Shown here one piece after another: positions 1 to 64,000 of a stretch of DNA of 64,000 nucleotides (position 1 is its first letter; each line of letters begins with the position of its first letter). The DNA is from a virus (Duplodnaviria > Heunggongvirae > Uroviricota > Caudoviricetes), in the IMG/VR virus record IMGVR_UViG_3300021387_000091, positions 69,979 to 133,978 of that record; one strand, given 5' to 3'. Under the pieces are notes generated by a model that worked only from the letters and a program-made list of their open reading frames with translations, did no database searches and had not been told where the DNA came from. Both the position numbers and the translations under genes were made by a program.

Positions 1-630
1 CAACTTACATTTACAGCAGATAATTGCAACCGTTCGGCTAAAACACCAATATCTGTGCCAATTCCATATTCTTCCGTGTATTTATATTTTGCCATAATAG
101 GCGTTGCTTCTTGAAGCCATAATTCGGATGTAGAATAAATACAATTAGTATATGTAATTAAATCAGAATTACCATGTCTATCAGCTTGTACAAAATAAGA
201 AACATCACAGAAAAAATCAATATTATCTGCTGCTGCATCTGCACCTAAAAATCCAATTTCTTCTTCTGTTGTAAAACATACTTTAAGATCTGGAATTTCT
301 TTTAACAATTGTAGTGCAACACAGATACCATTTACATCATCCATACCAAGGCCTATTTGTTTGCCATTAACAGGGTTTTTACCAAATATTTTACCATTTT
401 TAATTTTTACAGCCTTGTTAGCATGTGGTTTGACACAATCTGTATGTGCAACAACACATGGATAATAATCAGGATTTGTTGTATTCTTTGTTATAAATAT
501 ATTAGAATAAGAATCCATTGAAAACTCAAGATCACCTATTTTATAGCATTCATTAATTATTGCAGATAACATAGGCCATTCTTGTTTAGATGGATGATCT
601 ATTACTAATAATCTCTTAAGTAAATTTAAA
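1..630 (-). CDS. M42/M20-family metallopeptidase-like protein (N-terminal part; gene runs off window start)
   Basis: Uninterrupted minus-strand frame from ATG at 630 to window edge; motifs HTD, GMDDxxG, EEEIGFLGA resemble M42 aminopeptidase metal-binding motifs. Confidence 0.5.
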
Positions 631-631
631 T

Positions 632-2512
632 CTAGTTTCATAATGATAATTGTTGACAATTTAATTTGTCAATAATTTTATAAACTTCGTGTATATAATA
701 TTGATAATTTATATGGCGTTCTGAAATATCTTTATTATCAAATGTATTGTATAATGTTACAGCAGAATCCGAACACAAATTTGTAATTCTTTCTCTAACA
801 TCACCGTTTAACTTATATTTCATTAATCTTTTTCCATTAGTAGACATATAATATCTATTAATGTGTCTAACTTCTTGACCTCCATATTCTACGTGAAAAT
901 CTTTAGCGACCTTTTGAAATGTGCAAAATTTCAGAATATCATTACAAGATTTAATTGTAATTTCAGGATCAATATCCTCAACAAAATATTTATTTAGAGC
1001 CTCCGGAATTATTAAAGGCGCTAAACCCTTTCCAAGTTGAGGTTCATCAATAAACATTCCTTTCTTTTTTATAAGATTAGGATTCTTAGATTCACTTCAA
1101 CCCTTTTTTACGCCAATATAATCATTAATTGCATATTGATAAAACCGTTCAAATTCCTCACGTTCCAATTCCAATCCGGTGAGTTTTTCTCACCAATCTT
1201 TTACTTCATTTACTTTTGGAATTAAAGATTTATTTATTGTATAACACAATCCATCTGTATTTGATTGAACAATTTTACCACCAGCAAGAGCAATGCTTTC
1301 TGCGTACATTAATAATAGTAATTGACCATTAATTCTAATTCTTAAGACCGCTTTTGGATCATATACTCAAGAGAATTCAGATTGAAGATTTCCGGTTAAA
1401 CCATTAATTGCAAGTTTTAGTGTTTCATTCTTTAATTTATTACCGCTTCTCTTGGCTTCAATTCTTTCATCACGAATGTTTTTATAAATTCTAACAAAAG
1501 CTTCGCCCAAATGTTGCGGGAATATGTTATTCTGAATAATAATTGACGGATATAGCGACGCAACATCGTCGTCAAATATCGCAATATCATCATCAGCTTT
1601 AAATATTTCTGGAACATTAACACTATGCAATCCACCCATTCCAAATGTGTGTTCAACACCATTTAAAAAGAATTTTCTTTCAAAAGAATTATCGTTTGGA
1701 TCGGCGCAATGTTGTTTTAAATCATCAAGAAGTTGTTTTAATTCTGGAGTTTTAAATTCAATGTATGGAAATATAATTTCTCCAAAACACAAATTATCAC
1801 AAGGGCTTCTTAAATCTTTAATTTGATTTCATGTTAATCCTGTTTCTTTAAGATATCTATCTTTAAGAATTTCCATTCCAAGATTAACTCCATCTTTATT
1901 CATTACATCTATACCATATTCTTCTTCAATTGCAATTCTTAAATCAATGTCCTTTTTACATCTAGTTAAGAATTCTTCAGTACTTTCAACATCATTAAGA
2001 TTATATGCGTTTTCTTTATCAATATCTGACTCTGGCAATGGTGCATCAAAATCACCATCATATTCTTCAACATTTTTATAATTCATTGTTACTTGAAGTG
2101 CTTTTAAACTAGGTCTTAGTTTTTTAGACCATTTCATAGCCAATAAATCTAAATCATTATAAAGATTTGCATATTTATATTTACTTCAAGAAGCAGATGT
2201 TGTTGAATTAATAATTAAATCACTAAACTGTTTAAGCTCCATTGTTATTACTCAAACAGGTTTAGTAATTAAGCGTTTATAATTAATTAAAATATAAGAT
2301 ATAATTGGTTTATCATAATGTAAACTATTATAACCTACAAAATATATATCTTTTCATAAAAACAATCTTGCTATTTTCGGCATATCGTTTCTTCGATTAG
2401 ATATTTCGTATGTAGCATGATTACCAGATTCAGTATTTTTAATAGTAACACTAAAATAATTTACAAATACTTCAATATCATATACAAACGCTGGTAAATT
2501 TTTAATCAGCAT
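632..2512 (-). CDS. polB: Family B DNA polymerase, read through 8 in-frame TGA codons
   Basis: ORFs 638-1057, 1367-1792, 1829-2143 plus upstream segment share one frame and are separated only by TGA (2354, 2252, 2186, 1829, 1367, 1190, 1097, 638); YDIEVF (Exo I), FVGYNSLHYD (Exo II), DxxSLYPSII (motif A), NTDG (motif C); ATG 2510-2512, TAG stop 632-634. Confidence 0.8.
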
Positions 2513-3338
2513 TTAAACTTATACCCTTTTGTGATGCTACTAATTCTAGTTTCTCTTTAAGAGATTCCCACTTTTGTATATGATATTCTAGATCTTGATC
2601 CAAAAGAAGTAAAATCTTATCTCGAAGCAAAGTAATAACATCAGTAGTCATAGTAGAGAACTTTGGACGGCTCTCTATTCTTAGAAGAGAACGAAACTCT
2701 CCATATGTTAAACCTTTAGAGTTAAAATGAATTTCTACATTAGGATTAAGAAAAAGACGCTCTTTAATAACATCTTTCCTATTTCTAAATTTTCCATTTG
2801 CGTCATAATCGGTTAAATCTTTTTTCTCTTGATCTGTCAGTCATATTCCAAGAGAAAGAATAAATTTATCAGATAATAGCTTTTTATTAAATGCAGGTAG
2901 TGCATCCAAACAAGCTGAAAGCAAATAATCAATTGTGATTCTTCCATACCCTTCTGATAATCCAGAAAAAATCTTTGAAACAGGATCAGAATTACTAATA
3001 TTATTTGCTTGCTTATGAGCACTTATATAATCGAGCAGATCTTTATTTGTTTTAAGACCCTCAACATTACAATCATATAAAATATGACGAAGTAACAATT
3101 CTGTGTTTGCACAATCCCACATTTTTCTTACTTGGTCACGCTTTCTTTGTACGCCAGGATGATAAGGATCTTTATTATTAAGCATTTCCAACACATGAGA
3201 ATATGCATGCTGAAGTTGTTCTGGAGTTAAATCCATCATTCGCACTTCTTTCCCATTTGACATTTTTCATACCCAACGATTAATATCGTTTTCCCTATCA
3301 TCAAACGCTTTAGTTAATTTATCTGCTAAATCACTCAT
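2502..3338 (-). CDS. hypothetical protein (2 in-frame TGA)
   Basis: ORF 2841-3263 extends through TGA at 3267 and 2841; ATG 3336-3338, TAA 2502-2504. Confidence 0.5.
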
Positions 3339-3341
3339 AAT

Positions 3342-3653
3342 CTAAAAATTAAAATCTTTTTTGTTTATTATTTGTTGTTGTTTTATAAAATTAATTAGGT
3401 AACATACAGTATAGTTATATATTTCCTTACTACCCGTAGACGGTTTATAATAACATTCGCCTGCATTTACATATTCACATTCAATATATCCAGTATCACC
3501 AATTTGTGGTTTATCGCAGTTTCAATTTGGAGCTAAGGTTGTGGTAATATATCTTAGCAGGCTATTATTTTGTTCATCTAAATTCTTAAATACATATATT
3601 GTATATTGACCTGGTTGTATGGCTACTACTTCTCCAAAGTATGTTGTTCGCAT
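3342..3653 (-). CDS. hypothetical small protein (1 in-frame TGA)
   Basis: Manual translation from ATG 3651-3653 to TAG 3342-3344; absent from track because of TGA. Confidence 0.3.
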
Positions 3654-4138
3654 AACGTTAATACATCGGCATTGTTTTTAACGGCCGCTAGTGCTCTACA
3701 ACATATATGATCAATAGTATCCAACTTTTTTAAAAGATAATGGAAGTTATACCAATCTTTATCTCCAAAAGCAATATCAATTAAACTTATTAACTTACTT
3801 TCAAAGGTATCTTCCATATCAGATAGCATTTTAAACGGAGTTACTGTGTCATCAAAAGATATAATTCCGGGAATAGTAAATTCTGGAACAGCGGCACTAT
3901 TTTTTATTAATTGTTCAATTAAACAATGCTTTATTTCTTCGCAGGATTTATATAAAGTTTTAAAAAACTTTTTATTGTTAATTAAACCATTTTCACAAAA
4001 ATAGAATTTAGCCGAACTAATTAAAGCTAATTTATCTATTTCAAACTGAATTAAATCTATAAAACCTTTATAAAGGCTTAATGACATTTTTCCTTGTTCG
4101 TTGCTTTGTTCTTCTTGGTTGGTCTTGAATTTCATCAT
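3626..4138 (-). CDS. hypothetical protein
   Basis: ORF track 3626-4141; ATG at 4136-4138, TAG stop. Confidence 0.55.
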   Translation of the reverse strand: MMKFKTNQEEQSNEQGKMSLSLYKGFIDLIQFEIDKLALISSAKFYFCENGLINNKKFFKTLYKSCEEIKHCLIEQLIKNSAAVPEFTIPGIISFDDTVTPFKMLSDMEDTFESKLISLIDIAFGDKDWYNFHYLLKKLDTIDHICCRALAAVKNNADVLTLCEQHTLEK

Positions 4139-4263
4139 CAAGTTGCATTATTGTAAAATATGAACCATTTTTAGAATAGTTAAATTTACGTACAATTTTA
4201 TCTGATTCAAACTCTTTTGAGTCAACTAGATGATAATACTTTAATCCATCTACCTTATCTCAT

Positions 4264-4701
4264 TTATATTGTTCAATTACGTATTTCAATTATATAATAA
4301 GTTTTATGAAAATTAGTATTATATTGACGTTCTATTAAACTATACATATCATCTGAAATTGAAAATTCATGATCTCTAACCATAAATCTTATTTCAAGAC
4401 TATCAGAAGTTGTAAAATATTTTAATAAATCATCATCGTTTATAAATATAGTATTATCATAAACTATACTGTAAACTTCATTTAGTTCTATTTCTAATTC
4501 ACCTCGTTTATAAGTATCGTATAAATCAAATACTTTACAAAGTTTATCATTAAATGCAATATCCTCTGGATCTAAATGATCTAAATCAGCATACCATTTA
4601 TTTCCAAGTCGTTTTGCTTTAATTCTATAGTCCATATATCTTTTGGTAAATTGTAACACTGTGCTGCAAATGTACATCATTTGTCAGCTTCCTCGTTTCA
4701 T
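4264..4701 (-). CDS. hypothetical protein (TGA-containing)
   Basis: ORF 4273-4680 extended through TGA at 4684 and 4273; TAA stop 4264-4266. Confidence 0.45.
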
Positions 4702-5026
4702 CTATTATTATTATGACCTTTTACTCACTGCATTGTAACATTATGTTTTGATAATAATTCAACTAACTCAAATCATAAATCTAAGTTTTTCTTAGTTAAA
4801 TCATTATTTTTTATTCAAGATTCAGCAGAACCTGTAACAATGCTTTGAACCACATATTGAGAATCGGAAATAATTGTTAAGTTGCATCTTTCTTTAAAAT
4901 ATTTTAAAGTTTCAATTACAGCTTTTATTTCCATTCTATTATTTGTTGTATCGGTCATACCCTGATAAAGTCTAGCAATTACATTTTCATTTTCATCTAA
5001 AATGATGCTTGCTCAACCTCCAGCAT

Positions 5027-5389
5027 TTAAACTTGCTTGATAGGATCCATCTGTATAGCAAATAAATCTTTGCATTGTTCTGTAAGATATTGTATAATAT
5101 AACAAAAAGCCTCTTGATCCGATTTATCCAATCCAACATCTTCCATTAGATCAAATGTAGCATGACACAATTCATGAACCAAAACACTAACATCAGAACC
5201 AGATTGCATTCAAATTCAAGAAGTACAACAATAATGCATACAAATAGCATCTGTAATATCTGGATTAAATGTTGCTTCATCTAATCCTTCTATATCTTTT
5301 AAATAATCTTGAAATTCATATGGATCTCCTATCAAAATATAAACAGATTGTCTATAAATTGGAATTTTAATTTCGTGAATCAGTAACAT
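5027..5389 (-). CDS. SprT/Wss1-like zinc metalloprotease (HExxH), 2 in-frame TGA
   Basis: ORF 5027-5209 contains HELCH motif; frame continues upstream through TGA 5210 and 5216 to ATG 5387-5389. Confidence 0.45.
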
Positions 5390-5603
5390 CTGCTTTTTGG
5401 TAATCTACATATGGTGCAAGTTGATACGCTGTAAATTGTCCAAATAATTCTCCTTTATTAGAATCTATTGCTTTATTAATTAACTCAAACAATTCATCAG
5501 GATTTTCAGTTTCAATATATCCTTTTAAACTAACTTGATACACCGTAAATTCGTTTTGTTTCATTTTCAAATATTTCACTAACATATTTTTGTGAAATAT
5601 CAT
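5367..5603 (-). CDS. hypothetical protein
   Basis: ORF track; TAA stop; overlaps neighbours in other frames. Confidence 0.35.
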   Translation of the reverse strand: MIFHKNMLVKYLKMKQNEFTVYQVSLKGYIETENPDELFELINKAIDSNKGELFGQFTAYQLAPYVDYQKADVTDSRN

Positions 5604-5889
5604 GAATCTCTTGCATATTGGAAATTTCTACAGTTGCGTATGGTTTCTTAAGAGCTCTTGCCATTGCAATTTTTTGTCCAATTTTCTTTACATACTGATC
5701 TTTATGAGAACAAGTGGCAAAACCAATAGATAGTTTAGTTCCATCAAGAATTGTACAAATTATAACCCTTGGAAGATTTTTAACAAAACTAGAACCTGGA
5801 AACTTATATAGTATGTTTCCATTTACATCTGAAACAAAGTATCCGGATCTAATTTGCTGAGGAGCAGAATAATAATATTTAATTCCCAT
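5530..5889 (-). CDS. hypothetical protein
   Basis: ORF track; ATG 5887-5889; TAG stop. Confidence 0.5.
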   Translation of the reverse strand: MGIKYYYSAPQQIRSGYFVSDVNGNILYKFPGSSFVKNLPRVIICTILDGTKLSIGFATCSHKDQYVKKIGQKIAMARALKKPYATVEISNMQEIHDISQKYVSEIFENETKRIYGVSS

Positions 5890-6274
5890 CTTTAAATAAT
5901 TTTTTATAAAATTTTAATATTAGATAAATAACAAAAGTCATGATTAAGCTTTCAATAATAAAACCTAATCCGATAAGACATCCAAGTGATGCTAGACACC
6001 ACATTAATATAGCGGTAGTTATATTAGCAATTTTATCTGAGTCTCTTTTAAACATCAAACCAGCGCCAATAAAACCAACTCCGGAAACAACTTGTGCCAC
6101 AATTCTAGATGGATCGCCACCAACTCTAACTGATATATATGAGAAAATAAAAGCACCAAGCATTATTAGTGTAACAGATCTTACACCAACAATTCCATGT
6201 GTCTTCTGTCTTTCCAATCCAATTAGAATTCCGGATAAAAGTAAAATTAATAAGCTAAATAAAAACTTAACCAT
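5879..6274 (-). CDS. MgtC/SapB-family membrane protein
   Basis: Multi-TM protein with GLERQ...GVRS...GAGLMF pattern typical of MgtC family. Confidence 0.65.
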   Translation of the reverse strand: MVKFLFSLLILLLSGILIGLERQKTHGIVGVRSVTLIMLGAFIFSYISVRVGGDPSRIVAQVVSGVGFIGAGLMFKRDSDKIANITTAILMWCLASLGCLIGLGFIIESLIMTFVIYLILKFYKKLFKDGN

Positions 6275-6278
6275 TTAT

Positions 6279-6980
6279 CTATAAGTCTAAATATAAAACT
6301 GGATACTCAATTTTATAATCTTCATTTAAAACACTAACACAATAAACATCTGTTTTATCGAGAATTTCTTTATTATGATTAGATGAATGAAGATGGCCGT
6401 GAATATTTATTTTTGGAGATTTTTCTAAAATAGCATCTCTTAAAGCAACATTTCCAATATGTTCAGGATTTCTTCCCCATTTAGTCCAATCAAAACACAT
6501 ATCCGATGTACCATATGGCGCATCATGTGTTAATAATATGTCACAATCTTTAGGAATATAAGAATAAAGTTTATTTAAATTTTCTTGGTCTTTCATAAAA
6601 GCCCAATTTCCAAATATCTTACACCACGGTGTACCGTAAATAGTAATGCCGTTAAAATTATATAATGAATCCTCTAAATAAATAGTCCTATTATTTGTTT
6701 TATCTTGAATATATTTTGCTATTTCAAATCGTCCATCTTCAAGTTTTTGCCATCCAACTTCATGATTACCAGCTATCCATAAAACAACACTGTTTTCGTC
6801 TTTATATGGTAAAGAATTGACCCAATCAACAAAAGTTGTAATATACCATGACATTGTATCATGTTGATTCCGCTGATAATTTAAATCAACATTATCTCCA
6901 GCAACTAATAATAAATCAAAAGATTCCTTTATCTCTGGCAATAAACCGTGACTATCCGAAAATGCAGCCAATTTAATCAT
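6279..6980 (-). CDS. calcineurin-like metallophosphoesterase
   Basis: DSHG, GDNVD, GNHE motifs. Confidence 0.75.
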   Translation of the reverse strand: MIKLAAFSDSHGLLPEIKESFDLLLVAGDNVDLNYQRNQHDTMSWYITTFVDWVNSLPYKDENSVVLWIAGNHEVGWQKLEDGRFEIAKYIQDKTNNRTIYLEDSLYNFNGITIYGTPWCKIFGNWAFMKDQENLNKLYSYIPKDCDILLTHDAPYGTSDMCFDWTKWGRNPEHIGNVALRDAILEKSPKINIHGHLHSSNHNKEILDKTDVYCVSVLNEDYKIEYPVLYLDL

Positions 6981-8565
6981 ATTGTTTAAATATATCTTTT
7001 TCTATAACAACACAATTTGTAGAAATAAACATGTTTAAAACACTAATAGCATTTTCAAAAGCAAGTCTATCAGCTTTTGTTGGATTTATAATTCCACTTT
7101 TTAAGAAATCTACATATTTTTCTGAATTAGCATCCCAAGAAATATTATCTTTAGGAAATACATTTTTTCCAATTTCTTTAGGATCAAATCCAGCATTTGT
7201 TACAATTGTATCAAATATAGATGTTAATGCTAAATTTACAATATCAATACCTTGTTGTTCTCCTTCTGATTCTGACTTTGGCATATCTAGAAATGCTTTC
7301 ATAAAAGTTAAGCCACCACCAGGAACAATTCCTTCTTCTAGTGCAGCTTTTGTAGCACAAACAGCATCATCAATACGATCTTTCTTTTCTCGCATTTCTA
7401 ATTCTGATGTTGCTCCAACTTTAATAACACCTATTCCGCCAACTAATCTTGCAATTCGTTCTTTATAATACTTTTGCAAAGTTTCTTCACTATCTTGAAG
7501 TTTAGAAAGAAGTCCTTTTAATTCTAAAACTCTAGCCTTAATTATATCAACAGTACCATTACCATGTAATAGAGTTGTTGTATCTTTTGTAACTACAACT
7601 TTACCACACAAACCTAACATATCTCCTGTTACTTTAGATAACTCAATACCATTATCATAAGTTGCTAATTTAGCTCCAGTTAAAATTGCAATATCTTCTA
7701 ATATACCTTTTCTATAATCTCCAAATGAAGGGGCTTTAACAAGACAACATTTAATATTACCCTGAATATGATTTAATCTCATATTCTGAATAACTTCGTC
7801 GTCATAATCTTGTGCAATAATTAGTAATGGTTTGTTATTTTTTGCCGCATATTCGGCGGCGGGAATAATTTCTCTAGTAAGCTGAACTTTTTGATCTGTA
7901 ACAAGAATTAAACAATTTTCTAAAACAGATTCAGACTTATTTCTATCTGTTATAAACCAATGTGAAACAAATCCTCTTTCAAATTGCATACCGTTTATAA
8001 TATCAATAGTTGTCTGATTGTTAGCTGATTCTTCAACTGTTATAATTCCATCCAATCCAATCTTCTTAAAAGCAGATGCAACTAATTCTCCAATTTCAGA
8101 ATCTCCATTTGCAGAAATAGTAGCAATTTTTGAAACATCAGATTCATTAATAGGAATAGACGATTCATTAATTGTTTTATTAACAAAATCTTCCGCTATT
8201 TTAATTCCTCTTTTCAAATCTGATATATTTTTGATACCAGATTTATATTTAGCGTAAGCCTGTTCAACCATACTAAATGCTAATACAGTTGAAGTGGTTG
8301 TAGCATCACCAACAGATCTAACTGTATTTAATGCTGCTTGCCTTAGTAATGTAGCACCAACATTTTCATATTTATCTTCAAGAAAAATATTCTTTGCAAC
8401 AGTAACTCCATCTTTTGTTACATGAGGAAGTCCGTTATTATAATCATCTAATATTACGCATTGACCTTTTGGACCAAGTGTTGAACCAACAGCTTTTGCT
8501 AATATAGACATACCTTTTAATAAACTTCCTTTTGCAGAACTATCAAACTTTAACTCTTTTGCCAT
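6973..8565 (-). CDS. groL: chaperonin GroEL (Cpn60)
   Basis: 530 aa; MAKELKFD...GPKG...DGVTVAK N-terminus and overall Cpn60 pattern; no TGA. Confidence 0.9.
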   Translation of the reverse strand: MAKELKFDSSAKGSLLKGMSILAKAVGSTLGPKGQCVILDDYNNGLPHVTKDGVTVAKNIFLEDKYENVGATLLRQAALNTVRSVGDATTTSTVLAFSMVEQAYAKYKSGIKNISDLKRGIKIAEDFVNKTINESSIPINESDVSKIATISANGDSEIGELVASAFKKIGLDGIITVEESANNQTTIDIINGMQFERGFVSHWFITDRNKSESVLENCLILVTDQKVQLTREIIPAAEYAAKNNKPLLIIAQDYDDEVIQNMRLNHIQGNIKCCLVKAPSFGDYRKGILEDIAILTGAKLATYDNGIELSKVTGDMLGLCGKVVVTKDTTTLLHGNGTVDIIKARVLELKGLLSKLQDSEETLQKYYKERIARLVGGIGVIKVGATSELEMREKKDRIDDAVCATKAALEEGIVPGGGLTFMKAFLDMPKSESEGEQQGIDIVNLALTSIFDTIVTNAGFDPKEIGKNVFPKDNISWDANSEKYVDFLKSGIINPTKADRLAFENAISVLNMFISTNCVVIEKDIFKQYD

Positions 8566-9672
8566 TTAAAATCCAATTTTATTTGTTCTCTTTTTCTCTC
8601 CATACTCAGTTTTATCCGCATTATATATTTCAGCAAGAGTCATAGGCTTAATTTCAGTGAGACCTAAATTATATTTTTCATTTAAAGTTTCAACTTTATC
8701 TTTAGTTAACTCTTTAAACTCATACTTTGCATAGCATCTTCCTTTACGAAGTAAAGCTTGGTCAATATCCTTAACGTTTGCATTAAATGTGCAAATAAAT
8801 TTAATATTCATAATATCTGATAGTAAACCATCAGACATATTAAGAATGTTACTAATTGCACCATTAAACATATTAACGCTTCTATCAGTTAATACTTGTT
8901 CGCAGTCTTCAAGAATAAAAACAGAATTTGCATTATCAATCATAAAAGATACAAAATCAGGATCTCCTAATCTACTAGTTAAAGAAGTTGGAACAATTAT
9001 ATAGTTTTTAGGGTATTTATCGCATAAATGTCTCAATAAAGAACTTTTGCCAGTTCCAGGAGAACCATAAAACAATACAAGACCGCTTTCCCTAGAATCT
9101 AGAAACGTAATTAAATCTTTATAAACAGGCATAAAATCATCATTATACGTTTCATTGATATTTATATCAACTTTTTTTATTTTAGATTCTATAGTATAAT
9201 AAGATCCATCCGAATATCCAACAAGATTTGCTGTTGCTTCTTTAGACTCCTTAACTCTTTTAGGCAAACCATCCCATATTTGTTTTAACAGCTCTTCTAT
9301 TTCCGATTCTGTATGTTCTTCTGGAAAATATTTCACAGATATAGAATTAAGATCTATAACAAATATATACTCGTTAGATGTAATAACATTAATAGCAGAA
9401 CCAGAATCGGATATATTTAATGTTGTACCATTAGAATATTCTTGATCTGTAGCACCACCAACAAGACTGTACTTACTTGTTGTTCTCTTAATAAAACTTA
9501 TATCCGGAATTAAACTATACAAAACTTCAGATGTAATTTTTTCTAGATCGCAATGTTTTTCCTCTTCGTTAAAAGTAAGCATTAAAGAATTAGGTACACA
9601 ATTGTACTTAAAAACAAAATATTTAGAAGCAATAAAAACACCGCTTTCAGTGAAACAATCGATTAACTCCAT
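8566..9672 (-). CDS. AAA-family ATPase
   Basis: Walker A GSPGTGKS, Walker B ILEDCE, sensor-2 LLRKGR; immediately upstream of GroEL. Confidence 0.75.
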   Translation of the reverse strand: MELIDCFTESGVFIASKYFVFKYNCVPNSLMLTFNEEEKHCDLEKITSEVLYSLIPDISFIKRTTSKYSLVGGATDQEYSNGTTLNISDSGSAINVITSNEYIFVIDLNSISVKYFPEEHTESEIEELLKQIWDGLPKRVKESKEATANLVGYSDGSYYTIESKIKKVDININETYNDDFMPVYKDLITFLDSRESGLVLFYGSPGTGKSSLLRHLCDKYPKNYIIVPTSLTSRLGDPDFVSFMIDNANSVFILEDCEQVLTDRSVNMFNGAISNILNMSDGLLSDIMNIKFICTFNANVKDIDQALLRKGRCYAKYEFKELTKDKVETLNEKYNLGLTEIKPMTLAEIYNADKTEYGEKKRTNKIGF

Positions 9673-9833
9673 AATTTCTTAATATAAATAAATAAACAAA
9701 TCCAGTTTATAATAGGTACTAAACACAATAATGCCATAAACTGCGGATAATTAAAATACCCACGTTTATAACATTCATTCATTAAAATAAATGATAAAAG
9801 CATGGGTATGGTATAAATAAATAATATTTCCAT
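9663..9833 (-). CDS. small membrane protein
   Basis: ORF 9663-9860 trimmed to ATG at 9833 to avoid tRNA-Asp; two hydrophobic segments. Confidence 0.3.
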   Translation of the reverse strand: MEILFIYTIPMLLSFILMNECYKRGYFNYPQFMALLCLVPIINWICLFIYIKKLWS

Positions 9834-9835
9834 AG

Positions 9836-9911
9836 CGGTGTATATGGGATTTGAACCCATGATCTTTAGCGTGACAAGCTAACATCCTAGACCAGACTGA
9901 ACGAATACACC
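9836..9911 (-). tRNA. tRNA-Asp(GTC)
   Basis: Manual cloverleaf: acceptor GGTGTAT/ATACACC, anticodon arm TTAGC-TTGTCAC-GCTAA, T-arm ATGGG-TTCAAAT-CCCAT. Confidence 0.85.
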
Positions 9912-9921
9912 ATCTCTTTCT

Positions 9922-10137
9922 TTATTTCTTGGAAAATAAATACTTATAAAGCTTATATATTCCAAAACCTTCAGCGCAAATATTAACTCCGGCAACCCAA
10001 CCATAAAAACTTCCAATTGCTTTAAGAGCAACAGCGTTTCATACTCCAGCTGCAGAAATAATAGCGACCATAGCTAAAAGTATTAAACTAGCAACTTTAC
10101 CAAACGTAATTAATGTTTCTTTATTAGCTTCAGTCAT
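9922..10137 (-). CDS. small 2-TM protein with charged C-terminus (holin-like), 1 TGA
   Basis: Manual translation MTEANKETLITFGKVASLILLAMVAIISAAGV(W)NAVALKAIGSFYGWVAGV...KLYKYLFSKK. Confidence 0.3.
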
Positions 10138-10209
10138 ATAAAATACAAGTTTAAATTAATCAAATCTCTAAAAATTGTGATTCTATAGAATCAACATCTA
10201 AATTATTAG

Positions 10210-10302
10210 CAGGGGCTGCAGGACTCGAACCCACATATCCGGTTTTGGAGACCGGCGTTGGCGGTTTTGAAGACCGCTGTGTTACCATTACACCAAACCC
10301 CT
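10210..10302 (-). tRNA. suppressor tRNA, anticodon UCA (reads UGA); tRNA-Trp-derived with tandem duplicated anticodon arm
   Basis: 93 nt: AGGGGTT TG GTGT AATGGTA ACAC A GCGGT-CTTCAAA-ACCGC CAACG CCGGT-CTCCAAA-ACCGG ATAT GTGGG-TTCGAGT-CCTGC AGCCCCT G; second hairpin equals E. coli tRNA-Trp anticodon arm (CCA). Confidence 0.8.
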
Positions 10303-10372
10303 ATAAAATGATACTTATTTAAAAATGATCCACAGTCATTCGCGTAAACCATTCCGCCAATTCGCCAAAATG

Positions 10373-10400
10373 TCGGCAAATGTGGGACTCGAACCCACAA
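10373..10400 (-). pseudogene. tRNA 3' fragment (T-arm plus acceptor strand)
   Basis: GTGGGTTCGAGTCCCACATTTGCC has no matching 5' half; near-copy of the suppressor tRNA T-arm. Confidence 0.4.
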
Positions 10401-10434
10401 TTTATTTTAATTTTGTAAGTATCATAAGATTGTT

Positions 10435-10770
10435 TTAATTTATTAATTTACGACGATACGCAATAGTTGTAAATGCTTCATATTCATTTACACTAGGTAT
10501 TATATCTGTATCACTCCAAATCATCATTTCAGAATAAAGTTCATATCCAGCTGTTACTCCAACAAATCCATCTTCTAACATATAAACGTTAGTTGCAACA
10601 GAAAACCATCTATAGCTATGGATGTTTTGGCAATTAGAAACACATTTAATTTCTTCCCAATCATCTGGATACTCTGTAGAAAAAGCATCTTCAAATTCTG
10701 ACAAAGAATTAATGGAATAAAGAGTTAATAAATTCTTGAACTTTTCAATGAATTGATTAATTGATATCAT
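10435..10770 (-). CDS. hypothetical protein
   Basis: ORF track; TAA stop. Confidence 0.55.
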   Translation of the reverse strand: MISINQFIEKFKNLLTLYSINSLSEFEDAFSTEYPDDWEEIKCVSNCQNIHSYRWFSVATNVYMLEDGFVGVTAGYELYSEMMIWSDTDIIPSVNEYEAFTTIAYRRKLIN

Positions 10771-11890
10771 AACGTATTTTTCCTATAAATTCGTTTAAAA
10801 CTTTAGCATTACAATAACTCATTGTAGAACGTATTGCTGCAACAAATTGAGAAGTCCATTCAGAAAGTGTATATTCAATCGGAATCCAATATTCTTTACC
10901 TTCAGAATGTTTTATTTCAGTTTTACCCATTTCTTTTTGGGCACGCTCTGTTGACATTCCATAATACATTCTTCCAGGTTTAAATACATAATCCTTTATT
11001 TCCACAATTCTTGCTAAACGATTTTCACTAGCAGGTGTAAATATACTATTTATGTTTTTAACAGCCTTTTCAATTATTTCTCCAGCAGCTTCTTGTGATT
11101 GAGCAAATATTTTACCACACATTACATAATCTGCACCAATAGCTAAAGCCACAATTATGTCTCTTATAGAATTACAACCGCCATCATATACAATATATGG
11201 TACAGACCTATACTTTCCTAATGGATAAGAATCATACGATTTAGCAACATATTCTTGTCTATATCTTGTTTCTCTTAACATATACAAAGCATTACGTCCA
11301 ATACCAGTTAAATCGTTTGTTGCACAGCCATTACCAGAACCAATCATTATTCGTACATAATCAATACCGGCTTTAGCATATTCATCATATGCTAATGGCT
11401 CCGCAATATTTCCAGCCATAAGAATTAGTTTGTTATCAAATTTATGTTTTGCAAATTTACAAAGTTCAAGTAATTTTTTCATATGTCCATTTGCAATATC
11501 AATACAAATAAAAGTTTCAGATGTTAATGTATCTGTATTAATAGCAAAACATTCAAATTCTTCTAAACCCATTGCAATCCAAACCTGTTCAAATGCAAGT
11601 TTTATTCTAATATCATATGGAACAGTTCTTGGTATTATTGGAGTAATTTTATTTTTACTAAACTCCAAATAATTTTTATCGTTAACAACACATGACATTG
11701 GTGCAGTAAAAAGAGGTAAATGTGCGGAATCTAAATTCCAATCAAGTTTCTCTTTGGACCAAATAGCATTATAATACGGAGAGCATTCAGATCTATGTTC
11801 TATATTAGTTGTTATAGATGGAATTAATTGTATTTCATCAAAATTAGTCAAATACTTCTTCATTTTTATAAATTTTTGTAAAATCATCAA
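10757..11890 (-). CDS. IMPDH/GMP reductase-family protein (GuaC-like, no CBS domain)
   Basis: GIDYVRIMIGSGNGC and DGGCNSIRDIIVALAIGADYVMCG resemble IMPDH/GuaC catalytic-Cys loop and phosphate-binding motif. Confidence 0.7.
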   Translation of the reverse strand: MMILQKFIKMKKYLTNFDEIQLIPSITTNIEHRSECSPYYNAIWSKEKLDWNLDSAHLPLFTAPMSCVVNDKNYLEFSKNKITPIIPRTVPYDIRIKLAFEQVWIAMGLEEFECFAINTDTLTSETFICIDIANGHMKKLLELCKFAKHKFDNKLILMAGNIAEPLAYDEYAKAGIDYVRIMIGSGNGCATNDLTGIGRNALYMLRETRYRQEYVAKSYDSYPLGKYRSVPYIVYDGGCNSIRDIIVALAIGADYVMCGKIFAQSQEAAGEIIEKAVKNINSIFTPASENRLARIVEIKDYVFKPGRMYYGMSTERAQKEMGKTEIKHSEGKEYWIPIEYTLSEWTSQFVAAIRSTMSYCNAKVLNEFIGKIRYDIN

Positions 11891-12035
11891 AAGTTATTAT
11901 GTCTGAAATATCAAGCCAATTTAATTGTTTTGATTTATATGAAGTAACAAATAAATCATTTCCAATAATTTTCTTGATAATATATTTTATATATCCTTCC
12001 TTTGTTGGATAAAAGACAATATCTCCGACTTGCAT
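11844..12035 (-). CDS. hypothetical protein
   Basis: ORF track. Confidence 0.35.
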   Translation of the reverse strand: MQVGDIVFYPTKEGYIKYIIKKIIGNDLFVTSYKSKQLNWLDISDIITFDDFTKIYKNEEVFD

Positions 12036-12319
12036 GGTTTATTTAAAAATAAAACTTTATTATTTTGTACTATAAATGTTTTAGTATTTGGCCTTGTTAT
12101 AATAAACCTAAAATCTAAAAATTCATCGTCTGATAAACGAACTGTTACAATAACATGTTTTTTATTAATATCAAACACCCAGCCTTCTAATAATGATTCG
12201 TCTGAATTTAAAATCCAAACAGTATCTAAAAAATCTAAGTCTGCTAGAGTTTTCTTGGGTTTATCTATTTTATTATACTTCGGCACTATTATTTTTTTAA
12301 GATTATCTAAAAAAGACAT
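11987..12319 (-). CDS. hypothetical protein
   Basis: ORF track. Confidence 0.45.
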   Translation of the reverse strand: MSFLDNLKKIIVPKYNKIDKPKKTLADLDFLDTVWILNSDESLLEGWVFDINKKHVIVTVRLSDDEFLDFRFIITRPNTKTFIVQNNKVLFLNKPCKSEILSFIQQRKDI

Positions 12320-12338
12320 AATTTTTTATTTTAGTTAG

Positions 12339-12411
12339 GGTGTTCTGAGAGAATCGAACTCTCCTATCTAGAGCCACAATCTAGCCGACTAACCGCTATC
12401 GTAAGAACACC
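12339..12411 (-). tRNA. tRNA-His(GTG)
   Basis: G-1:C73 extra pair, anticodon arm CTAGA-TTGTGGC-TCTAG, T-arm GAGAG-TTCGATT-CTCTC. Confidence 0.85.
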
Positions 12412-13032
12412 AGCGTCTATTCTACAAAATAAATAGTAGAATTAATATCTGTAATAAATTATCGATTAGACTTCCAATAATAGTACAAATCTAATCTAAC
12501 CAATCTCAATTTTTCAAGACCATTCTTTTAATGGTTTATCTCCGTTTGCATAATGACAATCTTTAAATTCCATTCCAGATACAATTCCTAATCCAAATAA
12601 AACTGTAAACATAAATCTCAAAGGAATTACTAAAAGAAAATGTTTATATCGAATCAATTGATACTATTTTTTAATCACTCATTTTTTTTATTTATTACAT
12701 TGTAAGTATTCAAATAATTAATCCGAATAATCTCAAAAATCAATTTTCTTTTCTCGATGATTCTTTTTTTCTGGATGTTTTGTTTCTTTTTGTTGTTTTT
12801 TCTTTTTACTACGAACTTTTTCAAAATTAGTCTCGTCTGACATATGTTCTAGTTCGTAAAATGAAACTTTAGGCATTAAAAATTAAAATTAATAAAACGT
12901 AAAAAGACACTGAAAGTCACTTTTACTTACAGGCCACTAATTAACGTGTTAGAACGGAATCAATTTCGTAGACTCACCGGTACGTCCAGCGTACTTTTAA
13001 AATACATGATTTTAGCAGTTAATAAAAGTTAA

Positions 13033-13049
13033 TATTGTAAGTGTCTTAA
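13033..13049 (+). repeat. motif AATATTGTAAGTGTC (family M1)
   Basis: Recurs at 22063-22078, 26265-26281; variant at 26041-26057. Confidence 0.5.
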
Positions 13050-13280
13050 TCTATTATAATTGTTATAAATCTTTATTCACGTGTGTAGATATTTTTTACC
13101 GATATAAAATATCAAACGTTAAAATACATCCATAAAGGGCAAAAAGTCACGAAGCATACTTGTAGTCATTAGATTCTCTAACTCCAATAATTCATTATCC
13201 ACTTAGTTGGAAGCTCTCGGTGGGAATATAAGTTGTTGAATAGAATCTTATAATCTATACACGATTTTAATTTATAACAG

Positions 13281-13359
13281 TGGTGGAGTTGAAGGGACTC
13301 GGACCCTCAAAAATCCTGCCGTGCAAAGGCAGTGCGGTTACCAATTTTGCTACAACCCC
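13281..13359 (-). tRNA. tRNA-Ala(TGC), CCA encoded
   Basis: G3:U70 pair, anticodon arm CTGCC-TTTGCAC-GGCAG, 3' ...CTCCACCA; D-stem poorly paired. Confidence 0.75.
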
Positions 13360-13604
13360 AAAATCACCTTTTATACTAACCCCAGAGGTGTAACTGTGCC
13401 AACCTACGATTTGGAGGAATAGTATGCTTCTATGAGAGGCCTTTCCCATCTTCGTTCCCTGCGCGCTTAGGGCTCATTAAGTAGTTTGTTTGAAGATTTA
13501 TGGAAAAGCTACAATTACACGCTTGTAGCACACGTAGAGCTTACGTTCTCTCTATAACGATAGTAGTATATAGGATTACGATTCTTCCGTCGAAGACCAG
13601 TGAG

Positions 13605-13777
13605 TAGCGGGAGCAGGATTCGAACCTGCGACCTTCAGCTTAGACACTACGTTTGGACTCGAACCAAAATCCCGAGACTTAGGCTACGTGTACCTTACCA
13701 TTGGTCGACGTAGTGTGGTTCGTTTCAGTGAACCATGCTGTATTGAGGCTGACAAGCTACCACTGCTCTACCCCGCT
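13605..13777 (-). tRNA. class I tRNA (Arg UCU/CCU-like) split by ~100-nt intervening sequence in the anticodon loop
   Basis: 5' half AGCGGGG TA GAGC AGTGGTA GCTT G TCAGC (13777-13748) and 3' half GCTGA AGGTC GCAGG-TTCGAAT-CCTGC TCCCGCT A (13639-13605) pair as acceptor and anticodon stems; insert carries its own T-arm TTTGG-TTCGAGT-CCAAA inside an 8-bp helix. Confidence 0.5.
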
Positions 13778-13784
13778 ATTTTAA

Positions 13785-13991
13785 CTAAAGTTTATATTTC
13801 TTATGAAGTAACTTTCCACACTCTTCACATTGGAGAATATAATTTATTTTTCTACCTATTGGATATTTTTCACCATAATTACCCCATATTTGGGTTTCCT
13901 GTTCTTTAATAATTTTCCATTTATGTTTATGGAAAATGAATCGAATAAAATTTTTTAATTTGTTTAAAATATCTCTCATAATAAATAGCAT
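13785..13991 (-). CDS. small Cys-containing protein between tRNAs
   Basis: ORF track 68 aa, CEECGK motif; lies between two tRNA genes. Confidence 0.3.
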   Translation of the reverse strand: MLFIMRDILNKLKNFIRFIFHKHKWKIIKEQETQIWGNYGEKYPIGRKINYILQCEECGKLLHKKYKL

Positions 13992-13999
13992 TAATTATG

Positions 14000-14084
14000 T
14001 GGGAATGGTAGGATTCGAACCTACTGCGTTTCATAGTGTCGGATTTACAGTCCGATGCCCATCCACCATCTGAGCAGCATTCCC
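14000..14084 (-). tRNA. tRNA-Tyr(GTA), class II
   Basis: 85 nt; acceptor GGGAATG/CATTCCC, anticodon arm TCGGA-CTGTAAA-TCCGA, long variable arm. Confidence 0.85.
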
Positions 14085-14090
14085 AAATTG

Positions 14091-14161
14091 TACTCCCGCC
14101 GAGATTCGAACTCGACCTACCACCGTGAAAGGGTGGGGACCTACCACTAGTCTACAGGAGC
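14091..14161 (-). tRNA. tRNA-Glu(TTC)
   Basis: Anticodon arm CCACC-CTTTCAC-GGTGG, T-arm TCGAG-TTCGAAT-CTCGG; G1:U72. Confidence 0.8.
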
Positions 14162-14469
14162 ATAAAACCAAACTCTTACGCGGTTTGGTATTACGTCTGA
14201 TTGATTACAGAGCACAGTCACCAATCTGTACAAATAACTTTAACGTTTGATAAGATTACAGCACTCCTATGGAATTACCCAATGGTCTGTCACCTCTCTC
14301 TTTGCATAAGGCGGTCGAGACATTTACGAGGTTCAGGGTTTCTGATCTTACCCACTAATACAAACCCTTTTTCGCCAGCTGTTATTTACGTCCCTTGTAA
14401 TATTTTACAAGTTATAGCCGGAATGGTGTTATGTCAAAAGAAGATGTTTGTCCATTTTCCTCAAGCCAT

Positions 14470-14694
14470 TCAAACATTGTTTGTTCTTCGTTTAAGTTCT
14501 TGTTTGAATTGCTCTCTAAAATTGATAATATTTGTTCTACTTGGTTCATTAGAATAATTAACGATTATATTGTACATTTTTATTTGTGCAATTAGCTGAT
14601 AATTGCTCAGATGATTTATTATCATTCTCTTTATCTTTATTATCTGATGTATAACCTTTAATATTATACCTTTGCTGAATAGCATTAGATTCAA
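14470..14694 (-). CDS. hypothetical small protein
   Basis: ORF track. Confidence 0.3.
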   Translation of the reverse strand: MNLMLFSKGIILKVIHQIIKIKRMIINHLSNYQLIAQIKMYNIIVNYSNEPSRTNIINFREQFKQELKRRTNNV

Positions 14695-14724
14695 TATATC
14701 TTAATCATTCTTTAGTAGCGTTCA

Positions 14725-15141
14725 TTATAATAAAGTTAAATGTCCAGTTATTTTATCTATTTCTTCTGATATGTATGGTCCAATACAAAGACACGTGTTT
14801 GTTGGTTCTCCATGAAATTCAGTTAGTCCTGAATCTGTTATAAGTTTAACAGGAAGAAAAGCATTTTTTGCTTTCTTATAAATATCAAGGAGTTCTTCCT
14901 CTGAATTTACACCAACACAAATCTTTGTAAATTTACCATTTAGCCAATCATCTAATACAGATTTTTCATTAAAAGAAACACTATATCTATATGATTTTAT
15001 ATCGGAATTATCTTCTTTAATTTGTTCTTTGTTGAATAATAAAAGTAACGCACCAAGTGAAGCGTGTGCTCCTTGCGCAATCATTTTTCCTTTCCTCATC
15101 CCGAGGTCTTTACGCATTACTATTACTTGTTTTGTGTTCAT
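14725..15141 (-). CDS. peptidyl-tRNA hydrolase, PTH2 family
   Basis: GKMIAQGAHAS and DSGLTEF...T.T.L.IGP motifs. Confidence 0.65.
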   Translation of the reverse strand: MNTKQVIVMRKDLGMRKGKMIAQGAHASLGALLLLFNKEQIKEDNSDIKSYRYSVSFNEKSVLDDWLNGKFTKICVGVNSEEELLDIYKKAKNAFLPVKLITDSGLTEFHGEPTNTCLCIGPYISEEIDKITGHLTLL

Positions 15142-15736
15142 TTCTCCAATTGACAATTTGTTGGTTTATCTTATCATTTAAATCTTTCCAAGAAATAGGA
15201 GTAAAATTATTATTATCTACTCCTACATCATATTGTGTTGGATAAAGATATTGAAGTCTTCCAACATCTTCTGATGAACTTTTTGGCCCACTATGACAGT
15301 GCCCAAATGGAGCAAATGCAAGATTATTATCAGAATACAAACCAGGATCACCGTGAGCAAAACACAAAAAAGGAAAATGATTTAAATAAACACGCCTACC
15401 ATCAATAGTAATTTGCATTTGATATGTAACATAATCAAATAATTGATCTATACCAGCGGTTCTGTTTTTCGCGTCATGATTACCCAATATAAGTATTATA
15501 TGACCATTTAACTGATTTCTAATTTCCTTCCATTTAGGAAATCCTCCAAAACAGAAATCTCCAAGATGAAATACAGTATCTTCTGGCCCTACAACAGAAT
15601 TCCAATTATTAATTAAAATTTTATCTTGCTCTTCAACAGAAGAAAATGGACGGTTACAAAACCTAATTATGGCTTCATGACAGAAATGAGAATCGGATGT
15701 AAAAAATAATCCGTCTCCAGTAAATTTAGTCACCAT
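15110..15736 (-). CDS. metallophosphoesterase
   Basis: TSDSHF, HLGDF, GNHD motifs. Confidence 0.7.
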   Translation of the reverse strand: MVTKFTGDGLFFTSDSHFCHEAIIRFCNRPFSSVEEQDKILINNWNSVVGPEDTVFHLGDFCFGGFPKWKEIRNQLNGHIILILGNHDAKNRTAGIDQLFDYVTYQMQITIDGRRVYLNHFPFLCFAHGDPGLYSDNNLAFAPFGHCHSGPKSSSEDVGRLQYLYPTQYDVGVDNNNFTPISWKDLNDKINQQIVNWRNEHKTSNSNA

Positions 15737-16340
15737 TTAATATAGGATTAGAATTATAAATTTGCATCATCTTTTCTAAAGTAAGATTCTCTATAAGTTC
15801 TGGAAAGTTTTCTAATTGACGCATAAGACCATATCCTAAAACAGGAGACTCTGATTCATTATTAAATAAACAATCTGTAAGCTTATGAATTAAAGAGAAA
15901 TGATTAAATGCCCAGACAAACATATCAATCTTGTTTAACGATATCCATTGAACATCATCTATTTCATTTGGTTCACAATAATTGTTGTTTAAAATAATAT
16001 CAATATAATGTGGTTTATAATTCCAGTAATTTATAGTAACATTTTGTTTATTACTTAAAGGATTATCGTCTATACGCCACATTTTTAAATCAAATGGATT
16101 AACGTATAAACCAGATTCTTCGTGTATTTCTCTAGAGCAAGCACCTACTAAGGTTTCGTTATAATCCAAATATCCACATGGACAACACCACTTACCTACT
16201 TCATCTGGACAACCAGATCCTCTTTTTACAGCCAAAATAGACAAATTATCAGGGCTTCCAGTTAAAACAAAACCACAAACGGCAATAGATCTGCTTATCC
16301 AATATTCCTTATTGCCTAATTTTACAGGAAAATTATTCAT
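15726..16340 (-). CDS. NUDIX hydrolase
   Basis: Nudix box GACSREIHEESGL. Confidence 0.75.
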   Translation of the reverse strand: MNNFPVKLGNKEYWISRSIAVCGFVLTGSPDNLSILAVKRGSGCPDEVGKWCCPCGYLDYNETLVGACSREIHEESGLYVNPFDLKMWRIDDNPLSNKQNVTINYWNYKPHYIDIILNNNYCEPNEIDDVQWISLNKIDMFVWAFNHFSLIHKLTDCLFNNESESPVLGYGLMRQLENFPELIENLTLEKMMQIYNSNPILNGD

Positions 16341-16962
16341 TGTATTTAAAATATAATAATGTTGGATTATCTTTATGTATGTCTATTTCAGGATATTCCT
16401 GACTAAATTTTTGACAATTAAACGGAGATGTTATAATATGAACACCATGTAATGTAGGTACTCTAAATTTTATTTTAGATTTATCGATATGCGGTTCAAG
16501 TGTATCAATAAACACCTCTAATAATTTTAAGCCTCCTTTATTAATGGCCACATGTTCTCGTTCATTCCAGTTATCGTAGTCAATATCCACAACCCAATTT
16601 TTATAAGGTTCGTCAGCATATTTTCCAACTACAGACGGAATTAAATTAGGAAAATGGAGATAATTATCGTCAATTGCCATTTTAGCAGCATCTGCAAGCA
16701 TATTTAACATACATTTTTTATATGATCTTCTATTAAGGAGAATATATACTCTTGCACCTGTACAATCGGATAGTCTTTTTACTTCAGATTCAATGGCATC
16801 ATAGTATTCCAAAGAATAAACAAAATAATATTTAACCATTCTATTATTTGCAGGAAAAGAAGCATCATCTTTCTTTCTCTGCATTAATTCAATGAAATAA
16901 AATTTATCTTTATCTGAAAAATCCAATTTTTCTCTTATTAATTGCCAATTATCTACTATCAT
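16333..16962 (-). CDS. hypothetical protein
   Basis: ORF track. Confidence 0.5.
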   Translation of the reverse strand: MIVDNWQLIREKLDFSDKDKFYFIELMQRKKDDASFPANNRMVKYYFVYSLEYYDAIESEVKRLSDCTGARVYILLNRRSYKKCMLNMLADAAKMAIDDNYLHFPNLIPSVVGKYADEPYKNWVVDIDYDNWNEREHVAINKGGLKLLEVFIDTLEPHIDKSKIKFRVPTLHGVHIITSPFNCQKFSQEYPEIDIHKDNPTLLYFKYNE

Positions 16963-16964
16963 AA

Positions 16965-17396
16965 TTATTTTAATGTATTTAATCTAGATTTGTCAATAGG
17001 CAAACTAGTGTTTTCAGAAATAAATTCATCAAATTTATATACAACTTGTGCAGAAATAATAGGCATTATAGAATTATCTGAAATTAAATCTGTACACAAT
17101 AATATTATTGGTATATTATGAGCATATGCAAATCCTATTTCCCAAGCCGTTCCAGAATCAGAATAATGTTTATCATAAACAGCAATTATTCTATCTGCTT
17201 TTACTAAAGCATCAACGTCCATTTTAAATACAGCATTTGCCCAGTCATAATTACTTATGTTTTCTCCATCTTTTATAAAATGATCCATTGGAAAGAAATA
17301 CTCATGTCCTGATATATTAAGCAAGTATGACTTTAATTTATTCATTCGTTTCCTTTCTGTTTCGTTAAAAAATGGACCTGCTATATAAACTTTCAT
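16965..17396 (-). CDS. nucleoside 2-deoxyribosyltransferase / DNPH1-like protein
   Basis: IAGPFF...E N-terminal motif and DSGTAWEIGFA. Confidence 0.6.
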   Translation of the reverse strand: MKVYIAGPFFNETERKRMNKLKSYLLNISGHEYFFPMDHFIKDGENISNYDWANAVFKMDVDALVKADRIIAVYDKHYSDSGTAWEIGFAYAHNIPIILLCTDLISDNSIMPIISAQVVYKFDEFISENTSLPIDKSRLNTLK

Positions 17397-17402
17397 AATG
17401 CA

Positions 17403-17906
17403 TTATCTATTTAATATATTTTTAGCTAAAATACAATCTTCATCAGATAATCCACGATAAGAATTTATTTGAACAAAATGTGGTTTTTGTTCTTCTGTAA
17501 AGTCAATTCTATCATCAATAATGACATAATTTTCAACCTCTGGATGCCACTCTAGCCACATTTGGATTTCTTCTCCTCTTGTGAAATGATAACAAGATCC
17601 ATAAGAACCAAATATAGTAATTGGTGTTTTATCAATTATGTATTTTAATCCAGCTCTTTCTAATCTTCTTTGCCAACTGCTATCAATTCTCCAATCAGAA
17701 GATATTACAATCTTTGCATCAGTTTCTTGACACAATCTATTAATTCTTTCTATACAAAGTGGATCTACATCTTCCTCTCCGTTTAAGTTTCCTGGATTCC
17801 TATCATCTATATACCATAAAGTATAATTTAAAACCCCATCCACATCAAGGAAGATAATCTTATTATTTTTCATCGTCAAATAATTCATCAATTGCATTAG
17901 GAACAT
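17403..17906 (-). CDS. HAD-superfamily phosphatase
   Basis: Motif I IIFLDVDGVLN. Confidence 0.6.
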   Translation of the reverse strand: MFLMQLMNYLTMKNNKIIFLDVDGVLNYTLWYIDDRNPGNLNGEEDVDPLCIERINRLCQETDAKIVISSDWRIDSSWQRRLERAGLKYIIDKTPITIFGSYGSCYHFTRGEEIQMWLEWHPEVENYVIIDDRIDFTEEQKPHFVQINSYRGLSDEDCILAKNILNR

Positions 17907-18022
17907 AAAGAGATTTTTTCTTTTTCTCCTTTACAATCCTTTTATTCATTTCTCTAATTTGTAAAATTAATTTCCAAGTTTTTGGTTTTATATGTTTTGG
18001 TCTTTTCATATTTTATTTATTG

Positions 18023-18094
18023 AGCGAGTAATCGGAATCGAACCGACATCCTCAGCTTGGAAGGCTGACGCACTAGCCATTGTGCTATACTCGC
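18023..18094 (-). tRNA. tRNA-Gly(TCC)
   Basis: Acceptor GCGAGTA/TACTCGC, anticodon arm TCAGC-CTTCCAA-GCTGA, U73. Confidence 0.85.
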
Positions 18095-18225
18095 ATGGTC
18101 AAGTACCAGGATTTCCACCAACTTTTTACAACCTTAATACAATATAAAAAAATTAACTAGTACTTTTTAAATATTATACTTAGTTCTCCTTCTGGTTTCG
18201 AAACCTAACAGAAGGTGTACTTGGC

Positions 18226-18297
18226 GGACTCAGTAGGGTACGATCCTACAACCTATTGGTTAACAGCCAATTGCTCTACCAATTGAGCTATGAGTCC
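18226..18297 (-). tRNA. tRNA-Asn(GTT)
   Basis: Acceptor GGACTCA/TGAGTCC, D-arm GCTC-AATTGGTA-GAGC, anticodon arm ATTGG-CTGTTAA-CCAAT. Confidence 0.85.
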
Positions 18298-18301
18298 ATT
18301 G

Positions 18302-18374
18302 TCGGGATGATACGACTCGAACGTACGACCCCCTGCTCCCAAAGCAGGTGTTCTAGCCAACTGAACTACATCCC
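18302..18374 (-). tRNA. tRNA-Pro(TGG)
   Basis: Acceptor CGGGATG/CATCCCG, anticodon arm CCTGC-TTTGGGA-GCAGG. Confidence 0.85.
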
Positions 18375-18385
18375 GAATACCACAT

Positions 18386-19402
18386 TTATGGTAATGTGGT
18401 CAACCAGTTTTCAAACTCGAAAGCTTTAATAGGAATATTAAGTGTAGAAACTTTATTAAGTAATTCCTGATTTAATTTATATCCATGACTAAATACAATA
18501 GTACGATCAACATTGTAAGAATAGATAGAATCAATTGTTATAGAATGTTTTAATAACTCTATATCAAATTCAAACGCTCTAAAACTTTTCTGAAAATCGT
18601 TCCATGGATTATTTTCATCATCGATATTTAAAATAGGTTTTCCACTTAATAATGGGCCATTACCATGTCTTGTAATATACGGTCTACAAACATAATTTAC
18701 TGTAATATCATCATTTCTATTAAGTTTTGATATTATTTCAATTGCATTTTTAGATGTTGTATTACTTGGTGTACACCAAGGCATAACACCATGTATTTGA
18801 TCAAGTAATATACCTTGAGATCCCTCAAATATAACATTCTGAAAATTATTTAAATAATCTAAATGATAAATTTGAAATTTATTAGCCATTAAATGAACCT
18901 CTTCAATCCAATCATTTAAATTATTCATTGGTGTTTTAGAATCCAAATGATAATAATTTTCAGCAATACTATAAACTTTCTCTCTTAATACATGAATGTT
19001 TTGTGCATCTACAATTCGTACAGAATATCCATTTTTAATCCTATCCAATGTAGATTTAAACCCAGTTCCTACCGTACCATGTTTTCTGTTATTTTCATTA
19101 TTCCATTGACTAATAACATCAAATGGTGTAACTAATTCACAGAACGGAGAGAAAATAATTTTAGGAAGAATTCCAAGTTGCTTTAACTCAATTGCTTCAA
19201 GAAATAATGTATGTAAATCGCATATACAATACTCAGACCAATAAGTAGGAACATTTTTTAATGTGCCACTTCCAAAATTTCTAAAACAATGTTGTAAATT
19301 ATTATGTTTTACATTATGTCCAACTTGATTTGCACCAGAAAACCTTACAACAATACTATTTTCATCACATAAATTATTAACACATTGTCCCTTTGCTTCC
19401 AA
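18386..19402 (-). CDS. adenylosuccinate synthetase (PurA)-family protein with degenerate P-loop; PurZ-like candidate
   Basis: GHNVKHN (cf. GGHNAGHT), GTVGTGFKST (cf. GTTGRGIGPA), FEGSQGILLDQIHGVMPWCTPSNTT (cf. [25 protein letters not shown]); GDEGKGK replaced by LEAKGQC; TTG start. Confidence 0.7.
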   Translation of the reverse strand: MEAKGQCVNNLCDENSIVVRFSGANQVGHNVKHNNLQHCFRNFGSGTLKNVPTYWSEYCICDLHTLFLEAIELKQLGILPKIIFSPFCELVTPFDVISQWNNENNRKHGTVGTGFKSTLDRIKNGYSVRIVDAQNIHVLREKVYSIAENYYHLDSKTPMNNLNDWIEEVHLMANKFQIYHLDYLNNFQNVIFEGSQGILLDQIHGVMPWCTPSNTTSKNAIEIISKLNRNDDITVNYVCRPYITRHGNGPLLSGKPILNIDDENNPWNDFQKSFRAFEFDIELLKHSITIDSIYSYNVDRTIVFSHGYKLNQELLNKVSTLNIPIKAFEFENWLTTLP

Positions 19403-19655
19403 AATTGTTATCCTATAGACTTTTTATTCTATAGTTCTTATACTTCTTTTTTGTATAAGTTCAGCATATATTTTCATCTACTTATTTTAGTTAAGATGGC
19501 GGATACTCGTGGAAGGATTATATTTATTCACCTTCTATGCGTTACAATGTCAAATAGCCTTTCGAAATCTATTTGCTTATCTCGGTATTAACATCACAGT
19601 CTTCACCGATTTTACCCGCTTCGATATATGATTTCTCATATAAAGGACGAAATTC

Positions 19656-20582
19656 TAAATAACGATTGAATTTTCTTTCAAGATATATATTAGAATCTTC
19701 ATAAAGATATTTTACACAATTTCAAGCTTTTCTATCTGTTGCAATTAATACATGTGTTACAGTATTTCCATTTTCTGGATGAAGTAAACGTATATGTTGA
19801 TATCCATTATTAAAATATTCAGCACATTTATTAAGAAAATCTTTTGTTCCAATAATACTCATTTCTATAGCAGAATGATCTGCGTTGGAATAAGTAATAC
19901 ATCCATCTCCATCAAAGTACCCTCTAATAAAATGTCTTATTAAAGCTGGATCTTTAAATATATTTTCATTTGGAAATTTAATAGTTAACGATTTTCTTGG
20001 AGTACAACCATAAGAATTTAATACTTCAACCATATGTTTATTATCAAAAGACATTCTGCAAAGATCTCCTGTTGGTAAACTCTGATACCTCATTTTGTAA
20101 GTATATCCAAGAAAATCCATAAATTTCTGCAAATGTGCTTTATCTTTAATACTAAGATTTACTGTAATTTTTGGTCTAGTAGAATCAATTCCTCCATCTG
20201 CATACAAAAATCCAAGTCAATAAGCTTTTTCTTCTGTATCAATAGAATCAAAAATATTATAATTTATATTGTTAATTCTATCTTTTCTAATTACTTGAAT
20301 GTTTGTTTGTTTTAATCATCTAGCAAGTGTTGCAACACCAACATTTAAAATAGATGATATTTCTTTAAGAGTTTTTCCCTGATTCTTATAAAGATCAATC
20401 ACTGTGTTTATATCTAAACTAATATTTCTTCTTTTTATTTCTACATTATTTAAACGTAAGTAATTCCCAATTGTTTGAGGACTTACTTTTAACTCTGTAG
20501 AAATATCTTTAATTGTTTTTCCAGACTTATAGATTTCTATAACGTTTGCTTTTTGTAAAAATTCAATCATTCGTTTTTGCAT
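19656..20582 (-). CDS. LAGLIDADG homing endonuclease with N-terminal HTH domains (3 in-frame TGA)
   Basis: ORFs 20316-20582 and 19722-20207 share a frame and join through TGA at 20316 and 20217; motifs Y(W)LGFLYADGG and FIRGYFDGDGC; TAG stop at 19656. Confidence 0.65.
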
Positions 20583-20689
20583 AATTAAAATTATTTTTTT
20601 GTTAAACCTTTGTAAATTTACACAAAAAATTTCAAAAATGCAAATTTATTTTTCATCACCAAAGAAACTTCCTAAAACTATCTCTATCA

Positions 20690-21586
20690 TTAGTACTTAT
20701 ATTCGTTATTATCTAAATCAGACTTTGGCGATTCAGAAGAATCTTTATCTAGATACTTATGAATTGTATCACCAATAACCTTATTAATATCAGAGGAATC
20801 ACATCTAAGAACATGATCTCCAAGCTTTTCATTCCAATCTGAACTAAATCTATTGTATCCATCATTTACATGAATATGAAATACATGATACTGTTCACAA
20901 GCTTTATTATAAGCTTCTGTATCAGTAATAGGTTTACAACCACTTTCATATCCCATGCAACGGACTAATGCATCACTACTTACTTCTGTAGCATTTCCTT
21001 CATCTCCAATTGTAAATAAGAAACCTTTCTTATGACGATTATACCAAGAATCAGTTTCCGTGTGATACCCCGCAGCAATCCAAGCAAGAAGATAAGATTC
21101 TACTCGGTTTCCACCACCGCCTCCTTCGAGATAAAGACTCTGAAGAGAAGAACAGATTTTTTCGGTATCAGATTCAAATTGAGTAATCTGAATAGGAGCA
21201 CGATCATACAAATGATCTCCAATTCCCATAAATAATAACTCAGGGTCAGGAACGCCAATTTCTTTTAATTGATTCATGAGTTTAGGAAGAAGTTCCGTAA
21301 CCATCTTATGTGGAATATGACCCATTGAACCAGTTACATCAAATGCAACAATAATAGGTGTAGTATTAGGATGTTCTTCAGAATCACGACATTCTCTAAC
21401 ACCTACATTTAACATTTTTGCATCAATATCTTTATTATATGTTCTTGCATCAATATTTAGACTTTTAATTGCATTAACATGATTAATACTCCTACTTTTA
21501 AATGCAGTATTAACATTGCTATTTGCTAAATTATTGTCAAGACTATAACTAGCATATGATGCAGTTGACCAACTACCAGAACCCAT
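20690..21586 (-). CDS. vWA-domain protein
   Basis: MIDAS-type motif IIVAFDVTGSM. Confidence 0.65.
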   Translation of the reverse strand: MGSGSWSTASYASYSLDNNLANSNVNTAFKSRSINHVNAIKSLNIDARTYNKDIDAKMLNVGVRECRDSEEHPNTTPIIVAFDVTGSMGHIPHKMVTELLPKLMNQLKEIGVPDPELLFMGIGDHLYDRAPIQITQFESDTEKICSSLQSLYLEGGGGGNRVESYLLAWIAAGYHTETDSWYNRHKKGFLFTIGDEGNATEVSSDALVRCMGYESGCKPITDTEAYNKACEQYHVFHIHVNDGYNRFSSDWNEKLGDHVLRCDSSDINKVIGDTIHKYLDKDSSESPKSDLDNNEYKY

Positions 21587-21942
21587 TAGTTATCCTCCTC
21601 TGTTGTATCAACAACTTCTTCTGTTTCAGGAAACATTTCATCATACCACTTCTTTACAAGATTATATTCAATCTTAGCGATACGAAGATCCTTCTGAAAT
21701 TGAATTTGCGTATCAACCCAAGCTTTAGGATCAAAATCCTTTGAACCAGGACGAAGTGAGTGTGTAGATTCTACTGCAAGATCAGCATGATTCTCAATCT
21801 GATTCTGTAAACGAAGAACCTTTGTTTTGTAAGAAGCAACTAAATTATTTGCTTCAATTTTAGTCATTTCGGCAATATTTGCCGCACGTGCATCTAGTAC
21901 ATTTTTACCAGTAGCACCAAGTCTTTCTTTAAAACTGGCCAT
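21586..21942 (-). CDS. hypothetical protein
   Basis: ORF track; stop overlaps next start (TAATG). Confidence 0.45.
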   Translation of the reverse strand: MASFKERLGATGKNVLDARAANIAEMTKIEANNLVASYKTKVLRLQNQIENHADLAVESTHSLRPGSKDFDPKAWVDTQIQFQKDLRIAKIEYNLVKKWYDEMFPETEEVVDTTEEDN

Positions 21943-21977
21943 TAATTAAAAAATTTAAATTTTTTACGACACTTTGA

Positions 21978-22049
21978 CTATAAATATTGGAATCGAACCA
22001 ATGTATTAACTACCCAAAAGTTATGTCCAAACCACTAGACGAATTTATA
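21978..22049 (-). tRNA. tRNA-Pro(TGG) second copy with all-A/T acceptor stem
   Basis: TATAAAT TC GTCT...GGAC A TAACT-TTTGGGT-AGTTA ATAC ATTGG-TTCGATT-CCAAT ATTTATA G. Confidence 0.55.
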
Positions 22050-22062
22050 TTATCCTTATAAT

Positions 22063-22078
22063 ATTGTAAGTGTCGTTA
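22063..22078 (+). repeat. motif ATTGTAAGTGTC (M1 copy)
   Basis: Next to unresolved tRNA-like element 22083-22135 and inverted M3 copy at 22160-22176. Confidence 0.45.
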
Positions 22079-22239
22079 TTTGAGGCTCCTCCGGATCCCG
22101 AGACCGGTACTAGGGGTTACAAATCCCTTATTTTACCTGTTAAACTAAAGAGCCGTTAATGATACTTATTTAAACATATAAAGCCATTAATTTTTTTTGT
22201 TTTATAAAGTATTATAAGTATCATAAAATATTATAAAAG

Positions 22240-23406
22240 TTAAAAAATACACTCGTTAAAATAATTAAGCACTTCATTATTAACAGGTTCTTTAAAACAT
22301 TCTAATATGTCTTGTTCCCTATCTTTAATAAACTGCTGAGCTAACAAACGAGTATTTTCTTGTACTGGTCTATCGTGACTTAAATAAATTTGATCAAAAA
22401 TAACACCATCTCCTGCTTTATAAGCACTAAAAGTACAATCTTCTGGAGAACTCATATGAAATGCAATATAATTGTGACTTTGGATTCTATCAAAATAACA
22501 ATTATATAAACAATGATGCATTGTTTTAGCCTCAATAAAAACTTCTTTTTCTGAATTTAATAATTTTATATTATCTCCAGAAATTATATTTTTATATATT
22601 GGAACTTCATCTTTATCTTCAATTTCTTTCTCCAAAACAGTACGTATTTGTTTCTGATGTTCTAGATTAATTCTTTTAATAGACCATTTAAAATCTACAA
22701 TTTGATTTAATTTTACTGCATAAGTTAATAAATCATAATATAAATTAAGATTATCTGTATTTGTTAAAATATCAATACTGTCTTCTAAATTTCTAGTGAA
22801 ATCTCTCAGGTCAAAGATATTAAAGTAATAATGTCCATTAGTTAATAAACAATATTTCTTTACAAATCTCCAACCGATGTTTTTAATTCCAAAAACTCGT
22901 TTCTCAATAAATTTATAAAACGTCTCTTCGTTGTATATTTTATGAGTAATAATTGCACGAAATACAGAACTTTTTACAAAAAAGATTCGCATAAGATGTT
23001 GTGGAATATCTCTATACCAATCAATATTACACAAAGTAAAAAATGCGAGAATAAACTGTAAATCACATTTTAGATTTATCCTGTTTGATTCAATATAAAT
23101 ATATTGTGATAAAGGAGCTTTCCGTAAAAAGATTTTGTTTCCAATACGAGTAATTACAGTATTAGTTTGACATAAACAAATATGATTATCTTTAATTGTT
23201 AATATACAATTTGTATTATTAGCATGTTTTTCACAAAGCTTATTCTTTTCAAAATAATCTAAATCTTTAAAATTATCAGGAATTTGTTTTGATCCAATAT
23301 CATTAGTAACTTCTGTAACTAATGAATTGTCTACTTTAAAAGTCTCAATAAATTTCCTAAGACTAATCGATTGATCTTTCATGCTAACAGATTTTCTCTT
23401 AGACAT
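22240..23406 (-). CDS. PcfJ-like protein
   Basis: C-terminal AKTMHHCLYNCY resembles PcfJ-family HHC motif. Confidence 0.4.
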   Translation of the reverse strand: MSKRKSVSMKDQSISLRKFIETFKVDNSLVTEVTNDIGSKQIPDNFKDLDYFEKNKLCEKHANNTNCILTIKDNHICLCQTNTVITRIGNKIFLRKAPLSQYIYIESNRINLKCDLQFILAFFTLCNIDWYRDIPQHLMRIFFVKSSVFRAIITHKIYNEETFYKFIEKRVFGIKNIGWRFVKKYCLLTNGHYYFNIFDLRDFTRNLEDSIDILTNTDNLNLYYDLLTYAVKLNQIVDFKWSIKRINLEHQKQIRTVLEKEIEDKDEVPIYKNIISGDNIKLLNSEKEVFIEAKTMHHCLYNCYFDRIQSHNYIAFHMSSPEDCTFSAYKAGDGVIFDQIYLSHDRPVQENTRLLAQQFIKDREQDILECFKEPVNNEVLNYFNECIF

Positions 23407-23469
23407 AATATTATAAACTATGTTAACTTTATAAAAAATTATTTTATTTTATAAGTATCATAACTATTT

Positions 23470-24147
23470 TTATAGTCCAAATTTTTTTCTATATTTTCTT
23501 ATTGTTGCTTCAGAAACATTATATTTTTGTGCGATTCATAAATTGGATCTACCTTGCGCAATATATTGTTTTATATTTTCAACTTCACTATCTCAATCTA
23601 CAATTTTTCGATGTTTTGAAGCACAAGATAAACATAAACCAGAATTTGTTTTAGTTTCTCTTCCACACTCTGAACAATAATATTTTATCTTTTCCGTTTT
23701 ATTCGCATTACCGCAATAATTTTCTGTTTGCGAATGACAATTTGGACATAGCATTTGTAAATTACTTAATTCATTATTTGTTTCGTCTCCATCTATATGA
23801 TGTAGCTGACAAATAATAGGTTTATTTAATCATTCTGTTAATCCACAGCATTCACACTTATTTTGTTTTAATCCAGCATTGATTAATTTTTCTTTAAGTT
23901 TGGAAGATTTTATACAACTTCCATTAATAAGATATTCTTCAACTGATTTACATCTGCTTTTTCCTTTATCTTTAGACACAAATGTAAAATGAGATGTGTC
24001 TAGCCCATATTCTTTTATTTTATTTTTAAGGGTGTCTGAATTTCTACCTCTAACAGGAATTTCAAGTTCACGTAATGTATCTGCATAACAGAAATTATTT
24101 GCCACTGCTTTTTGTATGCGTTCTAAAGATCAATCATATTTTTTCAT
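23470..24147 (-). CDS. HNH homing endonuclease with C-terminal HTH (4 in-frame TGA)
   Basis: ORF 23830-24105 continues through TGA; CECCG...ICQLHHIDGDETNN...LCPNCHS HNH motif; ATG 24145-24147, TAA 23470-23472. Confidence 0.6.
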
Positions 24148-24226
24148 AATTAAAAATTTATTTGTTAAACATTTTATTTTGTAGTACAAAGATACAAAAT
24201 AATTTTGTGCTATCCAAATAAATTTG

Positions 24227-24522
24227 TTGAAATGCCGGGATTCGAACCCAGATTGCAAGAGCCACTTACTACTATAACTTTCGTTACCGTAAAATACGTT
24301 TGTAGTCTGGAGTTCCTCTTAACCATAACAAATCTTGTTTTAGGTTCGCTCTATAAACTCTCTACACACTGTCTTTAAACATTGGCTCGGGATTGCCATC
24401 ACCTTTACGTGTTAAGGGTTCCCCGAATTAGGAGCGTTCTACTTCTATTCTTTCAAATAGAGCATTCTGGTAACCAATAATGGTCTGGTAAATCTTGTGT
24501 CCTACCATTGGACGACATTTCA
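24227..24522 (-). tRNA. tRNA (most parsimoniously Gln UUG) interrupted by a group I intron in the anticodon loop
   Basis: 5' exon TGAAATG TC GTCC-AATGGTA-GGAC A CAAGA TTT (24522-24490); 3' exon TGGC TCTTG CAAT CTGGG-TTCGAAT-CCCGG CATTTCA A (24264-24227); U1:A72. Confidence 0.65.
24265..24489 (-). other. group I intron (~225 nt) within tRNA anticodon loop
   Basis: P-like AATTCGGGGAA, Q-like AATCCCGAGCC, R-like CCAGACTACA, S-like AAGTTATAGT elements in canonical order; 5' exon ends in U, intron ends in G. Confidence 0.6.
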
Positions 24523-24603
24523 ATTCAAAATGTAACTTAAAATAACATGTAATTCATTGATGACAGTATAAAATATTTAAGTTGTAAGTTACATTATTAA
24601 TAA

Positions 24604-25038
24604 TTAATTTATTGCAGGAACAAGTTTATACTTTTCTCCAACAATGTTTTTAATAATTTTATTTAAACGACTAATATAAACCCAATCGTTATCATAACCA
24701 ATTGTAACAAGAATAACAGAATTAATATCAGATTCATCAATCCACCCATTAACTGTTTCTTCAGAAGATCCAAATCCAATAGCAATTTGTTTGATATGAA
24801 GAATATCTTCCTTTGTTTTTGGAATAACAACAAACACTTCACTTTCACAACTACCGGTATAGAATAAATCCTCTTCGGTAGAAGATTCACGAATAGACAT
24901 ATCCTTTAAATAGGATTTCATTGCACAGGCAAATGTTTTTTCATAAGTCTTACAAGCACCTGAATCAGCAAATTCTTTACCGTCACATGCTACATAAACA
25001 TTAACATAACTTTTCTGTTCAACTTGTTTTGTAACCAT
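24604..25038 (-). CDS. hypothetical protein
   Basis: ORF track. Confidence 0.5.
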   Translation of the reverse strand: MVTKQVEQKSYVNVYVACDGKEFADSGACKTYEKTFACAMKSYLKDMSIRESSTEEDLFYTGSCESEVFVVIPKTKEDILHIKQIAIGFGSSEETVNGWIDESDINSVILVTIGYDNDWVYISRLNKIIKNIVGEKYKLVPAIN

Positions 25039-25207
25039 AATTAATTTTTATTACTCATTATTTTTATAATATTACTTATGTCCTTTCTAGAGTATTGCAA
25101 CTCTTTTAAAAATTTACAAAAACTAATTTTTAAATGTGTTTCTTGTCGATATTCTTTATATCGTTCCTTTAATGTAATACAGTTTCTTAACATATGTAAA
25201 AAATATG

Positions 25208-25288
25208 TGCGGAAGAAGGGACTCGAACCCTTACGCCTTGCGGCATCAGCTCCTAAGGCTGACGTGGCTGCCATTACACCACTTCCGC
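25208..25288 (-). tRNA. tRNA-Leu(TAG), class II
   Basis: 81 nt; anticodon arm TCAGC-CTTAGGA-GCTGA, variable arm GCCGCAAGGCG, A73. Confidence 0.85.
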
Positions 25289-25471
25289 AAATATACTTTA
25301 TTTCATCTACCGGAGGAAAAGTATTAAAACCCGGAAGTCCGTAAGCGTTGGATTAATTTGTTCGCCAGCTACCAACTATCCTACGTTTAGCATCTCACTT
25401 AATTTAATAAGGCTGATCTTTCACATGTTGATACGACGTAGATGGAATTTGCCACTCTCTTACCCTTCCTT

Positions 25472-25852
25472 TTATTTCTCTGGCTCTAATTCAATTAGAA
25501 GTCTAAATGGTCGTGGTTTGCCAGTTTTATTTACTTGCTCTTGTGCACAATTTCTACAAAGGGTTCTATACCAACCACCGCCAATAGTTCCAATATTCTC
25601 TGTTGAACCGCACTCTTCACACGTATAAAAAGATTTTGATTCAGCTTCATAAATCATTTGCTTTAATTCTTCTGTAGGATTATCTACATAAATTCTTAAT
25701 CCTGCAAATTTTTCTTTTATTTGAGTTATTTCTATTTTAGATTCATGGCTTTTATTCCATTCTTCTACATAATCAATAATAGGTTGATATAGAGATTTCC
25801 AACCATGACCACATTCTATACCAAATAATTCATAACATGTTTTTGATTCCAT
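25472..25852 (-). CDS. hypothetical Cys-rich (zinc-ribbon-like) protein
   Basis: ORF 25472-25897 trimmed to internal ATG to avoid tRNA-Arg; CxxC...CxxC. Confidence 0.45.
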   Translation of the reverse strand: MESKTCYELFGIECGHGWKSLYQPIIDYVEEWNKSHESKIEITQIKEKFAGLRIYVDNPTEELKQMIYEAESKSFYTCEECGSTENIGTIGGGWYRTLCRNCAQEQVNKTGKPRPFRLLIELEPEK

Positions 25853-25872
25853 AATATTAGATTTATTATTTG

Positions 25873-25946
25873 TGATTCCGATGCGGCTCGAACGCATGAC
25901 CTACAGCTTAGAAGGCTGTTGCTCTATCCAACTGAGCTACGAAACC
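25873..25946 (-). tRNA. tRNA-Arg(TCT)
   Basis: D-arm GCTC-AGTTGGATA-GAGC, anticodon arm ACAGC-CTTCTAA-GCTGT, T-arm ATGCG-TTCGAGC-CGCAT. Confidence 0.8.
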
Positions 25947-25961
25947 ATTTAAATGTCTCTT

Positions 25962-26040
25962 TTAATGCTTATTGGAATCGAACCAATTATTTTTGAACCC
26001 TATTCAAATGTTAAAACCATTTAACTAAAGCTAATAAATA
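25962..26040 (-). pseudogene. degenerate tRNA-like element (T-arm identical to tRNA-Pro copy 2; acceptor does not pair)
   Basis: ATTGG-TTCGATT-CCAAT T-arm and TTTGA-ATAGGGT-TCAAA hairpin but only 4 acceptor base pairs. Confidence 0.3.
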
Positions 26041-26179
26041 TTGTAAGAGACATATTATAACGAAACCTACTATTTTGAAAATTCTAAATTTCTGAGAAAT
26101 TCCGGAATGATACATCAGAAATGTATTTAAAAATAACAGGGAATAGTAGGAATAAATTGTTCAATAAAAGACACTTTAG

Positions 26180-26330
26180 TATTTTTGCTAAACCACTTAG
26201 CGACTTTTCCTAATATTGGCAGAAAAGACGAGATTCGAACTCGCGTAACAAAATATTTTATAATATTGTAAGTGTCTTATTAAAAGTCTATGATACTTAA
26301 TTACGTGCTCTATCCGCTGAGCTATTTGTA
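26180..26330 (-). ncRNA. tRNA-like module with intact D-arm and T-arm but no anticodon arm (Y-RNA/YrlA-like candidate)
   Basis: GCTC-AGCGGATA-GAGC D-arm at 26321-26306 and GCGAG-TTCGAAT-CTCGT...CTGCCA at 26245-26210; 5' and 3' acceptor strands do not pair; M1/M2 motifs in the spacer. Confidence 0.3.
26265..26305 (+). repeat. adjacent inverted motif copies ATTGTAAGTGTC ... GATACTTAA
   Basis: M1 and inverted M2/M3 copies 15 nt apart inside the tRNA-like module. Confidence 0.45.
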
Positions 26331-26339
26331 AACAATACA

Positions 26340-26400
26340 CAAAACAGGATTCGAACCTGTGACACCGGCATTAAAAGTGCTAAATTTGAGATTATAAGTA
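26340..26400 (-). ncRNA. second tRNA-like fragment (T-arm plus acceptor strand)
   Basis: ACAGG-TTCGAAT-CCTGT TTTGTGT with weak CTTTTAA hairpin; no pairing 5' acceptor. Confidence 0.25.
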
Positions 26401-26408
26401 TCATAAAT

Positions 26409-26446
26409 AGAACTTCTGGGACTATCCCTAATCCCAGAAGTTTTAA
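26409..26446. terminator. rho-independent terminator hairpin (bidirectional)
   Basis: CTTCTGGGA...TCCCAGAAG 9-bp stem flanked by T-runs on both strands. Confidence 0.55.
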
Positions 26447-26482
26447 TACACAAAGATACGAATTTAAACTTGAAAATCCAAA

Positions 26483-28309
26483 TTAAATTACATACTTTCT
26501 AACAAAATCATAACGATTACTTCTATAGATAGACATGAGTGGAGTATAGACATCAAAAATATCAATATCTTTAAAATTAACAAGCATTTGCTCAATTAAT
26601 TCAATTTTACCAGGAATATACATTACCTGATCAATATCTGCAAAATGGTTAATATTATAGTTATTGAAATTTCCAATTTCTATAATTACAATATATGGAA
26701 TAAATCCAAGATACTGTTCACACTTATGTTGAAGCTCGAGAATAGATGATTTAGCATCATAGCTATTATTCAAATCGCCATCAGAGCAGCAAATCCATAC
26801 AGGATATTCTCGTAAAGCATCTAATGTGTCTGGTTCTGATTTTGCAATTTCTTTTAGTCTTTCAGCAATAGAAGAAATATAAGTTCCACCACCTTTAAAT
26901 GTTGCATTTAAGAATTCAGAAATTCGTTTATAATTTTCATAAAAACTCTTTTCTGGAATAATAAATGGCTCTGGAACAATACTAACAACATTCTGTCTAT
27001 GCCAAAAACTATTTACCACTTTTGAACCTTTACAATCAATTGCAGACAAAAATCTTGCCTGATTTGCAAACATTCCAATAAGATTTCTTCCAGTATCATC
27101 AGGATTCTTATAGAGAAGAACAGATGCAAGAAATGCTGCAAAATTATATGGTGCACCCTGCATTGATCCAGATTCATCTATGATGGTTAAGAAATTAAAT
27201 GGAAGATTTACTTTGTTTTCTACAAAAGATTCTAACTTTAATTTATCCGGATTTCCAGAAAGAATCTCTTTATATAAATCTTCAAAAGTTGATGCACCAG
27301 TTGTAACTTTAGCTTCTTTCTTTACTTTTTCAAGACGAATCCTATCCTCTATAGAAGCAGTTCCTTGACGAACTTTTTCCTGAAGAACACGTTGTTCCTG
27401 CTGAGCATTTTCCTTAAACTTTTCCCAATCAAGATACCACTGTTTTAAATTTGGCCATTTAAGAATGGTTTTTGCATCATCCTTATATGAATAGAAAATC
27501 CTATTTTTAACACGATATCTTGCTTGCGCTGGAAGTTTGTTTATCCAATTGGTAAACTGCAATTTATCAAATTCTGATATTTTTCCAGTTGAAAATAGAA
27601 CAGACTCAAGATTGGAATTATACTGTCTTCTCCAAGAACGATATCCTTTAAAATTAGCAAATTTACCATTAAAAACATAAGTCCAACCCATCTTAACAGA
27701 AATATCTTTCAAGAACTGAGCTTTTTCAAGCATTACTCGATAGGTGTCTGGCAACATTTGCTTATGTCCACTTCTTTTTCCAAGTCTAGGTAAAGTTAAG
27801 AATTTAGCAACAAGCATCTTCTTAAATGGATTGTTTCCATTAATAATAGACACTACGTAATCCTCTAAATCCTCTCTATACTTAGGAATAGAAAGCATAT
27901 TATAAACATTTATTACATCTCGAGTTTTAGCTCTTGTTTGAACCCTACTTCTAAAAAGGTTATCGAAACAAGTATATTCATCAAACAAACCTGCCCACAA
28001 GAACTTTTTAAATTGCTCATAATCATTAGCAATTATCCAGTTCATTATAATGAAAAACTCATTTCTTTTAGCTTGTCCTCCAGAATCCACCTTATTTCCT
28101 TTAAAGATATTATGTTCACGATTTGTAATATCTCCAATAGAAAATAAAAGAGAGTAAAACATCTCTCTTTTTACTTTATCATCTTTTACCTCATTATAAG
28201 CAGAAGTTAAAAGACTATTTGTAATAGACTGACCCTGAAAAATAGAAAGACAATTTTTTAATCCATAAAAAGGATTTTCATTCGTTTTATTAAATTCTAC
28301 CTTTACCAT
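26483..28309 (-). CDS. large protein with C-terminal vWA domain (possible TROVE/Ro60-like architecture)
   Basis: 608 aa; MIDAS LTIIDESGSM at ~aa 378, then GGGT and CSDGD motifs; ~375-aa N-terminal domain of unknown fold. Confidence 0.55.
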   Translation of the reverse strand: MVKVEFNKTNENPFYGLKNCLSIFQGQSITNSLLTSAYNEVKDDKVKREMFYSLLFSIGDITNREHNIFKGNKVDSGGQAKRNEFFIIMNWIIANDYEQFKKFLWAGLFDEYTCFDNLFRSRVQTRAKTRDVINVYNMLSIPKYREDLEDYVVSIINGNNPFKKMLVAKFLTLPRLGKRSGHKQMLPDTYRVMLEKAQFLKDISVKMGWTYVFNGKFANFKGYRSWRRQYNSNLESVLFSTGKISEFDKLQFTNWINKLPAQARYRVKNRIFYSYKDDAKTILKWPNLKQWYLDWEKFKENAQQEQRVLQEKVRQGTASIEDRIRLEKVKKEAKVTTGASTFEDLYKEILSGNPDKLKLESFVENKVNLPFNFLTIIDESGSMQGAPYNFAAFLASVLLYKNPDDTGRNLIGMFANQARFLSAIDCKGSKVVNSFWHRQNVVSIVPEPFIIPEKSFYENYKRISEFLNATFKGGGTYISSIAERLKEIAKSEPDTLDALREYPVWICCSDGDLNNSYDAKSSILELQHKCEQYLGFIPYIVIIEIGNFNNYNINHFADIDQVMYIPGKIELIEQMLVNFKDIDIFDVYTPLMSIYRSNRYDFVRKYVI

Positions 28310-28323
28310 AAGTTAACAAATTG

Positions 28324-28689
28324 TTACTTTACATATTTTTTCATTTGATGATATACATCCCATAATGTATCGTTAAGGATTGCATCATCACCCCAATAAA
28401 TGACATCATCTTTATCAACTATATATAGATTTTTACCTGGTTGCTTACAATCACCAAATCTATCAATGGAATATCCAACAGTTATAACAGATATATCTTT
28501 ATCTCCACTATCGTAATCCCAAATAGTCATTATTGGACAATCTTCTGGAGATTCTTTAAAAGTAAATTGGGTTACTTCCCACTCTTCAAGTAACCCAATT
28601 ATTCTTTCTTTAATCTCTGTAGCAATACTACAAATTACCTCCCAAAGATCGTTGTCATTTAATTGTTTGAGATATGAATGTCGTTTCAT
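28324..28689 (-). CDS. hypothetical protein
   Basis: ORF track. Confidence 0.45.
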   Translation of the reverse strand: MKRHSYLKQLNDNDLWEVICSIATEIKERIIGLLEEWEVTQFTFKESPEDCPIMTIWDYDSGDKDISVITVGYSIDRFGDCKQPGKNLYIVDKDDVIYWGDDAILNDTLWDVYHQMKKYVK

Positions 28690-29108
28690 TACTCAAGTTC
28701 TTTAATCTTCTGCTGAAGTTCAGAAATAAGATCTTGAGGAGTCTTCTGAGACTGAACAAGTTCATCAAGCTGTTTTGTAAGACGAGCCTTCTCTTTAGCA
28801 TTATCGGATAGTTGCTGCTGATAAAGCTTCCATCCAATTGTAAGAGAAATAAGTCGTTTCTCAGTTTCCAGTTTAGAAATCTCTTCTGCATTTGGATTTT
28901 CAATCCATTCATCTGCAACAGAAAGTTTTGTAATTTTATTCTGTACAAATTGTGCAAGAGAACGAAGAGAAGAAACAGCCATTCCATTTACAAGGTCAAA
29001 TACATCATATTCTTGACCCATTGGCCCAGAATAAATGCATTTTCCGAGAATAGAATCTGCAATTAATGAACGAAGTTCATTTTCGTTTTCTTTAGTAAAA
29101 TTAATCAT
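28689..29108 (-). CDS. hypothetical protein
   Basis: ORF track. Confidence 0.45.
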   Translation of the reverse strand: MINFTKENENELRSLIADSILGKCIYSGPMGQEYDVFDLVNGMAVSSLRSLAQFVQNKITKLSVADEWIENPNAEEISKLETEKRLISLTIGWKLYQQQLSDNAKEKARLTKQLDELVQSQKTPQDLISELQQKIKELE

Positions 29109-29943
29109 AATTATTGTCCTTTTTAATTATTTCACCTTTCCAACAATATTCTGGAATTTCACACTTTGTATTTTCATCGTTTAATTCAGATGGCTTCATT
29201 AAATGTGTATCTGGATTATATTCAAAAATAGCTCTACAATCAACACATATACCTCCATTCCAAGTTCTAAGTTGTCCAGTTATTTCTCCTTGTTGATGAC
29301 TAAAAACTTGTACACATTGCCATCCTTCTGGATTCATCCAGTCAGAATATAAATCACTCCAAAAAGGACCTCCGTAAGAAGCATCTCCTCCACGAGATCG
29401 TCCAATATCAAATATATTGGAGTTTAGGCTAGCGTATCCAAAATGTTGATTTGGGGCTTCATCGTTTTGTAACTCCAAGGCCCATTCATTTTCAATATAA
29501 GAAACAATATTATCTTCTGTTATTTGAAATGTACTACCTTTGTTTACAAGTATTTCATTAACAACTTTAATCCACCCATCATTAATACCTGCGTGTGTAA
29601 AGATAGTATCTCCTACCTTATAAATTGGATGAAATAAGTTAATATTATCTCTATAAATCTTGTGAAGTTCTTGATAATATTTCCTTGATGTTCTCTCAAA
29701 ACCCATTGGTGACCAAATCCAACTAGCGTCATGATTTCCAGTTAAAAGAATTACGTTTTTATTATTCTTAGCAAATTCAATAATCTCTTTCAACTTTTCA
29801 ATACCATCTTCATCATCAAATCCTTCCCAATAATAAGGATCCATATAATCTCCCATGAAAATGATAGGAGTATCTTTTACATTGAGAACTGGTTTATAGA
29901 ATGATCGACAATGTTCATCACTTACCACAATTATTTTGGCCAT
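29101..29943 (-). CDS. metallophosphoesterase
   Basis: VVSDEH, MGDYMD, LTGNHD motifs. Confidence 0.7.
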   Translation of the reverse strand: MAKIIVVSDEHCRSFYKPVLNVKDTPIIFMGDYMDPYYWEGFDDEDGIEKLKEIIEFAKNNKNVILLTGNHDASWIWSPMGFERTSRKYYQELHKIYRDNINLFHPIYKVGDTIFTHAGINDGWIKVVNEILVNKGSTFQITEDNIVSYIENEWALELQNDEAPNQHFGYASLNSNIFDIGRSRGGDASYGGPFWSDLYSDWMNPEGWQCVQVFSHQQGEITGQLRTWNGGICVDCRAIFEYNPDTHLMKPSELNDENTKCEIPEYCWKGEIIKKDNNYD

Positions 29944-30203
29944 TTACTATAATTAAGTTTAAATGTTAGTAAATCTATTGAATAAGCACTACTACATTCT
30001 TTAATACGTCCATCAGAATCAATTGCCATTTTAAATACGGTAATCCAATTATTGTAAACATCTACAACTTTTACAAGATCTCCATACTTATTTACATAAA
30101 TATCTCCTAATGTTGGCTCGGATAATAGTACTAAACAAATAATTATTACACAAATTATTAAAATAATTGCAACCATTTTTATTCTATTTCTTCTGGAGTC
30201 CAA
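29931..30203 (-). CDS. small membrane-anchored protein
   Basis: ORF track; hydrophobic N-terminal segment. Confidence 0.35.
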   Translation of the reverse strand: MDSRRNRIKMVAIILIICVIIICLVLLSEPTLGDIYVNKYGDLVKVVDVYNNWITVFKMAIDSDGRIKECSSAYSIDLLTFKLNYSKWPK

Positions 30204-30421
30204 AGAGGAGCGGTAATTCCTCCATCTTTTGCAGACTTTACAAGTGAATTATAAAGTTCTACAGACTTTTGATCTACATTATAACCATCAATGAAATACC
30301 CGCGATTTGTCTGAACAAGTTTTCCGGGAACAAATTTGTGGTGAGGAAATCTTTTGTAAGATTTTTCATTTTTACGAACAGTCTTGTTCGATACAATAGA
30401 GTAAAGATTATAAAGTTTCAT
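30179..30421 (-). CDS. hypothetical protein
   Basis: ORF track. Confidence 0.4.
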   Translation of the reverse strand: MKLYNLYSIVSNKTVRKNEKSYKRFPHHKFVPGKLVQTNRGYFIDGYNVDQKSVELYNSLVKSAKDGGITAPLWTPEEIE

Positions 30422-30443
30422 AATAAAAAAACATTAGGTGTTG

Positions 30444-30515
30444 TAGCGGTTCTCGGGCTTGAACCGAGGACCTTACCTTATAAGGGTACTGCTCTAACCG
30501 CTGAGCTAAACCGCT
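30444..30515 (-). tRNA. tRNA-Ile(TAT) candidate
   Basis: AGCGGTT TA GCTC-AGCGGTTA-GAGC A GTACC-CTTATAA-GGTAA GGTC CTCGG-TTCAAGC-CCGAG AACCGCT A; one G.A mismatch in anticodon stem. Confidence 0.65.
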
Positions 30516-30741
30516 AATTACTTTCCAACATCTTGCCAAGATTTTTTAATAAAGCATTGTTAGCAGATTTCAAACTATTAAGAGAATTAACTTCTGCTGT
30601 TAAGTTTGCAATCATTTTATTATTTTTAGTTACTTCAGAATCAATATCTTTATTAACTGATTCCAAATCAGAATACATCTGTCTTAAAGAGCTAAAAGAG
30701 CTAAGAATGTCATTTCTTTTGACGATTAAATCTTGTACCAT
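30514..30741 (-). CDS. coiled-coil small protein
   Basis: ORF track. Confidence 0.4.
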   Translation of the reverse strand: MVQDLIVKRNDILSSFSSLRQMYSDLESVNKDIDSEVTKNNKMIANLTAEVNSLNSLKSANNALLKNLGKMLESN

Positions 30742-30759
30742 ATTATTAATTTAAATGTA

Positions 30760-31077
30760 TTACCATCCCCAATAATCAGATGAAGTTTCCGTAGTTACAA
30801 CAGACTCTGGATCACTGTTTTTGCATTTAGGACATTCCGGAGAATGGATAATTGTGCGGTTTCCATGATTTTTAAGATGAAGCATCCACATCTCATGCCC
30901 TTCTAATTCAAATGTAAATTTTTCAACAATATCCTGATGACCTCTACAATTTTCTGTATGATGCCATTCAATTTTAGTTTTCTTAACTAAAGAACCAACT
31001 GTAGAATTACGAACACTTTCAGAAGAACAACAGCCAACTAAAATTAATAATAATGCTATTATACTAATTCTTTTCAT
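30760..31077 (-). CDS. lipoprotein
   Basis: Signal peptide and lipobox LVGCCS; paralog of 42146-42457. Confidence 0.5.
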   Translation of the reverse strand: MKRISIIALLLILVGCCSSESVRNSTVGSLVKKTKIEWHHTENCRGHQDIVEKFTFELEGHEMWMLHLKNHGNRTIIHSPECPKCKNSDPESVVTTETSSDYWGW

Positions 31078-31370
31078 AAAGGCTTATTAAACCAATCTAG
31101 TATTTGACAAAGTATATCGTCCTTTTTTCTAAGTTTAATGTTTTCAGTCTTTTCGTATTTAGTTGTTAAATACTTAAATGGCACAATTAAAGAACAAATA
31201 ATGTTAAAAATAGGAATTAAGAGAGAAAGAAGAGCAATTGCTATAAATGCTCTATTTATAACAATAGGCTCTTCTCTATTACGATATACTGCAACCATAT
31301 AGTGCATAATTAATATCCATATAAAATAAATAACAATACTAATTAGCACTAACCAAAGTTTCCAACTCAT
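31059..31370 (-). CDS. membrane protein (1 TGA near C-terminus)
   Basis: ORF 31074-31370 extended through TGA at 31074. Confidence 0.45.
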
Positions 31371-32581
31371 TACTTCTTCTGAGTATCAATCTTTTTAACA
31401 ATATCCAGCATCATGTTATATCCAACAGCATCCATTGCATTTGAGCCAGAACCATCTTTACCAGATACCATTATTTCAGGAACCCAACGAACGTTTGATT
31501 TACTAAGAGCTTCAGCAATACCAACTGCTGTCTTATAATCCCATTCAGCTCTCTCCTGAGGTGTTAGACCTGCTGCAACCTTAAGTCTATTGGCTTCAGC
31601 TTCTGCTTGACCTTCAGCAACAATACGCTTTTTATCAAATTCAGCTTTCTCTGCAGCAAGACGAGAAACTTCACGTTCCTGTTCTGCCTTAGTAACTTCT
31701 ACAGCTTTAATCTTTTCCTGTTCCCATTTTGCACGTGCAGCAACAGCTTTTCCTTCCTGTTCAGCACGAACTGCTTCCTGCTGAGCTGCAGCAGACTTTG
31801 CTTTAGAGGTCTGAATTAACATATTTGCCTCTTGCTGCTGTGCAATCTGTTGTTTTACCTTATCGGAATAATCAATCTTAGATACAGCAACCTGTCCAAT
31901 CGAAAGACCGTAATAAGCAAATGGTGAAGCTTCAGAACGTTTAAATCCACCAGGTGCATTTTCATCAGGAATAAGAGTAGCAAGTTTAATTGTCTTCTTT
32001 TCTCCAGTTACAGCATCTGTAGTTTCCTCAACTTTAACAGCAGTTTTATAAACACCATTGTTAAGCTGATCGGTAATGTAATCAATCAGATCATTCTTCT
32101 TTTCAGCATAAGATTCAAATGCTGACATTAGAGGGCCAGATGCATAAATTACCTTAGTAACAGTCTGAGAAACTAAATCGTTCATCAGTCTATCCATGCC
32201 ATTATAATCGGTCTGAATACGACTTAAATGTTCTTCATCAGTAGGAAGTTTTACTCGAAGTGAACCATAAATCTGACCATCTGAAGCATCATTAAAAATT
32301 ACAGGAATAGGAGTACCTTGCTGCTTATTATCGTCATCAGATGAACCAAACCAGAACTGCTGAGTCTTAAAGTAATAAGTAGTCTTACCAAACCACTGGA
32401 ACTTCAGACCCGGTGTAGTCCAGTATGCCATTTCACCAGTGAAAGGATACTGGTTAACAACGATTTCTTCATTACGAACGTCTTCTGCTACAGATTTTGC
32501 GCAGATGAGAAAAATTACACTAACTACTGCTACAATAATAGCAATAATTGAGCCTTTGCTAATGATTTTTTGATTGTTCAT
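31370..32581 (-). CDS. SPFH/band-7 (HflK/C-like) membrane protein
   Basis: N-terminal TM, SPFH core and long Ala/Glu/Lys-rich coiled coil. Confidence 0.7.
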   Translation of the reverse strand: MNNQKIISKGSIIAIIVAVVSVIFLICAKSVAEDVRNEEIVVNQYPFTGEMAYWTTPGLKFQWFGKTTYYFKTQQFWFGSSDDDNKQQGTPIPVIFNDASDGQIYGSLRVKLPTDEEHLSRIQTDYNGMDRLMNDLVSQTVTKVIYASGPLMSAFESYAEKKNDLIDYITDQLNNGVYKTAVKVEETTDAVTGEKKTIKLATLIPDENAPGGFKRSEASPFAYYGLSIGQVAVSKIDYSDKVKQQIAQQQEANMLIQTSKAKSAAAQQEAVRAEQEGKAVAARAKWEQEKIKAVEVTKAEQEREVSRLAAEKAEFDKKRIVAEGQAEAEANRLKVAAGLTPQERAEWDYKTAVGIAEALSKSNVRWVPEIMVSGKDGSGSNAMDAVGYNMMLDIVKKIDTQKK

Positions 32582-32756
32582 GTTTTTTAACTTTTTTATT
32601 TTCTCTATTAAACCAATAATAAAAAGGAATTAACGCTTTTCCAATAGTGATATTCTGATAAGTAATTTTAAATAAGTTAAAACAGTGGCAAACAACAGTT
32701 ATTATATAAAGAAAATATAATAACATGAATGCAAAAATAATTAATTTGTATATCAT
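32559..32756 (-). CDS. small membrane protein
   Basis: ORF track. Confidence 0.3.
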   Translation of the reverse strand: MIYKLIIFAFMLLYFLYIITVVCHCFNLFKITYQNITIGKALIPFYYWFNRENKKVKKHEQSKNH

Positions 32757-33364
32757 TATAATAATTTAGCAAGTTCTATAACAGATATTGAAATCTTATA
32801 CTCCTTAATATAATCTTCCATAGTCTTTCCATCCTTGAGGTACCAACAGGCACACTTGGCGGGGTTTTCATATGTCCAACAGCCCTTACACCAATCACAA
32901 GTCTTGGCAGGACAACCGATCTTACATATATGATCTTCTGGAATGAAAGGTTCGGGGTTACCATTTTCATCCCTATGAAACTCATTCCAAGCCTTTTCAC
33001 TTTCAATGAGCTGATTCTTTTCATCTTCTTCAAACCCACAGGTAAAAGAGTAAAGGCGGAACACCTTTCCAATCTTCTTTTCCCTTTCCTCACGGATCAT
33101 ATCCAGTCTCTTCTGGGTTTCCTCATCAGGTAAATCATTACCATCCTGTGTCTTGAACCATCCATTCTTGCGGTATGCTTCCGGCTGATAAGAATCATAC
33201 CAGGACAGACAGCGGTTATCATGGGGAGCACCCTCCTTGAAAGCATACTCAATGTAATAACCTTTGTCATCCTTCTTGAGAACAACAATGGTGTCAATCA
33301 TAGGGCGTCCAAACACATCCTTCTTATTTTGGAGATCTTCTTTAATAAGTTCTATAACGTCCAT
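32756..33364 (-). CDS. hypothetical Cys-rich protein (start of GC-richer island)
   Basis: ORF track; composition shift to ~45% GC. Confidence 0.5.
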   Translation of the reverse strand: MDVIELIKEDLQNKKDVFGRPMIDTIVVLKKDDKGYYIEYAFKEGAPHDNRCLSWYDSYQPEAYRKNGWFKTQDGNDLPDEETQKRLDMIREEREKKIGKVFRLYSFTCGFEEDEKNQLIESEKAWNEFHRDENGNPEPFIPEDHICKIGCPAKTCDWCKGCWTYENPAKCACWYLKDGKTMEDYIKEYKISISVIELAKLL

Positions 33365-33768
33365 TATAATATTACTTCCTTTTCAATTTTACAAAGCTTA
33401 AGGGCGTGCTGAAGCTGATGAACATATTCACATGTTATATTCGAATCATATATGTTAATGAAGCAAGGCCAATTTCCCTTTTTATCAAGACACGCTGTTG
33501 CTAATTCAAGTCCTTCATAAATCCACCAACCATTCCACACCGAATCCTTATTGTCGTTCCGGAGGAAATCAAATTCATTTTTCTCCAAGATTTCTGGTGT
33601 AAGAGGAACACCATCTACTTTGTCTTCTGAATGATACCTATCCTCAGCGAGGGTATATAATTCATCGTCGGCCATGATTTCGTCATCAATGCCATTTACG
33701 GCTTGAATCTTGCGAGGAGTGCCGTTTATCAGCACCCAATCCCCAACCATTAGTTCATTAGCTTTCAT
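33364..33768 (-). CDS. hypothetical protein
   Basis: ORF track. Confidence 0.5.
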   Translation of the reverse strand: MKANELMVGDWVLINGTPRKIQAVNGIDDEIMADDELYTLAEDRYHSEDKVDGVPLTPEILEKNEFDFLRNDNKDSVWNGWWIYEGLELATACLDKKGNWPCFINIYDSNITCEYVHQLQHALKLCKIEKEVIL

Positions 33769-33786
33769 CTTCTTTCTATGTTAGGC

Positions 33787-34032
33787 TTATAGTTTATCAA
33801 ACAATCTATCAATGACTACAATAGGGAGTAGTACAACAATAAAAGCTACACACAGAGGCCAGATAGCAGTACGGGCGCATACATCACATTTCCATACCTC
33901 CGGAGTAATCTCATGTACCACATCATATTCAATAGTGTACTCTCCATTTTGAAAAGGGAAGAATCGTTTTTCCATCCATATCCAACAAAGGATACCGAGG
34001 ATATAAACTGCTAACAATATCCAACCAATCAT
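33787..34032 (-). CDS. small membrane protein
   Basis: ORF track. Confidence 0.4.
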   Translation of the reverse strand: MIGWILLAVYILGILCWIWMEKRFFPFQNGEYTIEYDVVHEITPEVWKCDVCARTAIWPLCVAFIVVLLPIVVIDRLFDKL

Positions 34033-34158
34033 AATTTCTCTTTTAGGCTTTCGTTAGGTTAATAAAAAGGCGCAGCGTTCATTTTCCTTCTTATGTGTTG
34101 CTATGCAAGTTACCACGAATGTAATGTAGAGCCTTTACTTTTCTTCTGCGCCATATGG

Positions 34159-34599
34159 TTACTGTTTCTTTCGAATTTGAACTATAACCTTATCTCCGGG
34201 ATTAAACTCTTCGTAGGGGACAAACACATATTTTCTATCTTCTAAATCACTATATTTTACTTCATCAGTGTATCCCTGCCCCGTTATCCACTCAACACCA
34301 GCTTTGAAAATGTTAAGGAAAGATAATCCTTCACCATCTTCAAGTCTGATATGTGCCTGTATCGCTGCCTCGTCAAGATTTGAGGGAAGCAGTGAGATGT
34401 TGTCAAGCATTGCTTCTGTTCCATCAACGAACTGAACCACGAAGAAGAATTCTTTTAGACCATCAATAGAAAATGATTTTATTATATGAGGTCTTCCGTC
34501 ACCATCTTTCAGGCGAACTTTATCTCCTATTTTAAAACCATTTATAGAGGTTATGGGTTGTGAAAGTTTGAGCATATTATATTGAGTTAAGTTTGTCAA
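34159..34599 (-). CDS. hypothetical protein
   Basis: ORF track. Confidence 0.5.
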   Translation of the reverse strand: MTNLTQYNMLKLSQPITSINGFKIGDKVRLKDGDGRPHIIKSFSIDGLKEFFFVVQFVDGTEAMLDNISLLPSNLDEAAIQAHIRLEDGEGLSFLNIFKAGVEWITGQGYTDEVKYSDLEDRKYVFVPYEEFNPGDKVIVQIRKKQ

Positions 34600-34821
34600 T
34601 TACATCCATAAAAGCATTCCTTCGTCCGTAAGAACGCTCTGCTTTGCGGCTTTCATCATTTCCTCTTCCGCCCACTCTAGCAGCACGCCCTTGCGGATGT
34701 ATTTTTCATTTTGGACGGTATGACCTCTCATTCCTTTCTTTAACGGTTCAAGAGTCCAGTTTTTACATGGTTCGTCATCAAAAAAATAGCCGTGTAAGAA
34801 AATAGTTTCTGGTGCTTTCAT
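34600..34821 (-). CDS. hypothetical protein (paralog of 37427-37657)
   Basis: Shared YIRKxxLLEWAEE motif. Confidence 0.45.
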   Translation of the reverse strand: MKAPETIFLHGYFFDDEPCKNWTLEPLKKGMRGHTVQNEKYIRKGVLLEWAEEEMMKAAKQSVLTDEGMLLWM

Positions 34822-34982
34822 TTGCTTTCCTCCTTTCTTGTGTTTTTATCCATTTTCTTGTCAAACCTACGATTGGATAAATCTACGAGCCAGCATTCAA
34901 TAAGATCCCACCCTCCGAAGAGAAGAGCGCATATTAACGCTCCTATAATGCCGCACACAATACCATCAATCGTTATTATCAT
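34818..34982 (-). CDS. small membrane protein
   Basis: C-terminal half of ORF 34818-35153 starting at ATG 34980-34982, just after stop of upstream gene. Confidence 0.35.
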   Translation of the reverse strand: MIITIDGIVCGIIGALICALLFGGWDLIECWLVDLSNRRFDKKMDKNTRKEESK

Positions 34983-34983
34983 A

Positions 34984-35607
34984 TTATTCCTCCTTTCTTG
35001 CGTTAAGACCGAGTTCGTAGAAGTAGCGGGCAAACCGAGCAATTCTTGGAGCCCAATCTTTATAGTTTCTAAGTTCTCCAATAAAGCCGATTGTGTATTG
35101 TTCAATTTCTTTCTCCAAATCCACCTCCGACTGCTCCTGCTGGAGAATCTCATTTACTTCATCCTGCGTGAACATAAAATCCATGCAGTATTGTTGTAAG
35201 CAACAAAGGACTATTTCCGCCCCTACACTTTCCATATATTCGCTAAGTATAGCAAGGTCATGTGGAGCAATATTCCTCTTAATTTCGGTGGCTCGTTCTT
35301 TTGTTTCTTTTATGCGGTCAATAGCGTTAGAACGATGCAAGCCAATCTCGCTTATCAGCAGGCCATAATTCATCCAGCCCTTCTTTTGTGTCTCCTGTTC
35401 GATGCGCGGTACCTGTGTAAGTTTCGGCTGCTCCTGCTGGAGAGATGAGATAGTGCGTAAGACATTTTCGTATTGTAAAACTACAGCGTCCCATTTCGTG
35501 CAATCAGATGATGTTCCGGTTTCTCCCGCAAAACGGGCTTTTTCCTTTGCATCAAGATATTTTTTTTCTATCTTCTCTTTTAGTTTGTCCGCGTCAATGT
35601 ATTTCAT
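34984..35607 (-). CDS. hypothetical protein
   Basis: ORF track. Confidence 0.5.
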   Translation of the reverse strand: MKYIDADKLKEKIEKKYLDAKEKARFAGETGTSSDCTKWDAVVLQYENVLRTISSLQQEQPKLTQVPRIEQETQKKGWMNYGLLISEIGLHRSNAIDRIKETKERATEIKRNIAPHDLAILSEYMESVGAEIVLCCLQQYCMDFMFTQDEVNEILQQEQSEVDLEKEIEQYTIGFIGELRNYKDWAPRIARFARYFYELGLNARKEE

Positions 35608-35609
35608 GG

Positions 35610-36383
35610 CTAAAGTAGTTTTTGAAGGTCGTTATAAAGTGACACAAGAATACGATAGGCATCATATCCACCCACAGACGCATTATGAATTTCTTTTGCT
35701 TTGGAAACACAATCCAAAAGGCAACGCATCTGTTCCTCGCTCGGCTTCCAGCGCCTGTAATACATACTTTTTAAAGCGTCGGGATTGCTGTTCTTTTCAA
35801 TAGATAGACATACCCCATTGAATCGCAGAATAAGACATTCACCGATTTTTCTCGCTTCTTCGATGGTATCACTAATCGCCTTGTCGATAATAGTACCAGG
35901 GCGGGGTTCATATACCCTCACATAGCCTTCCTTGCTCCACTCTGCGGGCTGCTGGTCTTGTGTTAAAGTGTCCTTGTCTGCTGGCCAATTTCGTGCAACA
36001 TAGTCTCTGCGCTCCTTGATTATCTCATCGTCTTCTCCGATATGACAGACATACCAACCATGTCTTTTCAGGGCGTGGTGCAATGCTGCTGGAATATAAC
36101 TATCGCAAATACCATAATCAGGTTCAGCTGTACCAGATTCATCTCTGGGCTTCTGCTCTTTCTGCCTTTCGAGGTAGGCAATAGCTTCGTCTTTTGTAAC
36201 ATCATTAATAAGTGTCCCATCCTGGTGGGCTGCTGCACAGATAGCATAACTTATTGCTTTCCTTATTCTCTCGTCCTTGCTCTCCTTGAGCTCAATGATA
36301 ACCTTGTTACCTTCAATTCTAGCTTCATAGCCTTCAGGTATCTCACGCTCATAACGAATCGCCATATTTGCTTGTTCATTCAT
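35610..36383 (-). CDS. hypothetical protein (cassette A; paralog of 44607-45293)
   Basis: Shared IPEGYEARIE...NDLQKLL ends. Confidence 0.5.
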   Translation of the reverse strand: MNEQANMAIRYEREIPEGYEARIEGNKVIIELKESKDERIRKAISYAICAAAHQDGTLINDVTKDEAIAYLERQKEQKPRDESGTAEPDYGICDSYIPAALHHALKRHGWYVCHIGEDDEIIKERRDYVARNWPADKDTLTQDQQPAEWSKEGYVRVYEPRPGTIIDKAISDTIEEARKIGECLILRFNGVCLSIEKNSNPDALKSMYYRRWKPSEEQMRCLLDCVSKAKEIHNASVGGYDAYRILVSLYNDLQKLL

Positions 36384-36386
36384 ATT

Positions 36387-36767
36387 CTAAATCAAATTTT
36401 CGAGACAATACTTGATAGCCGCTTCACAAGCACTCTCATAATGCTCATATATCCATCCTTGATGATACGATTCATTGGTTTTAGCAACAGTTATCTCAAT
36501 ATCCCAAAGAAATTTTTCATTATCGAGTACACTACTTAAAATTGGCACAACAGCCACACCTTTATCTTCTCTCAGCCATTTCATTACCATTTGAATGGTT
36601 GGACAACAAATAAAACAAAAATCAGGTTGAATTATTTGAGAGTTAGTTCTATTACTTGTTGGAATATATTCTCCATTTTTATTATATCCTAAATAACATA
36701 TTTCATCAAACTCTTTCTCTTTTAAGAGTTTCGCTACCTCAAAGCTAACGTAATCTTCAGTTATCAT
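36387..36767 (-). CDS. hypothetical protein (paralog of 46190-46588)
   Basis: Shared MITEDYVSFE...AIKYCLENLI. Confidence 0.5.
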   Translation of the reverse strand: MITEDYVSFEVAKLLKEKEFDEICYLGYNKNGEYIPTSNRTNSQIIQPDFCFICCPTIQMVMKWLREDKGVAVVPILSSVLDNEKFLWDIEITVAKTNESYHQGWIYEHYESACEAAIKYCLENLI

Positions 36768-37015
36768 ATAAGTTTAAATAAAATGTCGGTGTAGAAACAA
36801 AATTCATTAGGCCAGTCTTCAAGATTTCCATTCTTATCAATCCTAATGTATTTATTTTTGAAAAGAATCTTGTATCCAGTAGCCTGTTCTGCTTTTATTT
36901 GTGCCCTAACATTGTCGAGACTTATTATATTTGTTATAAGTCCGAGATTTTTTCTTTCTGGGGAAATCAAAAATGCTTCAAAATTTCCGATGTTGTTGTT
37001 AATTACAATTGCCAT
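36764..37015 (-). CDS. hypothetical protein (paralog of 47371-47652)
   Basis: Shared FEAFL.SP motif. Confidence 0.45.
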   Translation of the reverse strand: MAIVINNNIGNFEAFLISPERKNLGLITNIISLDNVRAQIKAEQATGYKILFKNKYIRIDKNGNLEDWPNEFCFYTDILFKLI

Positions 37016-37017
37016 AT

Positions 37018-37449
37018 CTATTCAGTTTTATACATCCCTTCTGGCGCTTCTAATGCTAGTCCCATAGGAATTAAACCACGATAATCGAAATGATGGGCAT
37101 TGAGCCAGTCCTGTTTATTTGTTGTAAGAAAATATTCTTTGCATTCTCCACTTTCGATAGAAAGAAATTCCCGTGTTTCATCAAATGTCATACTTGACAT
37201 GGGACGGAGATAGGGCTTGATTTCATCCGGATAAAAATACTCAGAAGCTTCATACAAACCAATTTCCTCCGTTTCAACGCAAACGCTCACTATCCTATCG
37301 TCACAATATCTCTCTATGCCTAAATCCGCGTCTTCTTCGTTATCATAATCGATTTGGCACTTGATACCATAAGGCAACCTTGCACATATATCTTTCAGTA
37401 GTAGTCGTTTTTCTTCTTGTGTCATATTACATTGAGTTGAGCTTGTCAA
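37018..37449 (-). CDS. hypothetical protein (paralog of 46928-47359)
   Basis: Shared LLLKD.CARLPYG...GLIPMGLALEA. Confidence 0.5.
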   Translation of the reverse strand: MTSSTQCNMTQEEKRLLLKDICARLPYGIKCQIDYDNEEDADLGIERYCDDRIVSVCVETEEIGLYEASEYFYPDEIKPYLRPMSSMTFDETREFLSIESGECKEYFLTTNKQDWLNAHHFDYRGLIPMGLALEAPEGMYKTE

Positions 37450-37657
37450 TTAAAGTATTCCAGGCTTTCAACATAGCACCTTTACCATTAAGTTTCTCGG
37501 TGATAGAAGCCTGTTCTTCCGCCCACTCCAGTAGAGCGTCCTTGCGGATATACTCTACATTGATATCATGTTCGGACTTATCAAGATACCACAATCCATG
37601 AGGTGAGTTGTCCTCCGAAAAATTACGGGAAACATAAATTTTGTCTGGTTTATTCAT
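37427..37657 (-). CDS. hypothetical protein
   Basis: ORF track. Confidence 0.45.
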   Translation of the reverse strand: MNKPDKIYVSRNFSEDNSPHGLWYLDKSEHDINVEYIRKDALLEWAEEQASITEKLNGKGAMLKAWNTLIDKLNSM

Positions 37658-37851
37658 TTATTCTTCCTCCCTTATAACCGTTAATTTAACTTTATCTCCG
37701 TATTTAATACTTTCGTCATGCGGAAATAAAACAGTAAAAACATGATTATCATCAAATCGAAATGCCGCCTTATCATATCCAAACACGCCACACGCGATTG
37801 TTACGATACCTTCAACATCGTATTTTATTACTTTTCTCTTGTTTTGAAATC

Positions 37852-38094
37852 TTACCTATTCCACCAACAATCCATATACATTCCTTTATATGGACCACTA
37901 TTCCTATTAAGAAAAGCAAGAATATCATCGGGTTTCATAGTTCCTTCTGACAATAGTTGCAAAGCCATACTACAGCATCCGTAATCAACTCCTGGACAGA
38001 CAAGTCTTGAAAGATTTGCACTCCTACAAATATTTTCAGCATATTCAGATGCTGCCCTTTGAATATGCGGTTTATAAAGTTCGTAATTGGTCAT
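37852..38094 (-). CDS. hypothetical protein
   Basis: ORF track. Confidence 0.4.
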   Translation of the reverse strand: MTNYELYKPHIQRAASEYAENICRSANLSRLVCPGVDYGCCSMALQLLSEGTMKPDDILAFLNRNSGPYKGMYMDCWWNR

Positions 38095-38548
38095 ATGTTT
38101 CTATGTTAGTGAGGTTATGAAAACTATATTCATCACCATTATAACAATGATTTAATATTATTAATTGGTCAGAAACCACATCTCCGTTTTTACCAATGTA
38201 ATATAAACTTCCTTTTGGAATCACAGCATTGAAAATTAAACTACCCGATGTACTCATAAGTATCGGTTCTGCAGCAAGACTATTCACATAACTATGGTAT
38301 CCTTCATTCACTATCCAATAATTTCTTCCAGAAAAGAATTGTCGCTTTAACCCTAAAGTGGTCTTTTTACACTCCATGACACAATTAGCATCAAAAAATA
38401 CACACATGCCTTGATATGGTGTATAATATGAATCACTAATTTGTTCCAATACTTTAACCACCCTTATATTGGTTTTGGCAACAAGCGGCTTTGGTTTTAT
38501 AAAAAACAGTCGCTGTTTATGGATTTTTTCATTTATTGATAAACACAT
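38072..38548 (-). CDS. hypothetical protein
   Basis: ORF track. Confidence 0.45.
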   Translation of the reverse strand: MCLSINEKIHKQRLFFIKPKPLVAKTNIRVVKVLEQISDSYYTPYQGMCVFFDANCVMECKKTTLGLKRQFFSGRNYWIVNEGYHSYVNSLAAEPILMSTSGSLIFNAVIPKGSLYYIGKNGDVVSDQLIILNHCYNGDEYSFHNLTNIETYDQLRTL

Positions 38549-38616
38549 ATTTTCTTAAGAGAAGTTGAAAACATAAACTATTTGTAGATTGATAACTTTT
38601 ATTTTATCCACATTTA

Positions 38617-38940
38617 TTATCGTTTGCGTTTTTCAATTAGTTCGTTAAATTTATGTAAGATAATCTCACTTGCCTCTTGAATAGACGGAGCGTCTTCGTC
38701 TTCACATCGACTGATGTTACCAGCTTCTACTTCCTGTTCATAGATGGTAATAAGGATAGCCACATCCTTCCAATTTAGTATAAAATCTTGCTTCACTTCA
38801 ATATGACTGACGATAGCATCTTTTGACTCAATCTCGAAATCAATATTAAAGTCATTATCGTTACATTTAAGAGGCACATCGGCAGAGTTAAGACAATTGC
38901 CGATGTCCTTTATTTTTCTGTATAAATCAAATAGTGTCAT
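38617..38940 (-). CDS. hypothetical protein
   Basis: ORF track. Confidence 0.45.
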   Translation of the reverse strand: MTLFDLYRKIKDIGNCLNSADVPLKCNDNDFNIDFEIESKDAIVSHIEVKQDFILNWKDVAILITIYEQEVEAGNISRCEDEDAPSIQEASEIILHKFNELIEKRKR

Positions 38941-38943
38941 TAT

Positions 38944-39200
38944 TCTTCCTCTAATTTTTTACGAAATGCTTTAATAAAATCGTCACTATATACCTCCACA
39001 AAAACTAGCGCAATTATATAAAACTTTTATTGGAAGCATTGAATTAAGAACATTACAAACTCTTTCTGCTATATCTTTCTCCGCCTGTTCGTAGCCTTTC
39101 CGATGACAAGTCTGCTTTCCATATTCGGGTCATAATCCATATCTCGATAATCCCATTCGAGTTTTTCAGGATATGCCTCTAACGCCCTTTGTTCTGCTCT
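38944..39200 (-). pseudogene. frameshifted paralog of 39206-39460
   Basis: MDRAEQRALEAYPEK... in one frame and ...YEQAEKDIAERV... in another match the N-terminal and middle parts of the neighbouring gene product. Confidence 0.35.
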
Positions 39201-39205
39201 ATCCA

Positions 39206-39460
39206 TTATTCTTCCTCCATTGATGCTCTAAATTGCTTAACAAAAGCATATTTTATATCAGGGTTTTGCGACAATTCTCCAAGATGTCGAACAAGATATT
39301 CTGCTACTCTTTTAATCGTATCTTTTTCTGCCTGCTCATAAGCCTCTTGTGCAATCAGACGGAAAGTAGCATTGACATCTTCGTTCTGTTGAAGCCAACC
39401 AACTTTTTTTATTTTATACGGAAATTGCTTATTAGCATATTCTTCTGCTCTTTTACTCAT
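39206..39460 (-). CDS. hypothetical protein
   Basis: ORF track. Confidence 0.45.
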   Translation of the reverse strand: MSKRAEEYANKQFPYKIKKVGWLQQNEDVNATFRLIAQEAYEQAEKDTIKRVAEYLVRHLGELSQNPDIKYAFVKQFRASMEEE

Positions 39461-39737
39461 ATTTAATGATTAAAGTATCTCCTGGATTTGTATGTTCATA
39501 TGTATATTTTCCAACGAAAATTGAACATAAATGATGATCGTCAATGTCAGAAAGAAATATTCTATAGTTACCTCCCAGAGTTGTTATTTTTTCTTCTACG
39601 AGATACCTATGACTTTCTTTAGTTGATTCTTTACAAGACAATAAACAAAGTAATGTAATAAAAATTATTATTATCTTTTTCATACTTAGTCCTCCTTGAA
39701 TCCGGGAAGTTTTTCGAGAGAACGAACTGGAATACAA
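39453..39737 (-). CDS. lipoprotein
   Basis: MKKIIIIFITLLCLLSCKES signal/lipobox. Confidence 0.45.
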   Translation of the reverse strand: MYSSSFSRKTSRIQGGLSMKKIIIIFITLLCLLSCKESTKESHRYLVEEKITTLGGNYRIFLSDIDDHHLCSIFVGKYTYEHTNPGDTLIIKYE

Positions 39738-40381
39738 AGCATTTTATGATTAACCATACAATTAGGTTCGATAATATGAAAATCATTATCGTTTATCCAA
39801 CCTTTTATAAGCATTGTTTCCGTTGTGACACAATCATTTTCATCTGTTCTTTTGGTGGTAGCTTCTTCTATTGTTCTCCACCTCGGCAAGTCCTTCAAGG
39901 CTTCGGCTTTGCCCTTATTCATTGCCTCTACATACTTCTTATCAAATTCTTCAACCGAGAGCACTATATTCCCGGACAATGCGAGTTCTTTCCTTGCAAG
40001 GGCAAGGAGTTCGGCGGCCATTCCCTTGGTTTCTTCAAGAAGTTCTGTTGCCAATAGGTGTTCACCATTCATAAGATTCAAACGACGGTGTATTGCCATT
40101 TCAAACTCGCTCAGTTCTTCCTCCGGCGTGACGATGAAAAGGTCTTTTCTTCCAACTCTTGAGGAATCAGACAAGCAATAGCCATTTTGTGCATAGAATA
40201 AAGCATTTTCTGTCCCGCCTTTTGATTTGACAAGAGCTAATATATCATCGTGTACTTTTGAATATGAATTCTTCACATCCCAACACACAACACGAACTTG
40301 TCTTCCATCTTTAGTTTCCACCTTATACTCTCCGCTTTCAATTTGCGGTCTGAATTTAATGTCAAAAGGTATCTTTGCCAT
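39686..40381 (-). CDS. hypothetical protein
   Basis: ORF track. Confidence 0.5.
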   Translation of the reverse strand: MAKIPFDIKFRPQIESGEYKVETKDGRQVRVVCWDVKNSYSKVHDDILALVKSKGGTENALFYAQNGYCLSDSSRVGRKDLFIVTPEEELSEFEMAIHRRLNLMNGEHLLATELLEETKGMAAELLALARKELALSGNIVLSVEEFDKKYVEAMNKGKAEALKDLPRWRTIEEATTKRTDENDCVTTETMLIKGWINDNDFHIIEPNCMVNHKMLCIPVRSLEKLPGFKED

Positions 40382-40382
40382 A

Positions 40383-40742
40383 TTAAATGTTTAATTTTAT
40401 TTTTAAAAGATCTATAATTTCAGATTGTATCTTAGGTTCCCAAGGAGACATAATTTCAAGAATAGAGTTGATGATATTCTCTCTTTGACGATCAAATTTT
40501 TTAAATTTAATAACAAGTTCCTTACATCTGGAATCATTTTTGGAAAGACAATTATAATCTTCTATTCCACATGATATACGTCCATCTTCGCTTTCCCATG
40601 TTGTTAACTGAAGATATGGAGTTTGTTTTCCTTTATCGTCAAGATAAAATTCTTTTGTCACTTTGATAATAATAGCAGTTTCAATAGAACCATCTAGACA
40701 TTCAAAGAAAATCCTATCTCCAACTTTATATTGTTTTTTCAT
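40383..40742 (-). CDS. hypothetical protein
   Basis: ORF track. Confidence 0.45.
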   Translation of the reverse strand: MKKQYKVGDRIFFECLDGSIETAIIIKVTKEFYLDDKGKQTPYLQLTTWESEDGRISCGIEDYNCLSKNDSRCKELVIKFKKFDRQRENIINSILEIMSPWEPKIQSEIIDLLKIKLNI

Positions 40743-40752
40743 AATAATTTAG

Positions 40753-41232
40753 TTAAAATTCAGATTGGACAGAAAAGAATGACTTTTCTCCAGAGCCTAC
40801 AACATAGACTTCATCTTTATTAACAACAAAATCAATACTCCCTGTAAAATCTGAAATAACTGTTGCACACCAAGGATGTTCTTTTAGCCAATCCTGATCT
40901 CTATTAGACAAATTATCATAAATAAATACAGCAACATCTCCTCCATCAGCACAAAACTCTCCTAAGCAATTTTCTTTAAGCCAGTTCTTTTTAAATTCAT
41001 TATATTCATCACTTAATTTCTGTTTCTTATCAGGATCTTTCTCTGAATTATAGTCATAAAAGAATTTAAAATATTTTTCGTTCCACTGATTAGGAAGATT
41101 GTTATTTTCTATGGTTCCTGGATATACCATACAACTTCAATCCCCATAAATTGTATTTCTTTTCATTTCTGGAAAAGAAGATTTCATGTAGCAAGGATCT
41201 GTTATTACAATAGTTTCATTTTTAACTTTCAT
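40753..41232 (-). CDS. hypothetical protein (possible N-terminal extension through TGA at 41137)
   Basis: ORF 40753-41130 plus in-frame upstream ATGs at 41166, 41187, 41232. Confidence 0.4.
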
Positions 41233-41233
41233 A

Positions 41234-41653
41234 TTATTTAAATTTATTAGTATTATACCATTCTTCAGATACCCAAATATTATTAGGAATTGAACCTGCA
41301 GCAATAAACATATCAATCATTTCTAATCCAGTATATCCATTTAACGATCTCAAATTAGTGTTTCTATATGCTATTTTAAAATCGTAATTTGGATTATCTT
41401 TAGCACACTGATATAATTTTTTAATGTTTTCTATTATTTGTTCTTTACTAATAGATCTGACTCCTGGAATTCTTAAATCTTTAGTTGGAAGTGCATAAGC
41501 ATGTCCTTGAAGTCCTTCACCCTGTCCATATTTAGCTCCAAACATTTGTATTGCAGTAAGTGCCGCTCCAGCACCATGCCTTCCTTCTGGATTTGAGCCA
41601 AAGACAAAAATTGTATTTTCTTCAGGAATAATGTTTCCAGTATAATATTTCAC
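41234..41653 (-). CDS. hypothetical protein (FGSNPEGRHGAGAA motif; possible nucleotide-binding fold)
   Basis: ORF track; motif not confidently assigned. Confidence 0.45.
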   Translation of the reverse strand: MKYYTGNIIPEENTIFVFGSNPEGRHGAGAALTAIQMFGAKYGQGEGLQGHAYALPTKDLRIPGVRSISKEQIIENIKKLYQCAKDNPNYDFKIAYRNTNLRSLNGYTGLEMIDMFIAAGSIPNNIWVSEEWYNTNKFK

Positions 41654-41655
41654 AA

Positions 41656-41943
41656 CTACTTATGTTTTATTGTAAAACTAATAACTTCAATAGGAGCACT
41701 TGTTTTTTCAAGATGGTGTCCATTACACATAAACCAATTATTGTTTTCAAAAACTGCTAGTGAATTACTTCCTCTATCACTATTTAAAATATATATAGGT
41801 TCATCAGTAGAATTGAATGTATAAGTTTTAACAGTAGGAATATTAGAATAATAAATATTATAAACTATTGTAGCAGTATAATCCCTATTAGAGTTACAAC
41901 TACATAGAAGAAAAGCAATCAAAGCAATTATAACTTTTTTCAT
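41656..41943 (-). CDS. lipoprotein
   Basis: Lipobox LLCSC. Confidence 0.45.
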   Translation of the reverse strand: MKKVIIALIAFLLCSCNSNRDYTATIVYNIYYSNIPTVKTYTFNSTDEPIYILNSDRGSNSLAVFENNNWFMCNGHHLEKTSAPIEVISFTIKHK

Positions 41944-41945
41944 AC

Positions 41946-42131
41946 CTAATCTTGAAAATGTTTTATTCCTTCATACCAATCATCTGGAGTAGGTTCAAAA
42001 TGAGGACCACCAATATTCATTTCATATTCTTTCATTGAATCATAATCATCCAAATGAACGCCAAATCCAGGAGAATCATATTCTGGCTGTATATTACAAC
42101 CATCATCACTAAAATGTTTCATAATTAAGAT
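41946..42131 (-). CDS. hypothetical small protein
   Basis: Manual translation MKHFSDDGCNIQPEYDSPGFGVHLDDYDSMKEYEMNIGGPHFEPTPDDWYEGIKHFQD. Confidence 0.3.
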   Translation of the reverse strand: MLIMKHFSDDGCNIQPEYDSPGFGVHLDDYDSMKEYEMNIGGPHFEPTPDDWYEGIKHFQD

Positions 42132-42145
42132 TTTTGCATTAAAAT

Positions 42146-42457
42146 TTAATTTACGCCAAAAATCTTTTCATAATCAGACAAATCTTCATTCTTTGTTGAT
42201 GAATTCAGATCACCTTTACATTTTCGACAGTCTGGATCATGGACTATTCCACCGTGTTTATAATGTGAATTAACATTAAAACTTTCATTAGTAAACCAAA
42301 TGTAATCATGATTTCTAAAAGTAAAAGTTCTAAAATCTCCACGTTCCGGAACTTCGTTTCGTTCTTCGTAATGTTTTTCTTGTTCTGGAGTCATTTCACA
42401 ACTAGGAATCGCTAGAAAAACTATTACAAATATTAGATCCCAAAAAATTGTTTTCAT
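42146..42457 (-). CDS. lipoprotein (paralog of 30760-31077)
   Basis: Signal peptide; shared H.P.C.KCK motif. Confidence 0.5.
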   Translation of the reverse strand: MKTIFWDLIFVIVFLAIPSCEMTPEQEKHYEERNEVPERGDFRTFTFRNHDYIWFTNESFNVNSHYKHGGIVHDPDCRKCKGDLNSSTKNEDLSDYEKIFGVN

Positions 42458-42488
42458 TTCAATTAAAGTATATATAATTTGTGTTTAG

Positions 42489-42574
42489 TGACTCTAGAGA
42501 GACTCGAACTCTCGACCCCCTGATTAAAAGTCAGGTGCTCTCTAGCCTTTCGGAACCAACTGAGCTATAGAGTC
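42489..42574 (-). tRNA. tRNA-Lys(TTT) with ~11-nt insertion in the D-loop
   Basis: 86 nt; GACTCTA TA GCTC AGTTGG[TTCCGAAAGGC]TAGA GAGC A CCTGA-CTTTTAA-TCAGG GGGTC GAGAG-TTCGAGT-CTCTC TAGAGTC A. Confidence 0.7.
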
Positions 42575-42785
42575 AAATTGGATAGTTACGTCGTCCTATC
42601 CAGTGCTATCCCTCAGTGACTCATTTCTCATTGGGATACACTTATAGCGGATATGTAGTCACCACTCACCGCACGAAAAAAATTTAGATACAGAGATATA
42701 AAGACCTCAATTAGTTCATTAAAACCCACTTACGGAATCCGTATTGGACCGAGGACGTTGAATTGAACTTACTCTATATCTATAC

Positions 42786-43616
42786 TTATTTAACTACAGA
42801 AAATTTAGCAGTTCGACAACCACAGACATAATCCCATCCAGTGAGAATGAATAGGGTATCATCACTTCCTAGGTATGAATCACCTATCTCATTACAATCA
42901 AATTTACTGGTTCTCAGTTTTATGATTATCTCATTACCATAATCATCTATTAAATAACTGCAGTCACGCTGAATCCCAGCTCCTCCTGGAGTTCCTTCAC
43001 ATCGAGGAGACCTTTCTTTATGGACTCGATCTCGTTGCGAAGAGACAAGTACTTCTGGACATCTAGAGGATAAGTAGATTTTACTTCCTCCAACTCGCGT
43101 TCCTTGGATTTCAATTCCCGCTTGGTTGCAATGACGTCCTGCTGTAAGTTGAGGTCGGTTTCTTCCACCATAAAGGATACTTCCTTCGTAATGTTCGGAG
43201 TTAGAATTTCCTTGCTTTTGTAATTGATTTTGATTTTGTCCATTTTGTTTAAAATCTAATATAAGTGTTGATTTAATTATATTTAAAAATTCTCGATAAT
43301 CTGATTCAACTAAATAAGGCCAACAATCGTCTTTAAATAAATCTCTCTTGCAACCTTTATAAGTTTGTGGTTTAGATTTCCAAACCGATGCATTATTAAT
43401 TGTAAAAGTTCTGTCTACTAATTCATTAGACTCTTCTGTATAAAATCCGTCTAGAATAATATAACTGTTTGTAACAGCTCTTTCAATTATTCTTGAGCAT
43501 GCATTAAACACAATAATATCTAAATCCTTTTCTTTTTTTAATTCAGTTAATGCTTTTACTAATTTTTTTACTTGATTATCGTTAAGTAATTTATAATAAT
43601 ATATAACCGATACCAT
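42786..43616 (-). CDS. hypothetical protein whose middle crosses a GC-rich ~400-nt island
   Basis: AT-rich N- and C-terminal parts in one continuous frame; GC-rich middle reads as low-complexity sequence. Confidence 0.4.
   Translation of the reverse strand: MVSVIYYYKLLNDNQVKKLVKALTELKKEKDLDIIVFNACSRIIERAVTNSYIILDGFYTEESNELVDRTFTINNASVWKSKPQTYKGCKRDLFKDDCWPYLVESDYREFLNIIKSTLILDFKQNGQNQNQLQKQGNSNSEHYEGSILYGGRNRPQLTAGRHCNQAGIEIQGTRVGGSKIYLSSRCPEVLVSSQRDRVHKERSPRCEGTPGGAGIQRDCSYLIDDYGNEIIIKLRTSKFDCNEIGDSYLGSDDTLFILTGWDYVCGCRTAKFSVVK
42950..43243 (-). CDS. coiled-coil protein encoded in the GC-rich island (overlaps 42786-43616 in another frame)
   Basis: ORF track 97 aa; GC-rich codon usage unlike surrounding genes. 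Confidence 0.4.
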   Translation of the reverse strand: MDKIKINYKSKEILTPNITKEVSFMVEETDLNLQQDVIATKRELKSKERELEEVKSTYPLDVQKYLSLRNEIESIKKGLLDVKELQEELGFSVTAVI

Positions 43617-43622
43617 ATTTAA

Positions 43623-43886
43623 TTATGATTCTTTTAATATATTATAAAGATCTTTACAATACTTATGATAAGGCACAGGCTGCGTTGAAATACCTGATCT
43701 AGAAATCCATTCTAATCCAGAAATATGCTGTTCTGTTATCTTATCTTTAAATATATTATATCCTCTAATTAAAGCTTCTCTTAAAGGTTCATTTTCATCC
43801 TTCTTACAATTAAATGTACCTTTACTATAAGAACCAACAATTTTAACCGGATATAATTCTAGTGCAATTTGTTCTATTGTTTTCAT
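43623..43886 (-). CDS. hypothetical protein
   Basis: ORF 43623-43931 trimmed to internal ATG to avoid tRNA-Leu. Confidence 0.4.
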   Translation of the reverse strand: MKTIEQIALELYPVKIVGSYSKGTFNCKKDENEPLREALIRGYNIFKDKITEQHISGLEWISRSGISTQPVPYHKYCKDLYNILKES

Positions 43887-43904
43887 AATATTTGTTTTGT
43901 TTTG

Positions 43905-43990
43905 TAGCGGATGTCGGAGTCGAACCGACACAGCCTATGCAGGCCATCAGAGCTTAAATCTGACGTGTCTACCAATTTCACCAATCCGCC
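43905..43990 (-). tRNA. tRNA-Leu(TAA), class II
   Basis: 86 nt; anticodon arm TCAGA-TTTAAGC-TCTGA, variable arm GGCCTGCATAGGCT, T-arm GTCGG-TTCGACT-CCGAC, A73. Confidence 0.8.
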
Positions 43991-44074
43991 AAAAATCCTA
44001 GCTTTTAAATGGAGCTAGGGAACCAGATTTTATAAAAAATAATCTACCACACATTTATCTTTCGATAAAGTGAG

Positions 44075-44570
44075 GCACTATTTTACCACTATAGCTTTCG
44101 CTACCAGAATAAAACTCTGTTCAATCATTGACATTATCTCTGATGTGTCACAGTTAATTCTGTTTAATTCTGTTTGTGGTCTGGACTGTATCTTAACCAT
44201 ATTGAAATCTCGCGAGTTAGGTTTTAGTTTTCTAAGATTCCTCCAACGCTAACTTTTCGAAGATTCGGAATCTCTCAGTTGTCTTTTCCTATTTCAACTT
44301 AGGTTCCTCCTGTATCTAGTCTCTACACACTGTCTATTCGCTTATTGCAACTGTATACTAATTTAATAGTCAAGTTTTCAAACACTCAAAGATGTTATTG
44401 GGTTGCACGAAATAACATTGGCTCGGTATTGGCATACTCAAGGTTAGTTTCAAACCCATTCTATCATTCAGATAGTATAATTTAGAACTATAGCCTTCAC
44501 CGAATTAGGGAGGTTCTACATCCAAGGTTTTCCTTGGTGCACTCAAATTTTTAAACTTAAGATATGATTT
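44075..44570 (-). other. group I intron-like element homologous to the intron at 24265-24489, not within a recognisable tRNA
   Basis: Shared blocks with 24265-24489 (plus-strand): ctacacactgtct, acattggctcgg.attg.cat, ccgaattagg.g, gttctac, tgt.gtctgga, cttaaccata, actata.ctttcg.tacc; two extra insertions. Confidence 0.45.
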
Positions 44571-44606
44571 ATTCTATTCTTAAATACAATTCTCGTACCA
44601 AAATTA

Positions 44607-45293
44607 CTAAAGTAATTTTTGAAGATCATTAATAAGCAACATTAGTATTGGGAGATGTTCATCTTCACCCCATGTATCATGTGTTTTCAGAACAGAATAA
44701 GATGCTTCTAATGCGTCCATTTGTTCCTTGCTCGGCTTCCAGTGAGGCTGTTTACGGAAGGATTTGAGGAAATCTATCTTAATCTCAATAATTGCGGCGT
44801 GGTCTTTATCTTTGACAAGACTATCCTCATAATCTTTAATGATTGATTCCAACCATTGTTCATCTTCCTCGCTCCACTCTACTGACTGCTCTTTCTGTTT
44901 TCCTGCTAAAAATCCCTCACGAAAACCCTTTGCAAAGGCAAGTTCTATACGATTATCTTCATATCCATCTACTGCGGATGCCCCACTATCATTATAGAAT
45001 TTCCAAGCCTTGTCAAGTGCTTCCTCAAAAGATTCTTGGTCATTATAGATAGGAGTCATCCGATTATACTTTTCTTTGGTTTTCTGCCTTTCTATATAAG
45101 CAAGAGCCTCTTCTTTTGTTGTATGTGAACCTGGAGAAATCACACTTCCATCCTCAAGTGCAAATTTTATGAAGGTTACAATATCATTCCTTATCCTTTC
45201 GTCTTCGCTCTGTTTAGGTTGAATAATAACATTATTTTCTTCAATCCGAGCTTCATATCCTTCTGGAATTTCATATTTGTAGTAAGGTTTCAT
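44607..45293 (-). CDS. hypothetical protein (cassette B; paralog of 35610-36383)
   Basis: ORF track; shared motifs. Confidence 0.5.
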   Translation of the reverse strand: MKPYYKYEIPEGYEARIEENNVIIQPKQSEDERIRNDIVTFIKFALEDGSVISPGSHTTKEEALAYIERQKTKEKYNRMTPIYNDQESFEEALDKAWKFYNDSGASAVDGYEDNRIELAFAKGFREGFLAGKQKEQSVEWSEEDEQWLESIIKDYEDSLVKDKDHAAIIEIKIDFLKSFRKQPHWKPSKEQMDALEASYSVLKTHDTWGEDEHLPILMLLINDLQKLL

Positions 45294-45295
45294 GC

Positions 45296-46069
45296 TTACA
45301 AATTTAAAAATGGAAGTTCTTTTTTAAAATTTAAGATTTCTATAAATTCTTTGTTATCAACGAACTCTTTCCAATTCTTATTTAACCAATCAAAATCATA
45401 GTTGAAATTTGGTTTGAATTTGGAATCAATTTTGTTCATTATTTGTAAACACATATCGTCGAACAGTTGTTTACCATACTCAGTATCTATACGTTTACAA
45501 AGAATATGACCCCACCAGTGAACAATATCTTCAAGTTCATAGCATTGATCTGCAATTATTTGCTCACAAGATCCAGAATCAAAATCATCTCTATGTCTTA
45601 CAACACTACAACGAACATTCCAAAGATCAATTACCCTATTTATTTTAATAACCTTTAAAATATTAAGATTTTCTGAAAGACACACATAATAAAGATGCTT
45701 TTGCATTATTAAATTATTAAATTCATCCTCAGAAATAGGTGATATTGGTTCATCAATAATACAATCTTGTAAACTTATAAAGGCCCATCCATTCATTCTG
45801 AATATAGTATAACGGGGATTTATAGATGATTGAAAAACAATATTTACATCTTTAAGTTTCTTAAGATCATTATCTGAAGCCTTACTAATAACAATGTAAT
45901 GTAATGCCCCTTCATGAAGACAATGCCCTATGCTATTACTTCCTGCTGTATAAAATAGACTGTCATCTGGAAGTTCAATTACATGTCTTTGTGCGTCTTT
46001 AGGATGTATACTATAACATCCAAATCTTACAGTAATTTTCATATTATTTACTATTTTTTGCGAGTTCAA
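45296..46069 (-). CDS. hypothetical protein
   Basis: ORF track. Confidence 0.5.
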   Translation of the reverse strand: MNSQKIVNNMKITVRFGCYSIHPKDAQRHVIELPDDSLFYTAGSNSIGHCLHEGALHYIVISKASDNDLKKLKDVNIVFQSSINPRYTIFRMNGWAFISLQDCIIDEPISPISEDEFNNLIMQKHLYYVCLSENLNILKVIKINRVIDLWNVRCSVVRHRDDFDSGSCEQIIADQCYELEDIVHWWGHILCKRIDTEYGKQLFDDMCLQIMNKIDSKFKPNFNYDFDWLNKNWKEFVDNKEFIEILNFKKELPFLNL

Positions 46070-46189
46070 TCAAAGTCTGCATTGCTTCAATATCCTCTTC
46101 AGATACACAATAAGAGGCTTCGTACCAAAACTCATACCATCCATCTATGGATTGCTCGAGTCGCTTTATTGCTTGTTCTTTAGTCATAA

Positions 46190-46588
46190 CTAAATCAGAT
46201 TTTCAAGACAATATTTAATAGCAGATTCACAGACTTCCTCATAGGAATCTTTATACAAACAAACGTTCGGCACATCCACATCATCTATTTCGCCGTTATT
46301 TTTTATCTTAATGACAGATGCTACATATGTGAATCCAAGTCCGCAAATATTTGCATAATCTGTCGTAATGACAATACGATGAACTTCCCTCAACCACTTC
46401 ATTGCCATTTGGAGGGTTGGCGCTAGGATAGCATTATGCATTTCACATCCAGATGCTTCAACCTCATATTTTTCATAACTAAAAGAACCAGCATTCCCAT
46501 AATGAGCTCTGCATCCTTCATCAAACCCCTTTTCCTTCAGGAGTTTTGCTGTTTCAAAAGAAACGTAATCTTCTGTTATCATAATCAT
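46190..46588 (-). CDS. hypothetical protein (paralog of 36387-36767)
   Basis: ORF track. Confidence 0.5.
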   Translation of the reverse strand: MIMITEDYVSFETAKLLKEKGFDEGCRAHYGNAGSFSYEKYEVEASGCEMHNAILAPTLQMAMKWLREVHRIVITTDYANICGLGFTYVASVIKIKNNGEIDDVDVPNVCLYKDSYEEVCESAIKYCLENLI

Positions 46589-46739
46589 ACAATATTATAA
46601 AGTATAGACGTGCTGTTTCAAATTCTATACACCAAACTGTCAAACCATGATGTGTAGGCAGTTTCCAAACAAGGTTCTAACTTGGACTCCTTCCATACTT
46701 AGTTTATTGATACATAATGCAATTATAATAATCATACCT

Positions 46740-46925
46740 TCATTTCTTTAGGCTCTTTCCGTAAAAATCAACATATCGTTTTACTGTATCATCTATACAG
46801 TCTTTTAGAGATTCATATCCGAAGTAAGTATTTTCAGGATAGCCCTTAAGTTTTGAGTATTCCCAGTTTTTAGGATTGTTATATGCCCGAACTATCTTTT
46901 TCTTTAAGATTGATAGCTTTGTCAT
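46740..46925 (-). CDS. hypothetical small protein
   Basis: ORF track. Confidence 0.35.
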   Translation of the reverse strand: MTKLSILKKKIVRAYNNPKNWEYSKLKGYPENTYFGYESLKDCIDDTVKRYVDFYGKSLKK

Positions 46926-46927
46926 GC

Positions 46928-47359
46928 TTATTCGGTTTTATACATATCTTCTTTAGCTTCAAGGGCCAGTCCCATAGGGATTAAGCCACGAAAATCGAAC
47001 ATCTTTTTGTTAAGCCAATCGATTTCATTAAACAATACTCTATCACTAACAATCATTCCATCAGAGTATTTGTATGCTATTGGAGCATCTATACTATCTT
47101 CAAGAATGGCAAAATCTTTCTCAAATGCTTTTCTATATTCATTTCTTTCCTCCTTAGTCATACTTGACATTGGACGGAAATATGGCTTAATAGTATCTAT
47201 CCAATAAGGAAGATTCGAATATTCTCTTATATAAACATCTTCATCCCTTATGTAATGAATTTCTCTTATGCATTCTTCATTATCGGCCTTAAATTTTACT
47301 CCATAAGGCAATCTTGCACAAAGGTCTTTAAGTAGTAGCTGTCTATCTTCTTGTGTCAT
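46928..47359 (-). CDS. hypothetical protein (paralog of 37018-37449)
   Basis: ORF track. Confidence 0.5.
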   Translation of the reverse strand: MTQEDRQLLLKDLCARLPYGVKFKADNEECIREIHYIRDEDVYIREYSNLPYWIDTIKPYFRPMSSMTKEERNEYRKAFEKDFAILEDSIDAPIAYKYSDGMIVSDRVLFNEIDWLNKKMFDFRGLIPMGLALEAKEDMYKTE

Positions 47360-47370
47360 AATAATTGAAT

Positions 47371-47652
47371 TTAAAATTCAAGAAGGGTATCAAGATAATC
47401 ATCAAGATAAGATATTGGAAAGTTATTTATTCTTCCTGTCTTACTTATTTGATATTTTTTACCATTGTAAATAAGATAGTATCCTGATTTACCACTTTTG
47501 GCTATTTTGCATTCAAAATCCAAAAGGACAATGTCATTTCTTATTATACCAAGAAATTGTTTGGTTGGAGAATATAGAAATGCCTCAAATTCTCCCGCAT
47601 GTAGATTAAGAGTTAATTCTTTTTCTTTCTGTGTCATAACTAATATCCCCAT
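47371..47652 (-). CDS. hypothetical protein (paralog of 36764-37015)
   Basis: ORF track. Confidence 0.45.
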   Translation of the reverse strand: MGILVMTQKEKELTLNLHAGEFEAFLYSPTKQFLGIIRNDIVLLDFECKIAKSGKSGYYLIYNGKKYQISKTGRINNFPISYLDDYLDTLLEF

Positions 47653-47942
47653 TCAATAGACCAATATTCCCAAGGATCCCAAACTCTATCAATGTCGAAA
47701 CCATCTTCACGAAGTCTCGCAATCGTATCATATGTTGCTACCCAATTAAATTCATCGGCACTATTCTTACTAGGGAGAAGGACATATGCTTCTCCATTCT
47801 CCATTGCTTCTTTTATTCTCCTTTGCGCTTCTTCATAATTTCGCTCATCATTACCATTTGTGTAGTAAGCATTTACCATTTCTTCTTTTGTCATGATAGT
47901 TTTGTTTATACTGATATACGCTATTTCATTTAAAAAAGCCAC
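47640..47942 (-). CDS. hypothetical protein
   Basis: ORF track. Confidence 0.45.
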   Translation of the reverse strand: MAFLNEIAYISINKTIMTKEEMVNAYYTNGNDERNYEEAQRRIKEAMENGEAYVLLPSKNSADEFNWVATYDTIARLREDGFDIDRVWDPWEYWSIEWGY

Positions 47943-47999
47943 GTTATGTCATAAGGCCTGAAGTGTAAGAGACATTAATTAATAATCACTACTAATTTT

Positions 48000-48570
48000 T
48001 TCACGTGGCTTTTATTGGAATCCCAGTTAAGTATCACCTCTTCTGGGATTTGATTATCTCACACCTTTAATAGTTTATTGTCGGACGTCTCCTATCGTAA
48101 CTGTGAGTAGGGCTGTATACAGCTTTATTGAAATTTGTTTCCTGCCTAGCTTTATCACAGGAATGGTGGACTATAGGCTCTCTCCACTTTGTAGAGCTAT
48201 ATGCTGCTCTCGAACAACAAAAAAATATAAATGAGGTTGTTAACCGGTTACCTCTAGCCTAGCTATCATCAGTGTTAAGCGGTTTCTAGAAAACACTTTA
48301 TAGCTCTCTTAATGATATTACTGCAATATTAAAGTAGCATGTTAGCCCGCATCATGCTTAGCAGGAGCCTTGGTTACCAAGCCAAGGAAAATCGACTGTT
48401 GTGATAGGATTGTACACTCCTATTGGTCAGCCCGAAGCCAACTATCATGAATAATAGCTCTTCTATGACAAAAAAAATAAAATCCTCTCAGTTACTACAT
48501 TCTAACATAGGTATTCCCAGTATGTTCCTTTTAAGTGTGGTTTTGGCATTAGAGAACTCCACTTATCATA
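48000..48570 (-). other. ~570-nt GC-richer non-coding region with several perfect hairpins; candidate structured RNA (group I-like S element CCTATAGTCC)
   Basis: No ORF of 60 aa or more; hairpins CCTTGG-TTACCAAG-CCAAGG, AGCATG...CATGCT, GGAATCCCAG...CTGGGATT. Confidence 0.3.
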
Positions 48571-48577
48571 TTGAGGA

Positions 48578-48772
48578 TTATTCGAAACTGGATTTAATTT
48601 CTTTTATAAAACATCCATAAGAAGATACAATAGATGCAATAATAAGCTTCCACTTTTTACACAATATTACGCAAAGAAAAATCGTGTTAACAACTGGAGT
48701 AGCAAGCATCAATATACTCCATAAGTTGATGGTAAACTCATTATCCGTGTAATAAAACATTACACCTATCAT
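48578..48772 (-). CDS. small membrane protein
   Basis: ORF 48578-48853 trimmed to ATG 48770-48772 adjacent to upstream stop. Confidence 0.35.
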   Translation of the reverse strand: MIGVMFYYTDNEFTINLWSILMLATPVVNTIFLCVILCKKWKLIIASIVSSYGCFIKEIKSSFE

Positions 48773-48773
48773 A

Positions 48774-49826
48774 CTAATTATCCAGACGAGTAGAATTATT
48801 ACTAGCATAATTTGAGTTAAAGTCTCTAAGAATGATAATAGGAATTCCAGCATCTCCAGATCCAGATAATAAATCCATTAAAGATGCATATAAATCAATT
48901 TTTCTACGAGGTGTTGTACCTTGAGAATCCATCTTATTGAATAGATTGGATTTATGATTAATTGTATCTTTAATGTAATTTTCTAACTCTTTACCGGTTA
49001 AATCGGATTGGTCGATAAAGGCTTTGAGTTTAATTTCGTTTGGTGTACCTTCAAGACCTTTAGTATATGCTGGAGATGTTACAGGATCAGCAAATTCCCA
49101 AATACCTGCAAATGGATCTTTGAAACAACCATCTGCATAAACCATAACCTCTACATCATATCCTTTCTGTTTGAGTATGGATTGGATTTGATCTACAAGT
49201 TGTTGGGCCTTTTTGGTATTTGGAAAGAGCTTAAGTTTTTCTTCTGTAGCTTTATTAGAACCTAAAAGACCATATTCTGTTTTATCGGAACATATATCTT
49301 TAAGTGTAATAAAATTACCAGAAGATTTTATTGGTGGACGAAGCTGACAATTGATATTAAAATGTGAGTTTATTGAATTATAATGAATTTTAGACTGAAT
49401 AATTGTTTTACAACCTTCATTTTCGCAGATTTCTCTGTAATAATCATCATAATTCATTCCTGTAAATGGATGATTTCGGATTATATTTCCTACTTCATCA
49501 ATTTCAGGCATAATAATTTCAATTTCATCTGTTGCCCTAGCGATACCCTTAAGAATCATCGCAAATCTATTGCGAGAGTAAATAGGATACCACAATCTAA
49601 TTGGAAGATTCTTTGTATTTAATCTTCTTACTTCTGCGGCTACATCGTCAAGTGTAACATAATTACCTTGAGACCTAGCGACAATTGATTCTGTAATTCC
49701 AATAATATCACCTGATTTAGGTTCTAAAACTCGAAAAATAGAATCTGGAATTATTTTAATGAGATCATCTCCTTCTCTTATTAACGGAGCTGGAATCCCA
49801 ATAGCTTGTCGAGCCATAATAGTCAA
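48774..49826 (-). CDS. CofE/F420-glutamyl-ligase-like domain protein
   Basis: N-terminal GDDL...GD.IGITESIVARSQG pattern resembles CofE/FbiB ligases. Confidence 0.45.
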   Translation of the reverse strand: MTIMARQAIGIPAPLIREGDDLIKIIPDSIFRVLEPKSGDIIGITESIVARSQGNYVTLDDVAAEVRRLNTKNLPIRLWYPIYSRNRFAMILKGIARATDEIEIIMPEIDEVGNIIRNHPFTGMNYDDYYREICENEGCKTIIQSKIHYNSINSHFNINCQLRPPIKSSGNFITLKDICSDKTEYGLLGSNKATEEKLKLFPNTKKAQQLVDQIQSILKQKGYDVEVMVYADGCFKDPFAGIWEFADPVTSPAYTKGLEGTPNEIKLKAFIDQSDLTGKELENYIKDTINHKSNLFNKMDSQGTTPRRKIDLYASLMDLLSGSGDAGIPIIILRDFNSNYASNNSTRLDN

Positions 49827-50043
49827 ATATTTCTGTGATTATAAAATCTGGATATTCTTTAATTCCTTCTTGACTAAGTACGACGTAAGAATCCTCAGAA
49901 ACCTTTTTAACATTTAAGAAGATATAGTGATCTTCATTATTTTGTTTATAGTTTATCTGAAGAAGTTTTGTTTCCGGATAATATTGGTTTTCTGTACATC
50001 CAATAAAACAGATTGATAGAAGAAAAAGAATTATCTTGTGCAT
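49765..50043 (-). CDS. lipoprotein
   Basis: LLSICFIGC lipobox; overlaps next gene start. Confidence 0.35.
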   Translation of the reverse strand: MHKIILFLLSICFIGCTENQYYPETKLLQINYKQNNEDHYIFLNVKKVSEDSYVVLSQEGIKEYPDFIITEIFDYYGSTSYWDSSSVNKRRR

Positions 50044-50312
50044 AACTTTTGAGCAATTCTAATAAATTCACAAATATCATCTTTTGAACAATATCCAACA
50101 TTCCCATCAGATATTTGATTGTTAATAGTTGGTTGATTATCAAAAAGAAGTTCAAATTCATATGGTAACCATTGGTTAGTATTAGATGAATGCATATATA
50201 CATTACATCCATAACCATTTGAGAATTGAAGAGTTGCTTTTAAAATACGAGAATTTGGAGAAATCGGTTGAAAGTCAAGATTATCGAAATTAAATCTCTT
50301 TCTTTTTGGCAT
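50031..50312 (-). CDS. hypothetical protein
   Basis: ORF track. Confidence 0.4.
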   Translation of the reverse strand: MPKRKRFNFDNLDFQPISPNSRILKATLQFSNGYGCNVYMHSSNTNQWLPYEFELLFDNQPTINNQISDGNVGYCSKDDICEFIRIAQKLCTR

Positions 50313-50879
50313 AGTCGGATACTTATTGTAATTGCAAAACTAAGAGCGGATAATAGATAAGTTGAGATTTAGTAAGGGCTGGAAGGGAGAAAAGATAGTC
50401 CACAAAAATTTCCAGCCCTCACCAATTTTCTCTATCGCCTCAACATTCTGTGAGATGGCACAATGTCATTACTTACTCTTACTCGAAGAGTTACGATAGG
50501 ATACTCATCCGTTTTAGGATCCGGGAGTACAGTTTTGTCAATACGTTTAAGGATAATGCCTCTAAATTTTTTCATAATTGTATATTTTTGGATGGTTTTA
50601 CGTTCGGAAATAACAAACCATTTAAGAGAATGGATATCCGAATTTTGGAAAATTTTCTGGAAAAATTTCGGAAATATAATATATATATTTATATAATAAT
50701 ATATGTAATTTCCAAATATATTTTTTCGATTTTTAGATATTTTCGGATTATTCACTCCTATTAAATGTTTGTTACGAAAACATATAGTTACTACGCGCGA
50801 AGACTTAAAACTTGTTCGGAGATTTCGCATTACGAGTGGATTTTTCCAATCTAATTCTCTTAGATGAGATTTCAACATT

Positions 50880-51323
50880 TAGATGAGCGTGTTTAAGCAC
50901 TTCTTCACTAAAATGTTTTGGACAGTCTTTTGCAAACTGTTTGTAGGATTCACTGTGTTTCATTGTGTGTTAAATGGATTTTTTTGACAAATTTTTCTTA
51001 TAATGAAATTTTGAAAATCATATTTATATTATATATGAACAGTATTAAGTTAGACTAAAAATATTAATCTGATGAAGGCATCACTCTATTCTAAGCTTAA
51101 AAATTCATAACCCCCACTTACTTCACAGATGAACTTTTTACATGTGTGAGGTAGAACTTTACATCTGACATGTAAATTTTACAAATTTTGAAGTATATAC
51201 ATTTGATATGTAAAGTCTACAATTTTTTTTGAAAATATTTCAAAATTTTGTAATTTTTGTACAAAATAATTTGTATAATTAAAAAATTATTGTTATATTT
51301 GTACAACAAAATAAATAAATATT
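50880..51323. promoter_or_regulatory. strand-switch region with direct and inverted AT-rich repeats (candidate divergent promoters/origin)
   Basis: Between last minus-strand gene and first plus-strand gene; repeats TTTGTACAAAAT, TTGTATAATT, TTACATGT...ACATGTAAA. Confidence 0.35.
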
Positions 51324-51851
51324 ATGGCAAGAAAAAATGTATTTAGTCAACACACAGAAACCTATGTAGATTCCAACACTGGAGAAGTTTTAGAGTGTAC
51401 TGATTTTAAAAGAGGTTATATACCTATAGATAATACAGAACATTTCTATATGACCTTTATTGAATTCTTATCTCCTTGATACAAATTAAAACCGGAATCT
51501 GCAAAAGTTTTATTAATGTGAATGTGTGAACATGCCGAGTGAGATACTGGGTGTGTTTCCTTAACAACAATTAAACGCAAAGAAGTATGTGATACATTAA
51601 AATTGTCTCCGCAAACGGTATCTAATTGCATTACTGCTTTAAAAAATGCAAAACTGATTGATGGAGAAAAAGGAGAGTATCGCATTAATCCTTTCTTATT
51701 TTGGAAAGGAACTAGAGACAAAAGACGCGAGTTGTTAAAAGATGCTACAATTGAAGCAACGTTTAAAATTGTTCCAAAATCAAAGGTAAAGGAACAACAA
51801 GTAGAAAATGGTCTAGAACCAATTGAAATGAAAAATTTTGAAAATGAATAA
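51324..51851 (+). CDS. winged-helix DNA-binding protein (replication initiator/regulator-like), 3 in-frame TGA
   Basis: Continuous frame from ATG 51324 through TGA 51477, 51519, 51540 into track ORF 51603-51851. Confidence 0.5.
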
Positions 51852-52131
51852 GTCAATTACACCCGAAAAATGAAATGCGTTAGAAGAAGCTTTTGGAAAT
51901 ACTAACGCAGAAGAAATTCTAGATGGCGTACAGTTCCAAGAATATGAAACCGTTGTACGAGCCTTAAAACATCTTTATGATGATACAACAGATACAAAAC
52001 AAAAGAATGATATTGCATCTATTGCCAGACGTTACGAGAATAAATGTCTAGGTATGTTATATGTAACAAATCGTCTTTATGGAGATAAAAACTCAGAGTT
52101 TACTTGGAAATATCTAAGTGAAACAAATTAA
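51844..52131 (+). CDS. hypothetical protein (1 TGA)
   Basis: ATG 51844 overlaps previous stop; MNKSITPEK(W)NALEEAFG... Confidence 0.4.
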
Positions 52132-52214
52132 TCATTAATGATATAAAAGTTTCAGATTTTGGAAACTTTGTTTCATTTTATATGAATGATTTGTTGCAAA
52201 AAAAATGAAAAAAT

Positions 52215-52250
52215 AAATCCCAGACCAACTTAAAGGCCTGGGATTTTCCA
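52215..52250. terminator. bidirectional rho-independent terminator
   Basis: AAATCCCAG...CTGGGATTT 9-bp stem, T-rich flanks. Confidence 0.5.
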
Positions 52251-52274
52251 TTTAAACACATCACACGAAATTTG

Positions 52275-52347
52275 TACTCGATAATGGATTCAAACCATTG
52301 TTTCCTCATAGAGAGTGAGGTATCCTAAGTCGCTAGATGAATCGAGC
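52275..52347 (-). tRNA. atypical tRNA (anticodon CUC, Glu?) paralog A
   Basis: GCTCGAT TC ATC TAGCGACTTAG GAT A CCTCA-CTCTCTA-TGAGG AAAC AATGG-TTTGAAT-CCATT ATCGAGT A; G1:U72, no G18G19, U at T-loop position 56, pyrimidine at 37. Confidence 0.5.
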
Positions 52348-52354
52348 AAATTGG

Positions 52355-52427
52355 TACTCGGTAAAGGATTCAAACCTCTGTCTGTTGCCGGAGAGACAAC
52401 CGTCCTAGATCACTAGACGAACCGAGC
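52355..52427 (-). tRNA. atypical tRNA (anticodon CUC) paralog B
   Basis: GCTCGGT TC GTC TAGTGATCTAG GAC G GTTGT-CTCTCCG-GCAAC AGAC AGAGG-TTTGAAT-CCTTT ACCGAGT A. Confidence 0.45.
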
Positions 52428-52812
52428 ATATATTCCGGAACGTATACAAACCGGAATGACTAACTAACCTAAAACTTAAACGCAAAACAAATGGAGGCTA
52501 TACGTTTTTATGCACTGAATAAAACCAATCATTGTGCCTTTGATTGGAGTGGATTTTTGATTAGCAACAATTGTAGTATCAAAAAACTGTGTTAAGCCTT
52601 TATCACTTACTCAGGTTTAACGGTAAACAGACGACTTTGTGAATGCCGTTTGCATTTAAATGAAATTCATGATATAATATTTGTTTTGGAGGGAGTGTAA
52701 TACTCAAAATCCAGTACATGAATTCCATTTATTTGCGTTTTCTATTCGTAAAGTGCCAGCGTTTGATAGTAAGTAATCACCGTACAAGCGACCTCATACG
52801 GTGATTATAAAA

Positions 52813-53502
52813 CTATTCGGCAGTTGGAGCATACTCGCTGATGAGTACAACTGTCTGCTTCTTGGTAGCAGCTTCGCTCACCTGCTTGCCATCCTTTATT
52901 ACAGGATTTCCTGCAGCATCCAGGACGTCTGTATAGATGCGATTTCCATCGCGATCGAATGCAGGAACATCGATTTCGATAGTACCGACGCCAGTGATTT
53001 CACCGACTTCTGCCAGAGCCTTAAGGCGAGCAAGATTGTTACCGAGATCATACCAGGTAGGATTCACGGCATTGTTGTTAGCATCGCGCTTGGCGAGTGC
53101 AGGAAGACCAAACCAAGTAGCTTTCTTACGGCCATTGAATTCGGATTCACACTTTACGATGTGATAACCAGACTTGCTACCTTTACGAACAGCGACCCAC
53201 TCAACTTCCATTTCTTCGAACTTGGGGAAGCGGAGAGTCTCACCTTCACGAATGGTGTAAGTATCGAAATTTACACCATCGTTCTGCAGAGCAGAGAGAT
53301 TCGTGACTTTCTTGTGCTCACGTGCATTCTGCCCAGTAGTGCCAAAGATAGGCACATCAACGTTGATTTTTTCAATATTCATATTTTTCTCAATTGAGCA
53401 TTTAGTTGCTCTTCCAGTATGGGTTCTTGGTCTTAGTTGGATACATGAAAAAATAAGGGTAGCCGAAGCTACCCTTATTGGATAAGACGGAGAGAGAACC
53501 AC
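52813..53502 (-). CDS. hypothetical protein (GC-rich block; real start probably internal ATG ~53382)
   Basis: ORF track; N-terminal 40 aa low complexity. Confidence 0.45.
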   Translation of the reverse strand: MVLSPSYPIRVASATLIFSCIQLRPRTHTGRATKCSIEKNMNIEKINVDVPIFGTTGQNAREHKKVTNLSALQNDGVNFDTYTIREGETLRFPKFEEMEVEWVAVRKGSKSGYHIVKCESEFNGRKKATWFGLPALAKRDANNNAVNPTWYDLGNNLARLKALAEVGEITGVGTIEIDVPAFDRDGNRIYTDVLDAAGNPVIKDGKQVSEAATKKQTVVLISEYAPTAE

Positions 53503-53699
53503 TTTCCATCTTTACAAACAAACCAGCGATAATGCCATCTTTGAATGAAACCATCGCTGTTTTCAATAGTTGAGCCATCCTCCATTGCTAGAAGATCTTC
53601 ATTACCTTCTGCTCGAATAGCATAGGTAGGAACATCAAAAGTGTCTCCGCCCACACTAATAGTGAACGGAGACATCTTAATGTCTGTAGTGTATCGCAT
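53475..53699 (-). CDS. hypothetical protein
   Basis: ORF track. Confidence 0.4.
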   Translation of the reverse strand: MRYTTDIKMSPFTISVGGDTFDVPTYAIRAEGNEDLLAMEDGSTIENSDGFIQRWHYRWFVCKDGKWFSLRLIQ

Positions 53700-54229
53700 T
53701 ATTCTGATAATACAGAGATTGCCGCAATCGTGATCTTGCGAAGACGATCTGTGCGATGTGCTTTGCCTTCAGAATCTGTCTCAAAGACAGGCTGATGGGC
53801 TTCGAACAGATCATCACACTTGATTGCGCCAATCTCACAGAGTCTGACGAAACGCTGAAGATCAGTTGACATCATTGCCAACTCGCAATTGAGAGAACGT
53901 ACGCTCTCATCATAGAAGGAGTCAAGCTCTCCTTCTCCAGATGGAATTCTCCGGAATGTAGAGACAGGAATCTCTACAAACCTCTTTCTCTGGATAGAAT
54001 AGCCCGAGATGTACAGGACATCTGTTCCTCTGAATTCCTTCACAAACGGAAACGCTTCTTCCTTTCTAGGGAAGACAATTTCTTCATCCTTACGGAATGA
54101 GAAAGCGAGTCCACGACCTTCGCCAAGTTTTGCAATCTTGGCGTTCTTCTGCGCATCAGCAAGAGACATGCCCTTGTTGTTGCGAATCTGATTCTCCTTC
54201 GAAAAGGAGATTTCACTACGATTGATCAT
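53699..54229 (-). CDS. hypothetical protein
   Basis: ORF track. Confidence 0.5.
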   Translation of the reverse strand: MINRSEISFSKENQIRNNKGMSLADAQKNAKIAKLGEGRGLAFSFRKDEEIVFPRKEEAFPFVKEFRGTDVLYISGYSIQRKRFVEIPVSTFRRIPSGEGELDSFYDESVRSLNCELAMMSTDLQRFVRLCEIGAIKCDDLFEAHQPVFETDSEGKAHRTDRLRKITIAAISVLSE

Positions 54230-54348
54230 AATGGTGTTGTGTGTTTAAATGTTTACTGTTATTCCACAGTTGGAACCATTCATATACGTCTAATAGAGAA
54301 AACGCCCCATTTATAGAGGAACTGTAGAATATGTCAAAGAACTATTTT

Positions 54349-54684
54349 CTAATGAAGATTTCGAACCTGGAAACCGTATCTGTACATATGACCAGTGAAC
54401 TTTGTTTCTGAATCATAATATACAATATTAGCGCCGCAATATCCAAGTTGATCTGTGTCTACGAGATGTTGAAGATACTCGAAGCCATCTTTGTTGAGAA
54501 GATGCTCTTTAGCAAACTTAGCTGTGCGTTTAGAAGCAGATGCTGGGCTATCAAACCAGAGTATTCTTGACTCAGGATGAACACGTTGCAGATACTCCTT
54601 AAGATCTTTTGCAGAAGTGGATACTCGTTCAATACTGCGAGGATATCCAACCTCGTCAATCCAATAAGAAACAATTACTTTCAT
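54349..54684 (-). CDS. hypothetical protein
   Basis: ORF track. Confidence 0.45.
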   Translation of the reverse strand: MKVIVSYWIDEVGYPRSIERVSTSAKDLKEYLQRVHPESRILWFDSPASASKRTAKFAKEHLLNKDGFEYLQHLVDTDQLGYCGANIVYYDSETKFTGHMYRYGFQVRNLH

Positions 54685-54702
54685 TGTATAAGATGTTAAA
54701 GG

Positions 54703-55044
54703 TTAGTCATCAAAGATGTCGGATTTACGTTCTGCGTCAAGTGCAAACTTGCGCACGAACTTCAAGATGTTCTGATGAGCGAGATCAAGTCGATCTGGAG
54801 TAATAGTGGGCTTCGGCCTGGGATTGGCCTCATCATAAGCCTTAGCCAGTTGCTCACGCTCCTTCCAGTCAGAACCTTCGTTACGTGCTTCATTACGTGC
54901 AGCTTCCCAGTCAGCAGCGGCCTTCATCTCTGCATCTGCGAGATCGATTACAGCAAGTTCGTCAGTAAGACGATACTGATCAATGATGCTGAGTTCAACA
55001 GTGATGCCACAAGGGCCTTCGCAAGTGTTAATTTGCTTTTTCAT
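54703..55044 (-). CDS. hypothetical protein
   Basis: ORF track. Confidence 0.45.
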   Translation of the reverse strand: MKKQINTCEGPCGITVELSIIDQYRLTDELAVIDLADAEMKAAADWEAARNEARNEGSDWKEREQLAKAYDEANPRPKPTITPDRLDLAHQNILKFVRKFALDAERKSDIFDD

Positions 55045-55232
55045 TGTTTTGTTGGCCCGTATATACCCGATAGCACAGGATTGGATTTTAATTTATTTGT
55101 TAATAACAAACCAGTAGTCTCCTCTTCCATATACACGAGGAGCCACGTGTGCACAGAATGCAGATGCGGCTCCCCATGAACGGAATCGTTTATGAGATTC
55201 GATAAGCCTAGGATAGCTAGGGTTACCTTCAT
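55041..55232 (-). CDS. hypothetical small protein
   Basis: ORF track. Confidence 0.3.
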   Translation of the reverse strand: MKVTLAILGLSNLINDSVHGEPHLHSVHTWLLVYMEEETTGLLLTNKLKSNPVLSGIYGPTKQ

Positions 55233-55247
55233 AAATGGTTACAGTAA

Positions 55248-55862
55248 TCATATGACTTGAGCAATTTCGAGAAGATCATCCATTGTTAGATTATAGGCAG
55301 CAAGGAACTCTTCTACAAGCGCTTTCTTGCGAGCAAGTTCTGCAGCAGCCTTTCTCTCGTCTTCTCTACGCTGAAGTTCTGCAAGAAGCTCTTCATCTGT
55401 GAAAGACTCTAATCTATGTACAGTAGTCTCTTCATTACAGGTAGATACCTCAGGAATGACAGATTCCTCAGGAGAAATCGTTTCGTCACTTGCTGTACGA
55501 GGTGTTGCCTTATAGAGTTTTGCTGCTTCCATAATGTAGGGAACTAACTCTATACCAGTGATCTTCTTGCCAGTCTCTTGATCACGAAAACCAGAGTGAA
55601 GGCGTTCTATTTCATAGCCTTTATTGCTATGAGATGTAATACGGAATAGAACCGTAGGAAGAACATCAGTCTTATGAGACACAGCCCACAAGAACTTGGT
55701 AACAGTTAAGGTGCCAGCACCTTTAAACAGATCTTTCACAAAGCCTGTGAAAATGTTCTTTTGAACATTTCCTTTGGCATCTGTGGTTTCAGCAGTAGCC
55801 TTAGAAATGGCAGTGTACATGTTTGCATAAAGCACTGTACGAGCTTTGTTTGTTTTCATCAT
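55248..55862 (-). CDS. hypothetical protein
   Basis: ORF track. Confidence 0.5.
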   Translation of the reverse strand: MMKTNKARTVLYANMYTAISKATAETTDAKGNVQKNIFTGFVKDLFKGAGTLTVTKFLWAVSHKTDVLPTVLFRITSHSNKGYEIERLHSGFRDQETGKKITGIELVPYIMEAAKLYKATPRTASDETISPEESVIPEVSTCNEETTVHRLESFTDEELLAELQRREDERKAAAELARKKALVEEFLAAYNLTMDDLLEIAQVI

Positions 55863-55863
55863 T

Positions 55864-56181
55864 TTATTTGTTGTTTAGAACGTCGTATTCCCAAGCACAA
55901 AAATCCAATGCATCCCAAGGAAGAGCGTCAGGATTATAATCACGTACCTCTTTGTAATACTGAGCAAAGAGTTCTTTAGAGCAACCATACTTCTTGAATG
56001 CGATAAACTCACAATCATCGTAAGTATGTGTGAGACGGTTTACCGTGGTTTCATCGCCTTTAATATGGGCGATCGCGATGCGAGTAACACGGACTAACTC
56101 GCTTGCAAATATCGCACCTAGTACGATACCTGCGATAACAGAGATAACGATCCACATATGATTATCTGTAAAGCTTCTCAA
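55864..56181 (-). CDS. membrane-anchored hypothetical protein
   Basis: ORF track; N-terminal TM. Confidence 0.45.
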   Translation of the reverse strand: MRSFTDNHMWIVISVIAGIVLGAIFASELVRVTRIAIAHIKGDETTVNRLTHTYDDCEFIAFKKYGCSKELFAQYYKEVRDYNPDALPWDALDFCAWEYDVLNNK

Positions 56182-56482
56182 TGCTGTTGGTTAACTTAGC
56201 TGTTTCTGATTTGACAAATTCAGCAAAGGCATCGATGTAACCATTGAGAATTGACCTTGTGAAGATTCCGTCGAGAGTATAATGCTCATCTTCGGTGATG
56301 GTGATACCTTGACGTTTGTCGCCAATCGTGTGAGATTTAAGTCCGCACTTCTTACAGAATGTTGCAACTGTAAGGACAAATGCGCGAAGATCTGCATCAA
56401 GCGCTTTTGCTTGATTGTTTCGAGTTTCTAATGTTCCCTCGAAATCTTTGATTAGATGATTGAGTTGTTCGATTGTCATCAT
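56162..56482 (-). CDS. hypothetical protein
   Basis: ORF track. Confidence 0.45.
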   Translation of the reverse strand: MMTIEQLNHLIKDFEGTLETRNNQAKALDADLRAFVLTVATFCKKCGLKSHTIGDKRQGITITEDEHYTLDGIFTRSILNGYIDAFAEFVKSETAKLTNSIEKLYR

Positions 56483-56540
56483 AACAAATCGAGGCAGTAG
56501 GTGCCTGTCCTTTACAGGCGTTGCCAGCCATGTGATGTGT

Positions 56541-57428
56541 TTAAAGAACGTTATCGAAATTCCAGAGATCCAGAATTTGCTTTGTAGTCATAAGGCAGCC
56601 TGCAGCCTTGATGTGGCCATTGCCACCATACTGACGGCAGAATGCAGAAGCGTCAAAGTCACTATTCTCCGGAACACGAACAGAGATCTTGTACTTGTTT
56701 TCAATCTCATCTGCGATGCAAATAAACACGTCATGTGTATGAGCAAGCAAATGATTCTGAATACAAGCGTTTGGACGTTCATCAATGCGAAGCATGCATG
56801 CTTTGAAGCCGTTGATTACGGTCTCACGCATGGTTTTGAAGAGTTCTGCTTCGTGAGCAGCACGTTTCTCCTCAAGCGTATGTCCAATAGCAAAGCCTTC
56901 AAAGGCATCGAAGTCATCCATAAGGCGTTCAGCCTCATGAACGTGCTTCTTTGAGATGTCTCCAGTCTCGTCATATCCTTTACCAAAGGTATCGAGATAC
57001 AGACCGTAAGTGAGAGCAGCAGGAAGCGGTGCATAAGCACCACTAGTGTCCATGACGTCAGCAGTGCCAACGAAGCGGATATGTGCAGGCTTGTACTCAT
57101 CTTTGAAGAAGTACCACCAGACGAGCAGACATGCTCCCATTCCATCGACACGAAGTCCAGGGACTTCAGTAAGAACTGGATTGGTCATCAAACGATTGAT
57201 GGTATTCTTGTGGTGATCACACCAGATAAGTTTAGACGCATTCTGAAGCATCCAATCTTCAGATAGAGAGAGATCAACAAGGATAACCTTGTCATAAGAA
57301 GACATGTCCGGCTCAGGATCATTGTAGGTCCAGCCAAACAACTCGGCATCAGGGAAAGCTCTGAGAGCTACCGCGGCGGAAGTATATCCGTCCCAGTCAA
57401 CGCGGTGATACACGATTGCTGTTTTCAT
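56541..57428 (-). CDS. DHH/DHHA1-family phosphoesterase (NrnA-like)
   Basis: CDHH motif and GGNGH motif. Confidence 0.65.
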   Translation of the reverse strand: MKTAIVYHRVDWDGYTSAAVALRAFPDAELFGWTYNDPEPDMSSYDKVILVDLSLSEDWMLQNASKLIWCDHHKNTINRLMTNPVLTEVPGLRVDGMGACLLVWWYFFKDEYKPAHIRFVGTADVMDTSGAYAPLPAALTYGLYLDTFGKGYDETGDISKKHVHEAERLMDDFDAFEGFAIGHTLEEKRAAHEAELFKTMRETVINGFKACMLRIDERPNACIQNHLLAHTHDVFICIADEIENKYKISVRVPENSDFDASAFCRQYGGNGHIKAAGCLMTTKQILDLWNFDNVL

Positions 57429-57588
57429 ATGTTCAATACCAAATAACCTACAGCCTTACAGATTCAATGAAAAAGTAGGTACCATCTGAGAATCTGCTGA
57501 GGAAATTCTCGGATTGGAAACGACTTTTCCAGAGAGAAGGGCAGGGGTAGAATTGGATATAGTGTCTTTTCCCTCACACAACATCTAT

Positions 57589-57618
57589 AAAATAAAAAAT
57601 CCCCAGCATTTGCTGAGG
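57589..57618 (-). terminator. rho-independent terminator
   Basis: AATCCTCAGCA...TGCTGGGGATT stem followed by TTTTTTATTTT on minus strand. Confidence 0.5.
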
Positions 57619-57625
57619 ATTCAAT

Positions 57626-57991
57626 TTAAGATCTAACCCAATTATCCACAATTTGTTGTTTCTTCTGGTTAATTACTGCAATTTTCGCGTCAAGTTTAAT
57701 AAGCTTTGCATTTAATTTAGCGGTTTCTTTTGGATTTTTTAATTTCTCAAAATATTTATCAATCAATCCTTCCGGATCAAAATATTTCTTCATCAATTCT
57801 TTCTTTTCTTCATCCGAAGCATCTTTACTTTCTTCATTATATGCATTTCAAACTTCAGATGTAGCTTCTGGTAAAGTTGGGTATATTCCAGAAGAAAAAC
57901 CTCCGGGAGAAAATAAAGAACCTAACAAAAAGCCTAAAACACCACCTCCAAAATATGGAGTTCAACAAGAATAAGGAATGGGATTATAAGT
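57626..57991 (-). CDS. Gly-rich small secreted/membrane protein (2 in-frame TGA)
   Basis: Manual translation METTYNPIPYSC(W)TPYFGGGVLGFLLGSLFSPGG...; absent from track. Confidence 0.35.
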
Positions 57992-58131
57992 TGTTTCCAT
58001 AATATTAAAAATTTAAGAGTTAAACATATGTTGTTGATCAATAGTTTAATTTTTAAATTATGGCAATACAAATATATAAAATTTTTTGGAGATATCAAAA
58101 TTTTATTGTATATTTGTCAAAATTTATGCTT

Positions 58132-59055
58132 ATGAAGAAACTTTGATTATTGTTATTATGTACATCATGCTCATTCGTTAAAATAGAGCCTGTAAAGGAT
58201 TATGTGTATAAAATTAATCCCAAGTTAGAATATTCGTGTATATTAGAGGATGGATTTATATACGATTGAGATGAATCTACATTGGGTCCAATTGGTTATA
58301 CTGAACCAAATTTATTTTACGCATCTATTTATCAAAATGGAGAGTATTATACATCTAAAAAGTGCGATTCCACATCTATTGAAATTTATAATAATTCTAA
58401 CATAGACGTAATTGTTTCTAATGTTGAATTAAAAGACCAAACGACTATTAAGCTACCGAAAACAAATCAAACAGGATTTCATTTTTTAGAGCAACTTTCG
58501 TTTTACGAACAACCTAATGAAATTTTTATCGGAAGACAATTCTTTTTGTCTGATACAAATTTATATAATTGACATATTGAAAAAGATGGATCTTATTGAA
58601 CAAATCTTACCACAAATATAATCCCGGCAACAAATATTTATATTATACAAATAATAGTAAATAATCCGGATGTTGTATGTGACTCATTAATTGTTTCTGG
58701 TGTAGCTTGTGAATTAAATGTTTTAAATAAACAATCTATTAAAGGAAATGTTTTTGTCTCCTTACAGGAAAAACAAATAAAAGAATCAAATACTGTATAT
58801 GCAGCAAGATTATTATCTTTTGGATTGGGAAATACAGAACAAAATTCATGAGATATATCTGAATCACTAAAAACATATCTCGCTTTTAAAATTTCAAACA
58901 AAAAACTAGAAAAATACATAAAAATAGATATAACAAAGAAGATTATTAAGCCAGGTGGTTTAATTACGATTAAAATCGAATATTCCAATCTAAATGGAGG
59001 AATGGACCTTGATATAAATGATTGGAATGTTCAAGAAATTGAAATTAACTTATAA
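58132..59055 (+). CDS. lipoprotein (5 in-frame TGA)
   Basis: MKKL(W)LLLCTSCSF signal/lipobox; frame runs through track ORF 58282-58572 and TGA codons to TAA 59053. Confidence 0.5.
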
Positions 59056-59056
59056 T

Positions 59057-59941
59057 ATGAAAAAAATTACTACTTTTCTTTTAATGCTTCTACTTTTCGC
59101 ATGTACAAAAGTAGAACAAGTTCAAACTACAATTACTTTTAACGCAGATGGCGTTGTATCAAAAGCTGTTATAGAGTCTACAACATTTCCAAATGCAGAT
59201 TTTGGAGTTTTTGCAGATGTAAACTCTATAGGACAAGAACTAACTACAGAAGGTACAAACTTCATGAATAACGATAAATATACACATGCGTCTGGTACAG
59301 TAACTGCAGAAACAACTAAGTATTGGATTCCGGATACACAAACACAATTTTATGCATATTATCCTTATGGCACAGTAACAAATTACCTATTACATGTTGA
59401 TGCTAATCATAAAGATGATGATTGTGTAGATGTTTTGCTTGCTAAACCTAGCATTGTTACTTATAATTCCGGAGAGAATCCTCCATCTACAATTAATCTA
59501 AATTTTGTACATCAGCTTGCTTTTATAGAATTTCAAGCAAAAGAGGGAACTGTTGTTAGTGGTGTTACAATTAATAGTATAACTTTTGCCGTTGCTCAAG
59601 AAGGAGATCTTAACGTTAAAACACAAGAATGATCCAATATAACTAGTAATGGCACATATACATTCTCGGCAACTTCAATTACAAACACTTATCAAACGAT
59701 TGGAAAGGTTCTTGTAATTCCTCAAAATGTTGTTGCGATAACAATTAATTATAGTGCAAAAATATTTGGATATACCTACACAAATAAAGAACGTACAATA
59801 CCAACATCTAAATTAGGATCTACTAATTGAGAAAAAGGTAAGAAATACATCTACAAAATTTCAATAGACAGTTCTGATGTTATTTCTTTTGGAGTTCAGG
59901 TTTCAAATTGGGATGATGCAACAGATACTGTCATCTACTAA
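59057..59941 (+). CDS. lipoprotein (2 in-frame TGA)
   Basis: MKKITTFLLMLLLFACTK; track ORF 59018-59632 continues through TGA. Confidence 0.5.
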
Positions 59942-59946
59942 TATTT

Positions 59947-59985
59947 AAAAGTCGGTCTATTAAAAAGGCCGACTTTTAATTTTAT
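59947..59985 (+). terminator. rho-independent terminator
   Basis: AAAGTCGG...CCGACTTT stem followed by TAATTTTATT. Confidence 0.5.
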
Positions 59986-60070
59986 TAAGTGCGTAAATAA
60001 AAAATTAATTTGTTTTATTAAAAAATTTTATTATTTTTGCATGAATGTTTAATAAAATTTTATTTATGTT

Positions 60071-61453
60071 ATGGCAAATATACAATTTACTCCTTATACA
60101 AAAACCACTCAAGAAAACTATAAATTACCGAAATTAAATATTCCAACAATAGTAAGACGTTCAAAAACAACTCCAATAATAATTAACACACCTTTAAATG
60201 AAACAGAAGACGAAGTAATAGAAAAGCCTAAGATTATAAAAGGCATAACAACGTTTAAAGGCAACATCAATATTGGAAATATGCAGCCTGTTATTGATAA
60301 ATTTAATGAGCATGGGATATCTATTCGTGTTACTTCTGGATTAAGACCAGGTGCAATGACTGCATCTGGAAATCTTTCACATCATGCACATGGCAATGCA
60401 CTTGATATAACTCCTGGCGAAGGAGAAACGTGGGATACCATGAAATCAAAATTAAAAGCGTCACCTGAACTAGTATCTTGATTACAACAAAATGGATTTG
60501 GTATATTAGATGAAACTAAATCGGACACTATGCGAAAAACCGGAGCTACTGGTGCTCACTGGCATATTGGAAAAGATACATCTGCGATTAAAGGATTACA
60601 AGCGTTAATAGCAAGGCAAGGTGGAATATTAAAGGCACAACAAGGTGTAATGTTAATTGATTCTCAACCAGCATCTTATGCAAAGCAGTATAATTTATCA
60701 TATAACCCATTTATTCAAAAACAATCTGATGATTTTAATAAATGATATGCGGCTGTAGCGGAAGCTAACAATTTATCTCCAAATCCAGATGATCCAGAGC
60801 ATTATTATGATTATAGAGGTTACTTTAAAGAACATAATAATGCAGCTGAAGAAATAAAAGGACATTTTGATGATAAATATAAACTTCCTGGGCATGAAAC
60901 ATTTTCTATAGAAAGTAAATATTATAAACCAGGAATGATGGCTGGACATTGAGAAAACGAAGACGAATATGTTCCAACCCCATTTAGTGAGGATGAAATG
61001 GATGCCAGACAACATTATGCTGAATCGAGATTTAATAATTCAGCTGTATCTAAATCTGGAGCAAGAGGTGCATATCAGATAATGAAGGCCACTTGAGATG
61101 AAATTGTTAAGAAAAACTCACTAAATGCTAATATAAACAATTATTCCGATAATAAGAAGGTTAAAGACATTTATATGCGAAATCTTGAAAGATATCCTAC
61201 TATTGCGAAGGCTAAAGAACCTATTAAAACTGCACTAAAATATGCGGCATATAATATGGGCATTGGAAATTTAGATAAATTTATAGCAAAAGAGCTTGAA
61301 AAAGGAATTGATGTTTATAAAAATTGAGATTGAATTGATGATTTAAATCATCAAACAAAACAATACGTTAATTTTATAGTTAGAGGAATAGATGGCTCTA
61401 ATGATTTAACAGAGTCTGATTTTAAAAAAGCATTACCTAATAGATTTAAATAA
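60071..61453 (+). CDS. peptidoglycan hydrolase with M15 peptidase (VanY-like) plus lytic transglycosylase (SLT) domains, 6 in-frame TGA
   Basis: SGLRPG...SHHAHGNALD (M15/LAS) and ESRFNNSAVSKSGARGAYQIM (SLT); ORFs 60071-60481 and 60530-60745 share a frame. Confidence 0.65.
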
Positions 61454-61455
61454 TT

Positions 61456-63207
61456 ATGTTAGACGAAATTAAGAAAACATTTAACAACATTAAGAACGCT
61501 ATTATAGAAAAAGGTGTTCAGATAGATGATTGTGATTCTCCAAAAACATATGCTAATAAGATATTAGAAATTAAACAGCAAGGAGATCAAACATTTTTAT
61601 TTATACCAGTATTTAAATCATCTTCAACAAAACCTGCAAAACCAACTGGAACAATGAGCATCTCCAATCCTACAGCTTTTCCAGAAGGATGGGGAACTCC
61701 AGACGGACTTCAATCTCCAATTTGGATGTCATATACACTTATAGGAAAAACTACTGTATATATTCCATGGACAGAACCAATATTAATTAGTGGAGATATA
61801 TCTTCATCTGACATTAAAGGAAGTAAAGCATTTCCTATATACACAGATGTTTCGTCTCTTTCTTTAGATATTTCAAAGCCAGTAGGCGGGACTTGAGATT
61901 TAACTACAAATAAACTCACAGGAAATATATCTTCAAGTCTTTCTGATGGAACATCTACATTATGGTCTGAAGACAGTAAACATGTATCTGGAACATATGA
62001 ATATATGTCTTTCGGTACATTTGATGGAAAAAATGGAAGCATCATCGGTGAATGGTCAGAGCCTATTTGTATTAATTCTGCAAAAGACGGAAAAGATGGC
62101 AAAGATGGAACCGATGGAAAAGATGGTATAAACGGAGAAGACGGAGCAGCAGGTTTAGATGGAGAACCTGGAAAAGATGGCGCTAATGGCACTCCAGGTG
62201 TTTCAATAAGAACAACTGTATGAGAGCCAGAAAAAAAATATTATAATGGAGAAGATATTGATCCAGACGATAATATGATTTATTTAGATATAGTTTCTGA
62301 TAAAGAAATGGGAACCGATGAAGAAGTACATTATTATACTTGTATACGAACCCATACATCTTCAGAAGAAATAACATATGAAAATGGAGATTTTTGGGAA
62401 CAAATCGTTGGTATAAATCGTCCGATTAAAACTCCATTAGTTCTTGCAGATAAAATCAAGGCTGATTTAATTGATGTCGATAATCTAGTTGCAGATGAAG
62501 CTTTTATTAATAATTTAACTACAAATGAAGCTTTTATTGAGAATCTTGAAGTAAAACATCTAGATGGTGCAACTGGAAGTTTTTCCGGAGATTTAATTGT
62601 TTCTAATGAGCATGACCTTGGTTATGAATCAGTAGAAATATCATCTACTGGCGATATAAATGTAGAATCTGTATTTAATACAACACCCGAATTAATACAA
62701 TCTTATCCAGAATATAACGAATCTCAATATGTAGAAAAGATTAAAATAGATCCAAGCGCATCACCTTATTCTATTGAAGATCCATTAATTAAAATAAATA
62801 CAACAGTTCCAAATAAACCAGCTGTTAGATTACAAAATGGGTTTATTTGTTATCCTATAAAATTACTTAGGTCCAGTGTTTCTAATTATCAAATTACAAA
62901 CGATTTTATCATATTATGCGTATTTTCTGCAGTTGGTAATGGATCAACTATATATTTACCAAAGGCTAGACATTATCAAATAGGAAGACATATTACTATT
63001 TGAAGATTGCACAAAGAATATAGCGTTTGACCAAAAATTTGTGCGTTTAACGACGAGGATGATGAGCGATTTTGATATGTTGATATGATAAATGGAAATA
63101 CTTTGAGTACAAAAGAACTAGTATGGCCAAGTAGTAGTTATATAAAAGCGGATTGCTATTGTGTTGATGATGATGGTACACCGTATTGATATGTAGTTTT
63201 TAGTTAA
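61456..63207 (+). CDS. collagen-like tail fibre protein, 5 in-frame TGA
   Basis: ORFs 61456-61896, 62005-62223, 62275-63003 share a frame; GKDGKDGTDGKDGINGEDGAAGLDGEPGKDGANGTPG collagen repeats. Confidence 0.6.
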
Positions 63208-63211
63208 ACAA

Positions 63212-63250
63212 AAAATCCCGGCTCTTTCGAGTCGGGATTTATTTTTTTAT
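63212..63250. terminator. bidirectional rho-independent terminator
   Basis: AAATCCCGGCTC-TTTC-GAGTCGGGATTT followed by T7. Confidence 0.55.
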
Positions 63251-63262
63251 TATTGTTTTAAA

Positions 63263-63664
63263 TTAAGCTACGGTTACAGCACACTCACTTGACTTGCCGT
63301 TAATGGTCACTGTAATTGTTGCAGTACCTGCTTTAACTGCAGTAACAACACCGTCTTCTACTGTAGCAACAGTATCATCGGAACTTTCCCATGTGATTGT
63401 TTGCGGTGCTTTAGAATTTGTAGGTTTTGCTGTTGCAACTAGTGTTTCCTCATCATTAACAGCCATAGATAGTGTTTCTTCACTAAGTTCTACTTCAGTT
63501 ATTTGAATACTAGCTTGCTCATAATTACTGCAAGCTTCAGGATCTGTATAAGGTGTGTGTGCATATTCATCGCTTAATTCCTTATTTTCTCCGAGCTTTT
63601 CTGGTTTCTCAATAGGAATGATAACGCTTTGTTCAGCGTTGTACAAAGTTTTTAAATCGTTCAT
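63263..63664 (-). CDS. Ig-like (BIG2-type) domain protein
   Basis: TITWESSDDTVATVEDGVVTAVKAGTATITVTINGKSSECAVTV. Confidence 0.55.
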   Translation of the reverse strand: MNDLKTLYNAEQSVIIPIEKPEKLGENKELSDEYAHTPYTDPEACSNYEQASIQITEVELSEETLSMAVNDEETLVATAKPTNSKAPQTITWESSDDTVATVEDGVVTAVKAGTATITVTINGKSSECAVTVA

Positions 63665-63683
63665 AATTTTAAATAGTTAATTA

Positions 63684-63980
63684 TTAAACACCAAGTATAC
63701 TGTAAAGAAATTTTCTTCACCAAGGTTCGTTAATATCTAAATCAACAGAACGTGTTTGATCTGGTTTATAGCCTCATCTATAAAGTCTATTATGAGATTT
63801 TCATTCAGAAAGAAGATTATTTCAACATCTCTTTTCAAATACAATACATTCTGGATGTTTTTCTTTGATTATATTGAGTATGTTAGCCATTACTTTCTTA
63901 TCATCTACAGTATAGCTATCTTTTATATGTATATTATTTGGAAATATAGAGCATAATAGTCCGCAAATTTTTTCTGACAT
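63684..63980 (-). CDS. hypothetical protein (4 in-frame TGA)
   Basis: Manual translation from ATG 63980 to TAA 63684. Confidence 0.3.
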
Positions 63981-64000
63981 AAGTTTAAACGTTTAAATTT

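Follow-up and report, generated by a model that had tools for sequence, protein, structure and literature searches.

The stretch of DNA analysed here, 64,000 nucleotides long and called the window below, has a G+C content of 32%; at least 19 tRNA genes were found in it, every one on the minus strand. Contigs of three independent assemblies, the longest of 176,743 bp, are 100% identical to it. We therefore attribute the window to a large uncultivated phage; the three assemblies of this phage, being identical, provided no sequence variation. The locus under study is read on the minus strand, as are all features described below. It begins with a complete 228-aa ORF of unassigned function (44607-45293), which is followed by a group I intron-like element, by a terminator-like hairpin and by an intact, intron-less tRNA-Leu(UAA) gene (43904-43990; found by ARAGORN and, with 54.8 bits, by the Rfam tRNA model). 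The original prediction had placed the element between the stop codon of this ORF and the tRNA-Leu(UAA) at 43990-43904, and this position was correct. The terminator-like hairpin with its T-run (CCCUAGC-UCCAUUUAAAA-GCUAGG-AUUUUU, 43991-44020) was read from the sequence and abuts the tRNA start. A simple terminator scan passed it over, its G-C pairs being too few and its loop too large. A promoter scan of the locus assigned no promoter; its model is that of sigma-70 and may not suit the host. Rfam also returned a weak wcaG match at 43983-44080 (24.2 bits against a gathering score of 42, E 0.036), which was treated as noise.

A Pfam search matched no domain in the 228-aa ORF. The six flanking ORFs had no Pfam domain and no endonuclease or transposase domain, and their PHROGs matches were solely to families of unknown function; an IStron was considered as well, and no adjacent transposase was found. 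Among GenBank phages there was no match to the locus beyond the tRNA-Leu, and none to the 228-aa ORF. The nearest relatives that carry this ORF, L104 and L105, have other genes downstream of it and their homology stops 4 nt past the stop codon, so that the insertion boundaries of the element cannot be defined from them.

Elsewhere in the window a compact group I intron of 225 nt (24265-24489) splits a tRNA-Gln(UUG) gene (24522-24227) between nucleotides 34 and 35. In its unspliced form this gene was missed by both ARAGORN and the Rfam tRNA model, and conceptual removal of the intron gave tRNA-Gln(ttg) in ARAGORN. All the blocks of identity that the original prediction had listed between this intron and the free-standing element were found, and on the minus strand each of them corresponds to an element of the group I core: GTAGAAC in J2/3, CCTAATTCGG in P3-J3/4-P4, CCGAGCCAATGT in P4'-P6, AGACAGTGTGTAG in J6/7-P7, TCCAGAC after P7', TATGGTTAAG in P8'-J8/7 and GGTAxCGAAAGxTATAGT in the P9 GAAA hairpin. 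Local alignment, used in view of the large insertions, gave a score of 101.6 for the two elements against 27.8 ± 4.9 (maximum 51.8) in 200 shuffles. Exactly two copies of the 14-mer GACAGTGTGTAGAG are present in the window, against an expectation of 0.15. The Rfam model Intron_gpI matched both elements over its full length, but the scores stayed below the gathering score of 50 (17.1 bits, E 0.051, for the tRNA-Gln intron and 14.3 bits, E 0.68, for the free-standing element). The Rfam seed alignment for group I contains no bacterial introns, and cut-offs of about 18-20 bits had to be used in a survey of such introns (Williams 2020, doi 10.1101/2020.01.27.920355); the weak scores of both our elements are a known limitation of the group I model. 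Some details had to be revised. Both elements belong to the minus strand. The extent of the element, given earlier as 44570-44075, is about 44563-44046, with a remnant reaching up to 44604, and what had been described as two insertions of some 80 nt are instead four peripheral regions (P5, P6, P8 and P9) that are expanded with respect to the compact tRNA intron.

The element opens with a P1 hairpin (AUCUU|AAGUU-UAAA-AAUUUGAG, 44542-44563), which is present in the minimum-free-energy fold. A U44559·G44544 wobble occupies the 5' splice-site position and GAG (44544-44542) the place of the guide sequence, and the motif ..CTT|AA..ATTTGAGTGC is the same as in the tRNA-borne relatives. The P2 hairpin (CACCAAGG-AAAA-CCUUGGAUG, 44519-44539), assigned by comparison with the family, has the loop AAAA (44531-44528), whereas in ordinary members whose P2 can be recognised it is GAAA or GGAA, relative L072 being the sole exception. 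In the core, the P3 5' strand CCUCC (44513-44509), supported by covariation, is joined through J3/4 (UAA) to the P4 5' strand UUCGGU (together 44498-44513), and P4 pairs 44504-44499 with 44427-44422. P5 with its peripheral extension (44428-44497) was placed by block spacing and by a 91-97% match to the canonical relatives L017 and L081; its base carries a tetraloop-receptor-like motif, GGCUAUAG...GUAUGCC. The P4 3' strand ACCGAG and the start of P6, CCAAUG (44416-44427), match the family consensus, and the peripheral extension of P6 (44335-44415) lies in a 106-nt stretch that is 99% identical to L029, a canonical tRNA intron from a different phage contig. J6/7 and the P7 5' strand occupy 44318-44334. 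The guanosine-binding helix of P7 consists of G44323, the bulged A44322 and GACU (44321-44318), covarying with the 3' strand at 44187-44183, a layout that we take to be the same as C(A)GACU...AGUCG of Tetrahymena.

The P3 3' strand GGAGG (44306-44310) closes the P3-P8 pseudoknot. P8 (44197-44303) has a long extension with blocks that are conserved in nearly all members, and at its base CCUAAG (44303-44298) and UAUGG (44201-44197) form a putative 11-nt GAAA-tetraloop receptor, presumably equivalent to that of the Azoarcus intron, by analogy with which it was assigned. J8/7 UUAAGAUAC and the P7 3' strand AGUCC (44183-44196) match the Rfam consensus AAGAUAUAGUC. The P9.0 5' strand CCAC (44176-44179) covaries with its 3' strand, and the P9 extension (44090-44171) ends in a conserved GAAA hairpin, GGUAGCGAAAGCUAUA (44105-44090), the stem of which covaries across the family. 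Comparison with the family then placed the P9.0 3' strand GUGG (44089-44086), UAA and, at the omega position, A44082 (44082-44089). Beyond this point lies a further hairpin, GCCUCAC-UUUAUC-GAAA-GAUAAA-U-GUGUGGU (44046-44076), delimited by covariation across six loci. Every core block is found and agrees with the consensus of the family; the whole core from P3 to P9.0 is kept. The RNA fold is stabler than that of shuffles (z = -2.83) and recovers P1, P2, the P9 hairpin and the 3' hairpin.

Upstream of P1, and beginning right after the ORF stop codon, 44604-44572 aligns to 24482-24443 of the tRNA-Gln intron with a score of 32, whereas 2000 shuffles gave 13.3 ± 2.5 and at most 28. This is a degenerate second guide-sequence/P2 module remnant of the tRNA-Gln intron type, in which the GAAA loop has shrunk to AA. 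The element as a whole has a mosaic composition, with 97% identity to L017 in its 5' part, 99% to L029 in the P6 region and 89% to L023 at the 3' end; its P1 region matches an internal stretch of the L092 intron.

The element interrupts nothing. An intron in the upstream ORF, with splicing after GAT CTT and a 15-aa continuation, was considered and rejected: the ORF ends in ...NDLQKLL*, and 19 full-coverage homologues stop at the same motif (...DLQKLL*, ...DLKKL*) as this ORF in its unspliced form. A hidden tRNA around the element was rejected as well, none being found by ARAGORN with all plausible combinations of 5' and 3' cuts, and the stretch between the element and the downstream tRNA-Leu contains no T-arm-like sequence. 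Unlike ordinary family members, the element does not lie in the anticodon loop of a tRNA gene, which bears out the proposal of a group I-type homologue outside any tRNA. Upstream of the putative 5' splice site there is no exon of a recognisable gene; the sequence there is homologous to intronic sequence in L092. Three features that define an intron, namely omega-G, exons and a host gene, are missing.

Searching IMG/VR for GACAGTGTGTAGAG retrieved 97 stretches, among which 43 distinct copies have the other core blocks too. These relatives come mostly from phage contigs of 80-410 kb, several of them of 360-410 kb, and often there are several copies per contig. By BLAST, segments of the element are 70-99% identical to many of them, and the order of the blocks is shared. 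Most of the 43 relatives split phage tRNA genes. When every plausible combination of 5' and 3' cuts was tried and the products were run through ARAGORN, conceptual splicing restored valid tRNAs for most of them, with Leu(UAA), Ser(UGA), Arg(UCU), Lys(UUU), Met/Ile(CAU), Gln(UUG) and Leu(UAG) among the products. The typical member reads tRNA...CTT|AA..ATTTGAGTGC-P2(GAAA)-ATGTAGAACCTCCC TAATTCGG on its 5' side and ends in GGTAGYGAAARCTATAGTGGTAxG|exon; the closest relatives are situated in anticodon loops, the 5' site being marked by a U·G pair and the 3' site by a G. Expansion of P5, P6, P8 and P9 is the rule in this family, to which the compact tRNA-Gln intron is the exception. The suggested link to tRNA-Leu(UAA) was apt, as parts of the element's 5' module are closest to the phage tRNA-Leu(UAA) introns L017 and L092.

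Helix assignments are backed by covariation in 40 or more relatives, both for P3 (CCTCC/GGAGG, CGCTC/GAGCG, TTCTC/GAGAA, ATTAC/GTAAT, CTCTC/GAGAG) and for P7 (GAGACT/AGTCC, GAGAGT/ACTCC, GAGAGC/GCTCC, GAGAAC/GTTCC). P9.0 is CCAC/GTGG, as against CTAC/GTAG in the tRNA-Gln intron, L002, L049 and L063, and the stem of the P9 hairpin varies between TAGC/GCTA, TAGT/ACTA, TAAC/GTTA and CTATG/CATAG. A first candidate for P7, TGTAG with CTACA, was discarded because CCAC/CTAC covaries with GTGG/GTAG of the 3' end and therefore is P9.0, the true P7 being G(A)GACU/AGUCC. At the omega position, +4 after P9.0, a G is found in 32 of 33 ordinary, that is tRNA-borne, members. L072, which lies inside a tRNA-Leu gene, has an A at omega together with a spoiled P2 loop. 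No earlier description of group I introns of phage tRNAs as a family was found in the literature, and the family appears to be undescribed. It comprises a large set of group I introns in phage tRNA genes, with at least seven anticodon types, that is missed by standard tRNA finders and by the Rfam model.

The window element shares its peculiarities with a subclass of at least six loci: the window element itself, L023 (with its duplicate L134), L050 (with the near-identical L007), L131, L214 and L217. The first three come from the IMG/VR family, and L131, L214 and L217 were among the matches listed by a pattern scan of metagenomes. Three further pattern scans of IMG/VR returned solely L023 and L050/L007 besides chance matches, and a scan of GTDB species genomes found no copy, its 13 matches all being due to chance; more members of the subclass probably exist in metagenomes. 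Wherever flanks exist, the loci lie outside tRNA genes. All six have an A at the omega position where ordinary members have G. As a hallmark, GUGGUAAA(A) replaces GUGGUAxG and is followed by a hairpin of the form GCCUYAC-stem-GAAA-stem-(bulge)-URUGGU, and the window copy has both features. The core blocks of all members are at the family consensus, with no core change specific to the subclass. At the 5' side, L023, L050 and L131 start directly at P3 without P1-P2, L214 and L217 have lost their 5' ends at contig ends, and the window copy keeps P1-P2; from this comparison the 5' P1-P2 of the subclass appears to be dispensable or decaying.

The 3' hairpin begins 4-7 nt past the omega A and consists of GCCUYAC, 6 bp, the GAAA loop, 6 bp, a bulge and URUGGU. 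Across the six loci 97.2% of the cells pair, and 7 of the 12 pairs show changes on both sides. These values were reached in 0 of 500 shuffles, and no slid register came close. Invariant are the GAAA loop, a basal G·U pair (G44076·U44046 in the window), two C-G pairs and a U·U mismatch, and the one bulged base is nearly so. The three basal pairs and the G·U never vary and therefore have no support from covariation. The compensatory changes in the remainder of the stem indicate that the hairpin is under structural constraint. In ordinary members the P2 region reads TTGAGTGCAC-stem-GAAA-stem-GGATGTAGAA, to be compared with TTGCCT-CAC-stem-GAAA-stem-AGATGTGGTAA in the subclass, and both have CA/UG closing pairs and a bulged A. 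The 3' hairpin thus looks like the guide-sequence/P2/J2-3 module relocated past the core, and, to judge by this resemblance, the architecture of the subclass would amount to a circular permutation of the intron at J2/3. A terminator-like hairpin with a T-run follows 3' of the element in four of the six loci (window, L217, L131 and L023). In the window and in L131 an intact tRNA-Leu(UAA) begins 50-60 nt downstream of the element, a second respect in which the link to this tRNA held, and the other four loci are followed by ORFs or unrelated sequence. The terminator-like hairpins, together with the tRNA-Leu next in line in two cases, suggest a function at the point where a transcription unit ends.

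We favour the explanation that the element descends from the group I introns of tRNA genes in large gut and rumen phages, stands free and no longer splices, but probably is still catalytic and makes a single cut in cis, to which we assign a probability of about 0.45. This reading is based on the homology, the position between genes, the intact core, the loss of omega-G and the covariation in the 3' hairpin. In introns of the Azoarcus type the P2 loop docks in the P8 receptor. We infer that in the subclass the GAAA loop of the 3' hairpin would dock into the P8 receptor as does the P2 loop of ordinary members, so that the invariant G·U and the hairpin base to which it belongs would come to lie where the P1 substrate helix normally sits; the continuous helix of the hairpin would mimic the stacked P2-P1 domain. 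The topology would be suitable, as the guide-like GCCU would run into the 5' strand of P2' as it does in ordinary members, and the paired strand UGGU would have the polarity of a 5' exon, ending in the U of the G·U. With no internal omega-G to fill it, the P7 pocket could bind free guanosine or GTP. Attack by this guanosine after U44046, the predicted site, would result in a single self-cut, and the reaction would stop there. In the window copy a second cut may be possible at the retained P1, after U44559, though its P2 loop is spoiled. The product would be a stable structured RNA that ends the upstream message and is parted from the terminator hairpin and the tRNA-Leu. The gain from such a cleavage is doubtful, since very little would be removed if transcription stops at the hairpin 25 nt downstream.

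A more far-reaching version would make of the six loci a natural family of circularly permuted group I ribozymes in rumen and gut phages, which would have lost splicing, would use the 3' hairpin as combined substrate helix and P2, would cut themselves with free GTP and would leave a downstream RNA starting with a 5'-triphosphate-guanosine. We put this forward tentatively and regard it as less probable than not by a clear distance.

The original prediction had also spoken of a possible mobile or degenerating ribozyme that left, or never entered, a tRNA. Its direction was right but needs refinement, as the element belongs to a conserved free-standing subclass with derived features in common. In a rival explanation the element is a decaying relic. 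Recombination among intron copies may have left a functionless torso, still intact either because it is young or because gene conversion repairs it. The mosaic make-up from pieces like L017 (97%), L029 (99%) and L023 (89%) would be expected in this case, as would the degenerate P2 remnant at 44604-44572, the AAAA loop of P2, the loss of omega-G and the absence of exons. The further partial P4-P6-like fragment upstream of L131 fits the same picture, and L072, with its omega A and spoiled P2 loop inside a tRNA-Leu gene, indicates that decay does occur in the family. Even the intact core may reflect recent recombination rather than selection, given the mosaic with its P2 remnant and the stretch shared at 99% with L029. 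Simple decay is argued against, however, by the omega A and the covarying 3' hairpin, two derived features that are the same at six loci in differing genomic contexts. A relic would not be expected to diverge by compensatory changes in 7 of 12 hairpin pairs, at a level that none of the 500 shuffles attained, nor to keep its core blocks at consensus in all loci of the subclass. Moreover, useless DNA of about 500 nt is usually lost fast from phage genomes, which we count against a relic as well. Taken together, we consider such a remnant less likely than the free-standing ribozyme, but a serious rival to it.

Continued self-splicing, in a non-coding transcript or an unrecognised small gene, would use the 5' site after U44559 and a cryptic 3' site past a downstream G, for example G44078 or G44043. 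The canonical-looking P1 with its U·G wobble and guide GAG, the complete catalytic core and the fact that some G is always found a few nucleotides past the omega position would allow for it. Yet the first G beyond omega after P9.0 lies at a variable +6 to +10 in the subclass, against a strict +4 in ordinary members, and those other members that retain 5' sequence have neither P1 nor P2. With intronic, L092-like sequence directly 5' of the putative splice site and no recognisable exon product, we judge splicing at this locus, including the use of either cryptic 3' site, to be very improbable. Slightly less remote, though still improbable, is a stand-alone ribozyme or RNA gene that acts in trans, for instance on the tRNA-Leu(UAA) transcript or on a host RNA, or that serves as a non-catalytic protective or regulatory 3' structure. 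An open guanosine pocket, left by the omega A, and a terminator-like hairpin after the element, as expected of a discrete RNA gene, are consistent with this, and so is the tRNA-Leu(UAA) downstream of two of the six loci, which in L131 even contains a perfect intron target site, ACUU|AAAA. On the other hand, in all members the guide-like GCCU already has its pairing partner in cis, four loci have no such tRNA next to them, and the sigma-70 promoter scan, which may not suit the host, assigned no promoter.

If the preferred reading, a non-splicing ribozyme that cleaves in cis, is compared with known systems, the element resembles bacterial tRNA introns such as those of Azoarcus tRNA-Ile and cyanobacterial tRNA-Leu(UAA) in its core and P3-P8 pseudoknot, in AAUUCGG...CCGAGCCAA in P4/P6 and GUGUAGAGAC in J6/7-P7, in the 11-nt receptors at P8 and P5 and in the GAAA loops on P2 and P9. 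It differs from them in being intergenic, in having A for omega-G and no exons, and in the extra 3' guide-sequence/P2 hairpin; the family moreover is borne by phages and not by chromosomes as are the bacterial tRNA introns, of which 21 kinds have been listed (Williams 2020 preprint, doi 10.1101/2020.01.27.920355).

In working principle the element is nearest to the lariat-capping ribozyme GIR1 of Didymium and Naegleria, to our knowledge the only non-splicing ribozyme derived from group I: the single cut predicted here would likewise lie near the ribozyme's own 3' end and define the end of a neighbouring RNA. GIR1, a eukaryotic ribozyme, is nested in another intron and precedes a homing-endonuclease gene; its P2/P2.1/P10 junction is remodelled, and it forms a 3-nt lariat. 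In Rfam searches at E ≤ 10 there was no GIR1 or lariat-capping match and the ribozyme core was matched only weakly, by Intron_gpI; no branching motif was identified in the element. Lacking a model match, and with a different context and different junctions, it is not a member of the lariat-capping family. We know of group I ribozymes only as introns, the eukaryotic lariat-capping ribozyme excepted. The element may have taken on a new job, and a conserved stand-alone form in phages would show the group I fold reused for RNA processing, end protection or some other purpose. If the cleavage model is true, the group I fold would have been turned into a non-splicing ribozyme a second time, independently; if the reading as a permuted family is true, this would be the second known exaptation of the fold, the lariat-capping ribozyme having been the first, and none would have been known before from viruses of prokaryotes.

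The subclass would also provide a natural permutation of domains, so far present only in engineered constructs for circular RNA. In a full-text search of the literature, the permuted group I introns found were all engineered and none was natural; natural circularly permuted group II introns have been described (Roth et al. 2021, PMC8637638). With these and with the PIE constructs the element has in common that the order of ribozyme domains is permuted relative to an ordinary intron. PIE constructs, however, are man-made and enclose an exon that becomes circular, whereas in the element nothing lies between the core and the relocated module. Among phages, the Jug phages, huge phages of the gut, have group I introns that interrupt terL, nrdD and polymerase genes; the main text of their description reports introns in protein genes only, with no mention of tRNA (PMC12880540). 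They share with the present phages the ecological setting and the many intron copies per genome.

Group I introns that lie in tRNA genes of phages form a large family in IMG/VR (loci L001-L097; examples are L015, L002, L004, L052, L057 and L076). Among the interrupted genes there are at least seven kinds of anticodon (Leu-UAA, Ser-UGA, Arg-UCU, Lys-UUU, Met/Ile-CAU, Gln-UUG and Leu-UAG). The contigs that carry these introns are 80 to 410 kb long and often hold several copies. We found no description of this family in the literature. In the window it is represented by the tRNA-Gln(UUG) gene at 24227-24522 (minus strand), interrupted by a 225-nt group I intron at 24489-24265. The split gene was called neither by ARAGORN nor by the Rfam tRNA model, and conceptual removal of the intron leaves a tRNA with a U1-A72 pair.

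In the family alignment, five members (L001, L067, L074, L077 and L079) have AAATTCGG in place of TAATTCGG in J3/4, and the same five read AAGGTA or AAGGGA, not AAGATA, in J8/7. These paired changes may reflect a covarying tertiary contact. An insertion of 90 to 135 nt occupies the identical site in J7/3, between P7 and P3', of one ordinary intron and one free-standing member (L029 and L214). About 100 nt upstream of P1, L030 and L069 have in common a conserved insert that looks structured (TTGACGAAT..TGAGC..GGTGARAGTCCARCGTAA..ACGCAACCT); it separates the expected 5' half of the tRNA from the guide sequence of the intron and could be a second nested element. At L085, an HNH-type endonuclease reading frame (...LQMLCPNCHSLTDNYRGKNK) in the intron's 5' flank continues into the guide sequence, so that this tRNA-Leu intron appears to hold a homing-endonuclease gene in its P1 loop.

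The intron of L072 carries A at the omega position, the terminal guanosine site after P9.0 (GTGGTACA followed by AAAATCC), although it still lies within a tRNA-Leu(UAA) gene; its P2 loop is GAUAAC, and the splicing of this copy may be defective. In L131, a diverged, partial P4-P6-like fragment (TTTTCGGTAAAAGCTAAG ... TATGCTAATGCCGAATCAATATTATC) lies some 250 nt upstream of the free-standing element and points to another copy that is broken.

At the 3' end of the window's own free-standing element (44563-44046, minus strand), the stretch at 43983-44080 (minus strand), which covers both the 3' hairpin and the hairpin that resembles a terminator, matched the Rfam wcaG RNA motif weakly, probably by chance: it scored 24.2 bits (E = 0.036), where the gathering score is 42. 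On the 5' side of the element, an 8-bp A/T hairpin, AAAAUUAC-UUUA-GUAAUUUU (44599-44622, minus strand), overlaps the stop codon of the 228-aa reading frame (44607-45293, minus strand). The encoded protein is one of a large and highly variable family of phage proteins (homologues P0002-P0120) with the common motifs EIPEGYEA, ESEDERIR, EWSEEDE and HWKPS, which some members contain in two copies; a paralogous fragment is found in L099.

Two further tRNA calls were obtained in the window, both on the minus strand. Rfam reported a tRNA at 22083-22154 (38.5 bits) that ARAGORN did not call. ARAGORN assigned 10209-10302 to tRNA-SeC with anticodon UCA; since this is a phage, an opal-suppressor tRNA is more likely, which would hint at TGA recoding.
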